A DNA stretch of 64,000 nucleotides from Kondoa subrosea (lineage: Eukaryota). The stretch lies in the NCBI GenBank assembly GCA_039545335.1, contig BCIN01000003.1, positions 2,117,060-2,181,059 of the forward strand. Reading direction: 5' to 3'. Of this stretch, positions 1 through 64,000 are shown one piece after another. The notes beneath the pieces are model-generated. The model worked only from the letters and a program-made list of their open reading frames with translations. It was not told the DNA's origin and did no database searches. Made by a program: the position numbers and the translations under genes. Each line of letters starts with the position of its first letter. The stretch's first letter is position 1.

Positions 1-973
1 GGAGCTCTCGGTAGCTAAGAAAGCCAAGGTTGCTGAAGAAGTAGAAGAAGATACTGGATCCGCGAAAGAACCTGTTGAACCGACGCCAAATGTAGCTTCA
101 GCCGGAGAAGAGATGGCGCAACCTTCCACCTCGAAATCGAAAGTGAAAGCGAAACCTGCCCCGAAAAGAGCTGCATCAGTCAAGACTAAAGCTAAACCTA
201 AAGGCAAGAGCAAAGTGATTGCTGACAGTGATGAAGAAGAGGAATCCAACGGTACCGTAATAGCTCAACAAGAGGAAGAGAAAGAAGAACAGATGCTTCC
301 CGAGATCAACAGTTCGGGAAAAGTCAAGGATATCATCGAGACAGAAAAGGCAGAAGATACTTTCGAACCTGATACAGAAGTAGAGCCTGAAGCTGATGAA
401 GCCAAAAAAGGCAAACAGAAGGGGAAAACAAAGACTAAAGAGACGGTCGATATCAGGGTACCCGAACTGGAAAAAGCTGAGGAACCTGCAAAACCTGTGA
501 GCTGTCATTCGCAACCAGCAGTAAATCATCTGCTGACGCTACACTTAGGTCGAGAAGACATCCATCTCCAAAGCTCCTTCGATCAACAAGGATAAGAAGC
601 CTAAAAGTGAGTTGTTCTGTTTGTTTACTGCGCTCCACTGTTGATCTCCCTGACAGAGGACAGCGTTGCAGCTATTCTGGCTAAGACGTCTCTCTACGGC
701 CACAGACGTCCTGGTCTATCGAAGCGGTGCTCGGTAGCTCCTTTGCATGCCAACATCAAAGCTGTAGTGAAGAAGCCTGCTATACCGAAATCAAAGAAGA
801 GGGACGACAGCGATGATGACGGCGAGGTTTGGATCGATCCAGTCAAAGCAGCAAGGGAGAAGAGGCTTCGTGAAGAACTAGGATTAGATCCAGAAGACGA
901 GCTGACATCGGAGCAAAAACGACCTTTGAATGCCGGTTTTGATGACGAAGAGCAGCAGTACAACTCAGACTAA
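1..973 (+). CDS. 3' part of a K/E-rich disordered protein with a C-terminal 'R.GLS....PLH' motif; 5' end lies outside the window
   Basis: Open frame from the window start, two short GT-AG introns (~497-548, ~607-657), stop at 973. C-terminal segment HRRPGLSKRCSVAPLHANI. Confidence 0.7.
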
Positions 974-1115
974 GAGTAGGTGATCCATCGGGAATATTCG
1001 TCTTTCTTGTATTGTGGTTTGGTTGTATTCGGGTATTACATTGAGGTCATGTAGAATGAATAAGTATTTACAATTTGAAGGGATAATTCATTACACGGCA
1101 TATCCGATTTGCTTT

Positions 1116-3546
1116 CTATGCAATAGTATCATACGCCTTGAAGGCCTGTGATCGAAATTAGCTAAACTTGAATTGACTTGAGCGATCAACACGTACAGCC
1201 TTGAAGGCAGTTGCTTCGGCTTTCTCCTCCTCATCACTCCTAGCGCACACCTTCCAATCCATTCGATCTGGTACTCCCAGCAGACTGGCTATCGTTCCTC
1301 TGCCAAATTGCAAATTGAAGTTTCTTCCAGGTTTGAGCAAATGAATCATCTTGCGACCATCAGGTAACTCGATCTTGAAGTAGTTCTCCTTGATACCTTG
1401 CGAATCTAGGATGTCGGCATCTTGTTCAAATTGATAGCCTTCCTTTACACCTTGATCCAGGAAGGCTGAAGCGGCCTTTTCCGCCTGCGCATTTGGTATC
1501 GGGCAAACCTGTGCAAATCCTGTGTAAAGTGCAAGAACTACTTAGACCACCTTGACTTACCTGAACATGAGCATGCCCTCCTTTCCCGCTGTAACGCCCT
1601 ACTTCAAAAGTGATCATGCTTGAACCATGTTCAGCATAGCATTCCTTCAGAGCAGTCTTGTATGCTTCGACTTCCGAGGTAACACTTTCAATTTGCTCGG
1701 GTGGAACGCCACGCATAGTAGGGTAATGCCCGATCTGCACTTGAGTTAGCATACGCAGTAGACGTTACAGAGCATGACTTACTGGAATGATCAATACATG
1801 ACCCCCGCCTGGTACAAGCGAAGACGAATCCTGCGTATTTGGTATTTGACCCTTGGGCAAAGTAACATAACACTCATTACCGATTGAAACAATCAAATGC
1901 TTGGTAACGCTTGGATTCGACAAGCAGAACCAGCATTCTCCGGCTATGTATGTAGATGAGCATTGAGACGTAGGAGAAGAAGCGTTACACACGAGTGATT
2001 TCCTTGTGTTGTCGCTTAGGTCCTCTTTGACCGGCTTGTGGGCAATCTTGAATCCAATGACCCTTCTCTGACTGTATATATACACCTAGAGTTTAGCATC
2101 TTTCGTAGTGATGGACAAGCAAACTCACGCAAATGTTACATGTATAAGTATTCGGTGGTGGTTTAGCTTTCCGACCATTAGCTCCGCCAAAGATATAATC
2201 CGGAGGTGCTTCATCTTGCAACGTCTGAGCGAAATCTCGTTTCATGCCTCTACCGGGAACGTTGTGCTTGTTGGTAGCGGCTTGCGATAATGGACAAGCA
2301 GTAACATTTGCAGGACGAGGTTGATTGCCTGGTGCACATGGAGCGATGTTGAAAGCGTAAAACCAGCGTTCTTTTTGCTTGTTGGCGAATTCACCCAAAG
2401 AAAGGAAACGAGTATAAGACATATTGCTTGGATGACCGGGGTATTCGAAAGGCTCGCGTTCCCAAAAGATTGGTTGCTCAGAAGTAAAGTGATAGCGAGG
2501 CTTGACTGCTGAAAGAATCTCAGCCAAAACAGGAGCACCCCATGTCGACGCTTCTTCTGATCCAGGTGGTTTGCCAGATAAAGCGGTAACATGCGACGGC
2601 CAGGAATGCGTAATGAGAATATCAATAGGAGGAGGTAAGACTGTTCCGGCTGCTGCTGCTGCAAGACTTCCAGCCGGTGCTTTAGGCAAAGGATTTAGAG
2701 ATGACAAGAATGAAGCAACGCTTGAGGCGGTGATGTAAGAAGAGGAGAGAGGGTGCTGCAGATGATTTTCAGTAAATACAGTGGATGAGGAAGTAGGGAT
2801 TGGACTGACCCTGGCGTTATCCATTTCTGCACCAGTAAATTGCTCTAAATCGAATTGACCTCCAAAAGTAGCTATCCGAATTCCAGAAGAGAGAGTATAG
2901 ATGGCTTGTTTCCCTATCCGAGTATATGTGAATCAGTTTCGTGTCTTTTTGGAGCATAAACGTTGATCGCCAGGAGCCTCATATTAGATCAAGTTTGAAA
3001 AATGCCGTCACAAGAATAGCTCGAGAGCCACCGAAGCAACGTCGACCGTAAGTGAGCAAGCGGTTCTATGCATACAGAGAACCAGAAAGCTGTTCTAGAG
3101 ATAGCATGCTTGCAAGGTCGTGGAAATCTGTGTGACCTTGTCTTCCGGCGCCAATATCCAAATCAAGGGCAGAGCACAACACAGAGGAAAGAATAGAATA
3201 TGAGCAACATACCTAGGAATACAAGATTGGTTGTAATCTCTCCATGTTCGCGCTCAATCTTGTCAATAACTTTCGAAGGCAGAGGTTTACCGCCCATGAC
3301 GCTGTAGCATTGGACTGGTATTGAGATCTTGCCAGACAGCAGCTCATCTACTTCTTCATCGTTACCATCCCCGAACAGATCTCCCAAGCAGAGCACAAAA
3401 TCGAAAGGACCATTTTTCTCGTGAATGCCACAGATCTTCTTGAACAATGACTTGAGCTTGCCAAGAGCTGGACCGACAACGAGACTGTAACAGAGTTAGC
3501 TTACTACAGTGTACGAGAAGCCAGTAACTGCATACACTTTGGACAT
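1116..3546 (-). CDS. CWF19L1: CWF19-like protein 1 (Drn1/Mug161-type; calcineurin-like phosphoesterase fold plus CwfJ C-terminal domains)
   Basis: Motifs KNGPFDFVLCLGDLF, DILITHSWP, KPRYHF, FWEREPF, CWFCLSNP, GGHVLIIP, HAHVQ, FNLQFGR and DWKVC over multiple exons. ATG at 3546 (MSKV). Confidence 0.92.
2941..3181 (+). ncRNA. Candidate structured ncRNA with H/ACA-like layout, antisense within the 299-nt CWF19L1 intron
   Basis: Hairpin, then AGAATA (ANANNA, 3013-3018), then a branched hairpin closed by GCTC/GAGC, then ACA (3176-3178). G-U pairs in the stems favour the + strand. Confidence 0.35.
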
Positions 3547-3780
3547 CGCTTGGTTCGAAACAACAAGGAGACGGAAGGCTGGGATAATTGACTATGATGT
3601 GATAGAGGTAAGCCGGCAGTACAACAAAGCTACAGATGTGCAAAGACGCAAACGCAAACGGATCAATACATTGGCTAGACTATGCTTCTGCTACCATAAT
3701 CTGAGATACATACTCATGCTGGAACCGCTATAGCTGCCGTTGCTGCATACTGCAAGACTGCTCTGAGGCTTCGACATCCT

Positions 3781-4223
3781 CTACATGCCAGGGTCCAAAT
3801 CTAACCAAGTCCTCATGTAGGTAGCCTGGCCCTTTTCGTTGACCACGAATTTGGTAATGAAGGAAGTGACTGGCATCTTTTCTCCAGTCTGCTTGTTGGT
3901 GATTTGATATTTGCCTTGGACGTAAAGAGAGTCTTCAGCTTTGAGATAATCAGCTTCCAGATCAAAGACGTGTTTGATCTTGCTGGGTTGAGCAAAAGCA
4001 GTGGTGACGAATGCAACCATAGCTTTCATGCCATGGATAGGGTCGCTACCAGAGGTCTTTGCAACAGCATCTGTCACAAGATATCGAATCAGCACACAAC
4101 ATAGGAAGACCGCTTCAGTAGCTATTGACCTTTAGCAATATACTTTGATAGAGATTCCTCTCCCAAATTGTCCAAGTCTTCGTGATTGGCGAAGAAACCC
4201 TTGTAGTCGAAAGTTTGAGCCAT
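3781..4223 (-). CDS. Small NTF2/SnoaL-like fold protein (putative)
   Basis: Two exons: MAQTFDYKGFFANHEDLDNLGEESLSKYIAK, then DAVAKTSGSDPIHG...MRTWLDLDPGM. The size and the C-terminal 'R.W.D' pattern fit SnoaL-like proteins. Confidence 0.6.
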
Positions 4224-4700
4224 GATGTAATGCGCGGAAAGGGTAATATGTGATGAAGAGAGAGAAGAAGAGGACAAGTACTGTCACCCTCATAGCAGGC
4301 CCGATGACTCACCGAGTTAGTAAGAGCTACAGTGTGTATGTAGTCAGTCTGAGTCAGCACCAGAAGCCAACCTCGGGGGAAAACATCTCCCTTCTCGACA
4401 ATTCCACGGCTCAAGCAAGATGACAGGAGAGACGACAAGAGGAGATACAGCAGCGAAGGAGAATCATATTCATAGACAGGTCACAGCGTTCAACTGGCTT
4501 GTTTGTGCTGCATGGAGACATGTTTATAGCAAAGGATGTTCATTAAGCTCCAAGCCATGAGGCAATCGCTCAAACGACCTTCATGTCGCTCGTACGGTTC
4601 CACATACATCCGAAGTACTCAAACAGAATAGCTGCTGAAACATGATGAAGAAAGGGTCAACAAACTTCGCGCAAGAAGAGCTCACCTTTTACTGCATTGA

Positions 4701-6002
4701 TCAAGGCAACCTCTCCTTGTCTGCCTTTGTCCATTTCGGATTGATGAGTTGGTCAGCATAAGGTAAGATCAATCTAGGTAGGCAGACAGTCAGTTTGTTC
4801 CGTCGAACAATCGCAAGGAAAGTTACCTATAACCATGTCTGATTGTACTTTCAGCCATTCCACCAACAGCAGCAACATCTTTTGCGGCTTTGGGTGTATT
4901 GAACAAAGCAGCCGTGAAGAAGATGCAAGCCGTTGCAATGGTAACTGGATTTCTTCCAGCCAGAACACCCAAATCCGTCACTTTTCTACATACTTCGCAA
5001 GCAGCGGAAGAAACGTATGGAGGTAAAGCCAAATTGGAAGAGAAACGAATAACAATGTCTTCCGCTGCAGCTGCAATTTGACCAGAAGAAACTGCACCAG
5101 TATCTGCAGTGGAAGTAGGTGCCGGACCAGCGATACCAGTGTTTTCAAACTTGAGTTTCAAGATCTTGAAGCAAGCTGCTACTTTCTTCTTTTCTACTCC
5201 AGTCAAGTTGACAATCTCTTGAAATGTTCTGGGTACTCTTGCCTGTCGACAAGCAACAAAGATACAAGCTGCTACAACCGCATCATTTGGCTTTCCTTTG
5301 AGAATCTTCTCTTCGTAAACTCTCTTGTAAAGTTGTTTGGCTGTATCGGTCGTATGACGAGTGAGGGAAATGACTTCGCACATATCTTGAATAGCTCTGA
5401 AACCTTCGGCCAAAGTCTTTTCACCAGATTTCTGGGAAACGGCTCGAGCTGCTCTTTGTAAATCTTTGGCTACACCAGTATTGTTATCACGGAAAGAAAT
5501 GACTGTTCCGAAATCTTCAACTCCATCCACTAAAGCATTTGTGGGTCCTCCAACACGCGATGGATCATCTCCTCCTTCATCATTGGCAAAAGTACGCCCT
5601 GAGAAGAACATGGACACGTTCCAGCTATGGTCAGTTGACAGATATAGAGGAATGCAGACCTACATTCAGATCGCGTGTCTACTATACGATCTCCCAACAC
5701 AAGGCCTGTGAGTTTGGACAGACGTTCAATCAATGCAAGATCGATTAGAGAGCATGTTGCACTCACCGCAATTGCCGCAGACGAGATCACCAGAACTCAT
5801 TTCCTCGACGATATTGATTTCTCTATCCGCTGGGCAATTGGGACAGCCAAGTCTAATAGCCAAGTCCTGTTGACCAGCATCTCTAAATATCGTGTGCGTA
5901 ACGCGAATGAGGCAGAGGCTGACTCACCTCTCTGAACTCTTCTTGTTCTTTGACTTTCGAAGGATCTTCTCTCAAAGCGAAAGCCTGCCATTGATTCGCC
6001 AT
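4701..6002 (-). CDS. SUA7: Transcription initiation factor TFIIB
   Basis: Zn ribbon CPNC...GDLVCGNCGLVLGDRIVDTRSE, RTFANDEGGDDPSRVG, and two cyclin repeats (ACIFVACRQARVPRTFQEI; GRNPVTIATACIF). Confidence 0.97.
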
Positions 6003-6368
6003 TTGGCTGTACTTGTTGCTGTAGTATGCTTGTAAGGGTGTTGTAAGGGGGGTGAGAAGACACAACTATGTAAAGTGGTCGACTGGAGAAAAGCAATGTT
6101 TGGATTTTGACAACGAGTCGGACTCTCATTAGCCACCGCTAGCACGATATCTGGAATTGATTCGACGGTCTCTTTACTCTAGACTGGCTGGGAAAGCGCA
6201 GGCATATCCAGACGAACGATATACTGTCAAGCGATTCTTCTAATTTCTGATTCAGCACTTCACTGCACTCGCGCATTGGGTACTAGTACTCGCTGGATTG
6301 AACTTCTTACCTATCGCTTCCTTCCAGCCTACAATCTCAGATTGTAGCGTGTTCTCTGATTGCTAATC

Positions 6369-7572
6369 ATGAAGTGAGTTGTCCTTGAACTGCTAGCGCA
6401 AGGTCGCTCAGTTTCTTTGCAATCTCACAGTGTAGTGAAAGAGATCCAATCTATCAATCGCCGTCAATTAGAACTAGGCGGTAACTCATCCTGGTTTGTT
6501 CTTGTTTCCATTTCAGAATCTCTATATTTTATTAACCATTTCAAGGCAGGCATGATCAATATAAAGACTCTGCATACGTCTTTATTGGTGGTCTGGATTA
6601 TGATCTTACAGAAGGAGATGTAGTAACGATTTTCAGTCAGTATGGCGAAGGTCAGCTTCATATGCTCTTCAATCAGCATAATGGCTGATTAAGGCAGATG
6701 TATCTTGACAGTGGCTGATGTGAATATACCGAAAGATAAAAAGACTCAGAAATCAAAAGGTTTCGCTTTCCTTATGTATGAAGATCAACGATCTACTGTT
6801 TTGGCTGTTGATAATTTGAATGGAGCAAAAGTGTTGGAACGAGTGCTTCGAGTGGATCATGGTCAGTCTTTTCTTCCCCTCTTATCTTTGATACGAAGAA
6901 ACTAATATATGCGCTGCAGTGGATAAATATAAACAACTGGAACAAGATTCGGAAGGGAAATATAAAGAAAGAGAAGAACAATCCCTCAATGCTCGACCAG
7001 AGAACTTCTTACCTGTCAAAGCTGCTGCTTCTGATGCTTCATCTTCAGAGGAAGAGGACGCGGATGGAGATCCAGATTTGTTGGATCCTATGCAAGCGTA
7101 TTTGAAAGAACAGAGGAAATTAGAGAAGAGTAGTAAAAAGAAGAAGAAAGACGGGACTGGTGAAACTAAGGAAGAGAGGAAAAAGAGGAAGTTGGCCAAA
7201 AGAGTTGCGAAACAGGCAAAGAAGTATGGGATGTTGGAAGATACAAAGGCGAGCAAAAGGCAGCAAGGGAGCGTGAGTCCGGATAGAAGGGAAAGAAGTC
7301 GGTCGTCAGGAGAGCATGCGAGAAGGGAAAGATCTCGATCACCGGAACGAAGAGATAGCAGAGTACAACGAAGTCGCTCACCCGCAGCAAGAAGCAGAAG
7401 AGATAGAAGTAGATCCCCTGACAGACGACAGCAGGATAGAAGTCCAGACGATTACGATAGGCGAAGAAGGGACGATCGCAATAGGTCAAGAGATGATGAT
7501 CGGGAAGAGCGAAGTCGGCCCTACGAAGCTCGCTCAGGAGATGATCGGCGGGACTCAAGACGTAGAGATTAG
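6369..7572 (+). CDS. IST3: RBMX2/Ist3 (Snu17) RRM splicing factor of the RES complex, with an RS-rich tail
   Basis: [25 protein letters not shown]...[25 protein letters not shown]...LRVDH; C-terminal RSRSP repeats. Confidence 0.95.
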
Positions 7573-8021
7573 CGATCTGTGGAAATGTATATGCAGGTCT
7601 TCCAAGCGTGATTACAGTTCTCTATCCGTTTCAACACTTCCCTATCTAGTCTACAGGATATGCACTGCATCTCTGAGCTATCAAGATCAACTCCTATAAG
7701 CTTCAGGTAGCGGCCGGCAGTCGCTGAGGCAATATCGGATCATTATCAGTGTTGGTGATGCTAAAATTGGTCGTACCATAGGTAAGATGGGAGGAAGCGA
7801 TCGAGAAATGATCAGCTTACCCAACTATAAACCTCATCATCATATATCCGCCTTTACCCGGCGATTTTGGACAATCTTTGCCTTGTCGAGCTGTTATGAC
7901 CGCAGCAAGCTGATGTTGCGATATCAGCACTTGCGCGTCAGACAAATATGCTGTGCAACTCACCGAAATTCACTACCCGATTAATATTGCACAAATTTCA
8001 AAAGTAATACCTTCGAGTTGT

Positions 8022-9011
8022 TCAGCCTTCACTTCGTTGACTCCATAACCCAGAAATTCCTCTTCTGCTATCTCTCTCCTTTCTTTTTTCCCTGACATTC
8101 CTTTCAATCTCTCTAGCCATAATCATCTCTGCATCGTCCGCAGCTCCCCACCGACCGCTACTACCGGTTTTAGAAGCCATAGCTAAGAAAGTATTGCTCG
8201 CTTGTGCACCTAGAGTCTTTGGTCGATTACTACTTGCTTTAGGTGTTTGAGGAGGAGAAGATAATTCCGGAGAAAGTTGGAAAGAGGTCTGTCGAGGTGT
8301 TGTGGGTCTTTTGGCAGTCTTGGACATTCGGATAATGGGAACCGAACGAGTAGAAGAAGAAGAAACGAATGAAGGGACTTCAGGGAAAGTAGGTGATGAT
8401 TCTACTGGCTCTGCATAGATATTGTTCGTTGACGACAGGTAATCGATTTCCGACCTAGGCAGATCGAGAGAAAGTGAAGCAGAACGCGATGAATAGCCAT
8501 CGGAAGAAGTTCGAGATAAATCCGTAGGCAAGCGTGCTTGGTTGAAAGAAAATCGAGGGGTAGAAGGAGCTGGCGGCAGAGGCTTGGAAGTGATATATAG
8601 CTTATTGTCCAGTGGATCCAGTTCAAGTGATTCTAGCTCTTCCTTGCCAGGCGGAAGGGTACAAGCATCGACTGGGATCTTGAGCGTCTTCCTAAGATGT
8701 ATTGAGTCGCTTTGCCAGAGCGAATTGGCTTGTCTGAGGGCGGCAGATGAGATACCATACTGTACCGATACTTTGGTGAGGGAATCTTTCTGAGCAACTT
8801 CGTGCAATATGATCAACCGTTCATCCTTCAGATCAGGACATAGTTCTGCCAAAGTTCTTCGCCTTTGGACATCGACAGAAGACCTCGGCGTTGACGACAG
8901 TGAGTTCGTCTGACTATTGATTCGGCGCTTCAAACCAGGCCGCGTTATGTTATCTTCCAGCAGCACCAGACTTGCTAGAGGGCTCAGTATGTCGTTCGCT
9001 GTATTGGCCAT
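8022..9011 (-). CDS. LysM-domain protein (intronless, no signal peptide)
   Basis: HEVAQKDSLTKVSVQYGISSAALRQANSLWQSDSIHLRKTLKIP matches the LysM pattern. The rest is S/P-rich. Confidence 0.85.
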   Translation of the reverse strand: MANTANDILSPLASLVLLEDNITRPGLKRRINSQTNSLSSTPRSSVDVQRRRTLAELCPDLKDERLIILHEVAQKDSLTKVSVQYGISSAALRQANSLWQSDSIHLRKTLKIPVDACTLPPGKEELESLELDPLDNKLYITSKPLPPAPSTPRFSFNQARLPTDLSRTSSDGYSSRSASLSLDLPRSEIDYLSSTNNIYAEPVESSPTFPEVPSFVSSSSTRSVPIIRMSKTAKRPTTPRQTSFQLSPELSSPPQTPKASSNRPKTLGAQASNTFLAMASKTGSSGRWGAADDAEMIMAREIERNVREKRKERDSRRGISGLWSQRSEG

Positions 9012-9536
9012 TCATCTGCTCTAGTTCCTTGTTTGGGTCAGAGCTTGATTAACCTGGAACAGTTGTGTGCACATCTGGCGTTGAGCCATAGTGCATTTCT
9101 CGTTGCTCAGGAGCTCTCGACTCGCCTACTCTCTTCAACAGTCCCGATCTTGAGCTACTCGAGCTGTCACTTTGCACTTCTATTTACGATTGCCTCTCTT
9201 CGCTGTCATCTCGCAAAGTCATCACTTGTCTGTCGCTTGAACGATGGTGGAGTTACATGTTTGGATCTGATGCAAGCCGTTTGTGATCTGTGAGTTGTCG
9301 GCTAATCTCGAGCTTCCTTGACTTATGTCATGTTAGGGACCATCCTCCACGAATGGATTGCGGCGCATGTCCCATCTTCCGCGGTTTCAAAATCCTCGGT
9401 GATGGCAGATTGAAAGTCCGTACTCAAGAGTACTGACCATGCGACTATCGACCGTCAATTTGCAAGACTATGAAGCAGTATCATGTCCTTATACAAGATA
9501 ACCAATGCATATGCTGAAATTAGTCTGATAAGTTAG

Positions 9537-11161
9537 CTATTGACTTCTGTTATTGTCCACTTCGCCCTCGTTTTCGCTCTCGTCGACGCTGCCAACTTGT
9601 GGTCTTGCTGTATCATCCTGGTCTATTTGACTTTCATCCAAATGTTTGTTAATCGTTTCCTCGGGCAATGGCGATAAAGCTTCTTCTGCCTTCTCAGAGT
9701 GTTCATCTTGTCCTGCATCAATAGCTTGAACAGTCATATCTCCTTCTACCTCATCTTCCTCTCGTACTGCCCCATCTGCTTGCGATCTGATTCCTTCCGC
9801 TTCGACTAAGGTCGTGGTCGGGGTTCTGCTTTCTTCACTGATCCCGCTCAATTCCCTCTTCAAAGTCTTAGGTTCTTCTTTGATGGTAGGAGGAGGTGAT
9901 TTGGTAGAGACGGATAAAGGAGGTGTTGAAGTTCGAGATAGGTTTTGAGCTGGGGAGAAAGTGGATAGAGGTGGTAAGATTGAGAAAATGGTAGAGGAAT
10001 CGTTTGCCGCATGAGCATAAGCTCCAAATGGATCTTCGTGGGTCGCGAGCATCTGTTGCGAGACTTAGCTATAACCCATCGAAAGACAAAAGGGGAAACA
10101 AACGGCCTCCAGTACACTATCTGTTGTGCCTTTCGTTACTATCTTGTCGAAGACATCCACTTCTGAGCGTATTACAAGAGCGGTCTTTGTTGCTATCAGA
10201 TCCCTGTACAATCCTTTAGCGTCTATCTCTAAGAGAAAGAGGCAGCAAGAACGCACCATATTTCTTGTTCCGAATCATATACTTCTATGTAGTGTTCTGC
10301 TTTGAGTGAATCCAAATCCTTGTAGCAAGGTTGAGCATGAAACGAGACATATCTAAATCATTACTTACGTTCACGTGATTTTGTAGCTCTAGTAGCGCTT
10401 TACGAAAGGATGCAAGATCTGTCGAGAATGATCCTATGCTAAGACTAGAGAGTCTAACGCGTAAGACGAAAACCAACCTCTCTGCTTCTTCTTTCCAGCT
10501 TTGATATTCTTAGCTTCAGTATCCCGTATGAGTACAGCTTTCTCTTGCGTCGTCTTCTCATAGGCCGCTTGTCTATCAGCAACTCTAGTTCGATGTGCAT
10601 CGTACTCCTGCATTAACGGAACCTCGAAGTGCCGATAAAAGCTGTCTGAAAGTATTTGATGATCTGTACGCAATTGACCTGATATCAGCCATAAATACGG
10701 CGGTTTAAAGCTGCTCACGCACGATTGCCCATCATATGATGTAAAGCTGACGCAGCTATCAGTTTCTCTCCTGCGCTGGTAGAATTGCCTTCTTGATCCT
10801 CATTGCTCCCATCAGAACTATCACTCTCTTCCATCCCATTAGCACCAAATGTAGCAGGTTTCTTCCTTCCATTCGAATGCGAGCTTGGTCCTGAGGCTCC
10901 TTTCTGTCTGGCGCAGTCTTCCAACGCGTTTGCAAATTCCGACGTGGCTTTCGCTAGAGCCATCATACAGACTCTGTAACCTTTAGCAGCAGTCAAGAGA
11001 GATTCATAGGCGTCCAAAGAAGATTGTTGATCCTTCTTCGAGATAATTACATCTGGTCCATGATCTTCTAAAAAATGAAAGCTCGAGGCAGAGCTGGATA
11101 GGACAGATGGACTTGGTAAGGGAGCTCTACGCGAATATCCAGAGCGAATGGAAGAAGGCAT
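9537..11161 (-). CDS. Ivy1-like I-BAR/IMD domain protein
   Basis: Helical segments AYESLLTAAKGYR...ATSEFANALEDCARQKGA, LHHMMGN/HQILSDSFYRHFEVPL and DLASFRKALLELQ; acidic disordered tail. Confidence 0.7.
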
Positions 11162-11217
11162 CGACGTCGCGGTTCTAGACAACAACTCCTTGATCTGAAA
11201 CGGCCGACTTGAGCAAG

Positions 11218-12295
11218 ATGCAATTCAGCGTGAAATGCGATGTTAGGACAGTGGAATACGACGATCTCGATGGCGATAGCCTGTTCAGCACTTTGCAAGA
11301 AAGGCTGCATAATGAATTCGATATATCGATGACTAAACAAAAACTACTTCTGAAGGGCAAGTCTCTACAGCCCAACGATCCAAATGCGACTCTGTCCTCT
11401 ACCGGTATCGTACCATCGAGCAAACTCTTCCTCTTCGGTGCAAAGGATAGCGAAGTCGAGAAGCTTACGCGGCATGAAGCTCATCTCGCTCACAAAGCTT
11501 CAGTCATCGCAGCACGCAAGCCAGTAGCTGTCCGATCCACCGCTTCTGCTTCCTCCACCCGCTTTCATTTCATCAACCCATTTCCAGATTCCCCTTCTAC
11601 GCCTCATCTGAACCAACGAAAAGCCTTCTTGCAACGATTGAGTAGTGATCCGGCTGTTCTACATTTGATGGGTCAGAAGGATAGAGATTGGGTAGTCTTG
11701 GAACTAGGAGAATTGCATCCACATCGGTTGGTCCCTTCTGCCATTTTCTGTCCATCGCTTGCTGATTATGAACGACAGACAACCAACTTTACTTGGCCTG
11801 AATACAAACAATAACGGAGGCACGACCAATACGACCTTGAAGATCGAATTGAGAATACTGACAGATGATCTCGAAGGTTTACGAAGTTATAATGGCGTGA
11901 GAAGAGTTTTGTTGCATGAGCTGGCCCATATCAGACATCCAAACCACGAGCTGCCGTTCAAGGAATTGGATAGTCAAGTGAGCATGCCCTTCTTGCTATC
12001 TATCGAATGATTGATTGACATCGAATTTAAGTTGGCTAAAGAACTTGAAGCCTTCTATTCTGATCCAGCAAGAAAGGGTAACAGACTTGGCGGAGATATC
12101 TTAGACGAATACGATCCAGCCGAAATGCAAGAAGTCGGCAGCAAGATGTTAGCTAGCGGGAAATGCCATGTTGATGAGACTGCTGGGCTTGCTGCTATGT
12201 CCGGAGGTGACCGTTTAGGAGGAGCTAATACGGGTACGGAACTGTCAGCTCGAGAAAGGATAGCTAGAGCAGCGGAACAGAGATATAAGCGCTAG
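11218..12295 (+). CDS. Ubiquitin-like + WLM zinc metalloprotease (Wss1/Wss2 family)
   Basis: N-terminal UBL (KQKLLLKGK), LLGLN.N, IELRILTDD..GLRSY, and the zinc motif LLHELAHIRHPNH; ends RERIARAAEQR. Confidence 0.88.
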
Positions 12296-12373
12296 TCTAC
12301 CTTTGATCAGCTTTGTCAAATTGTACACTAGCATGATTCACTCACTATAGTCCTTTCGCCATATATGCCATCT

Positions 12374-14312
12374 TCACACTTGTTCAGATGTTATTGGCTC
12401 GGCCAAGGCTGCCTCTTCCTCGGTTTCTTGTACTTCTTTGGCCGCAAGTGAATCGAGACAAGGTGCTTGAAAAAGAGCTAAGAGGAGTAGTGTCAGCTTG
12501 AAGAGGATATCAGACGGTGTGTACGATACGCACTGCCTCGTTTGAAGCCACTGTTCAACATTAGCTTGCATCATAACACGACAGAAGCAGAACTTACTTC
12601 ACCGTCGGAATGGAGACAACCAGCCAAAGTATACAGACCGATGCAGTCATGATCGTACCAATTATGCGAAGAGTAATGTTATCGAAGGTTGATGCCAATC
12701 CATACGTCAGCAAATTCAATGAACCCAAGGGAAACTTTTGTGAATCTTCGGTCGATGATCACTACACCCTTATAGACAGAACTGACCGTGAATGCCCCTG
12801 TGCGGAAATGATTAGTCAGCTTGTGATGATAGACCAGGGACAAACATACAAAAGCCAAGATTGAACTTTGCTCGTTCTCTCAACCAGTGTGTAGCACACG
12901 CAGCGATTGCCATGCAGAGCCACCACAAGCCAAAGCCTAAGAGTAGCAATCCGATGACTATTCCAGCAGCGTACATTGATTCGCCAACAGTTCGAAGAGC
13001 AGCGAAACCAGCATTATCCGGGTCACGATTTGCCAGAACAGGAAATAGGTCTCGACAGACACGACCGAGCTGAAGAAGTGCATAACCGCCCTGTAGGACG
13101 TTTCAGCTCGACTTCAATTTCGGAAAGCGAAAGATAAACTTGGCCTGTTCGTGAAGAGATGGGAGACTTCCAATCAGCCCAATTTGCGAGACGAAAGCAC
13201 AATGCTGACCTGCTGGACCTAATGGAAGAAATGTAGATACTACGACTTCGCTTCCCGGCAAGCGATGTAGAATCAGTCGTTGTAAGTACAGGACCAGCAA
13301 GCATAATGCAAGTATCTACTGTCGCCGTCAGTCCTAATTATGAGTGTTTTTTTGTTGGAGTATACGTACAAGTCCGACACCAAGTTGTATATAAGATGCC
13401 AAGACGATGTTGAGCGCATAAATTGGATGAGAATCGATCATTAGATTAGCCAAAGTCGAGCCGGATGTGGCGACCGTGATCGTAGGAACTGTGCAAAGTC
13501 TTCAATTACTGTCACTACAGTGGAAAAAAGCAGTGCCGACCGAAAGGCAACAGCCAAGCTGCAGTCAAGGTCTCTGACCGATGAGCATGTTGGCTCATCA
13601 TGTAATAGGGCACAACCAATACTGAGAAGACACTGATGACCGATACGATCCAATAGAGGACCGAGGCAGCAATTAGGGAGCCAGACAAGCCATAATCCGA
13701 GCCATAAAGAGCGATCGAAGCTGCAGATTGCGAGAGATCAGCCACAAGATTGGAATACGTATCAGGATACGAACAAGTTATGGTGATAAATCCCATAGGT
13801 ACAGTGCCGATAAACAGTGAATGCTGCATGAAGTTTGAGTGATCGCGTCATTTGTACAACATGGACATGAACAGACCTGCTCGTGCCGCAAAGTCGCACC
13901 GAATATCTGCGGATAGAGTGTATACCGAGTGATGATCATCAAAGAGAAAGAAAGAAAAAGAGCCATATCGACGACCAGGTAGATTGCTCCGATGGTACGG
14001 AAGGCGACATGCGTCGAGTGCCAGGGCATAAGGTATAGCAGCACAGAAGGTATACCGCAGCCCATAGTACACGAGAACCATGCTACATGCTCGTCTTAAG
14101 CTCTTCGAGTCAACAGAAGGGCTATTAGTACGGTACCTACCTGGCGAAAATCGTCTAATCCTTGCCTCCCATCCTCTGGCTTTCCCCGCAGCAGGTGTAA
14201 TAGTCCTCCTTATACGCTTGCTGTTGACCGACTTCTCCGTTGGATTTCCGCCATTTGCCTGACATTCTGTCGTCTGTTGTACTTCGCTCATTTGGCCACC
14301 ATTTTCGGCCAT
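12374..14312 (-). CDS. SLAC1/TDT-family transporter (Ssu1 sulfite efflux / Mae1 malate permease-like)
   Basis: RIRRFSP.WFS..MGCG, SLFIGTVPMGFITI and TAAWLLP motifs; multiple TM exons. Confidence 0.88.
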
Positions 14313-14468
14313 AATGTGGTTATCAATGACCAGATATCTATGAACAAGCTTGTACAGCCGCACAATGGGTATAAGCTGGTCGAATTGGATCAAACCTCTC
14401 CTCTTCCAAAACAGCGACGTTTTGGCTGACAGGCTGTTCTTGCTGAACGCACTATACGCTGCAACAAC

Positions 14469-15244
14469 ATGTCCTTCTCTCGCATTGTATTTGTGCCAGG
14501 AATCGGAGCCGCAGCTGATTCTGTGGGAGCCTGCTTCTATGCTTCATTACGAACGTCTTTGCTGCAAGCGTTTCCTGATGTCGAAGTGGATCTCCGAGAC
14601 TTTCCAGATCCATATGGAGCGAAAGAGTGAATCGGATCTCTTTTGTGCGCATCCTTTCTCTTACTGTTTCGAAGGAGCGTGTGGATTCCCTTTATTAAGG
14701 ATGAACTGAAAGGTGACGATGGGACCACCGTTCTTCTCGGTCACTCTTCTGGTGCATCTGCAGCGATGAGGTGCCGCGCTACCTCATTGTTCAGTATCTG
14801 GTCTTATACCTGCTTAGGTTTGCAGAACGATACCCGGTCAAGGCCATCATCCCTGTGTCGGCGGCGACAACAGATCAGGGTAAGCGAATAAATTTGACGC
14901 TGCTATCAAGGTTGAAAATGGCAAAATAGGCGATGAGAAGGAAGTCAGTCCCCAAATCTTGATTGCTGGCTTTTGATTGGCCACTTATAAGCTCAAAGAG
15001 GGATAGCGAATACTTCAATCGGCCTTGGCAATATCAAGACATCATCAAGAATACTCAACATATTCTGCAAGTCGGAGCGGTTGACGATCAATCAGTTCCG
15101 ATCAAGGAGCAGCGTGAAAACGCAGAAGGTCTCAAGTCAGATCATTCTACCTATGTCGAGTTGCAACAAGGAGGACATTTTGTGAGAGCGAAAGAGCCAG
15201 AATTGGCGAGAGTCATCATTGATTGGCTGAAGGGTTTGCAATGA
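14469..15244 (+). CDS. RBBP9/YdeN-like serine hydrolase
   Basis: Spliced product reads FPDPYGAKESVWIPFI...LLGHSSGASAAMRFAE...GDEKE...YFNRPWQY...DDQSVP...GGHF, which has the RBBP9 catalytic S-D-H layout. Confidence 0.88.
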
Positions 15245-15428
15245 AATACTAATAAGCTGTCTTGAATCACCGGAATGACGGAACGAAGGAAATGTTCCGA
15301 TGTAGGGCCACTAAGTATGCCACTCTAAAGTGCACACGACTTATAAATTTCTCGTGATTGTATCATGACTCGTCTCAACCGAGAACATCCAATCTGCGGT
15401 CCAATGCAGCAGATGTGCTAGCTATGCT

Positions 15429-18400
15429 ATGGACGCCGTCAAAGCAAGACAGGACGATGAAATAGCTTCCCTGCAGAGCATATTCGATACAGACTTTCGC
15501 TTTATCAAACCAGCGACAGCTTGGAAAGTGAGTACAATTAGTACTCGGGTTGGGACGCATTAAACTAGAGGCTGCATAGAATGTAAATGCGCCTGTCGAA
15601 TTCGTCATCCATGTGCAGCCTATGGACATCAGTCTGCGAGAGCAGCTCTCCGTTGACTTGCACATAAAGTGAATCTTTTTGTTTTCTCGTCCCCGATTTT
15701 GGTTTATGCCTTGCTTCCTGTCCTAATAGGCTACCGAAAACTTATCCTAAAGTTCTTCCTATTTTCAGCCTGGAACAGGCCAAAGGTATCTCATCAAGCA
15801 AGATCACAACGCTTCAATCTCTTCTCAAACGGACAGCACAAGAGCTGCAGGGCAATGAAGCAATCTTTGAGCTGGTCTCCGTCACGTCTAACTACATTTC
15901 AGAGAACCATGGTGTTACTAGACCTCAAGACAATGTTTCTTTGATTGAAGAATTGGGTCAGCGAGAGAAAGCTGCTCGAGAAGCCGAACAATTGCGCTCT
16001 TCAGAAGCTCTTGCTGAACAAGAAAGACAGCAGCAGCAAGACAGAGCGGAATTAGCCAGTCTTATTGAATCGGATCGTAAGAGACAGCTGGATGCAATTC
16101 GGGAGAGTGAAGGCAGATGGACTCCAAGTAACGATGGGGCCGGACTGAATGATTCTGATAACAACTCGACTTGGAAATTGAGGATGTCGGATGGAATTCG
16201 ACCGTGTTTAGTCCAGCTTGGTTCTCATATTCGCGATATTTCCGTCTCTTCGCTGCATCATGTACAAGTAATACCGGATTCTGGTGAACCGATATCTGCA
16301 TTCCTGCTCAAGATTGATTTCAGTAAAGCGAGATCATATTATAGCTCTACTTCTGGCCAACGGAAAATAGCAACAGTGCAAGATGATTTATCTAGGCTGG
16401 AAGAGCTCTCGTCGTACGTCTATGTAATCGAAGCCTGACTCGGCTAAGCAAAGTTTTAGTTCGCAGCTTGTCCAGATTTACGGGCATAGAGTTTTCTCGC
16501 ATGTCAACAACGGCTCAACAGTCCGACTGGAAATTATCATTGGCCTTTTCGCGTCGACCCTCGACGACTTACTTCAGCTGTGCGGAGAGATGCAGCCCGA
16601 GAAAGTGCTACAGATAGCTGGACACACTCTGACTGGCTTGCGACAATTGCATTCGGCTGGTCTGACGCACAAGCGTCTCACACTTCATTCTATGGTTCTT
16701 GTTGCCGGGAAACCCGATCCGAGGCTCTTTGGTTCTTCTTATCTCCAACGTCTCTTCGATATGCATCGCTCGGTGCCTTTCACCAGCGGTGTCATTCGTG
16801 CAACTGTACCAGAAGCTTGGGATTGCCCAGAAGCTGTTTATGATCCTCTGGCGTATGATAAACCACGCGATATCTGGGATCTTGGTCTATGTCTAATCAA
16901 GCTCATCTTCGGCAATGGAGCTTTAGAACAGATCAGCGGACCTCACGATGCCCTAGCTTTGAGTATATTCTATTCTTGCCGTGCTTTCTTCTGTTCATTG
17001 GTTGCAATAGTAAGACATCCTTTGCTGCAGCAACTTTTGGCCGCTATCTTTGTTCCGGTCAGGCAAAGACTTTCTGCAGCTCAATTGCTGCAACTTGTGG
17101 ACACTAAGCAAGATTCTGCCTTGTTTTCCCCAATGAAATCACCTGGTAAGACACATATTGTATCGGTAGTAGCGCATTGTTGATCCGGGGCCTAGGTTTT
17201 CTGTCATCATCTATACCAAGCATATCAATACCTTTACCCATAGATAAAACCTTACAACTAGCTGGCAGTCCGGAGCGACCTAATGCACTCTTTTACCAGC
17301 CCCAAAGACAGCTCCAGCCAGCTACTTCTCGTTACAGATCAGAGTTCGAAGAAGTCGAATTTCTAGGCAAAGGTGGCTTTGGATCAGTCGTTAAAGCAGT
17401 CAACAAATTGGACAAGAATTACTACGCGATCAAAAAGATCAAGATGCCAAATGACATTTTAGCGGAACAGAAAATTCTACGAGAAGTCACAACCTGGAGC
17501 AGGCTGAATCACCCAGCCATTGTACGATATCACACCGCTTGGGTCGAAAGTGAAACATACTCCCTTGACGCAGACAAAGCTTTACTGGAAATCGAGGATT
17601 CTCAATCCAATACGCCTACGCACGAAATCCAAACGGACACACAGACCGAGTCGATGGACGATTTTTCGCTTGGTGTCGCTTTCGACGACGACAACGACTT
17701 TTTATCCAAAGATGGTCACGAGCGGGAGGGATCATACCCTCAAATACACTTCGGAGGATCAGATGATGATTCTGACTCTGACTCCAGTTCTAACGACTCG
17801 AAAGGCTTGAAAAGTGAAGCCAAACAATCTGCTGCACGCTCAAGGGCAGCATCAGTGAATAGACAGCAACAAAAGCGCACATTATATATTCAGTAAGCTT
17901 TTGTTTCCATCTATAGTCTTGTCAGCTGAGATTTCGGTCAGGATGGAATTCGTCGATGGACGCACACTGCGAGAGGTAATGAAAACATCCACGCAAGAAC
18001 TCTGTCTGACACAAGGCCAGGCTATTGACGTCGGAATTAAAGAAGATGAAGCTTGGCGCCTATTGCGTCAAATCCTGGGTGCAGTATGTGAACCGCTGAG
18101 CGAGTCACAAACCGCTGATCGCGAAGCAGATCGTGTCATTCACCTCAATTGGGATCGTTCATCGCGACCTAAAGCCTGGCAATATCTTCCTTGATCGACT
18201 GGGACAAGTCAAAGGTCAAGAAATTGCTAATTCCACAAACCCAAACTGACCACTTTATGTGTAGTCGGCGACTTTGGTATGTGCAACTGAAGTCTCTAGA
18301 ATTTGCTGCTTAGCCGTTGATCTAGGTTTGGCGGTCGAGACTTTCGAAAGTCTTTCTAGTAGCCAAGTGCTGTTGCCGAAAGATGCAGAGTCAGATATGA

Positions 18401-21400
18401 CATCGGGTGAGTCGTGTGTGCAATCAAGATGAGCTGGTCGTTAACCGCTTGAGCAGGTGTCGGAACCGGTCTTTATCTAGCGCCAGAGAGCATTTCGTCT
18501 GCAAAATTGGCAACAAGCAGGCATCACACTGCAAACAAAAGTAAGCTTCTATGCGCATGTCGATCTGTCTAGACCAATAGAAAGCAGTCGACATGTACAG
18601 TCTTGGTATATGTGAGTATGTCAAGGAACGGCTGTACATGTCAATGACGTTTATGCGGCAGGTTTTTTCGAAATGGTCTTTCCGATCAGCACAAAAATGG
18701 AACGGATCAAAATACTCCAAGCGCTGCGGACACCTGAAATCAGCTTTCCAGATCATTGGAACCCTCATAGTTTCGGCAAACAACGGCAAGTAATTAGATG
18801 GCTTCTATCGTGGACACCTAGCGAGAGACCGACTGCTAACGAGCTTCTACATTCCGATTTGCTTCCACCTGTCGTAGTGGACGAAGTGATTGAGGAGGCC
18901 ATTAGACAAATCGCGCAGGTAAGCTCTTGATGTGATTTAATAGAATTCTTCTCGTCTAAGTAGTAACGCGTTGTAGCCGAAGTCTCAACACAGACATGCA
19001 GTGCTCGCTACGCTGTTTCAGCCAACAGCTAAGGAAAGGCTTTCGCAAGATTATTTGTATGACTACGCAAATACAGCTGCTGTGGAGCCCGAACCATACA
19101 ACGCCATCGTCAGTGCTTGTTCTGCTGCAGATACATACCTTGTCGAAGACATCTGATGTCTCTGCTGCAGGTAAAAGATGAGCTGCGTTTTCTATTCCAG
19201 AGAAGAGGAGCAGTAGAATTACATTCTCCGTTATTGCTTCCTGCTAGTCCAGCTTATGACCCAGAAGAAGGTAGACGACCCGTAAAACTCATTGACGAAA
19301 ATGGAGTGAGGATCACTATCATGCTGCACGAACTTGGTGTTAATCCCAAACCTTGTATGGCAGACTGCAACACAATTACCATATGATCTAGTGGTTCCGT
19401 TATGCCGGCAAATCGCTCGAGATCCTCAGCTCGGACGCTTGAAGCGTTTTTCTATCTCATCTGTTTTCCGGCGACGAGAACCAGCGGGAGGTCAACCAAG
19501 AGCTCCTTTGGTTGCATCTTTTGATATAGTATCGTCCGTTGATACGCTTGCCGCAGAGGCAGAATGGTAGGTGGGTCATTGTGCCGAGCTCGACTTGTTG
19601 ACAACGTGTGTCGTAGTATTCATGCCATTGGTATGTACTTTGCCTGATATGACTTGAACAGATTTGATGTTTCCTTCAGATGAAATATTGGACGTATTTC
19701 CTCTACATGGTGCAGAATACGTTCACCAGCTTGGTCACACCGGCTTGACTGAAGCACTTTTGGCTGAAACGAAACCAGAAACACGCAAGCTGGTGTTCCG
19801 AGCTTTGGAGGCCATCAATAATCGTGGAGAGATAGGAAACCACCATCGAGTAAATCTGGAGCTGCAAAAGATTGTCGACCTAGATCGGCGCATTCTGGAA
19901 AAGATGTTAATCTTCAACTCCTTCTGTGAGTTACTACCGCCTTGAATCGCGTGTACACTCTAATCCTGCTGGATAGTCACAATACAAGACCTGCTCAAAC
20001 AATACAGTATAAGTTCACGCTTCGCTGCTGCAGCGGAAGCCCTAGACGAGATTGTATCGCTTTGTAGCGATTTGGATGTCAAGCGAGACATTCTCGTATG
20101 CCCTTTGTTGGTGATCAATGGCCACTTGCACCGCGGCAAACGAGACGTTGCGTTCTTTCAAACCGTTCGCAAGCATAAATCTGGATCAACAACACTGGCT
20201 GTTGGTGGGAGGTGTGTTTTCTGCGAAAATCGTCTCTGATTGAGCTCATAATCTGCGAAGATTTGACAATCTTGTCGAGACCTTTGTTCAGCACGAGCGA
20301 AAAAGTGCCATCCACGTGGTCGGCGTATCAATAGCTGTGCTTCAACTGTCCAGATCTCTGGCTCAAGAACAAGAAGCATCCGTGAAAGCCTTGGCTATAG
20401 CTTCTCAAGGCAGCGAGAAGTCTTTCGGACGGTATCCTTCGCGGCGAGTAAGAGAATCTGCTCTTCTTGCAGCCGGTCGTATCTGATGATATAGCAAGTG
20501 TGACGTATATGTTGTCTCATTCAACTCAGGGCTGTTGAAAGCAAGGTTGTCTCTATGTGGTTTACTATGGAAGAACAACATCAAAGCAGACCTTGTGCGT
20601 TTCTCGCTTCGATGTGAAATGCAGAATAATTGATTCGGTATAGATGTACGATGATGATACGGAGACAGATTCCATCGAACAGATGACCATTACTAGAAGA
20701 AGAGAAGGCATCTTGTTCTTGGTATTTTCTCAACACACTGATTCGGCAGTTGTTGATTGTCCATATCAGGTCATTGTCAAACACAACCAGTTCTCTTACA
20801 AAGTGCGGAATGTTCTCAGATCAGGCGAATCTGAAGGTATGTAGTTGTTAAATAGGAAACTTATCTGATGATTTGACCGCAGTCCCAAAATCTGACCTGA
20901 TCCCATACCTCAGCGAGAACATTGCCGAACAATCTCGCATCGATCAGCAGCTCAGCAATGAGCGGCAAGGCAAAGATCTCGTATATCCTGGTCATGCACA
21001 CGTCAAGACGTCCGACTATCGCCACTCCTCGACGGGTGAAGTCCATCTCTTGTCTCCTGAGAATGGGAAGAAGCAGCAACTTGCTCGGCAAAGGAACCTG
21101 ATCGCTACTAAAGCGAGTGACTCTGTTTCTACCTGCATCACTTCATTAAAGGACGCTCCGATCTTCGCCGTGGAATTCAGCGGTGAACACTTTCACTCAC
21201 TGGGTGACAGTCGCTGGGTACATGACCCAGACATCTATGCCCGGATGTCTGCTTCGATACCCCAAAACAAAAAGCAAGCGCTCTCTCAATTACGAGGCGC
21301 ACTTCGAGATCATTGCAAGACAACAGAAGATCGACCAGTGCAAGCCTTTCTCTTCTCTGTATCCACCAATCGTTCGTTATTGTTGAGCTTCGATGTTTAG
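15429..21400 (+). CDS. GCN2: eIF2-alpha kinase GCN2 (RWD, pseudokinase, kinase, HisRS-like, C-terminal domains)
   Basis: QDDEIASLQSIF (RWD); SRYRSEFEEVEFLGKGGFGSVVK; LREVTTWSRLNHPAIVRYHTAWVE; HRDLKP; GDFG; GTGLYLAPE; LPYDLVVP (HisRS-like). Confidence 0.96.
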
Positions 21401-21457
21401 ATTAGATTACGGCAGTCTTGCCGTTGTAATAATACATTGTAATACATTTTTCGATCA

Positions 21458-23958
21458 TCATGGCTCTTTCTCGAAAGGCAATGTCCGCATACATATAGCC
21501 GTTAGCAAGAAAAGCCCACTTGACGCGAAAAGAGGTAAAATAGGCGAAATAGCCATCAATATCCCAGTGCTGTCAAGGTACGTTTCAGTCTGACTCGAAG
21601 AAGAGAGAAAGCGACGCACAGCAGAGGCGCAACTACACCGGCTACTCGGCTCAGACTTGATGCCACGCCGCAAGCTGTCCCTCGAACTTGTACATCGAAG
21701 GTCGCAGGAGTGTAGCTGTATATAATAGCTGGAAGCAGAAATCAGTCTTCGTTGGCGACAGAAAACTGAGTGCGCACCATATACAATGCTCTCGCAGAGG
21801 GAGACGACGCAGATAGTGAAGACTACTGCGCTTTTGGAGTTGATACCGATAAAGACAAGTATGCCAATAACTGTCAGAAGAGTCCCTCTGCGGTTTTATT
21901 TATCAGCGTAGCTCTTCTAATTTATAGCAACAACTGACAGAGCCATCGAGTTCCGCTGCCCTAATCGAGTGCCAATGAGCCATGATCCGATCAATGCACC
22001 TGGTATTCCGGCGACCGTGTAGTATACATACTCTTGCAAACTCTCTTCCCTTGAGCTTTTGCCTTCACCGCCAAGTTTACGCTCAAGCCAGCTAATAAAT
22101 GTACGATTAGGAAAGATACACTTCTCGGAACTTGACTTTACCTGGGCAGGAAAGCATTGAAGATGGTATATGCTGCACTCATCTACGAGTAGAGAAATCA
22201 ATGAATCATCATCTTGCAAGTGAACATAACATACGAGTGTCCATATCGACCAAACCAGAATGGTAGTCAATCGCCAGTCCGGTACAAACAAGCCTTCTAT
22301 CTTTTCAAGAGAAGCGAACAGTCCTTCCGCAAGAGGTGTAGGTAGCATCAACAACCAATTTGGTACATCCCTCTTTCCTGCAACTTGTTCCATAGGATCT
22401 CTTTCTTCTTCGTCTTTTAAAGCAGGAGAGAGTAAAGGTTCTCTTCCTTCTGCGTTGAATATAGTAGTAGTAGGTGAAGAAGTCCGTTTAGGAGCAGCTG
22501 CATTATTCGAAGCACCAACATCTGCTAATTTGAGGTTGAAAGTCGAACCATTGATATCGTTGATCTGTTGCAGAACGACTAGCGCATCTTCTGGCCTGTT
22601 CGCTTGCAAAAGCCAAGAAGGAGATTCTCGAAGACGGAACAGCAAGGTTCTACAAGCCAGCATGAGAAGCGTCTGTACGAAGAAATCATCTATATCAGCT
22701 CAAAGCTGACAAGAGGTAACATCCCGCGTACGATCCCGCCGCAAGTTTTCAGCATGATACGCCATCCTGTGTTCTCGGTTTCCAGATCGCAGACTTGCGT
22801 AAGATCTTCCGAACAGCTATAACCGGGTATAATGAACAGGCCAAGTAGACTAGCAGCTACTGCGCCCAAAGAGAAGCTACGATCGATTGATTAGCTGCTT
22901 GACCGATATGTCCTTCTGAACAACTTACAATATGGATAATGCAGTCAATAAATGATGTTTACTCTTGGGTATATTTTCCAGAAACAAAGTGCCATCTATG
23001 TGGGTCATTCTAATGAGCTGGAACAGGTGCGTATGTATGAGGTGCTCACCAGTAGGCATACTTCCCCCTTCGCAATCATCAGGTCAGCCTTTCTCCAACT
23101 TTGCGATTGAACGAAAGAGTACTGACCCACTCCAGCCCCTAACCCAAACATCAAGAAACAAAGCATAGGAAACGATGTTGCGAAGCCCGCTGCGCAACCA
23201 AAGACAGAAGCCAGTAGTAAAGTGAAATTGAAAGCTGGTGCTCGTCCTTTTGAATCCGAATCTGTGCGATTTTCAAAATGTTCTCACCAAGCAAAACTTG
23301 ATGAAGAAAGGAAGAACGCACAGCTTCCCCAAGCCCAAGCACCTACCATCATTCCGCTAAACATTGACGATGTAAGTGATCCAATCCAACGATCAGAGAT
23401 CTGGTAGTGTTCTGCTCTCATGCTCATATCAAAAGCCGCTGATGACAAGCGTAAATCACTACGAACCTTGCACTCGTGGTAGTACTACTGCCATGGACTG
23501 AATACTGGCTTTGAATTGCTTCTGCCAGTATGAGTAATCAAAACGTACTTGGAGCCATAGCTGTCAATCCGGCATTTCAATCAGCTTTCATAGCACACCA
23601 GAACAGCAGACTGACATTATCTGCAAACCAGCCGACTGTATGCAGCTATTAGCACGCTAGACGAAGTAGAAAGGACATTACTCACAACCACATAATACTC
23701 TGATCTCGTCCAACAAATCAGGTCTGTGCCGTTATGAAGAGACAGATAAACGAACAGCAATCGTTTCTGATAAGAACCAAAGCCAATCTTCTCCAGCGTT
23801 CGGTCAAGGGCAGCACTATCAGGTTGAGCAGAATTGCTGATCTCGTCTGTCGGTGATATAGATCCATGTGAAGGGTATCTGTCTGGTGACTCGGAGCCTA
23901 GGAGTTCTGCTGCTGACCGTCTGTCCACTGGAAAGGGAGGCCTAACTGGCCTGGACAT
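21458..23958 (-). CDS. MFS transporter (SV2/SVOP-like)
   Basis: LDRTLEKIGFGSYQKRLLVLCGFGWFADNLWLQ, GWRIML, LRESPSWL, GIPGALIG. The 5' end is built from 12-31 nt exons. Confidence 0.9.
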
Positions 23959-24123
23959 GATGGCATGAAGTCAACATTACGAAAAAAGTATTATGCTAGT
24001 GTCAAGAAGCTTTGAGAAGACTAGTGTATATGCGTAGTAAGAAAGCGAGAAACGAGTCAGTCGTTGCATTGCTTTCCCGTTCTCGATGCTGCTGCGTTAC
24101 AATGAAAAGGGCCTGACAAACGT

Positions 24124-25130
24124 CTATTCGTCTAGAACGATGTTCTGCAGTATGAATCAGTAGTGATCCAAGAATGAACGCTATAATAACTTACAGTCCT
24201 CTCTTCAACGTAGATACCGTCCAAGAACTTTCGGATATCTGTACGCATCATAATTCAAGCATCAGCGTCATTGTAATCCGATACAAAATCATTGTGCATA
24301 CCCTTGTTCTTGACCAGGCATGCAGTGTGGATATCGGCTGCTGATTGCGAGACAGCTTCAATGTCGTTACCCTCTGTGGATGCAACACTGGTTTAGTACA
24401 TTACTGCAGACTCGCATTGTCACCCACGGATGATGATCTGATCCTTTTGTGCTTTTGATTCGATAATCTCAACGCCTTCCAACATAGGTACAGTTCGCGC
24501 GAGCTGTCAGAGGAAAGATGGAACATTAGCCCAAGCTAAGTTTGTCCAATGATCCTTGCTGACCTTCTCGCCCAAGAAGTTTCGGATTTCGCATGACTTG
24601 TTGTCGTCTGCAATGATGACCTGTGGAACACAAGCAGGGATCAATCAGCTTATGCTGAAAAGCCCATACAGCGAAACCGACGTTGATAGGGAAATGTGCG
24701 TATACGCTTCGCATCTGCGCCCCAAGAAGATGTTGTCAGACACATGCTTGTCTGAGCAGCCACATCGACGCACCTTGTAAAGGAAGCCTTTGGTAACGCC
24801 AGTGATCATGTTCTCGATCATAGACTTGACAGTTCTCAAGCAAGCGACGTGCTTCCTTTTACCGTGCCAGACAATGAACTTGACTCTTGAACCTTTGCCA
24901 GTCTTGACAACACGGATATCCATGTCAATGTGCTTGCAGTGCTTTTTTTCAATGGCAATTCAGCATTCTGTCCCTTTTGCCTCCCCTCTGTCTAGAGGTG
25001 AGAGATGCCGAAGCGGGCTCACCTTGACAAGTTTCCCTCTTGGACCTTCAACAGTGACTGTCCTTGCCTTGATAACGACAGTCACATTATCCGGCACAAC
25101 CAAATCTTCATCCTTATAAATGTCCCTCAT
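24124..25130 (-). CDS. RPL9: 60S ribosomal protein L9 (uL6)
   Basis: [66 protein letters not shown]. Confidence 0.98.
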
Positions 25131-25716
25131 TTCCTCTGTTCAAAAGCAGATCTGATCTCAGCAAAGGTATACGACAACGTCTGAGGCGAAGAGCTGACTG
25201 GTCTTGCTGAGTTGCTGTAGAGGGGATGAGGAAAAGAGAATTCAACGATTCTGGCGCACCGATTTTGTAAGTTTACAAAAAAGGTCAAACTTTTTGTCTC
25301 GGTCCGTAACAAGTGAAGTCAAACTAAATCTTCGAGCTCGCCAGGAGACCTCTCAGTACGCAGACTGATTCGTTGCGCGGTAGCTTCTCGCTCTTTTCGC
25401 TCTCTTCAAGTTCTTCTTCATAAAGTTCTGTAGTACGATTGCCAAGTTTCAATGAAAGCTTGAATTCTTCTCTACCTTTGTTCCCCCAGATTTTGCTACT
25501 GTGCTGCTATCTTCTGCTATCTCTCTCTCTGTGTCTCCACCCCTCATGCTTCTATGACCTATTAGCAGCTATTTTTGGCAGTTTGTAGCACACGACTTCG
25601 GATTGTCTTGGACACGTCGTATCAATTTGAGGTCTCTCTGTTTACAAGCTCGCGCTGCGATACTGCCTTGATGTCAAACCACCATCAAATCCAAACCAAA
25701 CCACCCTACAATCACC

Positions 25717-26754
25717 ATGCCTGCTCATCTAGCATGCAGTCTCTGGGGCAAACGAAGCAGTGATACAACAATCCTGTATTGTCATGGTTTGAACGAAAGC
25801 TCTTTGAGCTTCAATCACTTAGCCAAGACTTTGGTTCAGGACCGTATGTGTAGACCTACCTACATCCGTACCGTACTAAATACTACTGGCACTAGACTTC
25901 TACTGTATAGCCTATGATGCTCCTGGACACGGTCGAAGTCCTCTAGCGCCAGATTTGGAGCAATATACTTTCGAAAACTTAGCCCTTGCTACCAAAATTC
26001 AGCTTGAGGATCATAATCTTCAGTTCGTGAATACAATCATCGGTCATTCACTAGGCGGATTAGTGGCCTTGGCGTTAATTCCTCTTCTCCCACAACCTCC
26101 TGATCGAATTATACTCTTGGATCCTGCATTTGATATTTCAGATCAAGTGAGGGAAGGTGCAAGAAACGGATGCAAAGAGGAGATTGCTCGATGTCCCGCA
26201 ATACAAGATTATCAAAACGAACAACCGCTTTCCTCGCGAGATGATTGTGTAGGTTCCTCTTCTTCTTGCTCTCTGAGTAATCACATTGATTGTCTGAATC
26301 ATGATCTCCTCATTGTAGGTCGCTGAGGCATTCAATGCAGCCTCAGCATTTCCAGAAGCGATAGACAAAATTCTAGATGTTCGTTCACCTCTCCTCTTGT
26401 ACACGTCTCTCTGGTGTCTTACTTGATTTGAATTCATCACTAATCAGGCAAATACACCTTGGTCGAATCATTCGAGATATTTAAAAGCAATACCTCAAGG
26501 ACTCGATCTCATCATTGTTGCTGGTGATCCAGAAAAAGGAGTTACTTTCACTGCCAAAGCTGCAACAACAGCTCGACAAGCTTATCCTGGTGTGAAGATT
26601 GGATATGTGTAAACTAATCTTCAGGCGCTTCATCTGCATCATACTGATCAATTTTGTTAGCAAAGGAGCAGGTCATGGGGTTCATAGAGATTTCCCGTGC
26701 ATCATAGAAGGAATTGTTAAGACTGGCGATGTCACAGTATTGCAAGATTTGTGA
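25717..26754 (+). CDS. Alpha/beta hydrolase, paralog A
   Basis: HGLNES, AYDAPGHGRS, nucleophile motif GHSLGG, ILLDP, GAGHGVHRDFP; four introns. Confidence 0.88.
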
Positions 26755-27088
26755 AATCTCTTTTTGCGTTTCCACATGCGGCCGTCGGCTTTCCTGTTTC
26801 TCTTTCCTAGTACCTCTTTTACTTCCTCTTGTTCGTGAGCGCTGCGGTCTGCGCTCGAGAATGTGGTCCTGTCTCGATCCAGGCAATATGCAGAAGATTG
26901 CCTGCGACTCAGGGGACATCAGCGGGGGATATGCGCATCCTAGTAGCCACCTCACGCAACGGTAGAGTTTGCAGGCGAGATTGAGCAAATGACGAAACGG
27001 CTAATTTCAGAACCCGTAGCATTAACACCAGCATTTCCATATACAACATAGCTATCGACAAACCCAATTCCCGTCCCTAAACCTTTTC

Positions 27089-27558
27089 TCAGAATCCCAT
27101 TTCCCTTAGACCAACGCAGATCCTTTGATCCATAGTCCTAACACACTCCACAGCCAAAATCTCACAACTCCTTTCCACTTTCCACTTTGCTCCTTCTTTC
27201 AGCTGCGCTTGGTTTAGGTGTATAAAGCGGTAAAGTCTCTGCTGATTGACTTGGAAGGTTTGTGAAAGAATAACGAGGTGGATCAATAGGTTGCCAACTA
27301 TTTTCAAACAAATGAATTAGGATTGTTTCTGAATGAAGAAGAGAGATAGAGGAAAACATACGCTGCTCTCATCATTTGTTTCTCTGCTTCAATCTCTTCA
27401 GCAGTCATTTCCAAATCTTCATCTATGATAAGAATGATTTGTTGCTTGTTTGAACGACGAGGGAGAAGGGTTTTCAAGCCTGAGAGGATTTGTGTGTGTG
27501 TAGAAGGAGTTGCACCGTGAAGAGCACCGAGACCAAGTAGCGAAATAGCGGAAGACAT
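27089..27558 (-). pseudogene. Small PY-motif protein, copy 1; frameshifted by a 7-bp duplication (stop at 27162 as written, ancestral stop at 27089)
   Basis: Homologous to 59892-60298 with the same phase-2 intron. The conserved C-terminus continues in another frame after (CCACTTT)x2 at 27175-27188. Confidence 0.7.
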
Positions 27559-27948
27559 TCTTTGGATATTGGATTGAGATGAGGAAGTAGAAGGCAATCG
27601 CAGATGTGAAAGATGTTGTGAAAGCCATCTCAAGAGCAAAAAGGGATCTTAAGTACTCCAAAATTATCAATCCCATCACATCAAATCGTGCTGAAACTCC
27701 ATCAGAGGTATGAGCGTGAGGTGAAGACAATAGACCAAAATCGGAATCTGACTTCTAGTTCAAGCGAGAGCAAACAGATAATACACACATACTGTGCGAG
27801 CAAGGAAAAGCAGGATGAGAGGCGGCGACGGGAGTATTAGGTTGATGAGAGCGAGTCCTGGATAGTGTCATTATTTCTACCGATCACTGCAAATCAGCTG
27901 CTCTCGAGAGATGCAGGAAATTTGTCTCACTGTATGAAAACCCTAGGC

Positions 27949-28789
27949 TTACTGCGCAGCAAGACAATCCAAATTGTATTTTATGCCCGCTGCGACAATC
28001 TTCTTGACTACCTCCGATTCTCTTTCATCCCGTGGAGCGTATAGCAATACTAACCCATTATCGATGATCGCTCCAGTAGGTGTGGGCTTCCCAGCCAGAG
28101 GAAATGTTACACCCCAAGCTCGTTCAACAACTTGGACAGCATCTTTGGGATGCAAACACACATGCAAAGAAGAATCGGTATGGATGTGTAGGCGATCATG
28201 AGCGAAAGAAGGAGATTGCGATGGTCTTTGCGAATAGCAAGCAAGACCTGAATGACCTTCTCTGACACTTGGAGCGAGAAGAAGATCATTGTTTTCCCCT
28301 TGCAGACGAATGTAAGAAGTGAGGTCTGTCGTTATCTGAGAAGGAATGACAGCTTCAGGTTTATGACGGTGAGGCAAGACCCTAAAGATGCTTTCAGCAC
28401 AGTGTCTCGCTAGCGGACAATGTGCTCACCAGTCTATCATCGGTGGACGAGGACCTGTCCTTTGCGGAAGATCAGATAGATAAGATCGCTCTTCATCGTG
28501 CTCCTTGAGAAATGTGGTGTCCAAAGGGTCTCTATCAATTTCATCAGGTATCGGACAATGCGTGCGTCCTTGCAAACCACCTTCCAGTGAATCTCAATTG
28601 GTGCGATAGCAGCCAAGCACGCCAACCTGAGAAGCCTGCCCTATCCATCAACGCTGTGCACAGTCGCTTCGCGAGCAACATACCGCTCCCTTTAATATCG
28701 CTCCATTGCTGAAAGTCGTGAAGCGCCCAGATCGCGCCTATTGCTGCTGCTGCACCGCTTGCAAGGGACCAGTTGGGAATTCTGCTCAT
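27949..28789 (-). CDS. Luciferase-like (DUF5519-type) domain protein with an N-terminal TM anchor
   Basis: RVLPHRH, LHIHTDSSLHVCLHPKDAVQVVERAWG and LVLLYAPRDERESEVV; N-terminus WSLASGAAAAIGAIWALHDF. Confidence 0.75.
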
Positions 28790-28865
28790 GGTATCGGCAA
28801 TTCCTACGCCCTTTGAGTCAACGGTTGATCGATGTTGTTCTTGAACGAAACGCGATCTGTCCAAA

Positions 28866-29877
28866 ATGGCAGCATGCTCAACTTGGGGCAAAAGGAGCAG
28901 CGGACATAGGATCTTGTGCTTTCATGGCTTGAAGAGCAGTTCCTTGAGTTTCAATCGGATTGCGAAGAGTTTGGCGCAAGATGGTAGGACAACTTGAAGC
29001 ACATTCAACCAAGAAACTAGCGTTGAGGTCTTCTCTTGTTTCTGTCAGGCTTTTATTGTGAAGCCTACGATTACCCTGGACATGGCCGCTCACCAGTCGC
29101 GACTAATGTGGATGACTACACGTTCGATAATTTAGCAAAAGCTATCAAAGCAGAACTCTCCGAGTCCGAAGATGGGCCTATCAAGACTGTGATCGGTCAC
29201 TCTATGGGCTGCCTCGTCGCGCTAGCTATGGTCCCTCTTCTTTCCTCGGCTCCTTCTCGTATCGTTCTTTTGGATCCTGCATACGATGTATCAGATAAAG
29301 CCAGAGAGGGCGCTAGAAACGGATGCAAAAAGGAAGCGGCTCGTTGTCCTAGTATGCAAGATTATCAGCTTGAAGAACCTTTGTACACTCGAGACGATTG
29401 CGTTGGTCAATGTTCATTGGCTTTGTTTTTACTTACTCGTTCGTTTGCTTATCCAGATCGCTGAAGCCTTCAATGCAGCCTCAGTGTCACCAGAAGCTAT
29501 TGACGGTATCATGGATGTTAGTACACTGTCGTTTTCCAATCGATACTTGAACCTCATGAGATTTCCTAGGCAAATGTGCCTTGGACGGATCACGCTAGAT
29601 ACCTGAGAGCTCTACCAGCCAAGGGCATCGAAGTCATCATCGTTGCTGCCGATCCCGAAAAGGGCGCTGTTTTCAACGCTGAAGCTGCTGCGAAAGCACG
29701 AGTCGGTTATCCTGACATAAAGATTGGGTATATGTCAGTCTTCTTCTCATAAAACTTCGGTATATAAATAATTGGTTCCACAGCAAAGGAGCTGGACATG
29801 GACTGCACCGTCAATTCCCTCAAATCGTCGAAGCAATCATCCAAACTGGTGATATCTCAGCTTTGGAGACGCTATAG
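28866..29877 (+). CDS. Alpha/beta hydrolase, paralog B
   Basis: HGLKSS, AYDYPGHGRS, GHSMG, VLLDP, GAGHGLHRQFP. Same four intron positions as paralog A. Confidence 0.88.
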
Positions 29878-30058
29878 CATGTCGCGTTACTTAAAAATCT
29901 GCTACCATATTTTGGTTAAAACAGCCAGGACAGACATGTTTGTGATCATTTCTGGACTATTACAAGTTCCCTTTGTTTCTGTCGTTCTCCGTGTATTCTG
30001 ATATTCGTCATCTTGCTCTTCGTCTTATCTCTTTCTTCATCTGTCTGCTACTGTCTCA

Positions 30059-31239
30059 ATGCAATTCGTCAACGAGAAACGATCCGAGTCTGAAACTTCT
30101 CTGCCGTCCTACAAGACCTCAGTCGAGAACGCTTCGCATTGTTGCCAGCAGCATGCTCCAGCTTACCCTCCCTGCGCTCTAGTCGCACCTCTCCCCGAGC
30201 CTCAAAAGAATCGTGCCGGTCGTTTTGCCTATGGGTAGATCTTGGACTTTTCAGATCGAATAATGTCTCTGAGCTATTTTCAATGATAGGTTCGCTATTG
30301 CCGCTCTTTTGCTCGCTGAGCTAGTCTTGGTCAACTGTGTCGTTCCTCAGCAACCTCTAGTCCTAGCTACTAACCCATTCAGTCAGTCATCTTTCCGAAG
30401 ATAGCTTCTCATGCTAAAATCGGATATAGCTTCATTGGATGTCTTCGCTGTTGGTCTATTTGAAGCTGATCCTATGTGGGATTCATACAATATCGCCCCG
30501 TCGGAAGGTGTCCTCAAGACTTTGGCAGCTACTCATATTCTCGCTGGTAAGTTTCGCAAAACGGCTCTAAACCACATGCTAAGTCTGTTTGTCAGCTATC
30601 TTCACTGCCATGACTATCCTTTCTGCTGTTCTAGCGAAGACTAAGCCGTCTTGCCTCGGCACAAAATTTATCAGATTCTGGAATCTTATCCTTATGGTCC
30701 CCTTTGTCCTGGCTCTGATTTTGTCCTTCGTTGCCTGGATCTGGGATTGGGTCCGTACAGTCTCTATCCAGTACTGATCTTGCGTTTTCGCTGATGTCTC
30801 TCGCTGTGTTATCACAGGCTGTTTTGCAAAAAGCTGTCAATGCGGGTAACGATCCTGATATGATGATCGCTTTCTCGTTAGTTCATTCTACCAATTCAAC
30901 GCACTAGCTGATGCCGACAGTAGAGGCGGAGAAGTTTCGCAAACAATCGCTACTGCCTCTTTCGCTCTCGTTGTGGCCGGTATTCTCTTAGCTTACGACA
31001 CTCGCTGCGAAAAACAGATCGCCGAAAGCAAATGTCCTGCTAAACTGGAGATGCCTTTTGTGATTGGCGAGCCTTCTTCCCCTCTTCATGTTCAACCTCA
31101 AGGCATCAGTCAGCGCATGTCTGTTGCTGAGCAGAACCCCTTTGCCGAATCATCTCAGGTCGAAGCACAACCTCAACCCAAGAGCCATTTCTCGATGGCC
31201 ACCTCCGTCAACGAACGAGCTTCTCGATCTTATGCATGA
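30059..31239 (+). CDS. Uncharacterised multi-pass (about 4 TM) membrane protein
   Basis: Spliced ORF with hydrophobic segments (AIFTAMTILSAVL; LILMVPFVLALILSFVAWIWDW); N-terminal LPSY motif. Confidence 0.6.
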
Positions 31240-31334
31240 AGAGATGTATCATAGAATTCTGATATTAGAGCTGTGTATTTTCATTTAGCATGTTCCTTTT
31301 CTCCCTTACAAACCGTTGTTATTCTATTTGACAA

Positions 31335-32440
31335 TCATTTATACAATGCACCAGCTAGACTTTCCCTGTATCGACTTATCCTTACATCTTTGACCAAATA
31401 AGCAGATTGAAAAGGGTTGCTTAGACCAGGGAAAGGTTTCAGAGCTGATTTTGCTGCCTTGCTGTTCAAACCGCTCAAGACAGCTTCTACTTCCTCTTCC
31501 GAATCTAGACCACTATCCCCATTCTGATCTTCGTACCCAGACTTGGCCGCATCCGAATCGCTCACTTCACCAAACATCAACAGATTCTCTGCTTCCTTCT
31601 TCTTGTTCTTCCTTTTCCTGGGCAGTACAACCTCTTCCGCTACACCCTTCCCACCTTGTCCAGACCCATCTTCACCCTCATTCGATTTAGACTTCTTCAT
31701 TCCATTAGCAGCTAATTGAGCGTTGTGTTTCTCGTTCCACTCTTTCAGGAGCACATCGAATGGGGCAGTCCGACCAGGTACAGCTCTTTTGGCGATGATA
31801 CCATGAGATTTACATGTCAAAGCACGAGAGCAAGCAGTTCCATTATCGTTCAAAACGCAGCATTGACTGTTGGGATCCATAGGACCTTGAGGTTTCGATT
31901 TATTATTGCTTCCTGTTGGTTTAGGTTTCCGTACTGGTACAGGTGGTTTGTTGATTGGTTTCTCAATCGTTGGAGCAGGTGAAGGAGCTGCTACTGAAGG
32001 AGAAGGCTTGAGCTTCTTTGGTGAGTTTGTGTTAGATGCTATAGACAGACGAAGATCAGCGAAAGATTAGGGCTGTATCTGCATGAGCTTACCATCGCTT
32101 AGTCGACGCTTCTTTGGCGAAACTGTGACTTGTTTCTTTTGCTGAGACCCAGTACTCCCTTTCGCATTGTCGCGCTTGCAGTTCTCTGTCCGGCATACAT
32201 GAGCTAAATGCACGGATTGCTCAAATGCCAGACTCACCTCGATGCTGATCTATCGCCTCTGCCAATACAGGTCGACTGCAATCCGGACATGCTACGATAT
32301 CAGGTTCCGCAAATGGATTCGAGTCAGGCAGAGCATTCAGATTGTCGGCATTTGCTTTTTTTCAAAACATTAGCCATTATCGACCATTCTGAGTTTGGAG
32401 ATCTACCATGTAGTTCTGCTTCGACCTCTGACCAGCTCAT
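31335..32440 (-). CDS. SGF73: SAGA deubiquitination module subunit Sgf73/ataxin-7
   Basis: N-terminal ZnF CPDCSRPVL...H..NC, SCA7 domain QCCVLNDNGTACSRALTCKSHG...KRAVPGRTAPFDVLL, and DSEEEVEAVL. Confidence 0.9.
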
Positions 32441-32801
32441 AAGCCCTCCAAGGGTATTCCACTTCAAATGGTATATCGCCGTTCTTGGGAAACCGAAAGT
32501 AGCAATTCGATGAAATGTGCTCGTATTTGCCTCTTGCCTGCATGCCTCATGTGCTCGTGAAGTGCTGTATGCTACATTGCACCAAAGCTTCGTTCCAACT
32601 TGAATCGTGGCCTTCTAGTCTTTTCGTTGTCTTTCTATTGCGGTCCTAATTCACGTACTGCTTCTGCCGGAGCTCCAGCTCTCTCTTTTGCTCCACGATC
32701 TCATCGCTTTCATTTTCTCTGCTGCGCTATCGTCACAACCGAGTTGCTCGAGCGTTAGTAAACGGTAGTATCTTTGTATCTCCCTCTTCGCTGCAAGCAG
32801 C

Positions 32802-33928
32802 ATGGATCAACCATTCCGGCCAAGAGCATCGTCGAGCAGACAAGCTTCACCAGATGGGCATCGAGAAGTACTACAAGCTATTTCTTTTGCTCAAGAGAAA
32901 GGTGAAGCAGGAGTACAAGCGCAAAACGATGGAGATTTTGAAAGTGCTATCGTGCGTTGTCTCTGATATGCTCAGATTGGTATTGAATTGATACTGTGTG
33001 CGAAAAGGTTTACTACACTTCGGCTATCAGTTTACGACCTGAAAGTCGATCTTTGGTCATTACGCTTTTGATCAATCGAGCAACCTGTTTGTATGCGATT
33101 GGTATGAATGGAGTTGTCAAATGCTTCAACAGCGCTCTAGAGGATGTGAAGAAAGTATTGAAGGTATGTACCTGAACCCTGCTTGAACCTATCGTATTGT
33201 CATTGATCCAAGGATGTACACTGGAGCTGGACCCGCAACACTTCAAGGCGTATGTTCTTAAATCACTTGCTTATAATACGCAGGCTGACTGATTGCAATA
33301 GCTTAGGAATCAGAGGGAATCTACATCTGGCTCGATTGGAATTCAATGCAGCAGCGTAAGATCTGACATTATCTGCTGGTTTCAGCTACAAGATGAAGTC
33401 GATCTTACAGATACTGTTTCCGCTGTGCCTCTGATAATGCGCCAACTGAATCACTCCGGCTATTAATGCAATCCGAAGCAGAAGAAGCAGAAGCCTTAGC
33501 AAACTCCGTCTCAGAAGATAGACAACCTTCGTCTGCTCGTTCTACCTCATCTTCTTCTCGTGGTCGAAGTACCAGCGCAAATATCGATCGAAGTCGAAGT
33601 GAATCTAGAGGTCGACCAACTGACCGATTGACGACGGGCAAGAAAGCTTCAAGTAGTTCAAGAAGAAGGGTTTTGGTAGATTATTATGCGGTACTAGGAG
33701 TGCCGAGGAACGCTAGTCTGGAAATCATCAAGACTGCGAGAAGGAAAGCTTTGTTACAGTGTACGTCTAGTAAAGTATGAGGGAATGAAGCTGAACATCG
33801 GTGGTCTAGACCATCCTGATCGGACCGGAGGAGATGCAGAGATATACAATGCTGTCAACGATGCGTGCGAAGTCCTGCTGGACGAAGACAAGAAGTTGCA
33901 ATACGATATGGATCTCTTGCTATTGTAA
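32802..33928 (+). CDS. TPR + C-terminal J-domain (DnaJ) protein
   Basis: TPR-like exons (YTSAISL, LLINRATCL, ALEDVKKV), DYYAVLGVPRNAS...RKALLQ, and HPDR in the last exon. Confidence 0.82.
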
Positions 33929-34215
33929 TGGCTGCCCGCGAGATGTAGAAGATCATTGTCTTGACAGAGATTACGCGTAAATTAGACCGCTGACTGTCGC
34001 TGTTCAGTGATCTCTGAGGCCAGACATCGAAGTAGCTCTATGTAGCAGATCACAGCCGAAGATCAGTCCCTGTTAAGTCAGTCCATCCGAAAGAATTCTT
34101 GAACCTCGACGACCTCTAACGGGCAGCGGTGTTTTTTCTCGACTACTGCGTCGACGACTGGGTCACCACGCGCTTCGGCCTACACAAGGCATTATCGATA
34201 CCACTGCCTTTTACA

Positions 34216-35486
34216 ATGCTGTTTTCCGAAGCGTCAGAGCATCTGCACTGTAGCGAAGCACCGCATGACAGAGTTCAATATACAATCGCTTGCGTTGTTG
34301 CAGTTGGCCTGCTCCTCAGCTATCTGCCACAGCATTACAGAATTATACACAACCAGACAGGCGAAGGATTCTCCCCTTGGTACCTCCTGCTTGGTTCAAT
34401 ATCCTCAATCTCGTCGCTCTTGAATGTAATTACGCTGCAATGGGGTGTCATCAGGTGTTGCCGAGTCTGGACAGCAGGTGCCTGTTTCGAGAACGTGCTT
34501 GGTATAATACAGATTACAACTCAAGCGATCTGCTTCAATCTTATTCTGGTCTTCTTCCTCCTCTTCTTTCCTTCACATCGCAAGTTCGTACATCTGATAG
34601 CAATACAAGAACAAGATGAAAACGCAGAAATTACTCCTGGCACTCGCAATCCGACGCAGCAAGTAGCCAGCACTTCCTACATCACCACAATCAAGTCAGC
34701 TTTCTGGCCATCGCTGTACACCGACAGAAGAGTCAGATCTATCTCTCGTCGATCTTCAGCTTCTTCCGCTTCTTCTGATTTCGACCCTCGCTCAGTCCTA
34801 CTTCCATCTCTGACCCGGAACTCCACGATCTCTCTGTCACCAGAATACCGACTATCTTTAGCAATCGCCTACGTGGTCGTCTTACACAGCGTCTTAACAA
34901 CCTTCATTACTTTACTCCTTCTCCTCGGTCTCCCCAAGATTTCAGATACACCTGATGAACATTCTTCACCTCATCCACCTAATTCTGTCTGGGTGGTTCG
35001 ATATTGGGCTACATTCTTAGGATTGGAATCTACTTTCTTGGCATGCTTTCAATACTTACCTCAATTATGGGCAACCTATAAATCAAGACTTGTCGGATCA
35101 TTGAGTATCTCAATGATGCTTATTCAAGCTCGTCAGTCTGTTCTGCGTCAGATCAACAGGAGCTGATCAGGATCGTAGCCGGGAGTTTCCTTTTCGTCTA
35201 TCAGTTTCTTGGGAGAGATGGAGTCAATTGGTCAACGTGGATGACCTACCTTCTCACCGGTGTACTGCAATCAATTCTGTTGGTAATGTGTATTGCGTGG
35301 AAGATCAGGCAGAGGTGCCAATTCTTTAACTACTCAAAGTCAGAATTGAACTAATGATGCGCTTTCAGAGCATGTGGAGTTGACGACTATGGGAAGAGTA
35401 TCACGCCTAAAGAAGATACACCGCATCAAGCTGGAGAAACGAGTCCCTTGATTGGAGGTGGAATTACTCGCAGGGTTTCAAGGTGA
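34216..35486 (+). CDS. PQ-loop repeat membrane protein
   Basis: LLSYLPQHYRII...GEGFSPWYLLLG and FQYLPQLWATY...VGSLSISMMLIQ. Confidence 0.9.
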
Positions 35487-35682
35487 TATCATGTGTCAAG
35501 CCGGGTAAGATTACAACTGCTGACGGACTTCAAACGTCGCTGATATGCTATAGGTAGTCTGAATAGTATATACCAAGCATATGAGAAAATTTTTCACGGA
35601 AGTCGATCTTCCCATGTGTAATTCGGAAGGACTTTTACTATTGCATGTAGTATACACATTTGTTTGACTTTGACTAATCGAC

Positions 35683-37180
35683 TCATGCACCTGGTGTCTT
35701 TTCACCTGTACTCTTCTGTTTCGCCTCTTCCTTCTTCGCAGCCTCGGCCTTTGACTTAGCTTCTTTCTCTCTGTTCGCTTTCTCTTCCTTCTCCTTCTTC
35801 TCAGCTTCCTCGTCTACACAGATATATTCAGCTCTGACGATATTTGCAGCCGTGCAAAACTTACTCTGTTTCCTCTCTTCTTCTTGCTTTTTTGGTACAT
35901 TAGTCAATTTGATGTAAGCATCGCTTGTCATGCTCATGTCCACATCACCACCCATCTTGCCTTTCACAATATGACCTTCTTTCCCTTCACCAGATTGTTG
36001 ACTTGAAGCTAAATCATTGGCAGCTTGCTTATTGATTTCGTTCAACCTTCTTCCAGTCGTTGCTAATTTCGAACCAGGTCCAAAGTAGTTTGTTCCTCCC
36101 AATGTTAGAAGAATCGAAGATCCAACCATGGCCGTCAACCAGAATCGATAGGTTGAATACCATTTAGGTGCTGTCATACCAATTCCGCATCAGATCTCAT
36201 ACCATATGTCTGTTGATAACAGAAGAAACTCACTCCAGCCATTTGTGGTAGCTCTTTGGTCCATCCACCAAGTTCCGGCAAAGGCAGCCCATTGAGCAGC
36301 TAAAGCTTGAGTACCAGGTAGAAGAAGAGTGGGCATAGCGACTACTACAGGAGCGATACCGAGAAGATATCTTGGCGTTCCCTGCTGACCTCCAAACTTT
36401 GCGAATTCTAGGCACATACATTAAGTAGGGTATTAGTAAAATGAGAGTTGACTGACCAAGACCCCAATGGATGGCTCCAATGAAGGAAAGGATGATAGCT
36501 CCATAGCCTACTTGAATGTTCTCTGTATGATGTAGAAGAGCCATAGCGGTTTCCAAGTCTAATGTGCTGCTTTCTGGAGCTGTACGACATGGAAGCACCG
36601 GATATCAGACTCATGCTGATGACCACTATTTTCTAACGCACAAGTAGCTAGAGTTGCTTGACGCGCGCAATAGATTGTTGCCATTGATGTACCGACATAT
36701 GGTACCAATCCAGCTGCACCGAAGAACAGCGCTTGCCTGGGAACGACCTGTACAATCTCCTTGACTCCACTCTGTGCATCATGGTCAACAAATTATCTGC
36801 AAAGCAGAATAGATAGCGAGATAACGCACCAAATCCGAAGTGATTGCTTGCATTGTTCCCTGCTCATGCCCAATTTGCGAAGTCTTTGCATTAGCTCCAG
36901 CGATAGTCTTTGTAATATCTTGCACAATCGTCTTTGCTTCATCCTAATTTCCCATAAGTCAATACACAGAATGCCAGTTTTACCGGAATCGTGAAAGATA
37001 AAAGCGAACCTTTGCGTTTTCTTTGAGCTCCTTCATGTTCTCTGATGCAGGCATGTGAGATACTTGACTGGTTGCATATCGCTTTGATACAAGGATGGGC
37101 GACAAAGCTGGTGCGGAGGATTGCAAGGTTGCAGGTCGGGCATAGGCTGCCAAGCGCTTGTTAGCCAGTCGGAAGGCCAT
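35683..37180 (-). CDS. DUF3429-family membrane protein, probably mitochondrial
   Basis: Presequence-like MAFRLANKRLAAYAR; QVGYGAIILSFIGAIHWGLEFA; APKWYSTYRFWLT. Confidence 0.82.
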
Positions 37181-37389
37181 ATCTACTATTGAAGGATTTA
37201 TTGAGGCAAGTGAGCCGCGGTAAGAGAGCAACCGGTCGAAATGGCATTATCCATGACTTCATACCCATACGGCCAAGATTCTCGCATTGTTTCTCCTTTC
37301 TGGCCTGTGTTGACTACATGCGCATCAGATCACATAGACCTGTATCTGAGTAGTCCTCTAAAACCCGTTTTGTCTTCCCTTCCGCCTTC

Positions 37390-38165
37390 ATGACTTGCGT
37401 AACTGCACACGCAGCATATTGCTTCAATGTCCTTGCAGCTCATCTGAACAAGACCTCTCTGCCTCCTGCAACAGATCTGCCTCACGGAAATGAAGATTTC
37501 CCTCTGTTTGTGACTTGGAATATCCGGTCTTCTTCTGCTACTGATTGGAGCAAAGCGAGGTTGAGAGGCTGTATTGGTAATTTCAGTGGGATGCCTTTGG
37601 AGAAAGGGTTAAGAAAATATGCAATCATTTCGTTCGCTTCTGTTTTCAGACTATCAAGCTTGTATTTCGTCTGATGAGGATTGGATCAGGGCAATGAAGG
37701 ATACTCGATTTAACCCTATTTCGCTCTCTGACCTACCACGATTGGAATGCGGGTCCGTCTTTCATTTATTCTCCAAGTATTTCTTCTTCTTATGATATGT
37801 ACAGAGTCTCGCTTTTGACACACTTCGAACCTTGTTCCAACGCATACGATTGGGAACTTGGTAAACATGGCATTCACGTCTATATCCCTCAATCGAACGG
37901 AGCAAGAGAATTAAGTGCTACTTTCTTACCGGATGTAGCACCTGAACAAGGTTGGTCGAAAGAAGAAACTTTGGAACATGCGATTCGGAAATCGGGGTGC
38001 AGGTCAATCTTCCTTGCTTGCTTTGTTTGCATGAATATTTCAACTGATGCAGAGAATAGAGCAAAGATTGATGAGCAGCTGATTGAGAGACTGAGGGTTG
38101 AGCGATACCAGTCTAGCAAGTGTAAGATGAATTATGATGAATGGAAAGTAGGCAAGGACGTATGA
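37390..38165 (+). CDS. AMMECR1-domain protein
   Basis: FPLFVTWN, RLRGCIGNF, DTRFNPI, VSLLTHFE, DWELGKHGI, ATFLPDVAPEQGW, RYQSSK. Confidence 0.95.
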
Positions 38166-38353
38166 GTTCCGGCTGCATGTATATTCTATGTCAATGTAGT
38201 TAAAAGACTTCATGTACGAATTCATGGACGACTTGGTCAAATGACGGCGGAGACGGTTTTCTTCAAACGGTTACTCGAACTCCTGGTTGATATATCATAT
38301 TCCAGTGCAGTTACTGGTATACCACTTGCGCTTACGATACCTAGGACGCACAA

Positions 38354-39382
38354 ATGTCTCGGCATCGATTGGTCAAACAATTGAACATAGCAGGTGCGAA
38401 GAAATTGCTTTCAGTCTTGCCTGTTCAGGCATTCTGACTTGCGATGCTTATACAGACGAGCTAGACGACGATGCTTTAGACTATGATGCAGGCGAAGACT
38501 ACGACATGGACGAAGGGCAGCGAGCTCAGATGGATTCTGGCGTTCAAGCAATTCAGGCAATACTTGGGTCTCAATCGGGGATAGAAGAGAAGGATATCAG
38601 AGAGGCTCTGTGGAATTATTACTTTGATGTGGATCAATCTGTAGAAGCATTATTAGGTGGGTCGAATGCGATAAACGCTTGAGATCTGGCCTGAATCGTG
38701 AGGGTAGATGAGAAGCATAGAAAGGAAGCTGCTGAAGCCAAGAAACAGGGTGAGCCATACTTCCTTTCTTCTACCTCTTGCCTTTCCTTTCCTCTTCTTC
38801 TCGTCGATGGATCAAACCCGTTTATTTCGACTTGCTTCAGACGAAACAATACCAGTAACAGAAGATCTACAATCGTTGCAAATACAATTTCAACCTCCGC
38901 CTGCAAAGATGTCTTTATCGCAATTAGCCGCTGCTCGCTCAGCTGTCAAGACCTCTTCCGCTCGACCGAAAACAGCTGCAGAATCAGCAAGCAAGACTAC
39001 ATTAGTACCAGCTGAGGCCAAGCCGATGTCTAAATTGGCTGCTTTAGCCGCTGCACGAAAGGAAGCAGCAGAAGCCAAACCCCTCTCAAAGCTTCAACAA
39101 AGAATGCAAGGCCTGCCTACCAAGAAAGCCTCTACCGCTATACCAGAGCCAATAGTCGAGTCTCTACCTAAATCTGCGTTGTTTGATCAGTGTCAAGATG
39201 TTTCTGCTACACCCTCGCCATTTGCACATACCCTCATACCAACGAACTGCGAACCATACATTGTAGCTCAGCAATCAGTCGTCCAACTAAGTCAGATATT
39301 CCCTTCTGCCTTCAATCAGCCATCTCCAGACGATATAGTCAATACTGCTCGGAAATCAGCAACTTTCAACAAACGCAAATAA
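38354..39382 (+). CDS. Ski7-like short isoform from the HBS1 locus (proximal acceptor at 38840; no GTPase domain)
   Basis: In-frame exon 38841-39382 carries SKLAALAAARK, ATPSPFA and AFNQPSPDDIV, then a TAA stop. Confidence 0.8.
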
Positions 39383-41530
39383 AACTTCCTCAATCATCCT
39401 TATAACCATCTTCTCATATACCTCTATCATCCCTCCTTCTTCGAAGAGCTGTTATACATATCGGAACTCAGTACTGATACCTTTTCCTTCTCACAAACAG
39501 AAGCCAAGCGAAAGAAAGCCGCTCAATCCGCTGCTTCTACACCTCTTGCATCTGGTCGATCAACGCCGATACCAGGCGGAACACCTAAGAAGAAGAAACC
39601 CACCCAACAAACGCAAGCGGTAGTCAGTACATTGCAAGCGGATGTAGAAGCGCTTGGACTTGGTCCTTCTTCAAGCTCCTCGAGAGCGGACCTAAATGGT
39701 CGGAAAGAGGAAGAAGAGGAAAGGGAAGAAAAAGTGGTTTTTAGAACGAAAGATGAGATCATGAAGGAGATTGAAGCGAAGCAGAAAGAAGGTAAACCTG
39801 TTTTATCACTGGTCGTTGTCGGTCAGTCTATCGGATCCGACCAGTGTGATCGGTTACTGATATCATATGGATGACAGGTCACGTGGATGCTGGCAAAAGT
39901 ACTTTGATGGGAAGAGTTTTGCATGACCTTGGCGAGATCAGCGATCGAAGTGTTCAGAACAATCAACGCAACAGTCAGAAGATGGGCAAAGGCTCATTCG
40001 CATATGCTTGGACTTTTGACGCATTACCAGAAGAGAGAGAACGGTAAAAGCAATCCATTTTCATCTTCAGTCTATCTGAAGCGAATTTGGTGAATTACAG
40101 AGGTGTTACCATCGACATTGCTGTCGATTCTTTCTCTACCGAACATCGACAATTCACCTTGATCGACGCACCAGGTCATCGAGATTTTATACCCAACATG
40201 ATTTCAGGCGCGACTCAAGCAGATACAGCTTTACTCGTAATTGACGCTTCTAGTGGTGCTTTTGAAGCCGGCTTTGGCGAAAACGGTCAGACGAGAGAAC
40301 ATGCATTGCTTGTACGGAGTCTGGGTGTGCAGCAAGTAGTAGTAGCTGTAAACAAACTAGATGCAGTAAGTTGCAATTCTCTTGTGAAGTATCAAGCTCT
40401 GATATTATTTGCAGGTTGGATGGTCCGAAGGACGATATACCTCAATATGCGATCAATTGCGACCTTTCCTCATTTCGATCGGTTTCGCGTCAACGAAAGT
40501 TTCTTTTGCTCCTTGTGCTGCTATGGCGGGCGAAAACATCGCTTCATGTACATCGGAAGAACTCAGATCTTGGTACGACGGGCCGACGCTAGTTCAGCAA
40601 CTCGGTACGTTTACGTCCTGTATGTGCGAGACTTTCCTCAGACTGACCGCACCCATCATTTAGATTCACTCAGCGTACCGACTAGAGCTATACAAGCACC
40701 GTTACGGTTACCCTTATCGAATGTCTTCAAGAGTCAGACTTCAGGTCCTTCTGGGCTAGGTGCCAGTGGAAGGATAGAAAGCGGTGTATTGCAAGTAGGA
40801 GAGACTGTTGCCGTCTTACCGAGTGATCAGACTGCTACCATCAAGAGTAGGTCGACTCATTCTTGGTTTATTGCGGGAAGTGAACTGACGCTTTTCTCAT
40901 AGATATCGAAGTTGATTCTGATCGAGTGCCATGGGCTGTAGCTGGTCAAAACGTGACTGTTTATCTATCGAATCTGGATCCGATCTATCTCGCGTGCGTG
41001 ATCTTCTGTTTTGAGCAACAGGAGTTCTGATAGCGTTGCCGCAGATCTGGATGTGTTCTTTGCCCACCGGATCATCGAGTTCCTCTAGCTACTACGTTCT
41101 CGGCACAGATCATTGTGTTTGACCTCAAGTTCCCGCTGACGGCAGGAGCAGCAGTAAGTCGACTCTGATTCAGAAGAAGCTATTCTTAGATATATTTACA
41201 GGTCGAGCTCTTCCACCACAGCAGAGAGATTCCAGCTACAATATCCAAGCTTGAAGCTACACTAGATAAAGCTTCAGGTGAAGTCATAAAGCAGAATCCA
41301 AGGTGCGTTTCTCGGAAGCAGTTGCAGAATAAAGCTGAAGCTTCGACCCAAGGATGCTGTCATCTGGCTCGTCAGCAAGAATACAGATCAAACTGCGATC
41401 TTCTGCTTCTTCTACTCAAACAGCGGTAGTACCACTGGAGCCCTTCAGCGTGAACAAGTCAATGGGTCGAATCCTTTTGAGACGATCAGGTCAAACGGTA
41501 GGAGCGGGAGTTGTACTATCCATCTTGTAG
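38354..41530 (+). CDS. HBS1: Hbs1 translational GTPase (ribosome rescue); long isoform splices 38749 to 39501
   Basis: MSRHR N-terminus, IREALWNYYFDV, VVGHVDAGKSTLMG, EERERGVTID, DAPGHRDFIPNMISGA, NKLD, and C-terminal GRILLRRSGQTVGAGVV. Confidence 0.95.
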
Positions 41531-41685
41531 CCAAATAACAAGTCACCGAAACTCCGACCCTATCGCTGAGGTGATAACCGGCTTTCGTCGGGATTAGACT
41601 CTGCTCAACGCAAATCAGCGATTTTGGGGAGAAGCATTGAACACTCTTTCTTTGTTACCCTCTCACCTCTTTAGAAAATACCAAT

Positions 41686-44600
41686 ATGTCCACCAAAGCG
41701 TGCGTACATACACTGAACTACGCGCTTCTGCCTTGAGAAGCTGATTCTTTGAAAAATTCATGCATCTCCAGAATTTACGAGGCAGACGCCAAACAAGTAC
41801 TTGCTTATTGGTTAAGCCGAGCTCCCAACCACAGCAAGAACACCACTGTCAGCTCTTCGTTCAAAGCACCAGAACCCAAAGTCGCCCAGGTTGGTGTATA
41901 GAGTGCGCGCGCGCTATGGTGTTCATTTCCTGACTGTACACGAATAGATCTCTTGGGATTCAGCTACAAAACAAATCACGCCTGACTCGGCACTCCCTTC
42001 TTGGGTCTTCAACACAAAACTAGTCGTCAAGCCGTATGTCTAAGATTGTAGACTTGCATGACAAGCTTCTCATTAATTTCGGTGGGGCAACAGAGATCAA
42101 CTTATCAAGCGTCGTGGGAAAGCTGGTCTGCTCGCGCTCAACATTGAATGGCCTGAAGCTAGAAAATGGATTGAAGCTCGGTAATGCAACTTTTCGCGCG
42201 CATTGACCTCGATCTAATTTGAGCCTTGCAGCGCTGGCAAACCAGTGACTGTCAGTCAAACATGAGCAAATGATAAGATCTTGGCTTATTTCGGCATTTT
42301 TGAACTGACAGGTTGATGGCATTACTGGAACGCTACACAACTTCATTGTCGAACCTTTCCTACCTCATCCTTCCAACACCGAATACTACGTCTGCATCAA
42401 CTCTGTTCGTGAAGGCGATATTATTCTTTTCACTCACGAAGGTGGTGTCGAAGTTGGAGATGTAGATGCCAAAGCATTGAAGCTGCTAGTACCCGTTGGC
42501 GGAACCCTTCCATCTAGATCAGAAATTGCTTCGACGCTGCTGAAAGATGTGACAAAAGAGAAGCACGAAGCGCTCGTCGACTTCTTGGTCGCTCTTTACA
42601 ACGTTTACGCTGACCTACACTTCGCTTACCTTGAAATCAACCCTCTCATCTGCCTTGATGCCGTCAATGGCGAACAGCCAGCTATTCACTTCTTGGACAT
42701 GGCTGCTAAGCTCGATCAGGTCAGAAGAATGTCGATACAATTGTGATCTTGGCTGAATTTTCCATTGACAGACCGCAGATCACCTTTGCGGACCTAAATG
42801 GGCTATTGCTCGAGACAGCAGCAGCGCAGCACCAGCAGCGGGAGCTAAAGTCAGCGCCGATCGTGGCCCACCAATGGTCTTCCCTGCTCCTTTCGGTCGT
42901 GATTTGACCAAAGAAGAAGCCTACATCCAAAAACTTGACGCTTCTACTGGAGCTTCCCTCAAATTGACTGTCTTGAACCCTGAAGGACGTGTATGGACTA
43001 TGGTCGCTGGTGGAGGTGCTTCAGTCGTATACTCGTAAGCCTATCGATGCCGGGCTACGTTTAATTACTAAAAGCTGGAACCCAGTGACGCTATTGCTGC
43101 ACATGGTTTCGCTCACGAACTCGCCAACTATGGTGAATACTCTGGAGCACCAACAGAGAACCAGACATACGAATATGCAAAGACCATTCGTGAGTAGCTC
43201 AACTATAGAAGTTTGACAGAAACTTAGTAGGACGATGCATCTCACAGTTGATCTCATGACTCGCGGATCACCAAACCCTAAAGGCAAACTTCTCATCATC
43301 GGTGGTGGTATCGCCAACTTCACAAACGTCGCTTCAACCTTCAAGGGTATCATTCGTGCTCTCAAGCAATTCCAACAAGGTCTTCAACAACACAAAGTCC
43401 GCATCTTCGTTCGACGTGGTGGACCAAATTACCAAGAGTGCGTAATTGTTATGTATCGAGAGAAGTTTGCGCTGACACCGATCTTTAGAGGTCTAAAGGC
43501 TATGCGTCTCCTTGGTGAAACTCTTGGTGTCGAAATTCAAGTCTTCGGTCCTGATGACTTCATCACTGCTTGCGTTCCTCTTGCTCTCGGTGTCAAGAAG
43601 AGCGAAACTTTGAGTGTACCAAACGGTATCAGCAACGCCAACCCTACACCTGTTCCTTCACGCGCTCCTTCTCCAGCACCAGGTCCATCTACCCCTCGCC
43701 CTCAAGAGACCGTCGGTCCATCTCGCGGCAACGGTAGACACGAAGATATCGTCTCATTCGAAAAGGAAGCTAGCAAAGGATCAGCTCAGAGACCATGGTA
43801 CAGACCTTTCGACGAGACTACTCGTTCTTTGGTCTATGGTCTCCAACCTCGTGCTATTCAAGGCATGTTGGACTTTGATTTCGCTTGTGGGCGTGAAACT
43901 CCTTCTGTTGCTGCTATGGTCTATCCTTTCGGTGGTAACTCTATGCAAAAGTGTAAGTCGTTCTTGAATACTGTTCAGCTAAGGGGCTGATGCTGGTCTA
44001 GTCTACTGGGGAACCAAAGAAACTCTTCTACCAGTCTTCACTTCAGTTGCGGAAGCAGTCAAGAAATGCCCTGAAGCCGATGCTCTAGTCAACTTCGCCT
44101 CTTCTCGATCTGTCTACTCTTCTACTCTTGAATGTCTTGAATTCCCTCAAATCAAGTCTATTGCTCTCATTGCTGAAGGTGTACCGGAACGTCATGCTCG
44201 GGAAATCTTGTTCTTGGCTCAACAAAAGAAGGTCATCATCATCGGTCCTGCTACTGTTGGTGGTATCAAGCCTGGATGCTTCAGAATTGGTAACACCGGA
44301 GGGTGAGCAAAACTTTCGCTGGTCTATCGAGATCTGACTTTAAAGACTTCACTGTCCACAGAATGATGGACAACATCCTTGCTTCCAAATTGTACCGTGC
44401 TGGTTCCGTTGCCTATGTTTCCAAGTCCGGAGGCATGTCAAACGAGCTGAACAACATTCTTTCTCTTTGTAAGTGACATGTTCATCTATGATTGAATGAA
44501 TGCATTTGAACGTTGACTCTACAGCTACCGATGGAACATACGAAGGTATCGCCATTGGTGGTGATCGCTACCCTGGAACAACTTTCATCGACCACTTGCT

Positions 44601-46055
44601 CCGATACGAAGCTGACCCTAACTGCAAAATGCTTGTTCTGCTCGGTGAAGTCGGAGGTATCGAAGAATACAGAGTCATTGAAGCGGTCAAGAGTGGAGCC
44701 ATCAAGAAGCCAATTGTCGCTTGGGCTATCGGAACTTGCGCCAAAATGTTCGCTACTGAAGTCCAATTCGGTCATGCTGGTTCTATGGCCAACTCTGATC
44801 TTGAAACTGCTGAGGCTAAGAACAACGCCATGAAGGCTGCTGGTATCATTGTGCCAGACACTTTCGAAGATCTCCCAGTTGTCCTCAAGAACGAATACGA
44901 ACGTCTGCTCAGCGAAGGCATCATTTCTCCTAAAGCTGAACGATCACCACCGAGCATTCCTATCGATTACAAATGGGCTCAAGAACTTGGTCTTGTTCGA
45001 AAGCCCGCTCAATTCATCTCTACCATCTCAGATGAGCGTGGTCAAGAACTCCTCTACAACGGTATGCGCATTTCAGATGTCTTCAAGGAGGATGTAGGTT
45101 CTGCCGGCTTTCCCCTTAATTCAGTCTGACATTGCAAATAGATTGGTATTGGAGGTGTTATGGGTCTCCTTTGGTTCAAGCGAAGACTGCCTGCTTATGC
45201 AACCAAGTTCTTGGAGATGGTTCTCATGCTTACAGCCGATCACGGTCCAGCTGTATCTGGTGCCATGACTACCATCATCACTACACGAGCAGGCAAAGAT
45301 CTCGTCTCATCTTTGGTCGCTGGTCTTCTGACCATCGGTGACCGATTCGGTGGTGCTCTCGACGGTGCTGCTGCTGAATTCACTCGCGCGCTGGATACTG
45401 GTCTCACACCAAGAGAATTTGTCGATTCAATGCGAAAGGCAAACAAACTCATTCCTGGTATTGGTCACAAGATCAAGAGCAAGACCAACCCTGATCTACG
45501 TGTCGAGCTGGTTAAGAACTACGTCAAGGAACATTTCCCCGTCACCACCGTATGTCATTTTTTCTATTCAAAAATAAAAATTTTCTTTTACTGACCAATT
45601 ATAGACTTTGGATTACGCTCTGGCAGTCGAATCAGTGACATCAGCAAAGAAGGATACCCTCATTCTCAACGTTGATGGATGTATTGCTGTGTCTTTTGTC
45701 GATTTGCTCAGGTCGTCTGGCGCTTTCACTGCCGAAGAAGCTGAAGAATACATGAAGATCGGAACTCTGAACGGTCTGTTCGTTCTTGGTCGAAGCATAG
45801 GTTTCGTTGGACATCACTTGGATCAGAAGAGGCTACGTGCAGGTCTTTACAGGTAAGTCGAATTCATTGCTGTTGCTTAATCCGATAGCTGACTGCGCCC
45901 ATGTAACACCTACAGACATCCTGCAGACGATATCCTGAGTTGCAAAGCCCTTGTAAACGTAAACTATGCTCATACCTTTTTTTCATCTTCTACAGCATAT
46001 TACCGCTTTCGAGCCAGAAAGAATCGTTGTTCAACCATCAAAGAGCAAAGCGTAG
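41686..46055 (+). CDS. ACL1: ATP-citrate lyase, single fused polypeptide
   Basis: [68 protein letters not shown] and LYRHPADD, all in one gene. Confidence 0.97.
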
Positions 46056-46348
46056 ATGCTTTAGAGTTTCGAAAGCTGTACTGTTGGGTTTGGCATCATG
46101 GGGTTTCGTTCATTCAATCAATCGAGATAGTAATAGAAGAGAGAACAATCAAAATTTATACCATTTCTACTTCAATTCCTGTCACTGTCTCCTCAGAGCA
46201 CAGCTGTACCTCTGATGTGCGCCAGCGCATTGTCCAGGATTGCACTTTATGTCAGGGAAAACGCGGACAAGAAGTGATCGGCTATTACGTAAGCATGTGA
46301 TGGAGTTAATTTCGTTTGCTTGCTGTACTTCAACAAGCAACCTGTATT

Positions 46349-47879
46349 ATGCCTTTCGGTTTTGGACAGCCAAAGTCGCATAATAAGAAGAAGAACTACA
46401 CTTTTCAAGACGGTGTAATAGGAACTGGGGGATTTTCGATAGGTTGGAAGAATCAATGCCCAAAGTGCGCAATGGGCTGAGATCTGGCCATAGTCCGTAA
46501 AGCTCGCTGGAATGGCGGAGACAAAGTCTCACTCGATGCAACACGAGATGTAGCAGTTCGTTAGCTGTTTGTCAAGCGGTTGAAATGGGCGTAACAATAA
46601 CAATGTCTACAGGTTAAGATCGTCAAGAAGGAACTGATCAAGCGAAGAGACAACTATTTGCACATCTTGGCATGGTTGACAGAGCACAGCGACGAGCATG
46701 AGCATATCATGACTCTCTATGAATGGTTTGAATCCACTTCAAAGTACTACATCACCTTCCAATTAGCTATGGGCGGAGAGCTGTTTGATCGGATAGCTGT
46801 TCAGCCTTATACGGAGGATGAAGGAAGAGAAGCGGCGAGAGCTATGATAGTACGTTGTGCGCTCATTGTCAACTAATGTGTCTGAGTATAGAGTAGGACG
46901 TAGTCGGATTCTGTCATGATCGAGGCATGATACATCGAGATATCAAGCCAGAAAACTTCCTTTACCTGAACAAATCCGATCCAAAGAGTTTCTTATTGTC
47001 GGATTTTGGAATAGCGGAAGTCTTGGACGATCCGAATGAGCGAGAAGTGCTATATGAAATCTGTGGTACTCCAGGTATGCTCGGTTTCTGTCGATAGGCT
47101 ATTATACTTAATGCTTTCGCAGGGTTAGCGAAAGACATTCCAACTACGGAATAATGGCTAACGACTTGGCAGGTATACTGCTCCAGAAATATACAGACGT
47201 GATGGATACGATCGCAAGTGCGATATATAGTAAGTATAGATCTTGTCCGTTCGCTTTACGCTGATACCTCGATCAGTTCCGCGGGAATGGTCATCTATGC
47301 CTGGTTAGTCAGCGACTGAGCACCATCCTTCCTTGACTGATCTGAGTATGATATAGCCTGTCTGGCTGGTCGCCATTCAGTGCAAGAGATATGGAAGGCA
47401 TAGTAACAGAAACTCTTCGCGGCGAAATCACCTTCCCAAGGCAAAAATGGGCAAATCACTCGGATGATTGTAAGGTCCTCTGTCGGCTGTTTTACTATCA
47501 ATGACGATCAATTACAGGCAAAGACTTTCTTCTACATCTACTGGAATCAGATGAGAAGAAGCGGCCAACAGCGAAAGAGGCACTGAAACATAAAGTAGGG
47601 TTGATCTGGTGTACAATTGATTCTCCTGATCTTATTGCAGTGGCTATCACAAACATCATCGCCACTCAAAAAGGATACCAAGCATCTGGCAGTACCTGGA
47701 GCAGAACTTGCAGCAGGTTCTGGTTTGAAGAGAGTGCCGACGATAGATGTAAGTCGACTTATGGATATCCATCGCTCTCTCTCTGACAGACTTTGTAGAC
47801 TCAAGAGCATCCTTTGGTGCGAAAACTGACAGCTGGAAGTGTCACCTACACCAAAGGTCTATGGAATCCAAATCACTAG
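46349..47879 (+). CDS. Ca2+/calmodulin-dependent (CMK1-like) Ser/Thr kinase
   Basis: [41 protein letters not shown] and CGTPGYTAPE (the last needs a 1-nt exon at 47123). The start could instead be at 46249. Confidence 0.88.
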
Positions 47880-48063
47880 CGTGCTTGCCGGACATGCTCT
47901 TGAATGAGCATGAAAAGTTTTCGGGCTAGAACTATTGTAAACTCTATGTAACAATATATAATGTATACGTCGTTTTTCCATTCCTTGATGCGACGTAGTA
48001 AGATCAAGACGCGAATGCCTTCAATGTTATTTTTTGCGAGTATCTTCCAGACAGCCATTCACA

Positions 48064-51000
48064 ATGGTGCCTATGCCCCCGCTGCCAGCTGCTAAGCCTC
48101 TCCTAGCTGGTGCGATCTATACTGTACGCGTCCGCCCGCTTCAGCTGACTGCCCTCGAAAATAGGTGTCAAGTATCGGCTCAATGCATCTCTGGCCGCGT
48201 CGACAGCCGAGAAGGTAGGTTACTCGCAGCTAATACGAGTCTTCAAGCTGATGAGCATGTGCTCCAAACAGCTAAAGACAATCTTGCATCACCTCAGCGC
48301 GGAAGAAGCGAAACATCCAATTCTAGCGGAAGAAGACTGCGATATCACTCATTATATCACAGACACTTTGGATTTCCCTGAATATGCTATAGCCAAGGCG
48401 AAAGAGATTGCCATTGTTGTGAGTCTGGGCAGACGGATCACCTTTGTTTGCCAACTCACTATATGAGATCAGACACCTTCATGGGTCACTAGATCTTGTG
48501 ACCTACAGATGAAGCAAGAAACGAGGTTCTACAGCGCAGATCCTGGCGATGTTCTTTCTGGTTATTGTGAGCCAAAGATCTATATTTCATTTTAGGACTT
48601 GAGTGTCTGAGCGCTCACGCAGGTATATGTACTTCTGAGTTACCCGATTATGAAGACGACTTGATTACCAGCACTGTCACCAGTTTGGGAGGTCAAGTTC
48701 GGACTGGTAAGTGTCTCTGTGTGCTGTCAATAATGCTTGTCTGATATCTCAGGTAGCATTGACCCGCGAAGTCACTCATCTGATCGTCATTGGAACACAA
48801 GGGGCAGGTCTTCATGATGCGACCGGCTGGAAAAGACTAATGTGTCCTTTGACAGTCGAAATATAAGCAGGCAATGACAAACGGTATCAAGATTGGTATG
48901 CGTGTAGTGCTTCCGCATTGGTGAGTATTTCTTGACCCGGCTCGAGTTGTGGTCTTACTGAAGGACAGGATCTACGATGTCTTCCAAACCAGAACCTTAG
49001 TCCGAGAAGACTGGTATGCTTTCCCAGATCCTCCGCTTTTCCGCGACTATTCCAAGAACCCAACGAGTCCGCAACTGCTCAAAGGCGCAACCAATTCAGC
49101 AGCATTCAATGTACCTAAAACCTTGACTCAAGCTATCCTCGGAGACGAAGCTCACGCTGAACATTCTTCCCTCGAGTCATATGCTAAAACCAGTACCGAA
49201 AGCTCACATGAGTCCAGCAAAGATTCTGGCAGTGCGAAAGAAGCTCAAATGTTTAAAGGCTTCTCGATCTATATTAGCAGCACGCTGAAGATCCACGAAA
49301 AGATGGCCGCTGGCTTGAAGAAACGAATTATGGACGCTGGAGCAAAGAGTTGTTACATTGCTGGTATCGTCAAGGAAGATGGACCTGAGCCCAACGAGGA
49401 TGAGGCCGTGCAGGGTGAGGAGTACCTGGAAAGAGCGGATTATGTTGTCTGCCATAAGCGTTCTGGCTGGGAATTTTGGAAGGTCAGCTTCGTATAATCT
49501 CGCGCATTTGTGAGCTGAGCTGAAAAGAGCTGTTCAGGCCTACATGACGAATAGCAAAACCATTGGCAATCTTCCTTGGTTACTATACGTGCTTGCTGTT
49601 GGCAAACTCGATAGTCCGAAAGATCGCCTACTGCATTACCCTACACCGGCTTATCCAGCTAAAAGCATGCAAGATCAGGTCAGTCTCTATCGTCCGGCAG
49701 TAGTGGAAACGCTGACAGTGGCAACAGGTCTTCACCATCTCGAATTATAGTAGGTTAAAGCTCCCAATCGATGCGCCTCCTGACATCTATAGTAGCTGGG
49801 CCTGCGAGGGATCTCATGAAGACAATGGTTGAGCAGATGGGAGGAACTGTCAACGGAGTGCGTGCGACCATCCGCTCTGCTCTGTCGATTCTTTATGCTC
49901 TCGTATAGACAATGGACAAACAAACAACAACATGCGTTATAGCTGCAAGGTAACGGATGAACAGACTTCTTATATCAGCGCATTGCTGATACAATCAATC
50001 ATGCAGCGATACTGGAAAGAAAGTTTCAAGCGCTCACTCCTGGAATATACCTGTGCCCACTCATTTATGGGTGGATGAGTGCTTTAAGAAGTGGGAATAC
50101 ATCGCACCGTCCGCCAGTCCAGCCTACACCGAAAAAGGAGCAGGAATAGAACAGATGACAACCATCGGTCTAGCCAAGTACGGTCCTGACTCGATTTCGC
50201 AATGGGCCAAAGGCGAAGAAGCTAAGAGTGACAAATTGTTGTCATTGCGGCAATTGTCGACCAGCAAGCAGCGTCGAGCATCTGGACAATTGCCATTACC
50301 TATGGACATGGATATTGATGTGCCCGCCATCCCAATGCGCGAAGAAGAGGACGATGATGAAGAAATGGATGTGCAAGCTTCACTTGAACCAGAACCGTCC
50401 ACTTCGAAATCTACACCGGGTCGAATAGCAGCTGATCTGATTCCCGCTGGTAATAAGTCCAAAGAAAGCATCGAACCGCCTGCAGAGGAAGCAGCAGACG
50501 AGAGCGATTCTGCAAAAGAAGACGTTACCAAATCGGTAGAAACACCCGCACCGAAAGTTAAAGCTAAGAAAGCTTCAAAACCTCCCCAAGACAAATCAGA
50601 TTCCGCGCCGGGATCCAGTCGCAGTAACAGATCTACTACGATGGGAACGGATCCGGCTGCTGTTCTATCGGGCCATCCTAGACGTCAAGCCGCGGCAGCT
50701 GCTTCAAGCAAGGTCAAAGCTTCTGCGGAAGATATGAATGCTTTTGCAAAGGAGAGACGGCGGTCGGACAAGAGAAATCATGATGAGATTGAACGACAGA
50801 TTGATGCAAGTATGGAGATGGAGAAAGCGAAAAAGAAGCCTCGTGCTTCGACTGAAAGAGCAACAAGCAAAGGCAAAGGCAAAGCAGAAGATCAAGATGT
50901 GTTCTCCGAGGAGGATGTCGTTTCTGCTAAAGATGCTAAGCAAGAGGCGAAAGATCGCAAAAAGGGCAAAGGCATGCCTAACAAAGTCATTCGAGCTCCA

Positions 51001-51975
51001 CCTGTGGTCGGGGAAGACTCGACGCGAGGACCGTCACAAGCAAACATCACAAGCTTCGATGCACCTCCGGGGTAAGTGATCTGACCAGGCATTCGGACTC
51101 GAACGAATCATTGACCCATGTTGATCATAGTGCAAAACATCACAAATCGTCGAAGTCTTCGCTAGTCGCACAAGGAAAGGTAGTTCGTATCATGACTACT
51201 GGAGTCACTGTCGATACAAGCCTAGAAAAGGCATGTCATAGCTGACTCGAAGGAAAACAACATACTGACCTTTTTAACAGCAAATAACCGCTCTGGGTGC
51301 TAAATTCGACGCCGAACCTCACGAAGCTACACATGTCATTGTCAAAGGCATTTCTAGGACGGAGAAGTTCCTCTGCGCCCTGCCGTATACTCCGTTCTTC
51401 GTCGGAATGGGCTGGCTGCAGAAGTCGGCGAAGTCGGGAGAGCTTACAGGTGTGCAGCGCACTACTGCGGCATCTGCCGGTGCTGATACACATGTTAAAC
51501 AGCTGAAGAACCTTACCTGATACAAGATGAAGCAGGCGAAAATAGATGGAACATAAAGTTCAGCGAAGTCCTTGACAGAACACGGAGAGGCAAAGTCTTT
51601 GACGGCAAGACCTTCTATGTCACTGCAAAGATTGAACCCGCTCGGGACCTTCTGATGAGAATCATTGTTGAAAATGGCGGAGAGGTATTTTATTTCGTGC
51701 TTACTCGACACCATGCTGATTAAGCCTTTTAGATTGGGAGCGGACCAGCAAATTACCGACTGCTGTCTTCTCACCCAGACACTCACTTTATGATTTCTTG
51801 CACAAAAGACAGAAGTCATTGGAAATCTCTCGTTGACAAAGATCCGCCTATCGTCATTTATCATCCAGAGCTGGTGCTCATGTCTGCGCTGAAGCAAGAG
51901 ATGGTCACGGATGGTGAAACGGTAATTCTAGATATTCCGAATCATAGAAGTAAAAGTCCCAAGATAAGTCTGTAA
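48064..51975 (+). CDS. Multi-BRCT DNA-damage scaffold (Brc1/Rtt107-like)
   Basis: VTPSWV, FYSADP, VTHLI, VVLPHW, GNLPWL, RLLHYP, TISNY.GPAR, HLWVDEC and RTEKFLCAL; acidic linker. Confidence 0.85.
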
Positions 51976-52038
51976 TTTATGTTCATCTGTAGAAATACAC
52001 TGTGTACATACATACATAGCACAAGTCTTCTTGCGAGA

Positions 52039-53128
52039 TTAATTCAGGTTCTTTGCTAGTACCGCCGCTGCCGCTATCAGGCCTACAATGCATAACAACA
52101 TTGCAACATTGCAAACGATCCACAACCTGTTTCTCTTCGCATGCGCCATGTATCGAGCGCATCGAGTCTTTGGTTGTCGAAGATGGCGTCGACTTCTACG
52201 AGACTCATGCCTTGATCTAGAGAGCTGCTTTTCAGAGAAAGAAGTAGGCGTGTCGGCTTCATTTTCCGTCTCCTCCTCGTCATCTTCTATGTACTCGTAT
52301 CGACCCATTTCTGGATCTAGAAGTGAAGAAGCGCTCGACAAAGGTCTTGCACTAGAAGCGATTGTAGGTGCTGGAGCTCTTCCGCTGCAAATAATGTCAT
52401 GTTGCTGCTATAGACGGCTCTTTAAAGAGAATGACTGACCCATGATGGATGCTTGATGGCGCTGTGATCGTGGAAGACACGAATGATCCAGCTCTTGATT
52501 TGTGAGTAGTTGCAGGGGCTACGACTATAGGCCGAAGAACTTGCTTGACGGGCTTTGCGACGGCGACTACATGGATATCAGAATCTGCTTCACATTCCAC
52601 TATTTAATTGACTGACCGACATAAGGTTTGGGCATTTTGGGCACATCTGGTGCATTCGATTCGCTTGCTAGCGTTACAACCGAATTCTTCCTTGTCCACG
52701 TTCGGAAATCGGCTTGCCAAACTGTTCAAAGTTAGAGATCAGCTCTCATTTCGCACCGGCTAGAACCATTTTGGCAACTCACTTGAACTCTGAGAAGACT
52801 GAGGCCTTGATTTGGTAGTTGCGCGAGATAGAGGTCTCGATGGACCACCAAGAGTAAGGTTATCCAAATCGATAGCATGAGCTTGAGTTATAGTGATTGG
52901 CAGACTAGTCGGTCTTGAAGTCAATGGAAGAGGAGAAGAAGGTACCGAATAGGCTTCGCCAGCTTCGTAAGAATTGCGCACCGAAATAGTTTTTGGAAGG
53001 CTCTTTGCCGTCGCTCTGCGATTTGAACGAGTTTTGGTAGATTTCTTGTGGCTTAATCGCCTAGCAGAGTGTCTTGGAGTGAGACCTGTGACGTCTGAGG
53101 GCAAATCTAGCGCTGAGAAAGAGGACAT
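52039..53128 (-). CDS. Uncharacterised S/T-rich protein with a C-terminal TM segment
   Basis: Spliced low-complexity ORFs ending KRNRLWIVCNVAMLLCIVGLIAAAAVLAKNLN. Confidence 0.6.
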
Positions 53129-53757
53129 TAATGCGACTTGTTGTAAGGTAAAAGAAAGCAACGGCAGAGAAGACACCGAGTATCAGCAGCTCTAAGGGTG
53201 TGTCATGTGCATCGGAAGCCAAACATAAATTTCAATAGCTAGAAGCTGGGAGCAAAAGAAGAGGTAGTCGAGAACAATGAAAAGAACGTAATTTGTACAG
53301 ATGAAAAGCACTGAGAAAGGGTAGGATAGAAGAAAGGTTACGAAAGTGACTGGCGAAGAGTCCATAGCGGTTGAAGCAGTCTTCCTATACGCGCAGTCAT
53401 CGACTGTTGTATGGATTTTCGGTTCAGAAATTTTGGCAGGCCAGCTTCTTTCATGGAGAAAGGTGAGTGTCGGAATTCACACAGTATACAAGAATCCTGG
53501 CGGCTGTTGGGTATCTGAGCGCGCATCATAGCCAATGGTCGTCTCGATACAATACGCATAATATCTCTGAAGCTGTTTACCTGTTGCAACCAATATCAAC
53601 CAATTGGCGCTTTGCCTATCTATCTAAGGCTGCTATATCCGTCTCACGATACCTGCGTGCATCTAAAGCCTGGGACGCGAAAGATAGCCGTCTGTTTATT
53701 CAAAGAATACAAACCTCCAGGACGGATTCTCAACCGCCTGTTGCGAGCACTTCGAAG

Positions 53758-55998
53758 ATGCCAATCGATAGTGGACCATCAGAGACCCAATCCTCTGTTG
53801 CTAAAACTTCAAAATTATCAGCGGACAGCAAAATATCAGTAGTTCAAGCGAAGTCAAAGAAACAGCAAGATCAATCCAAGGTCCCAGAGTACATGGAGCA
53901 TAATAACATTCGATTTGTGGTACAGACTTCGGTATGCTGCCATTTTCTACGAGTAGAAGAAGCTAAACTGTTCAATATTTAGGCAACCGAAGACGCTCCA
54001 AAAGCTTTGCCAGCATCATGGAGGAATAGGAAGGCTCGAAAGATCTCGACCAGCGTCATAAACAACGGCGCTACTACTTTAGTCCAAGGCTATGTCTTGA
54101 GGTTCGTCAAGTTGACTGAACGCCTGGATTTCGCCGAGAGTATGTTTGCAGCGAATCCTTCCTCTGGACTCGCCTGTATCTGTATCAGACAAATAAAAAG
54201 ACTGGCTCAAAAGCGTCTACCTGGAAGTCGAAGTCATGCTATCTGATGCGGACATACATAAATGGAGAAAATGTGTAAGCAGTTCTATATGGGAGAGAAC
54301 TGCAGCCGATTAATATCTCTCTAGGCCTTTCGAAGAACAGAACATCACTAAAACCTTCAGTCAGAAAGATGTCAATTATGGTATCGATGTCTTTGAGTAC
54401 ACCTCGCTCGATGGCAAGCATGTTCAATACCTAAAGACCTTGCCTCGTGAAGCTGGATTGGAACAAGATAACGCTCGGCTCGCGACATTGACAGACCAAG
54501 AAGTCGATGATTTGGGCTCTCTGAGAATAGAATTCCATCGCTGCCAGATTGAAAGTTTCCAAAGAGTCAAGCGAGATGACCTGAAACCAACAGCAGACGA
54601 GATTGATCTCGAAGAACCAGACGAAGACCGCTTGCGATCGCACGGTCGTAGCCCACGCTTATCTGATTATCTCGCGTGGGGTAAGCGGATGGACTATGTC
54701 TTNCTCTTACGAGTTAACATGTATGCCCTCTAGGTCCACCCAGACCCTCGGTCACCCGCAGAAATACGTACTTCTTCTACGAAAACACGGTAGAAGAAGC
54801 GACACACGTTGAAGAAATACCTTTCCTGGTTTTCAAATGCTATTATAAAGACAAACGAGCGCTACGAGCGTGTGGCATCATTCCGCCCAGGGTCGATGTT
54901 GATCTGACAGCCTCAGCTGACGAAGCAGAAGAAGAACACGAGGTGGACAAAGGGCGAGATTCAGAAGCTGAATCTGACCTTACTGACATAGAAGACGAAG
55001 AAACCTCGGTGAAAAAGGAAGAAGAAGATATCAAGCCTGATCTGAATGTTATTATGCCAAAGAAACCGAAAAAGAGACGACTAGCAACACCTCCGATCAA
55101 CCCTTTTGAGATCGAAGTTGCTGATCTGCCTCAAGCGTCGCCCAAAAAGCGAAAACGCTCGCAAAGATCAGATCCATGTGAAGACTCTGGACTGATCAAC
55201 GTATCTCCTTCGCCTGCGCGATTTTCCTCCGAAGCTGTCTCTCCAATCGCCAGTACTTCTGCTATTCCCCGTACTCCCAGTAATGCGCTATCAAGCCTTA
55301 ATTTGAACGCAGCTTCTGCAGAGGGGGAGTCTTCCGCTGAAGAGGATGTCAGACCAACACCTGGTCCCAAGACTCCGCTCCCAGCTGATCTGGCTAATGA
55401 CAATTCATTGCAAGTCAGGCTGCATTTCGAAGGCTTGGTGAATGGGAAAACGCTCCCTCCGCAAAAGCACGTGAGTCTTGACCTATGTCTAGCTTGTCGA
55501 GCTGCTCTAAACTCTCCAAATAGATGACCACAACGTTAGAGACAGTCAAAGACTTTAGGCGAAGGATTTTGAGAGGTCTACGGCCCCTCAGACTTAAGTT
55601 TGAATTCAAGGTCAACAGTTCATCCTCATTATTGCAGTGAAGATGCTGAACTGTTTCTGTAGAACGACAACGGTGATCTCGAACCTCTTACACGATATCC
55701 ATTTGGATACTTGAAGAGTCAAGCTCAAGCTATAGATGGCTATATGATTCGAATTTATGCTACTCAAGTTCCTCCTTCACCCAAGAAGATCAAGACTGAA
55801 GTCAAGACTGAAGTCAAGGAGGAAGTGAAAGCTGAGGCCTTGGATATAAAACCAGTCATCAAGGATGAGGTGCAAGAGGCAGAGATTGATAGCGATATTG
55901 AAATCCTGAGTGGAACTCCTGATTGCGTGAAGGTGAAAGTGGAAGACCAGCAGACTAAAGGGAAGAAGCCTGCAGTGTATTATGATGACATTCTGTAG
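53758..55998 (+). CDS. Uncharacterised fungal nuclear-type protein (DUF7918-like domain, NLS, psi-KxE cluster); start uncertain
   Basis: LGSLRIEFHRC...PFLVFKCYYKDKRALRACGIIPP pattern; PKKPKKRR; acidic tracts. Confidence 0.6.
55791..55818 (+). repeat. 12-bp coding tandem repeat (CAAGACTGAAGT)x2 plus a partial copy
   Basis: Read directly from the sequence; encodes KTEVKTEVK. Confidence 0.85.
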
Positions 55999-56056
55999 CT
56001 TTAGTACATCGCAATGTAACATTGTAGATCTATATATTCACCATTTTGACCAGCAA

Positions 56057-57534
56057 TCACACAACTTTGATAATTATAACAGCAGCTGCAACCCCTAGCA
56101 AGCACAACAGAACGAGCCCGATAGCCCAAAGAATGCGCTTCTTAGTCCACCAGCCTTCTTTCCCTTTTGCTGCCGCAGGCTTTGCGAATTGTCTTGGAGC
56201 AGAAACAGGCAAGGGAAGAAGACCAGGTCTGGCTTTCTCTTCACTAAACCGAGACTTGTTTTCAGCGAACCCAAATGGACTATGCGCCTCGAAAGCTCTT
56301 CGTTTATCTGCATCCCAATATCTACGAAGGCTATTAGCTGGGTCAAAAGCTATCTGCACAAAGACTGACTGCTGTAGGCTCGAAATAGATGTTTTGCGAA
56401 CAAGTGAAGAAGCTTGAATGGGTTCCAAGAAGCTTGAAGTAGGCATATTGATCGACTGATGTGAAAGAGTAGAGAAAGAAGGAGCAGCTGAAGTAGAACG
56501 AGAATGGACACTTGTGCTGTGTCTGGTTGTATCTCTGGACTCGTGTAGATCTGATTGCGAACGAAATCGAGTTGCAACTTTCCTTGAGTGAGAGCTTCCT
56601 GCGGAATTGCGAAGTTCTCGTAAATTAGGAGGAGGAGAGGGAAGGACAATAGCCTGTGAAGGGATAGCTGGCAGATCTGCATCTTTGATAGCTATTAAGG
56701 CAGGCGACTTAGGTGTAGAAGGTGCTGAAGTTTTGCTTTGTTTGAAAGAGGCGCGGGTTGGAGTTGTCGGAAATGACATGGTGCTGGGTAAAGCTAATAA
56801 GAGGGTAAGTGAAGTACGAGAGTAAGAACTCAGCCGACTTACGGACCAAAGGTGTCTGTCTATGGCCTGAATTTGGCCTTGATGAACTCTTGCGCCCTGA
56901 AGTAGGTCGAGAAGGAGAATTCTTGACCACAGAAGACCGTCTAGAATTGGAAGAAGAAGTTCTTGTAGGTCTAGGAAGAGGATTTGTGGACTGGAAGGAC
57001 TTTGCAATAGGTTTCTTTGGCGATTTGCTATCGAGTGAGTAACGCGAAGGATCGATTTTTGGTTCCGCCGGTAGGGATTTCTGTACCAGGATTGGATGAT
57101 GCTTATCATGACGAATCTCTTCTAATTTGGTAGGAGAAGGTGCAAGTCCATAAGAATCGATCCAAGTTGATTCTCTGAAAGTCTGTCTTTTAGCCACTAT
57201 GATATGGGCTTCAGATAAAGAGGAGCGAGACATATGATCTTGATCTTCTGCTGAACTGTTCTCAGCGGAAGAGGAATCGTTGTAGTAAAACCCTCGAGCT
57301 TCGTCTTCCGATAAGTTGGTTATAGGTGGACTTGGCAGCACTTCATTTTCTAGATCCCATAGTCCGCCTGATACAAGTCAATTAGACTTTATGTGAATGA
57401 AAAGAGCAAGAACAACCTGTTCTTGGCCCAAATGAACGTCGACTGCAAAACCCTTTGATAGTCAGAAGCTAGACAGAGACGAACGAGATGTCAAGCACTC
57501 ACGGTCGCTTACATCGAGGCCGACGTCTATCCAT
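56057..57534 (-). CDS. Uncharacterised S/P-rich tail-anchored protein
   Basis: Four exons join in frame (MDRRRPRWFCSRRSFGPRTGGLWDLENEVLPSPP...) and end WWTKKRILWAIGLVLLCLLGVAAAVIIIKVV. Confidence 0.65.
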
Positions 57535-58110
57535 GATATCTGATGTGGCATTCACATTCGTATTCAGTATGAGGTCCATGGTTAAAAGTGTGAGGATAAG
57601 AAAGGCTTTACTATTTCATCACTACTGTACAGACAGAGCAAGATTCCAGCTGTTTCCATGTCGGAGTTCATCATCTCGAGGTTCAAGCAATTGCAAGAGA
57701 GGCTCTTCGGAAAAAGATGAAAGCCAGGAAGATTTCATCGGGTTTGAGTTACAATGAATAGAGAAGATCATTTGCCTCGAAAGCAAACACTGAGAAGCAC
57801 AGAGAACGCTTTGCCGGACACGAGAGTATAAATAGACGCTCGATGTAGCAGATTGCCAGGAATGGCAATTCGAAGAAAAATGAAATGGAGCATCGATTGA
57901 CGCCAAAGCAGAAGGCCACAATAATATAGAAGCATTGCAAAACCTGCAACCAACAGAGGGAATCTGAGCTGATGGCAGAAAAGGCAAAATTTCGAAATTG
58001 AAGCACAAATTACATTCGCTGAAAACAAAAAAGAAAGAAGACTATATCAAGCTATCCGACTGTATCTGAAAGATCCCTTATCCGAGAAAACCAACCACTT
58101 GCGTATAGAT

Positions 58111-59145
58111 TTACAACTCAAGGCCTACAAGAACGAAGGCATCTGATTGAGCTGATTGATTGGCGGGCATGACGGCACCACCAATGTAGAGAAGGGAGTG
58201 AAGAGTTTGAGCTGTGTTCATAAAGCACGTTCAGCTCTTGATAGAGCCTGAAGCACTTCTGACTCACCTAATTCGCAGTCATTCTTTTCAAGAACAACTA
58301 CAACCTGATCGCAAGCCAAATCTTCATCGGCGTGATCCAAAAGAGCAATCACGTTCTCCCTTGAGCGAACGTCGAAACCGCTCTGCCCTTTAGCATAAAC
58401 GGTTCGACCACCTTCACAATCCTCGACGAGAGCCAAAGACCAGCCGGTGAGCTTGGAGTCGACGTTGAGAGCGGTGCGGCCAACATCACAAGTCGGAAAG
58501 ACAGACTCCAAGAAGGTTGAGCTTGAAGGACCAAAGAAGTCGAGAGAATCGGTTGACGATGCTGGAGAAAGCATAGGAGCTGCAAAGGAAGATTTGCCAG
58601 CTTTGTTGAGCATCATGCCGAATGACGAGATTGAAGAGCCACCGAAAGAGGAAGCAGGAGAAGTTGAAGGAGTGGATAGAGGGGATAAGTCGGAAGCCAG
58701 GGTATCGATTACAGCCATAGAAGAAACAGAGTCGAGAGAAGCAGCCAAGAAACGGTTTGTGTCTTTCACCCACTTGCCGTCACCTCCAACAATATTGGCA
58801 TCAATTGAAGGCATTTGCTCGTGGTCGATGCTGTGTTGACAAGCTATGTTCAGTACATTGCAAAGTACGATGAGACTCATTCTGCTCACTCAGGACCACG
58901 ACTCGACCCCAATGGCCAACGTGCTGAAATTGGTGTTACCAGCAGTAGAAGTAGCGCAAGAAACAGGAGCCCTATAACAGAAATGTTAGGACAAAGGACT
59001 AATCGGTCAATATTGCCATTACCCATCACGAGTCAACTTTGCCAAGTTGCTCAAGGGGCGCATCTATACAGTGAATGAGGTCTCGACCGATGCCTATGCT
59101 CTATCCCATCCCACTTACACTAATATTGGCTGAATTTGGATTCAT
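58111..59145 (-). CDS. OAZ1: Ornithine decarboxylase antizyme (needs a +1 ribosomal frameshift)
   Basis: ORF1 (49 aa; exons 59145-59119, 59063-59023, 58971-58890) ends TGG TCC TGA. ORF2 in the +1 frame contains RENVIALLDHADEDLACDQVVVVLEK...LHSLLYIGG...VLVGLEL. Confidence 0.93.
58890..58898 (-). other. Programmed +1 frameshift site UGG-UCC-UGA
   Basis: The UCC-UGA shift site of mammalian and S. pombe antizymes. It puts ORF2 exactly in the +1 frame after splicing. Confidence 0.9.
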
Positions 59146-59891
59146 TTCGATGTCTTTGTACTGCCAGCTGTCGAGAGCGAGCGCAAAATGGGTAAAAGCA
59201 GTGGTAAGTCCTGAAGACTGCGCTAGGGTTGCCTAAAAAGGCTGGGAAAGATTGACTTGGTGGTTGAGGATAAGCTATTCGAGTTTGAAAGAACTGACTT
59301 CGCCACTTTGGGTTCAACGTGCGGTAAATTGCTCCTGTGTCAGACTGTGCTACATCGAAGTGCATGGCAGAGTCATAGTATGCCACTGATCTGCTCCTGT
59401 TTTTGAGACAGCGAGTTTTCCGTTTTGGCGAGTTCTTCCAGTTTGGGTTTCAGCATGTCAAGTCACTCTCCTCTCATTTTTACTATTAGGCGTATCCCTT
59501 TCCCTGCCATGTCGTCGCTCTTCCGTATGCCATCGACTGCCAATCTTTTCGCTTTTTGATGCTTTACCCTTTGTTCGCCAATTAGGCTTGCCTCGACTAA
59601 TATGTACAGCGCTTCCCTTGGGCAAGCTCTGTGCTCACTTCTGCGCAAAACTGAATGCGCAATAGTCCTCGCTCGAGCTGAAACCAACCTTCTGAAATGG
59701 GCCTATTGTCTGCGCATCAACTCATTCCGCTCTGATGTTTCAAGTCTGATGTTCCTTGATGTGATGTGATTGGATTGGATACCTTGGAATGTATATAATG
59801 CTCCTTCTACATCCTGTTTCTTTTCTCATCACCCTCACTTCTTGTTTCACTTTCATTCAAAACACACAATAACATATTCTTCTCAAGCACA

Positions 59892-60298
59892 ATGTCTTCA
59901 TCTACTACTTCTAACAATATCCTCTCTACTTTGAAGACTTTCCTTCCCAAGCGATCCAAAAAAGTCCAGGTTGAAGTGTTGAATATGTCGAAAGAGGAGA
60001 TTGAAGCAGAGAAAGCAGAGATGAGAAACAGGTCAGTCTTTTTCGTTTGCCTCACTGCAACTTCAGCTGATGGATATACTCTAGCTGGACTCCTATTCAA
60101 TCAAACTACAGCGCTTCCATCTATTCTCAATCTTCCTTCTCTTCTTCCGAAACTTTGCCTATCTATACCACTACTGCTGGTTTCTGGGCACCGGAAACGA
60201 AGAACAAGGTCAAGCGCAGCTGTGAGGTGTTGGAAATAGCTAGACTCAGAGGAAACGATGAACGTATCGGTCAAGGCTTAGCGCAATTGGGTTGGTAA
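59892..60298 (+). CDS. Small (~117 aa) PY-motif protein, copy 2 (intact)
   Basis: Intron 60032-60084 gives MSSSTTSNNILSTLKTFLPKRSKK...EEIEAEKAEMRNSWTPI...ETLPIYT...KVKRSCEVLEIARLRGNDERIGQGLAQLGW. TATATAA at ~59792. A paralog lies at 27089-27558. Confidence 0.8.
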
Positions 60299-60447
60299 AT
60301 CTCAAATGAAGGGATTGCAAAGGGGCTTGCGGATAGATGTAGACCAGTGCTTCGAAATACATTTTAGACATTCATTACATTTCCTTGGATTCGCCTCACT
60401 GTATTGTGCTGTTCTGCTTACTAATACGGTTCCGTCGGTTGCTTTCA

Positions 60448-61538
60448 ATGGCGACTCTCTCAAATGTTCTCGGCTACGCTTACTTTACGGCATGGTCTGC
60501 TTCCTTCTATCCTCAAGCGATCTTGAACTATCAGCGCAAGAGGTAGTAGACCGACAATTAGTGATTGTCAAGTTGGATCTGACATGATGCTCGCGCAGTG
60601 TTGCTGGCCTGAGCTTTCAATTCCTGTATACCAATGTAATAGGTGCGTCATTCGCTTGCGTGATGATCCAGGCTAATAGCTAGTAGCTTTCACCTGCTAT
60701 TCGATATACAACATTGGGCTTTATGCCTCGCATGCCGTCAGAGAAGAATACGCGAAACGGAATTACGGTACGTCTGCTCTATCAATTGTACTACAAGCTC
60801 ATGATGACTTCACATAGGTGCGAGGCCTGGTGTACAGCTCAACGATGTGTTGTTTGCATGCCATGGACTGGCTTCCGTTATAGTTCAACTATACCAAACT
60901 CGCATATACGAGGTACGGTATACTTTCCCTCTGAAGATTCCGCCATCTAACAGCTTGGATTCGACAGCGCGCATCGGGTCAAGGTCTTTCTCGGACTTGG
61001 GTACAAGGATTTCTAGCGGCAACGACTTTCATCATCGCAGCAGCTATTACGTCTTACTCTGGTCTTATACATCCTCTTGACTTCCTGTACTTCCTTTCCT
61101 ATTGCAAGCTTGTCGGATCTTTCCTCAAGTAAGCTTTAATTTGATTTATTTTGTTGTTGCTGCTAAACTTGTTCCAGGTATCTTCCTCAACTGAAGCTGA
61201 ACTATACCCGCAAAAGTACTGTAGGGTGGTCAATATGGAATGTAAGCCATTCTTCTAAGCCTGCGGTGATGTAAGAACTGATGGTCGATATTCAGATTGT
61301 CCTGGATATGACAGGCGGCATCCTTTCTATCATCCAACTCTTCCTAGACTCAAGTCTAGCAGATCCTAATCATCCTTTCAGAGCGGTTCGAGGCAATGTG
61401 TCGAAGCTACTTCTTGGCCTCATCAGTCTATGCTTCGATTTGCTCTTCATCGCGCAACATTTACTATACCGCAATCGAATACCCAAGGAAGAAGGCAGCA
61501 AGCAAGCAGAGCCAAGAGAAACGGACCCTTTATTATGA
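60448..61538 (+). CDS. Cystinosin/Ers1-like PQ-loop vacuolar cystine transporter
   Basis: [68 protein letters not shown]; C-terminal ETDPLL dileucine motif. Confidence 0.92.
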
Positions 61539-61619
61539 GTAGTTTTGCTTTGTACAACTGTATAGATTGTATTTGTTATTGCTTGTACTATTCTTGACAT
61601 CGCCCTTACATGCCTAACT

Positions 61620-62735
61620 TTACGATTGAACAGCAAGTTTGCTTTTTATAATTCCTTCTTCCCCGGCGGTAGTCGTATATCTTCGCGCACCTGTTGATTG
61701 AAGCTTCTTCGACATTGAGCTATTCCCGCAGGTGAAGTTACTCACGTTCTCGATATTGTGTGGATTTAGGCCAGCAGCTCTTTCTATTCTTTCAAACACA
61801 GCGTCCACAATATGTTCCATCGGCTCATCAAAGATGAAAGGGAGGAAGGGCACTATGCCCAGCTGTCGGTGACGAACCCCTCAGAAAGAGCCAGAAACAA
61901 ACTTGGGGAAGACTTACACCCATGACCTGATTGGTAAAGCAGCACATGATCAAGCAGGTCTTATCAATCAAGACTCGAACTTACTGTAGGACCCCATGCT
62001 TTTACCTTCACATTTCTGACATTTCGGAATAGAGGTGCTATACATCATTCTGTAAGCTAACGTAGACCCTATATCTTCACGATACTGACGAGAATACTTG
62101 ACAGCGCTATGAATCGTCAAAGCCGGGAAAAGCATTGAAGCCGTGGCTTGGAAAATGGCTCGTTTGGCTACGACTAGTCCCACTTCAGTGGTTTCTGATG
62201 GACCGTCCAGGACTGCGGGCGAATTCTTCCGCCTTAGATGAGCTTTGTAGCCTTCATAACCGACGTCTCCTCCTGTAGCACTAATGAGCGCAAAATACCA
62301 GCTTAGTTGGGTTACGTACCTAGATACAGCCAAGACACAGCGTATCTATGCGAAACATTCAGACATGACATGAGGCAGTGATTAGTCTCACTTACGCTCC
62401 TCGCACGAAAGCCGGGTTGACAATTGGTCGGAAAGCTTCTCCCAGATCAGAAGTGTATGCAAGATAACGACTGCTGTGCGAGGACAGGTTAGCCTTTAGT
62501 TGTGGTTTACCAGCTTGCGGAACATATCTTGATGAAGATTGGTTTCAGACGAGCCAGATAGGCCGCGTATCTGACATTGGTATTCGTGGAATCTTGCAAT
62601 TGGCCGTCAACCTTCATAGATTGTCAAAAGCCATTCATATATAGGTCAACATTGCAAGTCTACCATCTTGTCTACTATTTTCTCCTCCAATCCTACAGCC
62701 TTTTCTACCAGCGTTGTAGCGGTAGTGGTAGACAT
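61620..62735 (-). CDS. MTFP1: Mitochondrial fission process protein MTFP1/MTP18
   Basis: VRYAAY, RYLAYTSDLGEAFRP, GGDVGYEGYKA, RAIFQATASMLFPALTIHS, GLGIVPFLPFIFDEPMEH. Confidence 0.9.
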
Positions 62736-63235
62736 CTTGGAAACTTGTATGTCGGAAGTGAGAAGTACAATCAAAGGGAGGGAGCAACAGCAGCCACAAG
62801 ACTCGGCAGGAAGAGAGACCAGGCAATCAGACAGGCGCGTAGCAAGCGAATGACGACAAGCGCAATGGTTTGAGCGTAACCTCGAGTGTTTTCTTTTGTC
62901 AGCACTTATCTCGCCCGGCGAGGCCAAGCACGAATATCTGGAGCTAGATTCCTCCTGCAAACAAGTATACCACAGAGCAATGGATGGATTCCTCTTCAAG
63001 CTGTCGTAAATTCTGGTTTCCATATTTCGGCGGATTGCAACTCTGTGCTGCTGACGGTGCAAAGATTTGGGCTGCAGCGTACGACTCTGCTTCTTGTGCT
63101 CCTACCATCATAGCGTCGGCTGCAATTCCGCATAAGCTATCTTCCAGCCGAAATCATAGAAATAACTCTTGAGTATCGGGATTGGATAACGGCTTCTCTT
63201 ACTCTGCTACTATCAACGCGCTCTGTCTGCCTGCA

Positions 63236-64000
63236 ATGTCAAGCGACGAGTCGAAGAATCAAGCAGCTTCGGCGGAAACGCTGGCTCGAGAGGCAAACGT
63301 TATACCTGCAATCAATTCAGAAGACATGGAGAAATTGAGTCTAAAGGAGCCAGATGTATTACCTTCGGATAGTAACAAGGCTGATTTTCCTGATGGTGGA
63401 TATGGTTGGGTGATTGTCGCTTGTGCATTCTCAATAGGTGTGTACATATACTCATTACTCATCATGCAACATACTTATTTCACTAAGCCATGGTGACCTG
63501 GGGTCTGGTAGATCCAAATCCTTATTCAAATCTTCTACCAAGTTAATTCCTTGTTTCTTCTAGAATGCTACTTTCGCTGTCTTTCTATCCTTCTACATCG
63601 AAAATGATTACTTTCCTGGCGCTACCGCTTTGGAATTTGCTTTCATCGGTGGTCTATCTCTATCGCTTGCCATGTTGGTTGGTCCTGTCTCGAATTGGCT
63701 GAGCAAGAGTTATGGGCATCGAGTTCCGATGATTATCGGCGCGATTCTTCTTGGAGGCGGTCAAATATGCGCTGGATTCGCAAAAAAGCTTTGGCAACTC
63801 TTTCTTACGCAAGGAGTTTGCTTTGGTCTAGGTTTAGGCTTTATCATGGTTTCTTCTGCGCCTATCGTTTCGCAATGGTTTGGAACAAGGAGATCGCTTG
63901 CTCTTGGCTTACAAGGTGCTGGATCAGGAGCAGGCGGGCTGTTATTCAGCAATGTTACCCGGATCATGATCGAGAAACATGGTCTTAAAAGCGCATTTCT
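63236..64000 (+). CDS. MFS monocarboxylate-porter (MCH-like) transporter, 5' part, truncated by the window end
   Basis: FPDGGYGWVIV, AFIGGLS, WQLFLTQGVCFGLGLG, QWFGTRRSLALG...GSGAGGL. Confidence 0.9.

What the first reader, a model, noticed from the sequence alone, without database searches (positions are those of the whole stretch)
38750..39500. One gene, two mRNA-surveillance factors: alternative 3' splice sites give a GTPase-less Ski7-like protein or Hbs1
Seen: the donor at 38750 (CAG G|GTGAGC) joins in frame to two acceptors. The proximal one (TTCAG|, 38840) gives an exon of about 180 codons with SLSQLAAAR, SKLAALAAARK, SKLQQR, ATPSPFA and AFNQPSPDDIV, ending in TAA at 39380-39382 with no donor evident just before it. 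The distal one (ACAG|, 39500, branch point TACTGAT) skips that exon and leads into the full Hbs1 GTPase. Known: PSxF and F..PSPDDIV are the exosome-binding Ski7-like motifs, SKI7/HBS1 dual coding by alternative splicing is described in other fungi, and human HBS1L has a short GTPase-less Ski7-like isoform. Inference: this locus uses the human-like truncated design and needs a polyA site at ~39383-39470. Standard annotation would probably miss it.
Basis: partly seen in the sequence, partly recalled or inferred. Interest (0 to 1): 0.7.

Follow-up and report, generated by a model that had tools for sequence, protein, structure and literature searches.

The report
Basidiomycete two-in-one SKI7/HBS1 gene
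This fungal gene is built to make either the ribosome-rescue GTPase Hbs1 or a short GTPase-less exosome adaptor (Ski7) by choosing between two splice acceptors, a design already known in humans and already proposed for related fungi.

Summary
Observation confirmed. The phase-1 donor at 38750 fits both acceptors: 38840 gives a 274-aa protein (HBS1_N plus a 180-codon exon, TAA 39380-39382), 39500 gives a 628-aa Hbs1. The exon is conserved coding sequence: three relatives stop just after the same PSPDD motif, and a profile of the exon end hits only human HBS1L-short (E 1e-7) and yeast Ski7 in the PDB. All 40 metagenome loci sharing this gene's G1 intron have the same stop-then-acceptor layout. 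It is the only Ski7 motif found in the genome. No RNA run was listed, so use of the junctions and the 3' end are inferred. Two corrections: a polyA site in the spacer is plausible but not needed for the protein; and annotation often does catch this form (28 of 36 named GenBank models). Not new: Marshall 2013 proposed the truncated form for Cryptococcus and Ustilago and noted the human parallel; the scan has found SKI7/HBS1 dual coding before in other fungal genomes. Side observation: a conserved extra donor-like word in agaricomycete-type copies, absent here.

The parts
38354..38393 (+). Shared exon 1 (coding part, ATG 38354, MSRHR start)
   Evidence: Gene model; the same MSRHR start in P0002, P0003 and many named models
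38456..38656 (+). Shared exon 2, HBS1_N domain
   Evidence: PF08938 E 3.5e-15; single match in the genome
38708..38749 (+). Shared exon 3 (42 nt), ends at the shared phase-1 donor
   Evidence: the matching small exon is seen in P0005 (64% identity)
38750..38840 (+). Proximal intron (91 nt): donor GTGAGC, long CT-rich tract, no CTGA[CTA] branch word, acceptor CAG
38841..39382 (+). Ski7-specific terminal exon, 180 codons to TAA
   Evidence: homologs P0004-P0006 at 61, 51, 36% identity
38909..39103 (+). Three short S-L/K-L-x-x-L repeats (MSLSQLAAAR, MSKLAALAAARK, LSKLQQR); S1-like, candidate Ski3-binding helices (inferred)
   Evidence: SKL..AA and SKLQ.R invariant in alignment A1; resemblance by eye to motif S1 in Marshall 2013 Fig. 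S1; yeast helices H1-H3 bind Ski3
39206..39235 (+). [quoted passage not shown]
   Evidence: P,S,F,A,L invariant in A1; profile aligns it to human ARPSAFASTL; consensus from PMC6143672
39308..39355 (+). AFNQPSPDDIVNTARK, motif S3 / Patch-4-like, candidate Csl4 contact followed by the Ski2-contacting helix
   Evidence: Only match of the F-x-x-P-S-P-D-D pattern in 18.9 Mb; PDB hits to Ski7
39378..39471 (+). Candidate 3'-end region of the short mRNA: AATAAA over the stop (39378), pyrimidine-rich spacer, TTATACATAT near 39452-39461
   Evidence: Sequence; AATAAA alone is weak (353 of 2000 shuffles); inferred, no RNA
39472..39500 (+). Branch point TACTGAT and distal acceptor (end of the 751-nt intron 38750-39500)
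39501..41530 (+). Nine Hbs1-specific exons (39501-39821, 39878-40043, 40101-40365, 40415-40604, 40664-40846, 40903-40993, 41045-41153, 41202-41302, 41353-41530): linker and translational GTPase
   Evidence: Open 628-aa frame with 48-59 nt GT-AG introns; GTP_EFTU; 40% identity of the linker exon to P0002

Best explanation
This is the single SKI7/HBS1 gene of a basidiomycete (probably Pucciniomycotina). Three shared exons encode HBS1_N. The donor at 38750 is joined either to the distal acceptor (39500), giving Hbs1 (628 aa), the GTPase that delivers Dom34/Pelota to stalled ribosomes, or to the proximal acceptor (38840), giving a terminal exon and a 274-aa protein without GTPase. In that protein the repeated short helices bind Ski3 and the PSPF and PSPDD motifs bind the exosome (Rrp43/Mtr3, Csl4), bridging the Ski complex and the cytoplasmic exosome. 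The short mRNA most likely ends in the 118-nt spacer after the stop (about 0.65), so the choice works as an alternative last exon, as in human HBS1L. Shown: frames, phases, stop, motifs, uniqueness in the genome, conservation of the layout. Inferred: use of each junction, the 3' end, all binding.
For: Both joins are in frame from one donor. A 751-nt intron among 48-62 nt introns holds a 210-codon frame (0 of 2000 shuffles). The 3 of 3 phmmer hits end 13-20 residues after SPDD; the closest ends with the same N-K-R-K. Two GenBank models of related fungi join the small shared exon straight to a similar exon start (EDTAP, GDAIP versus DETIP; by eye). Of 57 metagenome loci with motif and G1 motif, the 40 with this gene's VVxG|HVD intron all stop 23-55 aa after the motif start and have a phase-1 acceptor among the first two open-frame YAGs after the stop (first YAG in 34 of 40); 27 distinct clusters. 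28 of 36 named NCBI models end there without GTPase. The PDB search gave 5 hits, all Ski7-type: human HBS1L short form E 1e-7, yeast Ski7 E 0.11-0.23. One HBS1_N and one PSPDD-pattern match in the genome, both here; Ski2 and Csl4 genes are present. Spacers carry TATA/TGTA/TACA words at 51 per 2725 nt versus 7 per 1452 nt in an ordinary intron of the same loci (words chosen after looking, loci related). Literature.
Against: The proximal intron lacks the CTGA[CTA] branch word that the other 11 introns have, so this acceptor may be weak or lie at 38855/38861. Phase-1 donor candidates exist at 39291 (GT) and 39375 (GC). The nearest named relative, P0002, is annotated as an 859-aa fusion with the GTPase, as are 6 of 36 other named models. 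Five of 57 loci read in frame from the motif into the GTPase, five need an onward intron, and L064 has a clean donor just before its stop, so onward splicing does exist in other lineages. One cluster (L055) has only 29 nt between stop and acceptor, too little for a usual polyA spacing. The exon has no Pfam hit, and BLASTP to P0002 is not significant. The metagenome set was picked by a motif pattern and is mostly agaricomycete-type, not close kin.
Confidence: 0.82

Rival explanations
1. Same short protein, but no polyA site in the spacer: the Ski7 mRNA runs on through 39501 to the gene's normal end and carries the GTPase exons as a long 3' UTR, which may make it an NMD target. Differs from the best explanation only in the 3' end.
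For: The stop precedes the spacer, so the protein does not need it. AATAAA at 39378 is reached by 353 of 2000 shuffles. L055 has a 29-nt spacer. [quoted passage not shown]
Against: Spacers are enriched in TA-rich words over an ordinary intron; human exon 5 ends in its own polyA site. A 1.7-kb UTR with introns would be a poor way to make a needed cofactor (inference).
Confidence: 0.25
2. The exon is a cassette: the Ski7 form is spliced onward from 39375 (GC) or 39291 (GT) to 39501 and keeps the GTPase, as in ascomycetes.
For: Both candidates are phase 1. P0002 and 6 of 36 named models are fusions. Read-through or onward-spliced loci exist (11 of 57 counting L064).
Against: GCAAAT lacks the +5 G and the exon-end G; 39291 would cut out PSPDD. 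The tail up to the stop is conserved in P0004. Only 5 of the 40 like-structured loci have any phase-1 donor-like word between motif and stop, at no shared place. The six fused models join at six different points after the motif, as forced introns would (inference).
Confidence: 0.08
3. The Ski7 form comes from an internal promoter in the CT-rich intron and starts at ATG 38909 (MSLSQLAAAR), as C. albicans does with its S1 ATG, giving 157 aa without HBS1_N.
For: No branch word before 38840; CT-rich tract; the ATG sits at the S1-like motif; precedent in C. albicans.
Against: The Met is absent at this place in P0005, P0006 and P0003 and P0002, while the segment upstream of it (DET.P ... L.SL.L) is similar in them; many named models join HBS1_N to the exon (25 of the 28 truncated ones carry PF08938).
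Confidence: 0.06
4. The exon is a decayed remnant or chance frame and only Hbs1 is made.
For: No Pfam hit; weak proximal branch site.
Against: 61% identity to P0004 with invariant motifs, no stops, the only Ski7 motif found in a genome that has Ski2 and Csl4.
Confidence: 0.03

Closest known systems
SKI7/HBS1 of Cryptococcus neoformans and Ustilago maydis (Marshall et al. 2013, PMC3597508; passages of the main text, Text S1 whole, Fig. S1 part 1 read)
   Same: Single basidiomycete gene; the Ski7 exon is skipped for Hbs1; a truncated Ski7-like protein ending at a stop just after motif S3, without GTPase, was proposed, and existing annotation was said to bridge the stop with a false intron.
   Different: [quoted passage not shown] Here the layout is a plain shared donor with two acceptors, and the Ski7 exon is short (180 codons).
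Human HBS1L short isoform (HBS1LV3 / HBS1L3 / SKI7): PMC5389692, PMC4942675, PMC11540850 (passages read); PDB 9g8m chain E
   Same: Shared N-terminus, alternative last exon, no GTPase; PSxF and SPDDIV motifs in the same order at the C-terminus; the basidiomycete profile matches it at E 1e-7.
   Different: The human exon encodes about 490 aa against 180 here; the Arg of RxxxFxxxL is Thr here; binding is proven in human and only inferred here.
Ascomycete SKI7/HBS1 (Lachancea kluyveri and others; PMC3597508, PMC7491326 passages)
   Same: One donor, two acceptors; proximal gives Ski7, distal gives Hbs1; S1-like and S3 motifs.
   Different: There the Ski7 form reads on into the GTPase (and the L. 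kluyveri short form keeps S3, Fig. S1); here a stop ends it and Hbs1 has no Ski7 motif.
Marshall et al. 2018 PNAS (PMC6055164): not held; title seen in reference lists; content recalled
   Same: Recalled: transcriptome survey showing SKI7/HBS1 alternative splicing across eukaryotes and four kinds of Ski7-like protein, including GTPase-less ones.
   Different: Could not be read; it may already give RNA proof of this exact layout in basidiomycetes.

Membership tests
Hbs1 (eRF3/EF1A-like translational GTPase) | HBS1_N domain at the N-terminus | tested here: met
   PF08938 E 3.5e-15; single copy
Hbs1 (eRF3/EF1A-like translational GTPase) | Intact GTPase domain with G1 (GHVDAGKST), G3 (DAPG) and G4 (NKLD) in one open spliced frame, distinct from EF1A and eRF3 | tested here: met
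   the other genome hits read as EF1A, eRF3 and mitochondrial EF-Tu (names from their sequence, recalled)
Hbs1 (eRF3/EF1A-like translational GTPase) | Binds Dom34/Pelota and rescues stalled ribosomes | not testable with these tools
   From family knowledge
Ski7-like exosome adaptor | Motif S3 / Patch-4-like F-x-x-P-S-P-D-D-[IV]-V | tested here: met
   39311-39340
Ski7-like exosome adaptor | SKI7-like motif A+PShFAahL upstream of S3 | tested here: met
   ATPSPFAHTL; aligned to human ARPSAFASTL by the profile; the + position is Thr; consensus
Ski7-like exosome adaptor | S1-like short helices that bind Ski3 | tested here: inconclusive
   Three conserved repeats; likeness to yeast S1 by eye only; not covered by the PDB matches
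Ski7-like exosome adaptor | Physical bridging of exosome and Ski complex | not tested
   No complex prediction was run; Ski2 and Csl4 genes exist
Dual-coding SKI7/HBS1, human-type (alternative last exon) | One donor compatible with two acceptors; Ski7 exon ends in a stop with no onward donor | tested here: met
   same layout in 40 of 40 like-structured loci; two weak phase-1 donor candidates remain
Dual-coding SKI7/HBS1, human-type (alternative last exon) | Both mRNAs are made, and the short one ends after the Ski7 exon | not testable with these tools
   No RNA run to lay on the locus; sequence hints only
Dual-coding SKI7/HBS1, ascomycete-type | Ski7 isoform continues in frame into the GTPase | tested here: not met
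   TAA at 39380-39382, 118 nt before the distal acceptor

The most novel reading that the evidence does not exclude
Basidiomycetes set the Hbs1:Ski7 ratio with a built-in switch: a deliberately weak proximal acceptor (no branch word here) competes with a 3'-end signal and a strong distal acceptor, and agaricomycete-type copies add a conserved second donor (GAAG|GTGC, 20 of 22 clusters) whose use shifts the frame or adds a small exon, so that the exosome adaptor feeds back on its own mRNA through decay. This would settle the mechanism that Marshall 2013 left open and add an autoregulatory loop that the five paper searches did not turn up.
Probability: 0.12. Interest if true: 0.55.

Novelty: new member of a known kind. 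Interest (0 to 1): 0.22.

Why it matters
If right, it extends the human-type, GTPase-less Ski7 isoform to a further basidiomycete lineage and gives a very compact natural Ski7 (274 aa, with all adaptor motifs in 180 codons), handy for structure work on the Ski-exosome bridge. It also helps annotation: one-model-per-gene pipelines report the short form or a false fusion, and then Hbs1 or Ski7 looks missing. It does not change the picture of the pathway; the design was proposed for basidiomycetes in 2013 and proven in human.

Tried and rejected
RNA evidence: no RNA holder listed for 38300-41600; no reads were laid. Word-indexed search with the exon alone against longer proteins found nothing; the full HMMER search then found 3. 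Pfam has no model for the exon. The ESM Atlas gave no answer. BLASTP of the exon against P0002 was not significant, so that comparison rests on motifs seen by eye. My first gene model had two one-base slips at acceptors, corrected. Retention of the 91-nt intron shifts the frame and stops early: rejected as a coding form. AATAAA over the stop as proof of a polyA site: rejected as weak. A second SKI7 or HBS1 gene: none found (these searches give lower bounds). Of 120 metagenome pattern matches, 63 had no G1 motif within 1.8 kb (chance hits or short contigs) and were dropped; of the 57 left, 17 lacked the VVxG|HVD intron or could not be resolved and are reported apart. Marshall 2018 could not be read. 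Paper searches; none showed a paper on Ski7 in Pucciniomycotina or on the extra agaricomycete donor, but the library lacks most subscription papers and one search returned only off-topic listings. No complex or structure prediction was run: a Ski7-exosome pair is a solved textbook case and full-length partners of this organism were not at hand as unspliced sequence.

Full report
Observation. The window lies in an 18.9-Mb, 27-contig eukaryotic genome. The gene starts at ATG 38354. Exons 38354-38393, 38456-38656 and 38708-38749 are shared; the second holds HBS1_N (E 3.5e-15). The donor at 38750 is phase 1. Joined to 38841 it gives 274 aa ending at TAA 39380-39382; joined to 39501 and eight further exons it gives an open 628-aa frame with GTP_EFTU hits. 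The ten constitutive introns are 48-62 nt; the distal one is 751 nt and holds a 210-codon sense frame, which 0 of 2000 shuffles reach (9 of 2000 reach 179). After PSPDD there is no phase-1 GT; a poor GC (39375) and a GT before the motif (39291) are in phase. The proximal intron alone, of 12, has no CTGA[CTA] word, and three more in-frame AGs follow its acceptor.

Organism and copy number. The two named hits of the HBS1_N exon are Rhodosporidiobolus microsporus and Phenoliferia sp., so this is a basidiomycete, probably Pucciniomycotina (class membership recalled). The genome gives one HBS1_N match and one match of the F-x-x-P-S-P-D-D pattern, both here, and 0 for the reversed control. Other GTPase hits read as EF1A, eRF3 and EF-Tu. 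Ski2_N and EXOSC1 (Csl4) each match once. These searches are lower bounds.

The exon is conserved. phmmer over 1.84 billion proteins gave 3 hits at 61, 51 and 36% identity. All are unnamed, look like raw frame calls, and end shortly after PSPDD..ARK; SKL..AA, SKLQ.R, PS.FA..L and F..PSPDD.V..ARK are invariant. P0005 and P0006 also show the small shared exon and the read-through intron upstream. A profile of ten exon ends returns 5 PDB sequences at E up to 10, all Ski7-type: human HBS1L short form 9g8m_E at 1e-7, covering both motifs, and yeast Ski7 at 0.11-0.23. The profile is mostly agaricomycete-type, so this places the family, not this protein alone.

The layout is conserved. 57 have a G1 motif within 1.8 kb. 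Forty share this gene's intron between VVxG and HVD: all 40 stop 23-55 aa after the motif start and have a phase-1 acceptor among the first two open-frame YAGs after the stop (the first in 34); 7 have a donor-like word between motif and stop, 5 in phase 1, at no shared place. They fall into 27 clusters at 85% identity, with 29-185 nt from stop to acceptor (118 here). In the ten loci printed (middle of the output cut) the shared donor is phase 1, as here. Their tails match named agaricomycete proteins, hence 'agaricomycete-type' (inference). Against universality: of the other 17, five read in frame into the GTPase, five need an onward intron, four stop without that intron (L064 with a clean AG|GTAAGT just before its stop, which also shows the scan can see a real donor), three were unresolved.

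Annotation. A profile search gave 285 proteins, 120 listed; 112 of 120 end within 60 aa of SPDD, many being raw frame calls. Of 36 with an NCBI name, 28 end there without GTPase (25 carry HBS1_N; for example Coprinopsis cinerea CC1G_14593), 6 are fused to the GTPase at six different join points, 2 are other. So annotation often reports the short form; it loses the dual coding.

3' end. AATAAA overlaps the stop but arises in 353 of 2000 shuffles. TATA/TGTA/TACA words are about four times denser in the 27 spacers than in an ordinary intron (51/2725 versus 7/1452, Fisher p 1e-4; the words were chosen after looking and the loci are related); the window's spacer has 4. One spacer is only 29 nt. A polyA site in the spacer is likely (about 0.65) but the protein does not depend on it.

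Mechanism. Shown: frames, phases, stop, motifs, conservation. Inferred from solved homologs: yeast Ski7 helices H1-H3 bind Ski3 and later helices bind Csl4, Mtr3, Rrp43 and Ski2 (PMC10659929, PMC4942675; passages); human SKI7 binds RRP43-MTR3 with residues 555-572, CSL4 with 602-616 and SKI2 with 617-632, and its shared N-terminus binds the 40S subunit (PMC11540850; passages); the PSxF-type motif is the main exosome contact and SPDDIV a minor one (PMC5389692, PMC6143672; passages). The 274-aa form has the matching elements in the same order, so it most likely bridges Ski complex and exosome, and the 628-aa form works with Dom34 on stalled ribosomes.

What is known. Marshall et al. 2013 (PMC3597508; main-text passages, Text S1 whole, Fig. 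S1 part 1) report that C. neoformans and U. maydis skip the Ski7 exon for Hbs1, that the annotated intron after it is probably false, that a truncated GTPase-less protein ending after motif S3 results, and that this resembles human splice form 3; they leave the exact mechanism open. Marshall 2018 was not readable; from recall it surveys this with RNA-seq and may close that gap. [quoted passage not shown] The scan's own notes list seven earlier SKI7/HBS1 findings in other fungal genomes, with ascomycete genes as closest known (unchecked).

Verdict. Real, well supported by sequence and conservation, not shown with RNA. A new member of a known kind; interest 0.22. The part with some novelty lies beside the finding: the weak proximal acceptor here, and the donor-like word GAAG|GTGC found once upstream of the Ski7 exon in 20 of 22 agaricomycete-type clusters with enough sequence and absent from this window. 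Its distance from the shared donor (85-130 nt in 15 clusters) is not a fixed frame, so it is not a plain coding extension; two GenBank models (P0030, P0031) use a small exon there. I did not see it in print.

Noticed in passing
L010:1056-1071, L022, L023, L034, L038, L041, L070, L078, L079 and others (oriented coordinates): A donor-like word GAAG|GTGC occurs once in the intron between the shared donor and the Ski7 exon in 20 of 22 agaricomycete-type clusters, 85-130 nt after the shared donor; absent in L055, L066 and the window. Could be a microexon, a small cassette exon (P0030 and P0031 model one), an alternative first exon or an unproductive splice.
   Followed up: partly
window 38750-38840: The proximal intron is CT-rich and is the only one of 12 introns without a CTGA[CTA] branch word; four in-frame AGs (38840, 38855, 38861, 38864) lie in a row.
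   Followed up: partly
window 39291 and 39375: Two phase-1 donor candidates inside the Ski7 exon could give minor GTPase-bearing forms, one without PSPDD.
   Followed up: partly
L016, L116: Intron-poor, GC-rich loci where the PSPDD motif reads in frame into the GTPase (L016 also has PSPF upstream); if these are basidiomycete yeasts, the long design also exists in the phylum. Taxon not determined.
   Followed up: no
L064:726-790 (oriented): A strong phase-1 donor sits two bases before the stop after PSPDD: a cassette-type SKI7/HBS1 in another lineage.
   Followed up: no
window 37354-38165: An AMMECR1-family gene (PF01871) ends only 188 nt upstream of the HBS1 start codon on the same strand.
   Followed up: no
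window about 42000-45100: Downstream gene reads like a fused ATP-citrate lyase (name recalled from the translated frames, not tested).
   Followed up: no
P0002 (GAA5916124.1), P0035, P0055, P0066, P0085, P0096, P0121: GenBank models that fuse the Ski7 exon to the GTPase at differing points; probably false introns across the stop.
   Followed up: partly

Follow-up and report, generated by a model that had tools for sequence, protein, structure and literature searches.

A single guanine in a CaMKI-like protein kinase gene of the basidiomycete Kondoa subrosea, G47123, is probably a constitutive exon of one base, flanked by two introns that are recognised singly; both the inclusion of this base and its constitutive use are what we infer from the genomic sequence. 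Two normal introns around a one-base exon form the reading that is best supported by every test that we ran, i.e. the logic of the reading frame, a gap-free alignment to a relative, the sizes of introns, the scores of splice signals and a simulation of chance. All positions given here are those of the window, the whole stretch of 64,000 nucleotides that was analysed (contig BCIN01000003.1, positions 2,117,060 to 2,181,059 of the forward strand). The window is fungal nuclear DNA with a G+C content of about 46%; it is gene-dense and its genes are interrupted by very short introns.

Several other genes were observed in the window. A GCN2-like gene with many exons (15668-21397, plus strand) encodes an RWD domain, two pieces of a kinase domain and a HisRS-like anticodon-binding domain, and its C-terminal exon (20852-21397) had five matches in the representative protein library, none of them a full-length GCN2. 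An ORF on the minus strand (27952-28425) carries the Pfam 'Luciferase domain' PF17648 (E 9e-15) and is flanked by two alpha/beta-hydrolase ORFs on the plus strand, at 25880-26323 and 29027-29461. The domain of ornithine decarboxylase antizyme (PF02100, E 7e-6) was recognised in a further ORF on the minus strand (58221-58889); the translation of antizyme genes usually depends on a programmed +1 ribosomal frameshift.

The kinase gene and its reading frame

The kinase gene extends from 46349 to 47879 on the plus strand, on which all of its features lie, and was modelled as 11 exons and 10 introns, with an open frame of 344 codons when G47123 is kept. Exon 1 (46349-46442) of the gene model contains the start codon and the glycine-rich loop GTGGFS, and matches the start of L001, the contig of the closest relative, which is described below. 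Exons 2 (46494-46555) and 3 (46613-46849) were likewise taken from the model, the latter covering the N-lobe from the VAVK lysine onwards and coinciding with a Pfam Pkinase match in the ORF at 46601-46873. The modelled introns between these exons, intron 1 (46443-46493, 51 nt, phase 1) and intron 2 (46556-46612, 57 nt, phase 0), have counterparts in L001, where an intron-like insert is found at the same position and in the same phase as intron 1 and another at the same position as intron 2. Intron 3 (46850-46896, 47 nt, phase 0), indicated by the model and by spliced alignment, precedes exon 4 (46897-47074), which encodes HRDIKPEN, DFG and EICGTP, ends with the first G of a glycine codon and is 69% identical to P0001, the protein of the same relative. 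Intron 4 (47075-47122, 48 nt, phase 1; donor GTATGC, TTAAT, acceptor CAG) is followed by the proposed one-base exon at 47123, a G that would be the middle base of the glycine codon G-G-G, and by intron 5 (47124-47172, 49 nt, phase 2; donor GTTAGC, CTAAC, acceptor CAG). Exon 6 (47173-47229) supplies the third G of this codon and continues with TAT ACT GCT CCA GAA. In the remainder of the gene, both the model and spliced alignment indicate introns 6 (47230-47276, 47 nt), 7 (47304-47356, 53 nt), 8 (47470-47517, 48 nt), 9 (47595-47640, 46 nt) and 10 (47749-47798, 50 nt), together with exon 7 of only 27 nt (47277-47303). Exon 8 (47357-47469) was placed by the model and by alignment to P0001, and exons 9 (47518-47594) and 10 (47641-47748) by the gene model. 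The coding part of exon 11 (47799-47879) runs to the stop codon; its C-terminus matches P0001 and its end was computed from the 344-codon ORF. The model protein belongs to the CaMK group of kinases (Pfam PF00069, Pkinase) and contains the catalytic motifs, which we take to be the Gly-rich loop, the VAxK lysine, HRDxKxxN, DFG and GTPxYxAPE, the last of which reads GTPGYTAPE when the one-base exon is included. The kinase domain is followed by a tail of roughly 60 residues.

The first-pass annotation had described G47123 as standing between introns of 48 and 49 nt, each with a donor, a branch-like motif and an acceptor, and both the sequence and the coordinates that it gave are correct. It had also claimed that keeping the base builds a GGG codon from three exons and restores the canonical CGTPGYTAPE, whereas skipping it destroys the frame; the model translation bears this out. 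With G47123 included, the frame is open and reads ...EICGTPGYTAPEIY..., and with G47123 skipped, it is broken after CGTPG, continues as CGTPGILLQK and runs into its first stops about 46 codons on. The phase is 1 at the end of exon 4 (TGT GGT ACT CCA G, up to 47074) and 2 at the start of exon 6, therefore the number of bases missing between them has to be 1 (modulo 3). G47123 is flanked directly by an AG acceptor and a GT donor (cAG-G-GTtagc, 47120-47129). The 98 nt between exons 4 and 6 contain four further AG and three further GT dinucleotides, and within them G47123 is the sole solution flanked by AG and GT whose length is 1 modulo 3. Nor do the 98 nt contain a micro-exon of 4 or 7 nt between AG and GT, and an in-frame connection of CGTP-G with YTAPE cannot be made by any canonical single GT-AG intron. 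The mRNA junction is predicted to read CCAGGGTATACT with G47123, and CCAGGTATACT if the 98 nt are removed in one piece.

A search with the protein encoded by exon 4 returned one close relative, P0001, a protein of 290 amino acids with 69% identity that is encoded on a JGI contig of 1,163 nt (L001). The next-best relatives reached at most 47% identity with exon 4 as the query and at most 44% with P0001 as the query, and the protein collection searched held no protein identical to exon 4 of the window. When the separate translations of exons 4 and 6 are aligned to P0001, which requires no gap, exactly one residue (G, codon GGA) lies between the CGTP of exon 4 and the YTAPE of exon 6, and the DNA of L001 is uninterrupted at this site, reading ...ACA CCT GGA TAT ACT GCA CCA GAA.... 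Taken as a whole, the model has the same residue as P0001 in 164 of 290 columns (57%), and no gap interrupts the alignment over a 70-residue excerpt around the junction. P0001 also carries PF00069, and its alignment with CaMKI structures, of which 4fg7_A is the best match (E 8e-45), requires no gaps and sets its CGTPGYTAPEV opposite the CGTPGYVAPEV of 4fg7_A. The intron-like inserts of L001, at 62-131 (phase 1) and 185-241 (phase 0), are located at the positions of window introns 1 and 2; the first of them would end in AAG, not YAG. L001 contains none of introns 3-10, and hence none at the site of the one-base exon, which indicates that it represents either a transcript from which only some introns had been spliced or a gene that has lost its introns towards the 3' end. 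It serves here as a length marker, in the way that the intron-free CYP621B1 does for Fusarium, and is silent on the conservation of the two introns. A metagenome scan with P0001 returned only its own contig L001 (one of the 43 matched stretches), and thus no ortholog with both introns.

Intron sizes, splice signals and the possibility of a single long intron

The position-weight scores for splice sites were based on 23 reference introns, eight of them the other introns of the kinase gene and 15 those of the adjacent ATP-citrate lyase gene. The latter gene (41686-45934, plus strand), just upstream of the kinase, encodes a fused, single-polypeptide ATP-citrate lyase; its 15 introns measure 48-72 nt and one of its exons, at 42232-42250, is a micro-exon of 19 nt. 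Two different orthologues yielded an identical model of this gene, frame-clean over about 1,134 residues, and its best matches, at 59-64% identity over the queried exon, were found among Pucciniomycotina and Agaricomycotina. The reference introns range from 46 to 72 nt (median 52, mean 54.0, SD 6.3), and none of the 23 is longer than 72 nt. Introns of 48 and 49 nt are typical of this set, and a single intron of 98 nt would lie about 7 SD out. A cruder, window-wide count of GT...AG candidates bridging open frames (309 on the plus strand, 228 on the minus strand) gave a flat background from which sizes of about 45-64 nt stood out as a peak.

The inner donor and the inner acceptor of the two candidate introns score as well as typical real sites do. 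The outer donor, that of intron 4, scores 4.6, which is within the range of the 23 reference introns, and the inner acceptor of the same intron scores 5.3 against a reference median of 4.5, a value matched by 7.6% of 369 decoy AGs. The inner donor, AGG/GTTAGC of intron 5, scores 5.7 against a leave-one-out reference median of about 5.9, and only 1.2% of 322 decoy GTs match it. The outer acceptor of intron 5 is a mediocre site with a score of 3.1 (22% of decoy AGs score as high), which counts against the two-intron reading. A G at position +5 is present in 22 of the 23 reference donors and in both candidate donors, which share the form GTNNG. A branch-like YTRAY motif occurs in both introns, as TTAAT in intron 4 and as CTAAC in intron 5, and in either case 11 nt follow its branch A; among the 23 reference introns, 17 contain such a motif at 8-27 nt.

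To be counted as a chance occurrence of such an arrangement, a site had to show AG-G-GT, donor and acceptor scores that both exceeded the 10th percentile of real sites, and a branch motif. Two such sites, one of them G47123, were found among the 127,800 positions on both strands of the window, and nine when any middle base was allowed. The other AG-G-GT, at 45490 on the minus strand, is antisense to the ATP-citrate lyase gene and was taken as a chance decoy. Among 200,000 simulated 98-nt introns, in which the real ends were kept and the composition was intron-like, 14 (7e-5) contained such a site with both halves 44-53 nt long.

These figures bear on the possibility that 47075-47172 is a single intron of 98 nt, and that one G was either dropped by the assembly or lost in a real, recent one-base deletion, which would make the gene a young pseudogene. 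The outer donor (4.6) and the outer acceptor with its CTAAC (3.1) would be usable together, and frameshifts from assembly errors are generally commoner than one-base exons; but an intron of this length falls outside the range of all 23 reference introns, and all the inner signals, from acceptor and branch motif to donor, would have to be put down to a coincidence of the order of 7e-5. The absence of frame errors from the roughly 1,134 codons of the ATP-citrate lyase gene and from the other nine exons of the kinase gene, which leaves about 4.4 kb of neighbouring coding sequence without such an error, argues against a sloppy assembly. A dropped base would, moreover, fall in a run of just two Gs and not in a long homopolymer. 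A pseudogene is at odds with a kinase ORF whose remainder is intact, 57% identical to P0001 and still in possession of all the catalytic motifs. We therefore consider a single long intron with a lost base unlikely, and our weighing of the evidence favours two introns by what appears to be a wide margin.

Predicted folding and further readings of the interval

The region 47060-47190 is predicted to fold as one long hairpin, with a minimum free energy of -39.1 kcal/mol (z -2.56) that 3 of 200 shuffles equalled; its energy ranks within the lowest 2.6% when compared with 2,555 windows and within the lowest 0.7% when compared with 849 that are GC-matched. In the predicted structure, AGGGTTA is bracketed by a perfect stem of 7 bp (CTTTCGC/GCGAAAG), the apical loop contains the one-base exon, and base pairs link the outer donor to the region of the outer acceptor. 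Such a hairpin, in which the sequences flanking the inner splice sites are paired, would, if formed, hinder the use of these sites, which counts against the two-intron reading, and favour removal of the 98 nt in one step. The 98-nt unit might accordingly be imagined as a structured splicing device, in which folding would decide between two-step splicing, leading to active kinase, and one-step removal, leading to a frameshifted and degraded mRNA; we regard such a device as distinctly improbable. Similarly improbable, and speculative, is the idea that the one-base exon is a regulated switch, as the first-pass annotation had suggested; in that case, one-step removal of the 98 nt would give a frameshifted mRNA targeted by NMD and the ratio of the two products would set the level of kinase. 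Skipping would indeed introduce premature stops some 46 codons further on, and five more introns follow; the predicted hairpin would join the outer donor to the outer acceptor and bury the inner sites. The hairpin, since it would favour one-step removal, is the sole observation made here that speaks for a switch; but the structural signal is modest and comes from a single post-hoc test, the inverted similarity of introns 4 and 5 is not significant, and fungi, in which splicing depends on intron definition, seldom skip exons.

The symmetry of the hairpin could also mark how the second intron arose beside the first, as has been proposed for symmetrical stwintrons. Three related ideas that we tried were rejected. 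A duplication, in which intron 4 would resemble intron 5, gave a similarity score of 9. A palindrome, in which intron 4 would resemble the reverse complement of intron 5, gave a score of 19, which 2.2% of 2,000 shuffles reached and which other intron pairs of the kinase gene equalled. An introner-like repeat was sought through further copies of the 98 nt, of which the window has none; the best other match was 15 nt long (E 1.1).

A different intron was selected by the spliced protein-to-genome aligner, which has no model for one-base exons. Given P0001, it picked a non-standard, in-frame intron at 47084-47186 (103 nt, GTTTCT...CCAG), which would produce ...CGTPGMLEIY..., with a P+1 loop shorter by two residues and YTAP gone. 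The acceptor of this intron scores 6.1, but its donor, at -0.6, is below all 23 reference donors and no better than 57% of decoy GTs, and GTTTCT is without the G at +5 that 22 of those 23 donors have. Its length is beyond the size range of the reference introns, it requires two skipped residues relative to P0001, and it throws away an in-frame and perfectly conserved YTAPE right behind a good acceptor. We consider this intron extremely unlikely.

Two further arrangements were rejected: a stwintron, as the signals of both introns are uninterrupted and a base is retained, and no GT follows G47075 at +1 or starts at 47122, as a [D1,2] or an acceptor-split stwintron would need; and a zero-nucleotide recursive splice site, as one base lies between AG and GT and is needed by the frame. 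Zero-nucleotide recursive splicing at ratchet points occurs in long introns of Drosophila and vertebrates, where an acceptor and a donor are juxtaposed, removal is stepwise and no base is kept. The juxtaposition of acceptor and donor is common to both situations, whereas in the kinase gene one base is kept and the introns are of about 48 nt.

Order of splicing and comparison with known one-base exons

On the preferred reading, that of two introns around a one-base exon, the introns of 48 and 49 nt would each be recognised separately by intron definition, by means of their own donor, branch motif and CAG acceptor. Because AG-G-GT is common to the acceptor of intron 4 and the donor of intron 5, two spliceosomes would most likely be unable to act there simultaneously, and the introns would be removed in succession. 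Such stepwise removal of introns 4 and 5 is a reasonable inference, and the study of a one-base exon in Arabidopsis argues for stepwise removal on steric grounds (PMC4674806). Either order of removal would present the same contexts, i.e. AGG before the donor of intron 5 and GG after the acceptor of intron 4. The resulting mRNA would carry CCA-GGG-TAT, in which GGG would encode the glycine of the activation-segment and P+1 motif CGTPGYTAPE.

If confirmed by RNA, this would be a one-base exon in a protein kinase, and one located within the activation segment and P+1 loop. Standard gene finders and spliced aligners cannot yield a model with a one-base exon, and the aligner used here offered an alternative that deletes the motif; in an annotation, the gene would therefore pass for a kinase that is damaged or truncated. 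The locus also offers a compact natural substrate, of 99 nt, for studying how two spliceosomes treat an overlapping acceptor and donor.

The phenomenon of the one-base exon is already documented, and the kinase case would add another member. The first-pass annotation had called exons of this size very rare, which is right, but precedents exist in the APC11 gene of Arabidopsis, in the CYP621A genes of Fusarium and, 13 in number, in Coprinopsis cinerea. None of the titles in the literature searched concerned a one-base exon of a protein kinase, which is not to claim that no such case is in print. According to Guo and Liu 2015 (PMC4674806), the one-nucleotide exon of APC11, A333, was proven by mutagenesis and cDNA sequencing. 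As described there, it resembles the kinase exon in being constitutive (a use that is proposed for the kinase), in lying between two GT-AG introns, in supplying a base that the frame needs and in the stepwise removal proposed for its introns; it differs in belonging to a plant gene, in the identity of the base, an A, and in its long and unequal introns (333 nt before the exon, in an interval of 422 nt). In the basidiomycete Coprinopsis cinerea, which likewise has many short introns, a long-read annotation reports 13 exons of 1 nt in 13 genes, the omission of which often leads to a premature stop (PMC12230235). Its one-base exons rest, unlike the kinase exon, on full-length transcript reads, and their number indicates that such exons are not vanishingly rare in intron-rich fungi. 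Stwintrons, or spliceosomal twin introns, are found in fungal genes of Pezizomycotina, and those of Hypoxylaceae that are internally symmetrical show a hairpin-like symmetry of the whole intervening sequence (PMC8469720). Two successive U2-type reactions take place at one site in stwintrons, as we propose for the kinase gene, where the predicted symmetry is weaker. In a stwintron, however, a splice signal of the outer intron is split by the inner one and no base stays behind, whereas the kinase gene has two complete introns and keeps one base.

A strikingly close parallel is found in the CYP621A P450 genes of Fusarium, in which Nelson and Syed 2026 (PMC12940212) report a one-base exon in 20-24 genes, with support from SRA reads. 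As reported, the Fusarium exon belongs to an ascomycete P450 and is both conserved and confirmed by reads, whereas the kinase exon belongs to a CaMK-type kinase of a basidiomycete and is predicted from one genome. The two cases otherwise resemble each other closely. Both are found in a fungal nuclear gene and have the same core, AG-G-GT, whose retained G takes the middle position of a glycine codon within a strongly conserved motif (PKG in the P450, GTPGY in the kinase). In both, an exon end in phase 1 could not be joined to an exon start in phase 2 without the base, the unsplit intron would be about twice the usual size, and an intron-free relative provides a length marker. If the kinase exon is real, the AG-G-GT and glycine-codon design of the Fusarium P450 genes recurs in a distant basidiomycete. 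Such a recurrence would support the view that a G flanked by AG and GT is the favoured form of the one-base exon, and that exons of this kind survive where a cluster of introns falls inside an invariant motif.

Follow-up and report, generated by a model that had tools for sequence, protein, structure and literature searches.

Antizymes of the Pucciniomycotina and Ustilaginomycotina (PMC4505036, list S2; PMC1874602) share a short ORF1, a UCC-UGA shift site with GAC as the first shifted codon, the letters AAAU about 16 nt further on, stacked stems closed by a GUGANAG loop, and a C-terminal ODC_AZ domain (throughout, papers given by PMC number are cited for the accessible parts of their text). 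The length of ORF1 in antizymes ranges from 17 to 86 codons (PMC1874602), and the 3' two-stem element has been described for all three basidiomycete subphyla (PMC4505036). Agaricomycete antizymes, such as that of Coprinopsis cinerea, use a UUU-UGA site and have, in ORF1, a stem and a nascent-peptide consensus, YYYSTTFSGGP, at codons -15 to -5 (PMC4505036). The Cryptococcus neoformans antizyme gene has a GUU-UGA site without the 3' two-stem element (PMC1874602, PMC4505036); exon 2 carries the site within its final 31 nt, an intron follows soon after it, and the annotation of the gene had fused the two frames by way of a false donor 31 nt upstream (PMC1874602).

We analyzed an antizyme gene found in the window, which is the whole 64,000-nt stretch of Kondoa subrosea DNA considered here. 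The gene has all of the features listed above for the Pucciniomycotina and Ustilaginomycotina and differs from their antizymes in two respects: an intron (intron 3) stands directly behind the stop codon of ORF1, and a UCG codon occupies a position where UGG is usual. With the Agaricomycetes it shares the 3' two-stem element and the outer arms of a hairpin in ORF1, the shift site being UCC-UGA in place of their UUU-UGA. The original prediction for this locus placed a +1 shift site at a splice junction and proposed that retention of the intron could add a second layer of control.

Structure and Identity of the Antizyme Gene

The gene lies on the minus strand in five coding exons separated by four introns, with coordinates and letters as first described:

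59119..59145, minus strand: ORF1 exon 1, AUG at 59145-59143, 9 codons
59064..59118, minus strand: intron 1, 55 nt, GTAAGT...TAG; missing in the four related loci L001-L004, with no RNA joint listed
59023..59063, minus strand: ORF1 exon 2, beginning with a second in-frame AUG
58972..59022, minus strand: intron 2, 51 nt, GTAATG...TAG; RNA joint in three of four runs
58890..58971, minus strand: ORF1 exon 3, its last base being the last base of the stop codon
58890..58895, minus strand: +1 shift site UCC-UGA
58831..58889, minus strand: intron 3, 59 nt (3n+2), GTGAGC...ACTGAAC...CACAG, directly behind the stop; RNA joint in four of four runs
58268..58830, minus strand: exon 4, third base of the first shifted codon and most of ORF2
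58212..58267, minus strand: intron 4, 56 nt, GTGAGT...CAG; RNA joint in three of four runs
58111..58211, minus strand: exon 5, end of the antizyme domain and TAA

ORF1 consists of 49 codons over three exons (59145-59119, 59063-59023, and 58971-58890), the last of which ends on the minus strand in TGG (58898-58896), TCC (58895-58893), and TGA (58892-58890); exon 4 opens with C at 58830, followed by ATC GAC CAC GAG CAA ATG. Coordinates and letters confirm the predicted placement of the stop on the last base of exon 3 with the 59-nt intron at once behind it, and the sequence of the window likewise confirms that the first shifted codon, split as GA|C, and all of the 3' context are present only in spliced mRNA. 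After splicing, the +1 frame begins D-I-D-H-E-Q and continues for 221 codons to the TAA at 58113-58111 (minus strand), giving the spliced model a slip product of 270 aa.

Identity as an antizyme, the +1 site, and the gene model are all borne out, by a domain match, by the arrangement of the ORFs, and by the loci of relatives described below. ORF2 matches PF02100 (ODC_AZ) with E = 6.8e-6 and 26.4 bits against a cut-off of 24.2, and the spliced relative P0001 matches the same family at E = 9.5e-8. The genome (18.9 Mb in 27 contigs) contains a single PF02100 match and one ODC-like locus. At 49 codons ORF1 falls within the range known for antizymes, and it ends in a shift codon and UGA with ORF2 in +1. 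A sequence-profile search of the PDB with the antizyme returned no matches, and a search of Rfam returned no antizyme element, its four matches all being at chance level. In a tree of 56 domains, in which deep branches are weak, the window falls inside a 100/99 clade, apart from the rust-like, Rhodosporidiobolus, Violaceomyces, and agaric rows.

The next gene downstream (56057-57377, minus strand) presents two long open frames, of 354 and 222 codons, that overlap by about 410 nt and are probably one gene with an intron; the longer frame has no Pfam match.

The Spliced Junction in Relatives

The RNA data come from runs of relatives: among 24 runs the best shared 12% of words, and four of the 24 were aligned to the window, at 82% likeness. 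The joint 58830->58890 appears in all four, skipping 59 nt, with CT..AC ends and no ambiguous letters, and its shorter side measures 19, 19, 21, and 73 letters, so that one of the four exceeds the 31-letter bar set for a bridging record. In one run, a further contig continues from 58890 into a diverged exon 4, which likewise starts with C-AUC-GAC. Stronger support for splicing is provided by a metagenome scan, which yielded four loci (L001-L004) of about 1 kb each, with 90, 85, 77, and 77% identity to the modelled CDS: every one of them crosses all four junctions without introns, and we take them as transcript contigs. Two of these loci, L001 and L002, read UCC-UGA-C-AUC, and the other two, L003 and L004, read CCC-UGA-C-AUC. 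The distance from the ORF1 start codon to the shift site is equal in the window, L001, and L002, the contigs spanning the junction of exons 1 and 2. Searches of genome contigs and of viral contigs found no related antizyme loci. The UGA-C joint that cDNA had been predicted to contain is thus found in the RNA of relatives, in each of the four runs and each of the four loci.

An in-frame joint of ORF1 to ORF2 through other splice sites had been named as evidence that would speak against a frameshift, and four donors in the window (58920, 58902, 58899, and 58896) would indeed fuse the frames if used with the same acceptor. The donor at 58920 scores 5/9, with G at +5, and thereby equals the true donor. 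However, these alternative donors occur in none of the five joints listed, and the shift site is kept in four of four loci. Use of the donor at 58920 would remove 31 nt, the same as in the C. neoformans mis-annotation, which is contradicted by ESTs and likewise arose from a false donor 31 nt upstream (PMC1874602). We therefore regard it as very unlikely that splicing joins the two frames.

Shift Site Context and 3' Stimulator

Removal of intron 3 turns the UGA-G of the unspliced transcript into UGA-C. In antizymes a C behind UGA is described as making a weak terminator, and a G gives an efficient stop context (PMC1874602); with C as the base after the stop, the weak context is present in the spliced mRNA. 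Splicing also reduces the distance to a 3' stimulator from 75 nt to 16 nt:

58751..58816, minus strand: 3' stimulator-like element, with AAAU at 58816-58813, stem 1, stem 2, and the loop GUGAAAG at 58769-58763

In the spliced form only, AAAU begins 16 nt after the first base of GAC, and we read the same spacing by eye in the rust, smut, and Microbotryum rows of list S2 of PMC4505036. The AAAU abutting stem 1, the stacked stem 2, and the 7-nt loop are all present in the window and in four of four loci. The fold energy of the element is not beyond that of shuffles (z -1.6 in the window, range -1.3 to -1.8, and z -0.2 for a longer stretch), and the match to the known stimulator consequently rests on motif and position.

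The codons at the shift are UCG-UGG-UCC in the window, L001, and L002, and UGG-UGU-CCC in L003 and L004. The second codon before the shift codon is therefore UCG in the window, as against the usual UGG, which is strongly conserved in antizymes, although exceptions exist (PMC5009743). The CCC shift site of L003 and L004 is without a Basidiomycota counterpart in the accessible part of Table 1 of PMC1874602. With intron 3 removed, the transcript is an ordinary basidiomycete antizyme mRNA, and its mechanism would be the known one.

Upstream of ORF1, a 5' untranslated block (about 59165-59200, minus strand; L001:57-100) is conserved in all four loci, and a one-base gap within it in L003 and L004 speaks against its being coding sequence.

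Position of Intron 3 among Related Genes

The chance that one of four introns in 814 coding nt falls at the exact ORF1-stop junction is p ~0.005, and the chance of an intron inside or bordering the shift codon and stop is p ~0.034. Such a placement is uncommon for one gene but is expected somewhere among hundreds of antizyme genes. Intron positions in relatives were obtained by back-translating proteins called on unspliced DNA. In P0004, P0007, and P0017 (62-79% protein identity), Ser replaces Asp at the start of ORF2, a reading that the same acceptor would allow. The sequence of P0007 further allows a UCC-UGA with a GTGAG donor behind it, giving an intron of 55 nt (3n+1); a loose form of this pattern of site and donor occurs in 27 of 25,247 sequence windows. 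On these protein sequences, the position of intron 3 looks ancestral to the clade. The farther relative represented by P0020 and P0019 would have no intron there, since the genomic call P0020 traverses the shift site in the third frame of the spliced P0019.

The reading frame through the intron bears on whether unspliced mRNA could itself yield antizyme, either through UGA read-through or through reinitiation at the AUG within intron 3 (58880-58878, minus strand). No stop interrupts the ORF2 frame within the 59-nt intron, and retention of the intron leaves ORF2 in the frame of ORF1, as this route needs. Yet the G after UGA is an efficient stop context (PMC1874602), and a stop-free stretch of 19 codons is common by chance. 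Moreover, the inferred 55-nt intron of P0007 shifts ORF2 to another frame, so that the reading frame of the retained form is not kept between 3n+1 and the 3n+2 of the window. Antizyme synthesis from unspliced mRNA is, in our assessment, extremely improbable.

Among smut-like fungi, P0083 (Violaceomyces palustris) has 34 additional residues separating W-W-S from the start of ORF2. P0083 and P0053 are both compatible with an acceptor within the stop codon (UG|A), in a weak test in which two of eight codon pairs fit. Residues 59-92 of P0083 and the N terminus of P0053 mark a candidate UG|A intron in these fungi, and the Violaceomyces model seems, from its sequence, to retain part of such an intron and thereby to fuse the frames. 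By analogy, the C. neoformans gene hints at an intron in a position like UGA|. A broader profile search of proteins added three, none informative on intron 3.

In six models (P0036, P0090, P0114, P0060, P0077, and P0078) an ORF1-like start runs into ORF2 in one frame, and the first three of these are NCBI models, probably with invented introns. It is true, as the original prediction had it, that gene callers overlook such genes, but this was already known (PMC1874602). Our search of largely open-access literature found, among the papers listed, no report of an intron at an antizyme shift site, and the accessible main text of PMC4505036 makes no mention of introns or splicing.

C-Terminal Peptide of ORF1

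The last codons of ORF1 include the stretch that corresponds in position to the peptide signal of Agaricomycetes:

58905..58937, minus strand: ORF1 codons -15 to -5, where Agaricomycetes have their nascent-peptide signal (PMC4505036); putative function

In the window these codons read N-T-N-F-S-T-L-A-I-G-V, and the Agaricomycete consensus is not reproduced: there is identity at -10 and -6 only, with Thr and Gly, respectively, and similarity at -9, where both have a hydrophobic residue (PMC4505036). The stretch N-F-S-T-L is kept in four of four loci, with one synonymous change in its codons over five sequences, and the codons upstream of it vary. Within it, S-T-L at codons -11 to -9 stands in exact register both with Violaceomyces P0083 and with the T-T-L and T-T-F of smut and mushroom peptides (PMC1874602); the authors of PMC4505036, in the accessible part of that paper, saw no peptide similarity outside the Agaricomycotina. 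In the +1 frame, Trp at -9 occurs in 19 of 26 non-agaric sequence windows, many of them redundant, which hints at constraint at the level of the bases. A nascent-peptide sensor in ORF1, which the original prediction had raised, is plausible from these comparisons.

ORF1 Hairpin and +1-Frame AUG

We observed two features that were absent from the original prediction, a hairpin in ORF1 and an AUG in the +1 frame:

58969..59059, minus strand: ORF1 hairpin, 40 nt in spliced mRNA, GCCCC...AUGGGGC
59024..59026, minus strand: AUG in the ORF2 (+1) frame, the third AUG of the mRNA, within the hairpin and 80 nt before the shift codon

The last three bases of the hairpin lie in exon 3, and intron 2 divides its 3' arm. 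It folds at -18.4 kcal/mol (z -3.7). In the alignment, 94% of cells are paired and two pairs are changed on both sides, a covariation count that draws on four distinct rows and that 35 of 500 shuffles scored as high. The outer arms are the same as those of the ORF1 stem described for Agaricomycetes (PMC4505036, list S1), and the hairpin, known from that group, is now extended to a distant basidiomycete clade. From the end of the hairpin to the shift codon the distance is 73 nt in the window, compared with about 106 nt in Agaricomycetes (PMC4505036). That two RNA elements of this gene, the hairpin among them, are completed by splicing is expected of a compact gene with four introns.

The frame that begins at the +1-frame AUG (59026) is open to the end of ORF2, over 249 codons. 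Both the AUG and a frame that stays open past the shift site are found in the window and in all four loci (AUG at L001:176, L002:152, L003:141, and L004:137). It arises from the D-G codons of the hairpin, and its context has a purine or U at -3 and G at +4. In a manual count by eye, we found it in 35 of the 35 Agaricomycete and Dacrymycete ORF1s of list S1, where it is retained even if the codon switches from Asp to Asn, and its frame reaches ORF2 in 13 of the 35 mRNAs.

Leaky scanning to this AUG could give a 249-aa antizyme without a slip, which would be basal, polyamine-independent, and, in this gene, equipped with a hydrophobic leader. The AUG and open frame of the window model and the four loci, and the occurrence of the AUG throughout list S1, argue for such a bypass. 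However, the AUG is the third of the mRNA, behind two ORF1-frame AUGs and within a stable hairpin, and its conservation is largely explicable by that hairpin. The product itself is not conserved, as the 13 of 35 open frames indicate, and the hydrophobic leader is disrupted in P0002 and P0005. In our view the +1-frame AUG mostly follows from the hairpin, and the odds that it serves as a genuine bypass are low; as the frame is open in the whole clade, some antizyme may come without a slip. The original prediction had named translation from an ORF2 AUG as evidence against it, a point on which the AUG at 59026 touches.

A signal peptide in the +1 leader was considered and rejected, the leader being broken in relatives. 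The +1-frame AUG is not mentioned in the accessible part of the alternative-starts section of PMC1874602. Several database proteins, and with them the public model P0117 (Scleroderma), begin at this AUG, masking the frameshift; in P0117 it is a false start, and database proteins that start there are biased evidence because gene callers choose the longest open frame.

Intron 3 and Proposed Polyamine Control

Were splicing of intron 3 regulated, for example by polyamines, the retained mRNA would make no antizyme and only spliced mRNA could undergo the slip. The features of the retained mRNA are in keeping with such control, since it has a strong UGA-G stop, a stimulator 75 nt off, and a +1 frame that leads nowhere, and the logic is sound in that none of the 3' signals is in place before splicing. 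Because the donor directly follows the stop codon, its exon side has to be UGA, which matches the consensus poorly, and we count this in favor of regulation. To this are added the position of the intron, apparently kept in three close relatives and near-identical in two distant ones (judged from proteins), and the action of polyamines on U2/SF3 splicing factors in mammalian cells (PMC12999471).

Several observations stand against this proposal. Scored against the U1 consensus, the donors of introns 3 and 2 both reach 5/9, that of intron 1 reaches 6/9, and that of intron 4 reaches 8/9; the donor of intron 3 is thus no weaker than that of intron 2. The intron is missing in the P0020 lineage and belongs to another length class in P0007. 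The product would be lost just as well if intron 1, 2, or 4 were retained, and a gate therefore does not need the position of intron 3. Long persistence of the position would fit a function, but intron positions persist anyway. The RNA depth of 0 over 58840-58886 in all four runs weighs neither for nor against the proposal, as these are contigs of relatives that drop rare forms and whose introns are possibly too diverged to align, and the same holds for the lack of an intronic loose end among the 18 of 26 loose ends listed. Among the 20 of 23 papers listed in a literature search, none linked antizyme to polyamine-controlled splicing. With a donor like that of intron 2, a retained frame that is not conserved, and a product that retention of any intron would break, the proposal of intron retention as a second layer of control found no support, and we consider regulated splicing of intron 3 quite unlikely.

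In a wider form of the proposal, several basidiomycete lineages would have kept an ancient intron that interrupts or abuts the ORF1 stop (UGA|C here, UG|A in the Ustilaginomycotina, perhaps also in Cryptococcus), because its splicing acts as a polyamine-sensitive gate before the frameshift; polyamines would then be sensed twice by one gene, and the AUG of the hairpin would add a slip-independent route. This, too, has only a slim chance of being correct.

A comparable arrangement is that of SAT1, for which Hyvonen et al. 2006 reportedly described unproductive splicing under polyamine control via a regulated poison exon. In SAT1 the splicing and the translation of one polyamine gene are both polyamine-controlled, as had been proposed here for the antizyme. 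SAT1 differs in having a demonstrated poison exon, whereas for this antizyme no second isoform appears in the relatives' contigs of four runs, which drop rare forms.

Discussion

The gene structure, the spliced junction of the relatives, the domain, and the conserved RNA elements that we observe are best explained by a single ODC antizyme gene of a basidiomycete, from whose transcript four ordinary spliceosomal introns would be removed, the third lying exactly after the ORF1 stop. By analogy with known antizymes, ribosomes on the mature mRNA would read 49 codons and pause at UCC-UGA-C, where a share of them would slip +1 and read GAC, which yields the 270-aa antizyme. Polyamines most likely raise the frequency of this slip, to which sequence within the last 15 codons of ORF1 and the 3' two-stem element would contribute; the antizyme would presumably bind ODC and then shut it down. 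Intron 3, for its part, would be inherited, constitutively spliced, and without a control role, a neutrality to which weak evidence points. We judge this explanation as a whole, a normal antizyme mRNA with an intron 3 that is most likely neutral, to be probable.

With this gene, the antizyme catalogue gains a lineage, in which the shift site is unreadable from genomic DNA. If it is true that splicing of intron 3 is polyamine-controlled, splicing and recoding would be coupled on one fungal gene, which would constitute a clear new layer on the textbook circuit.
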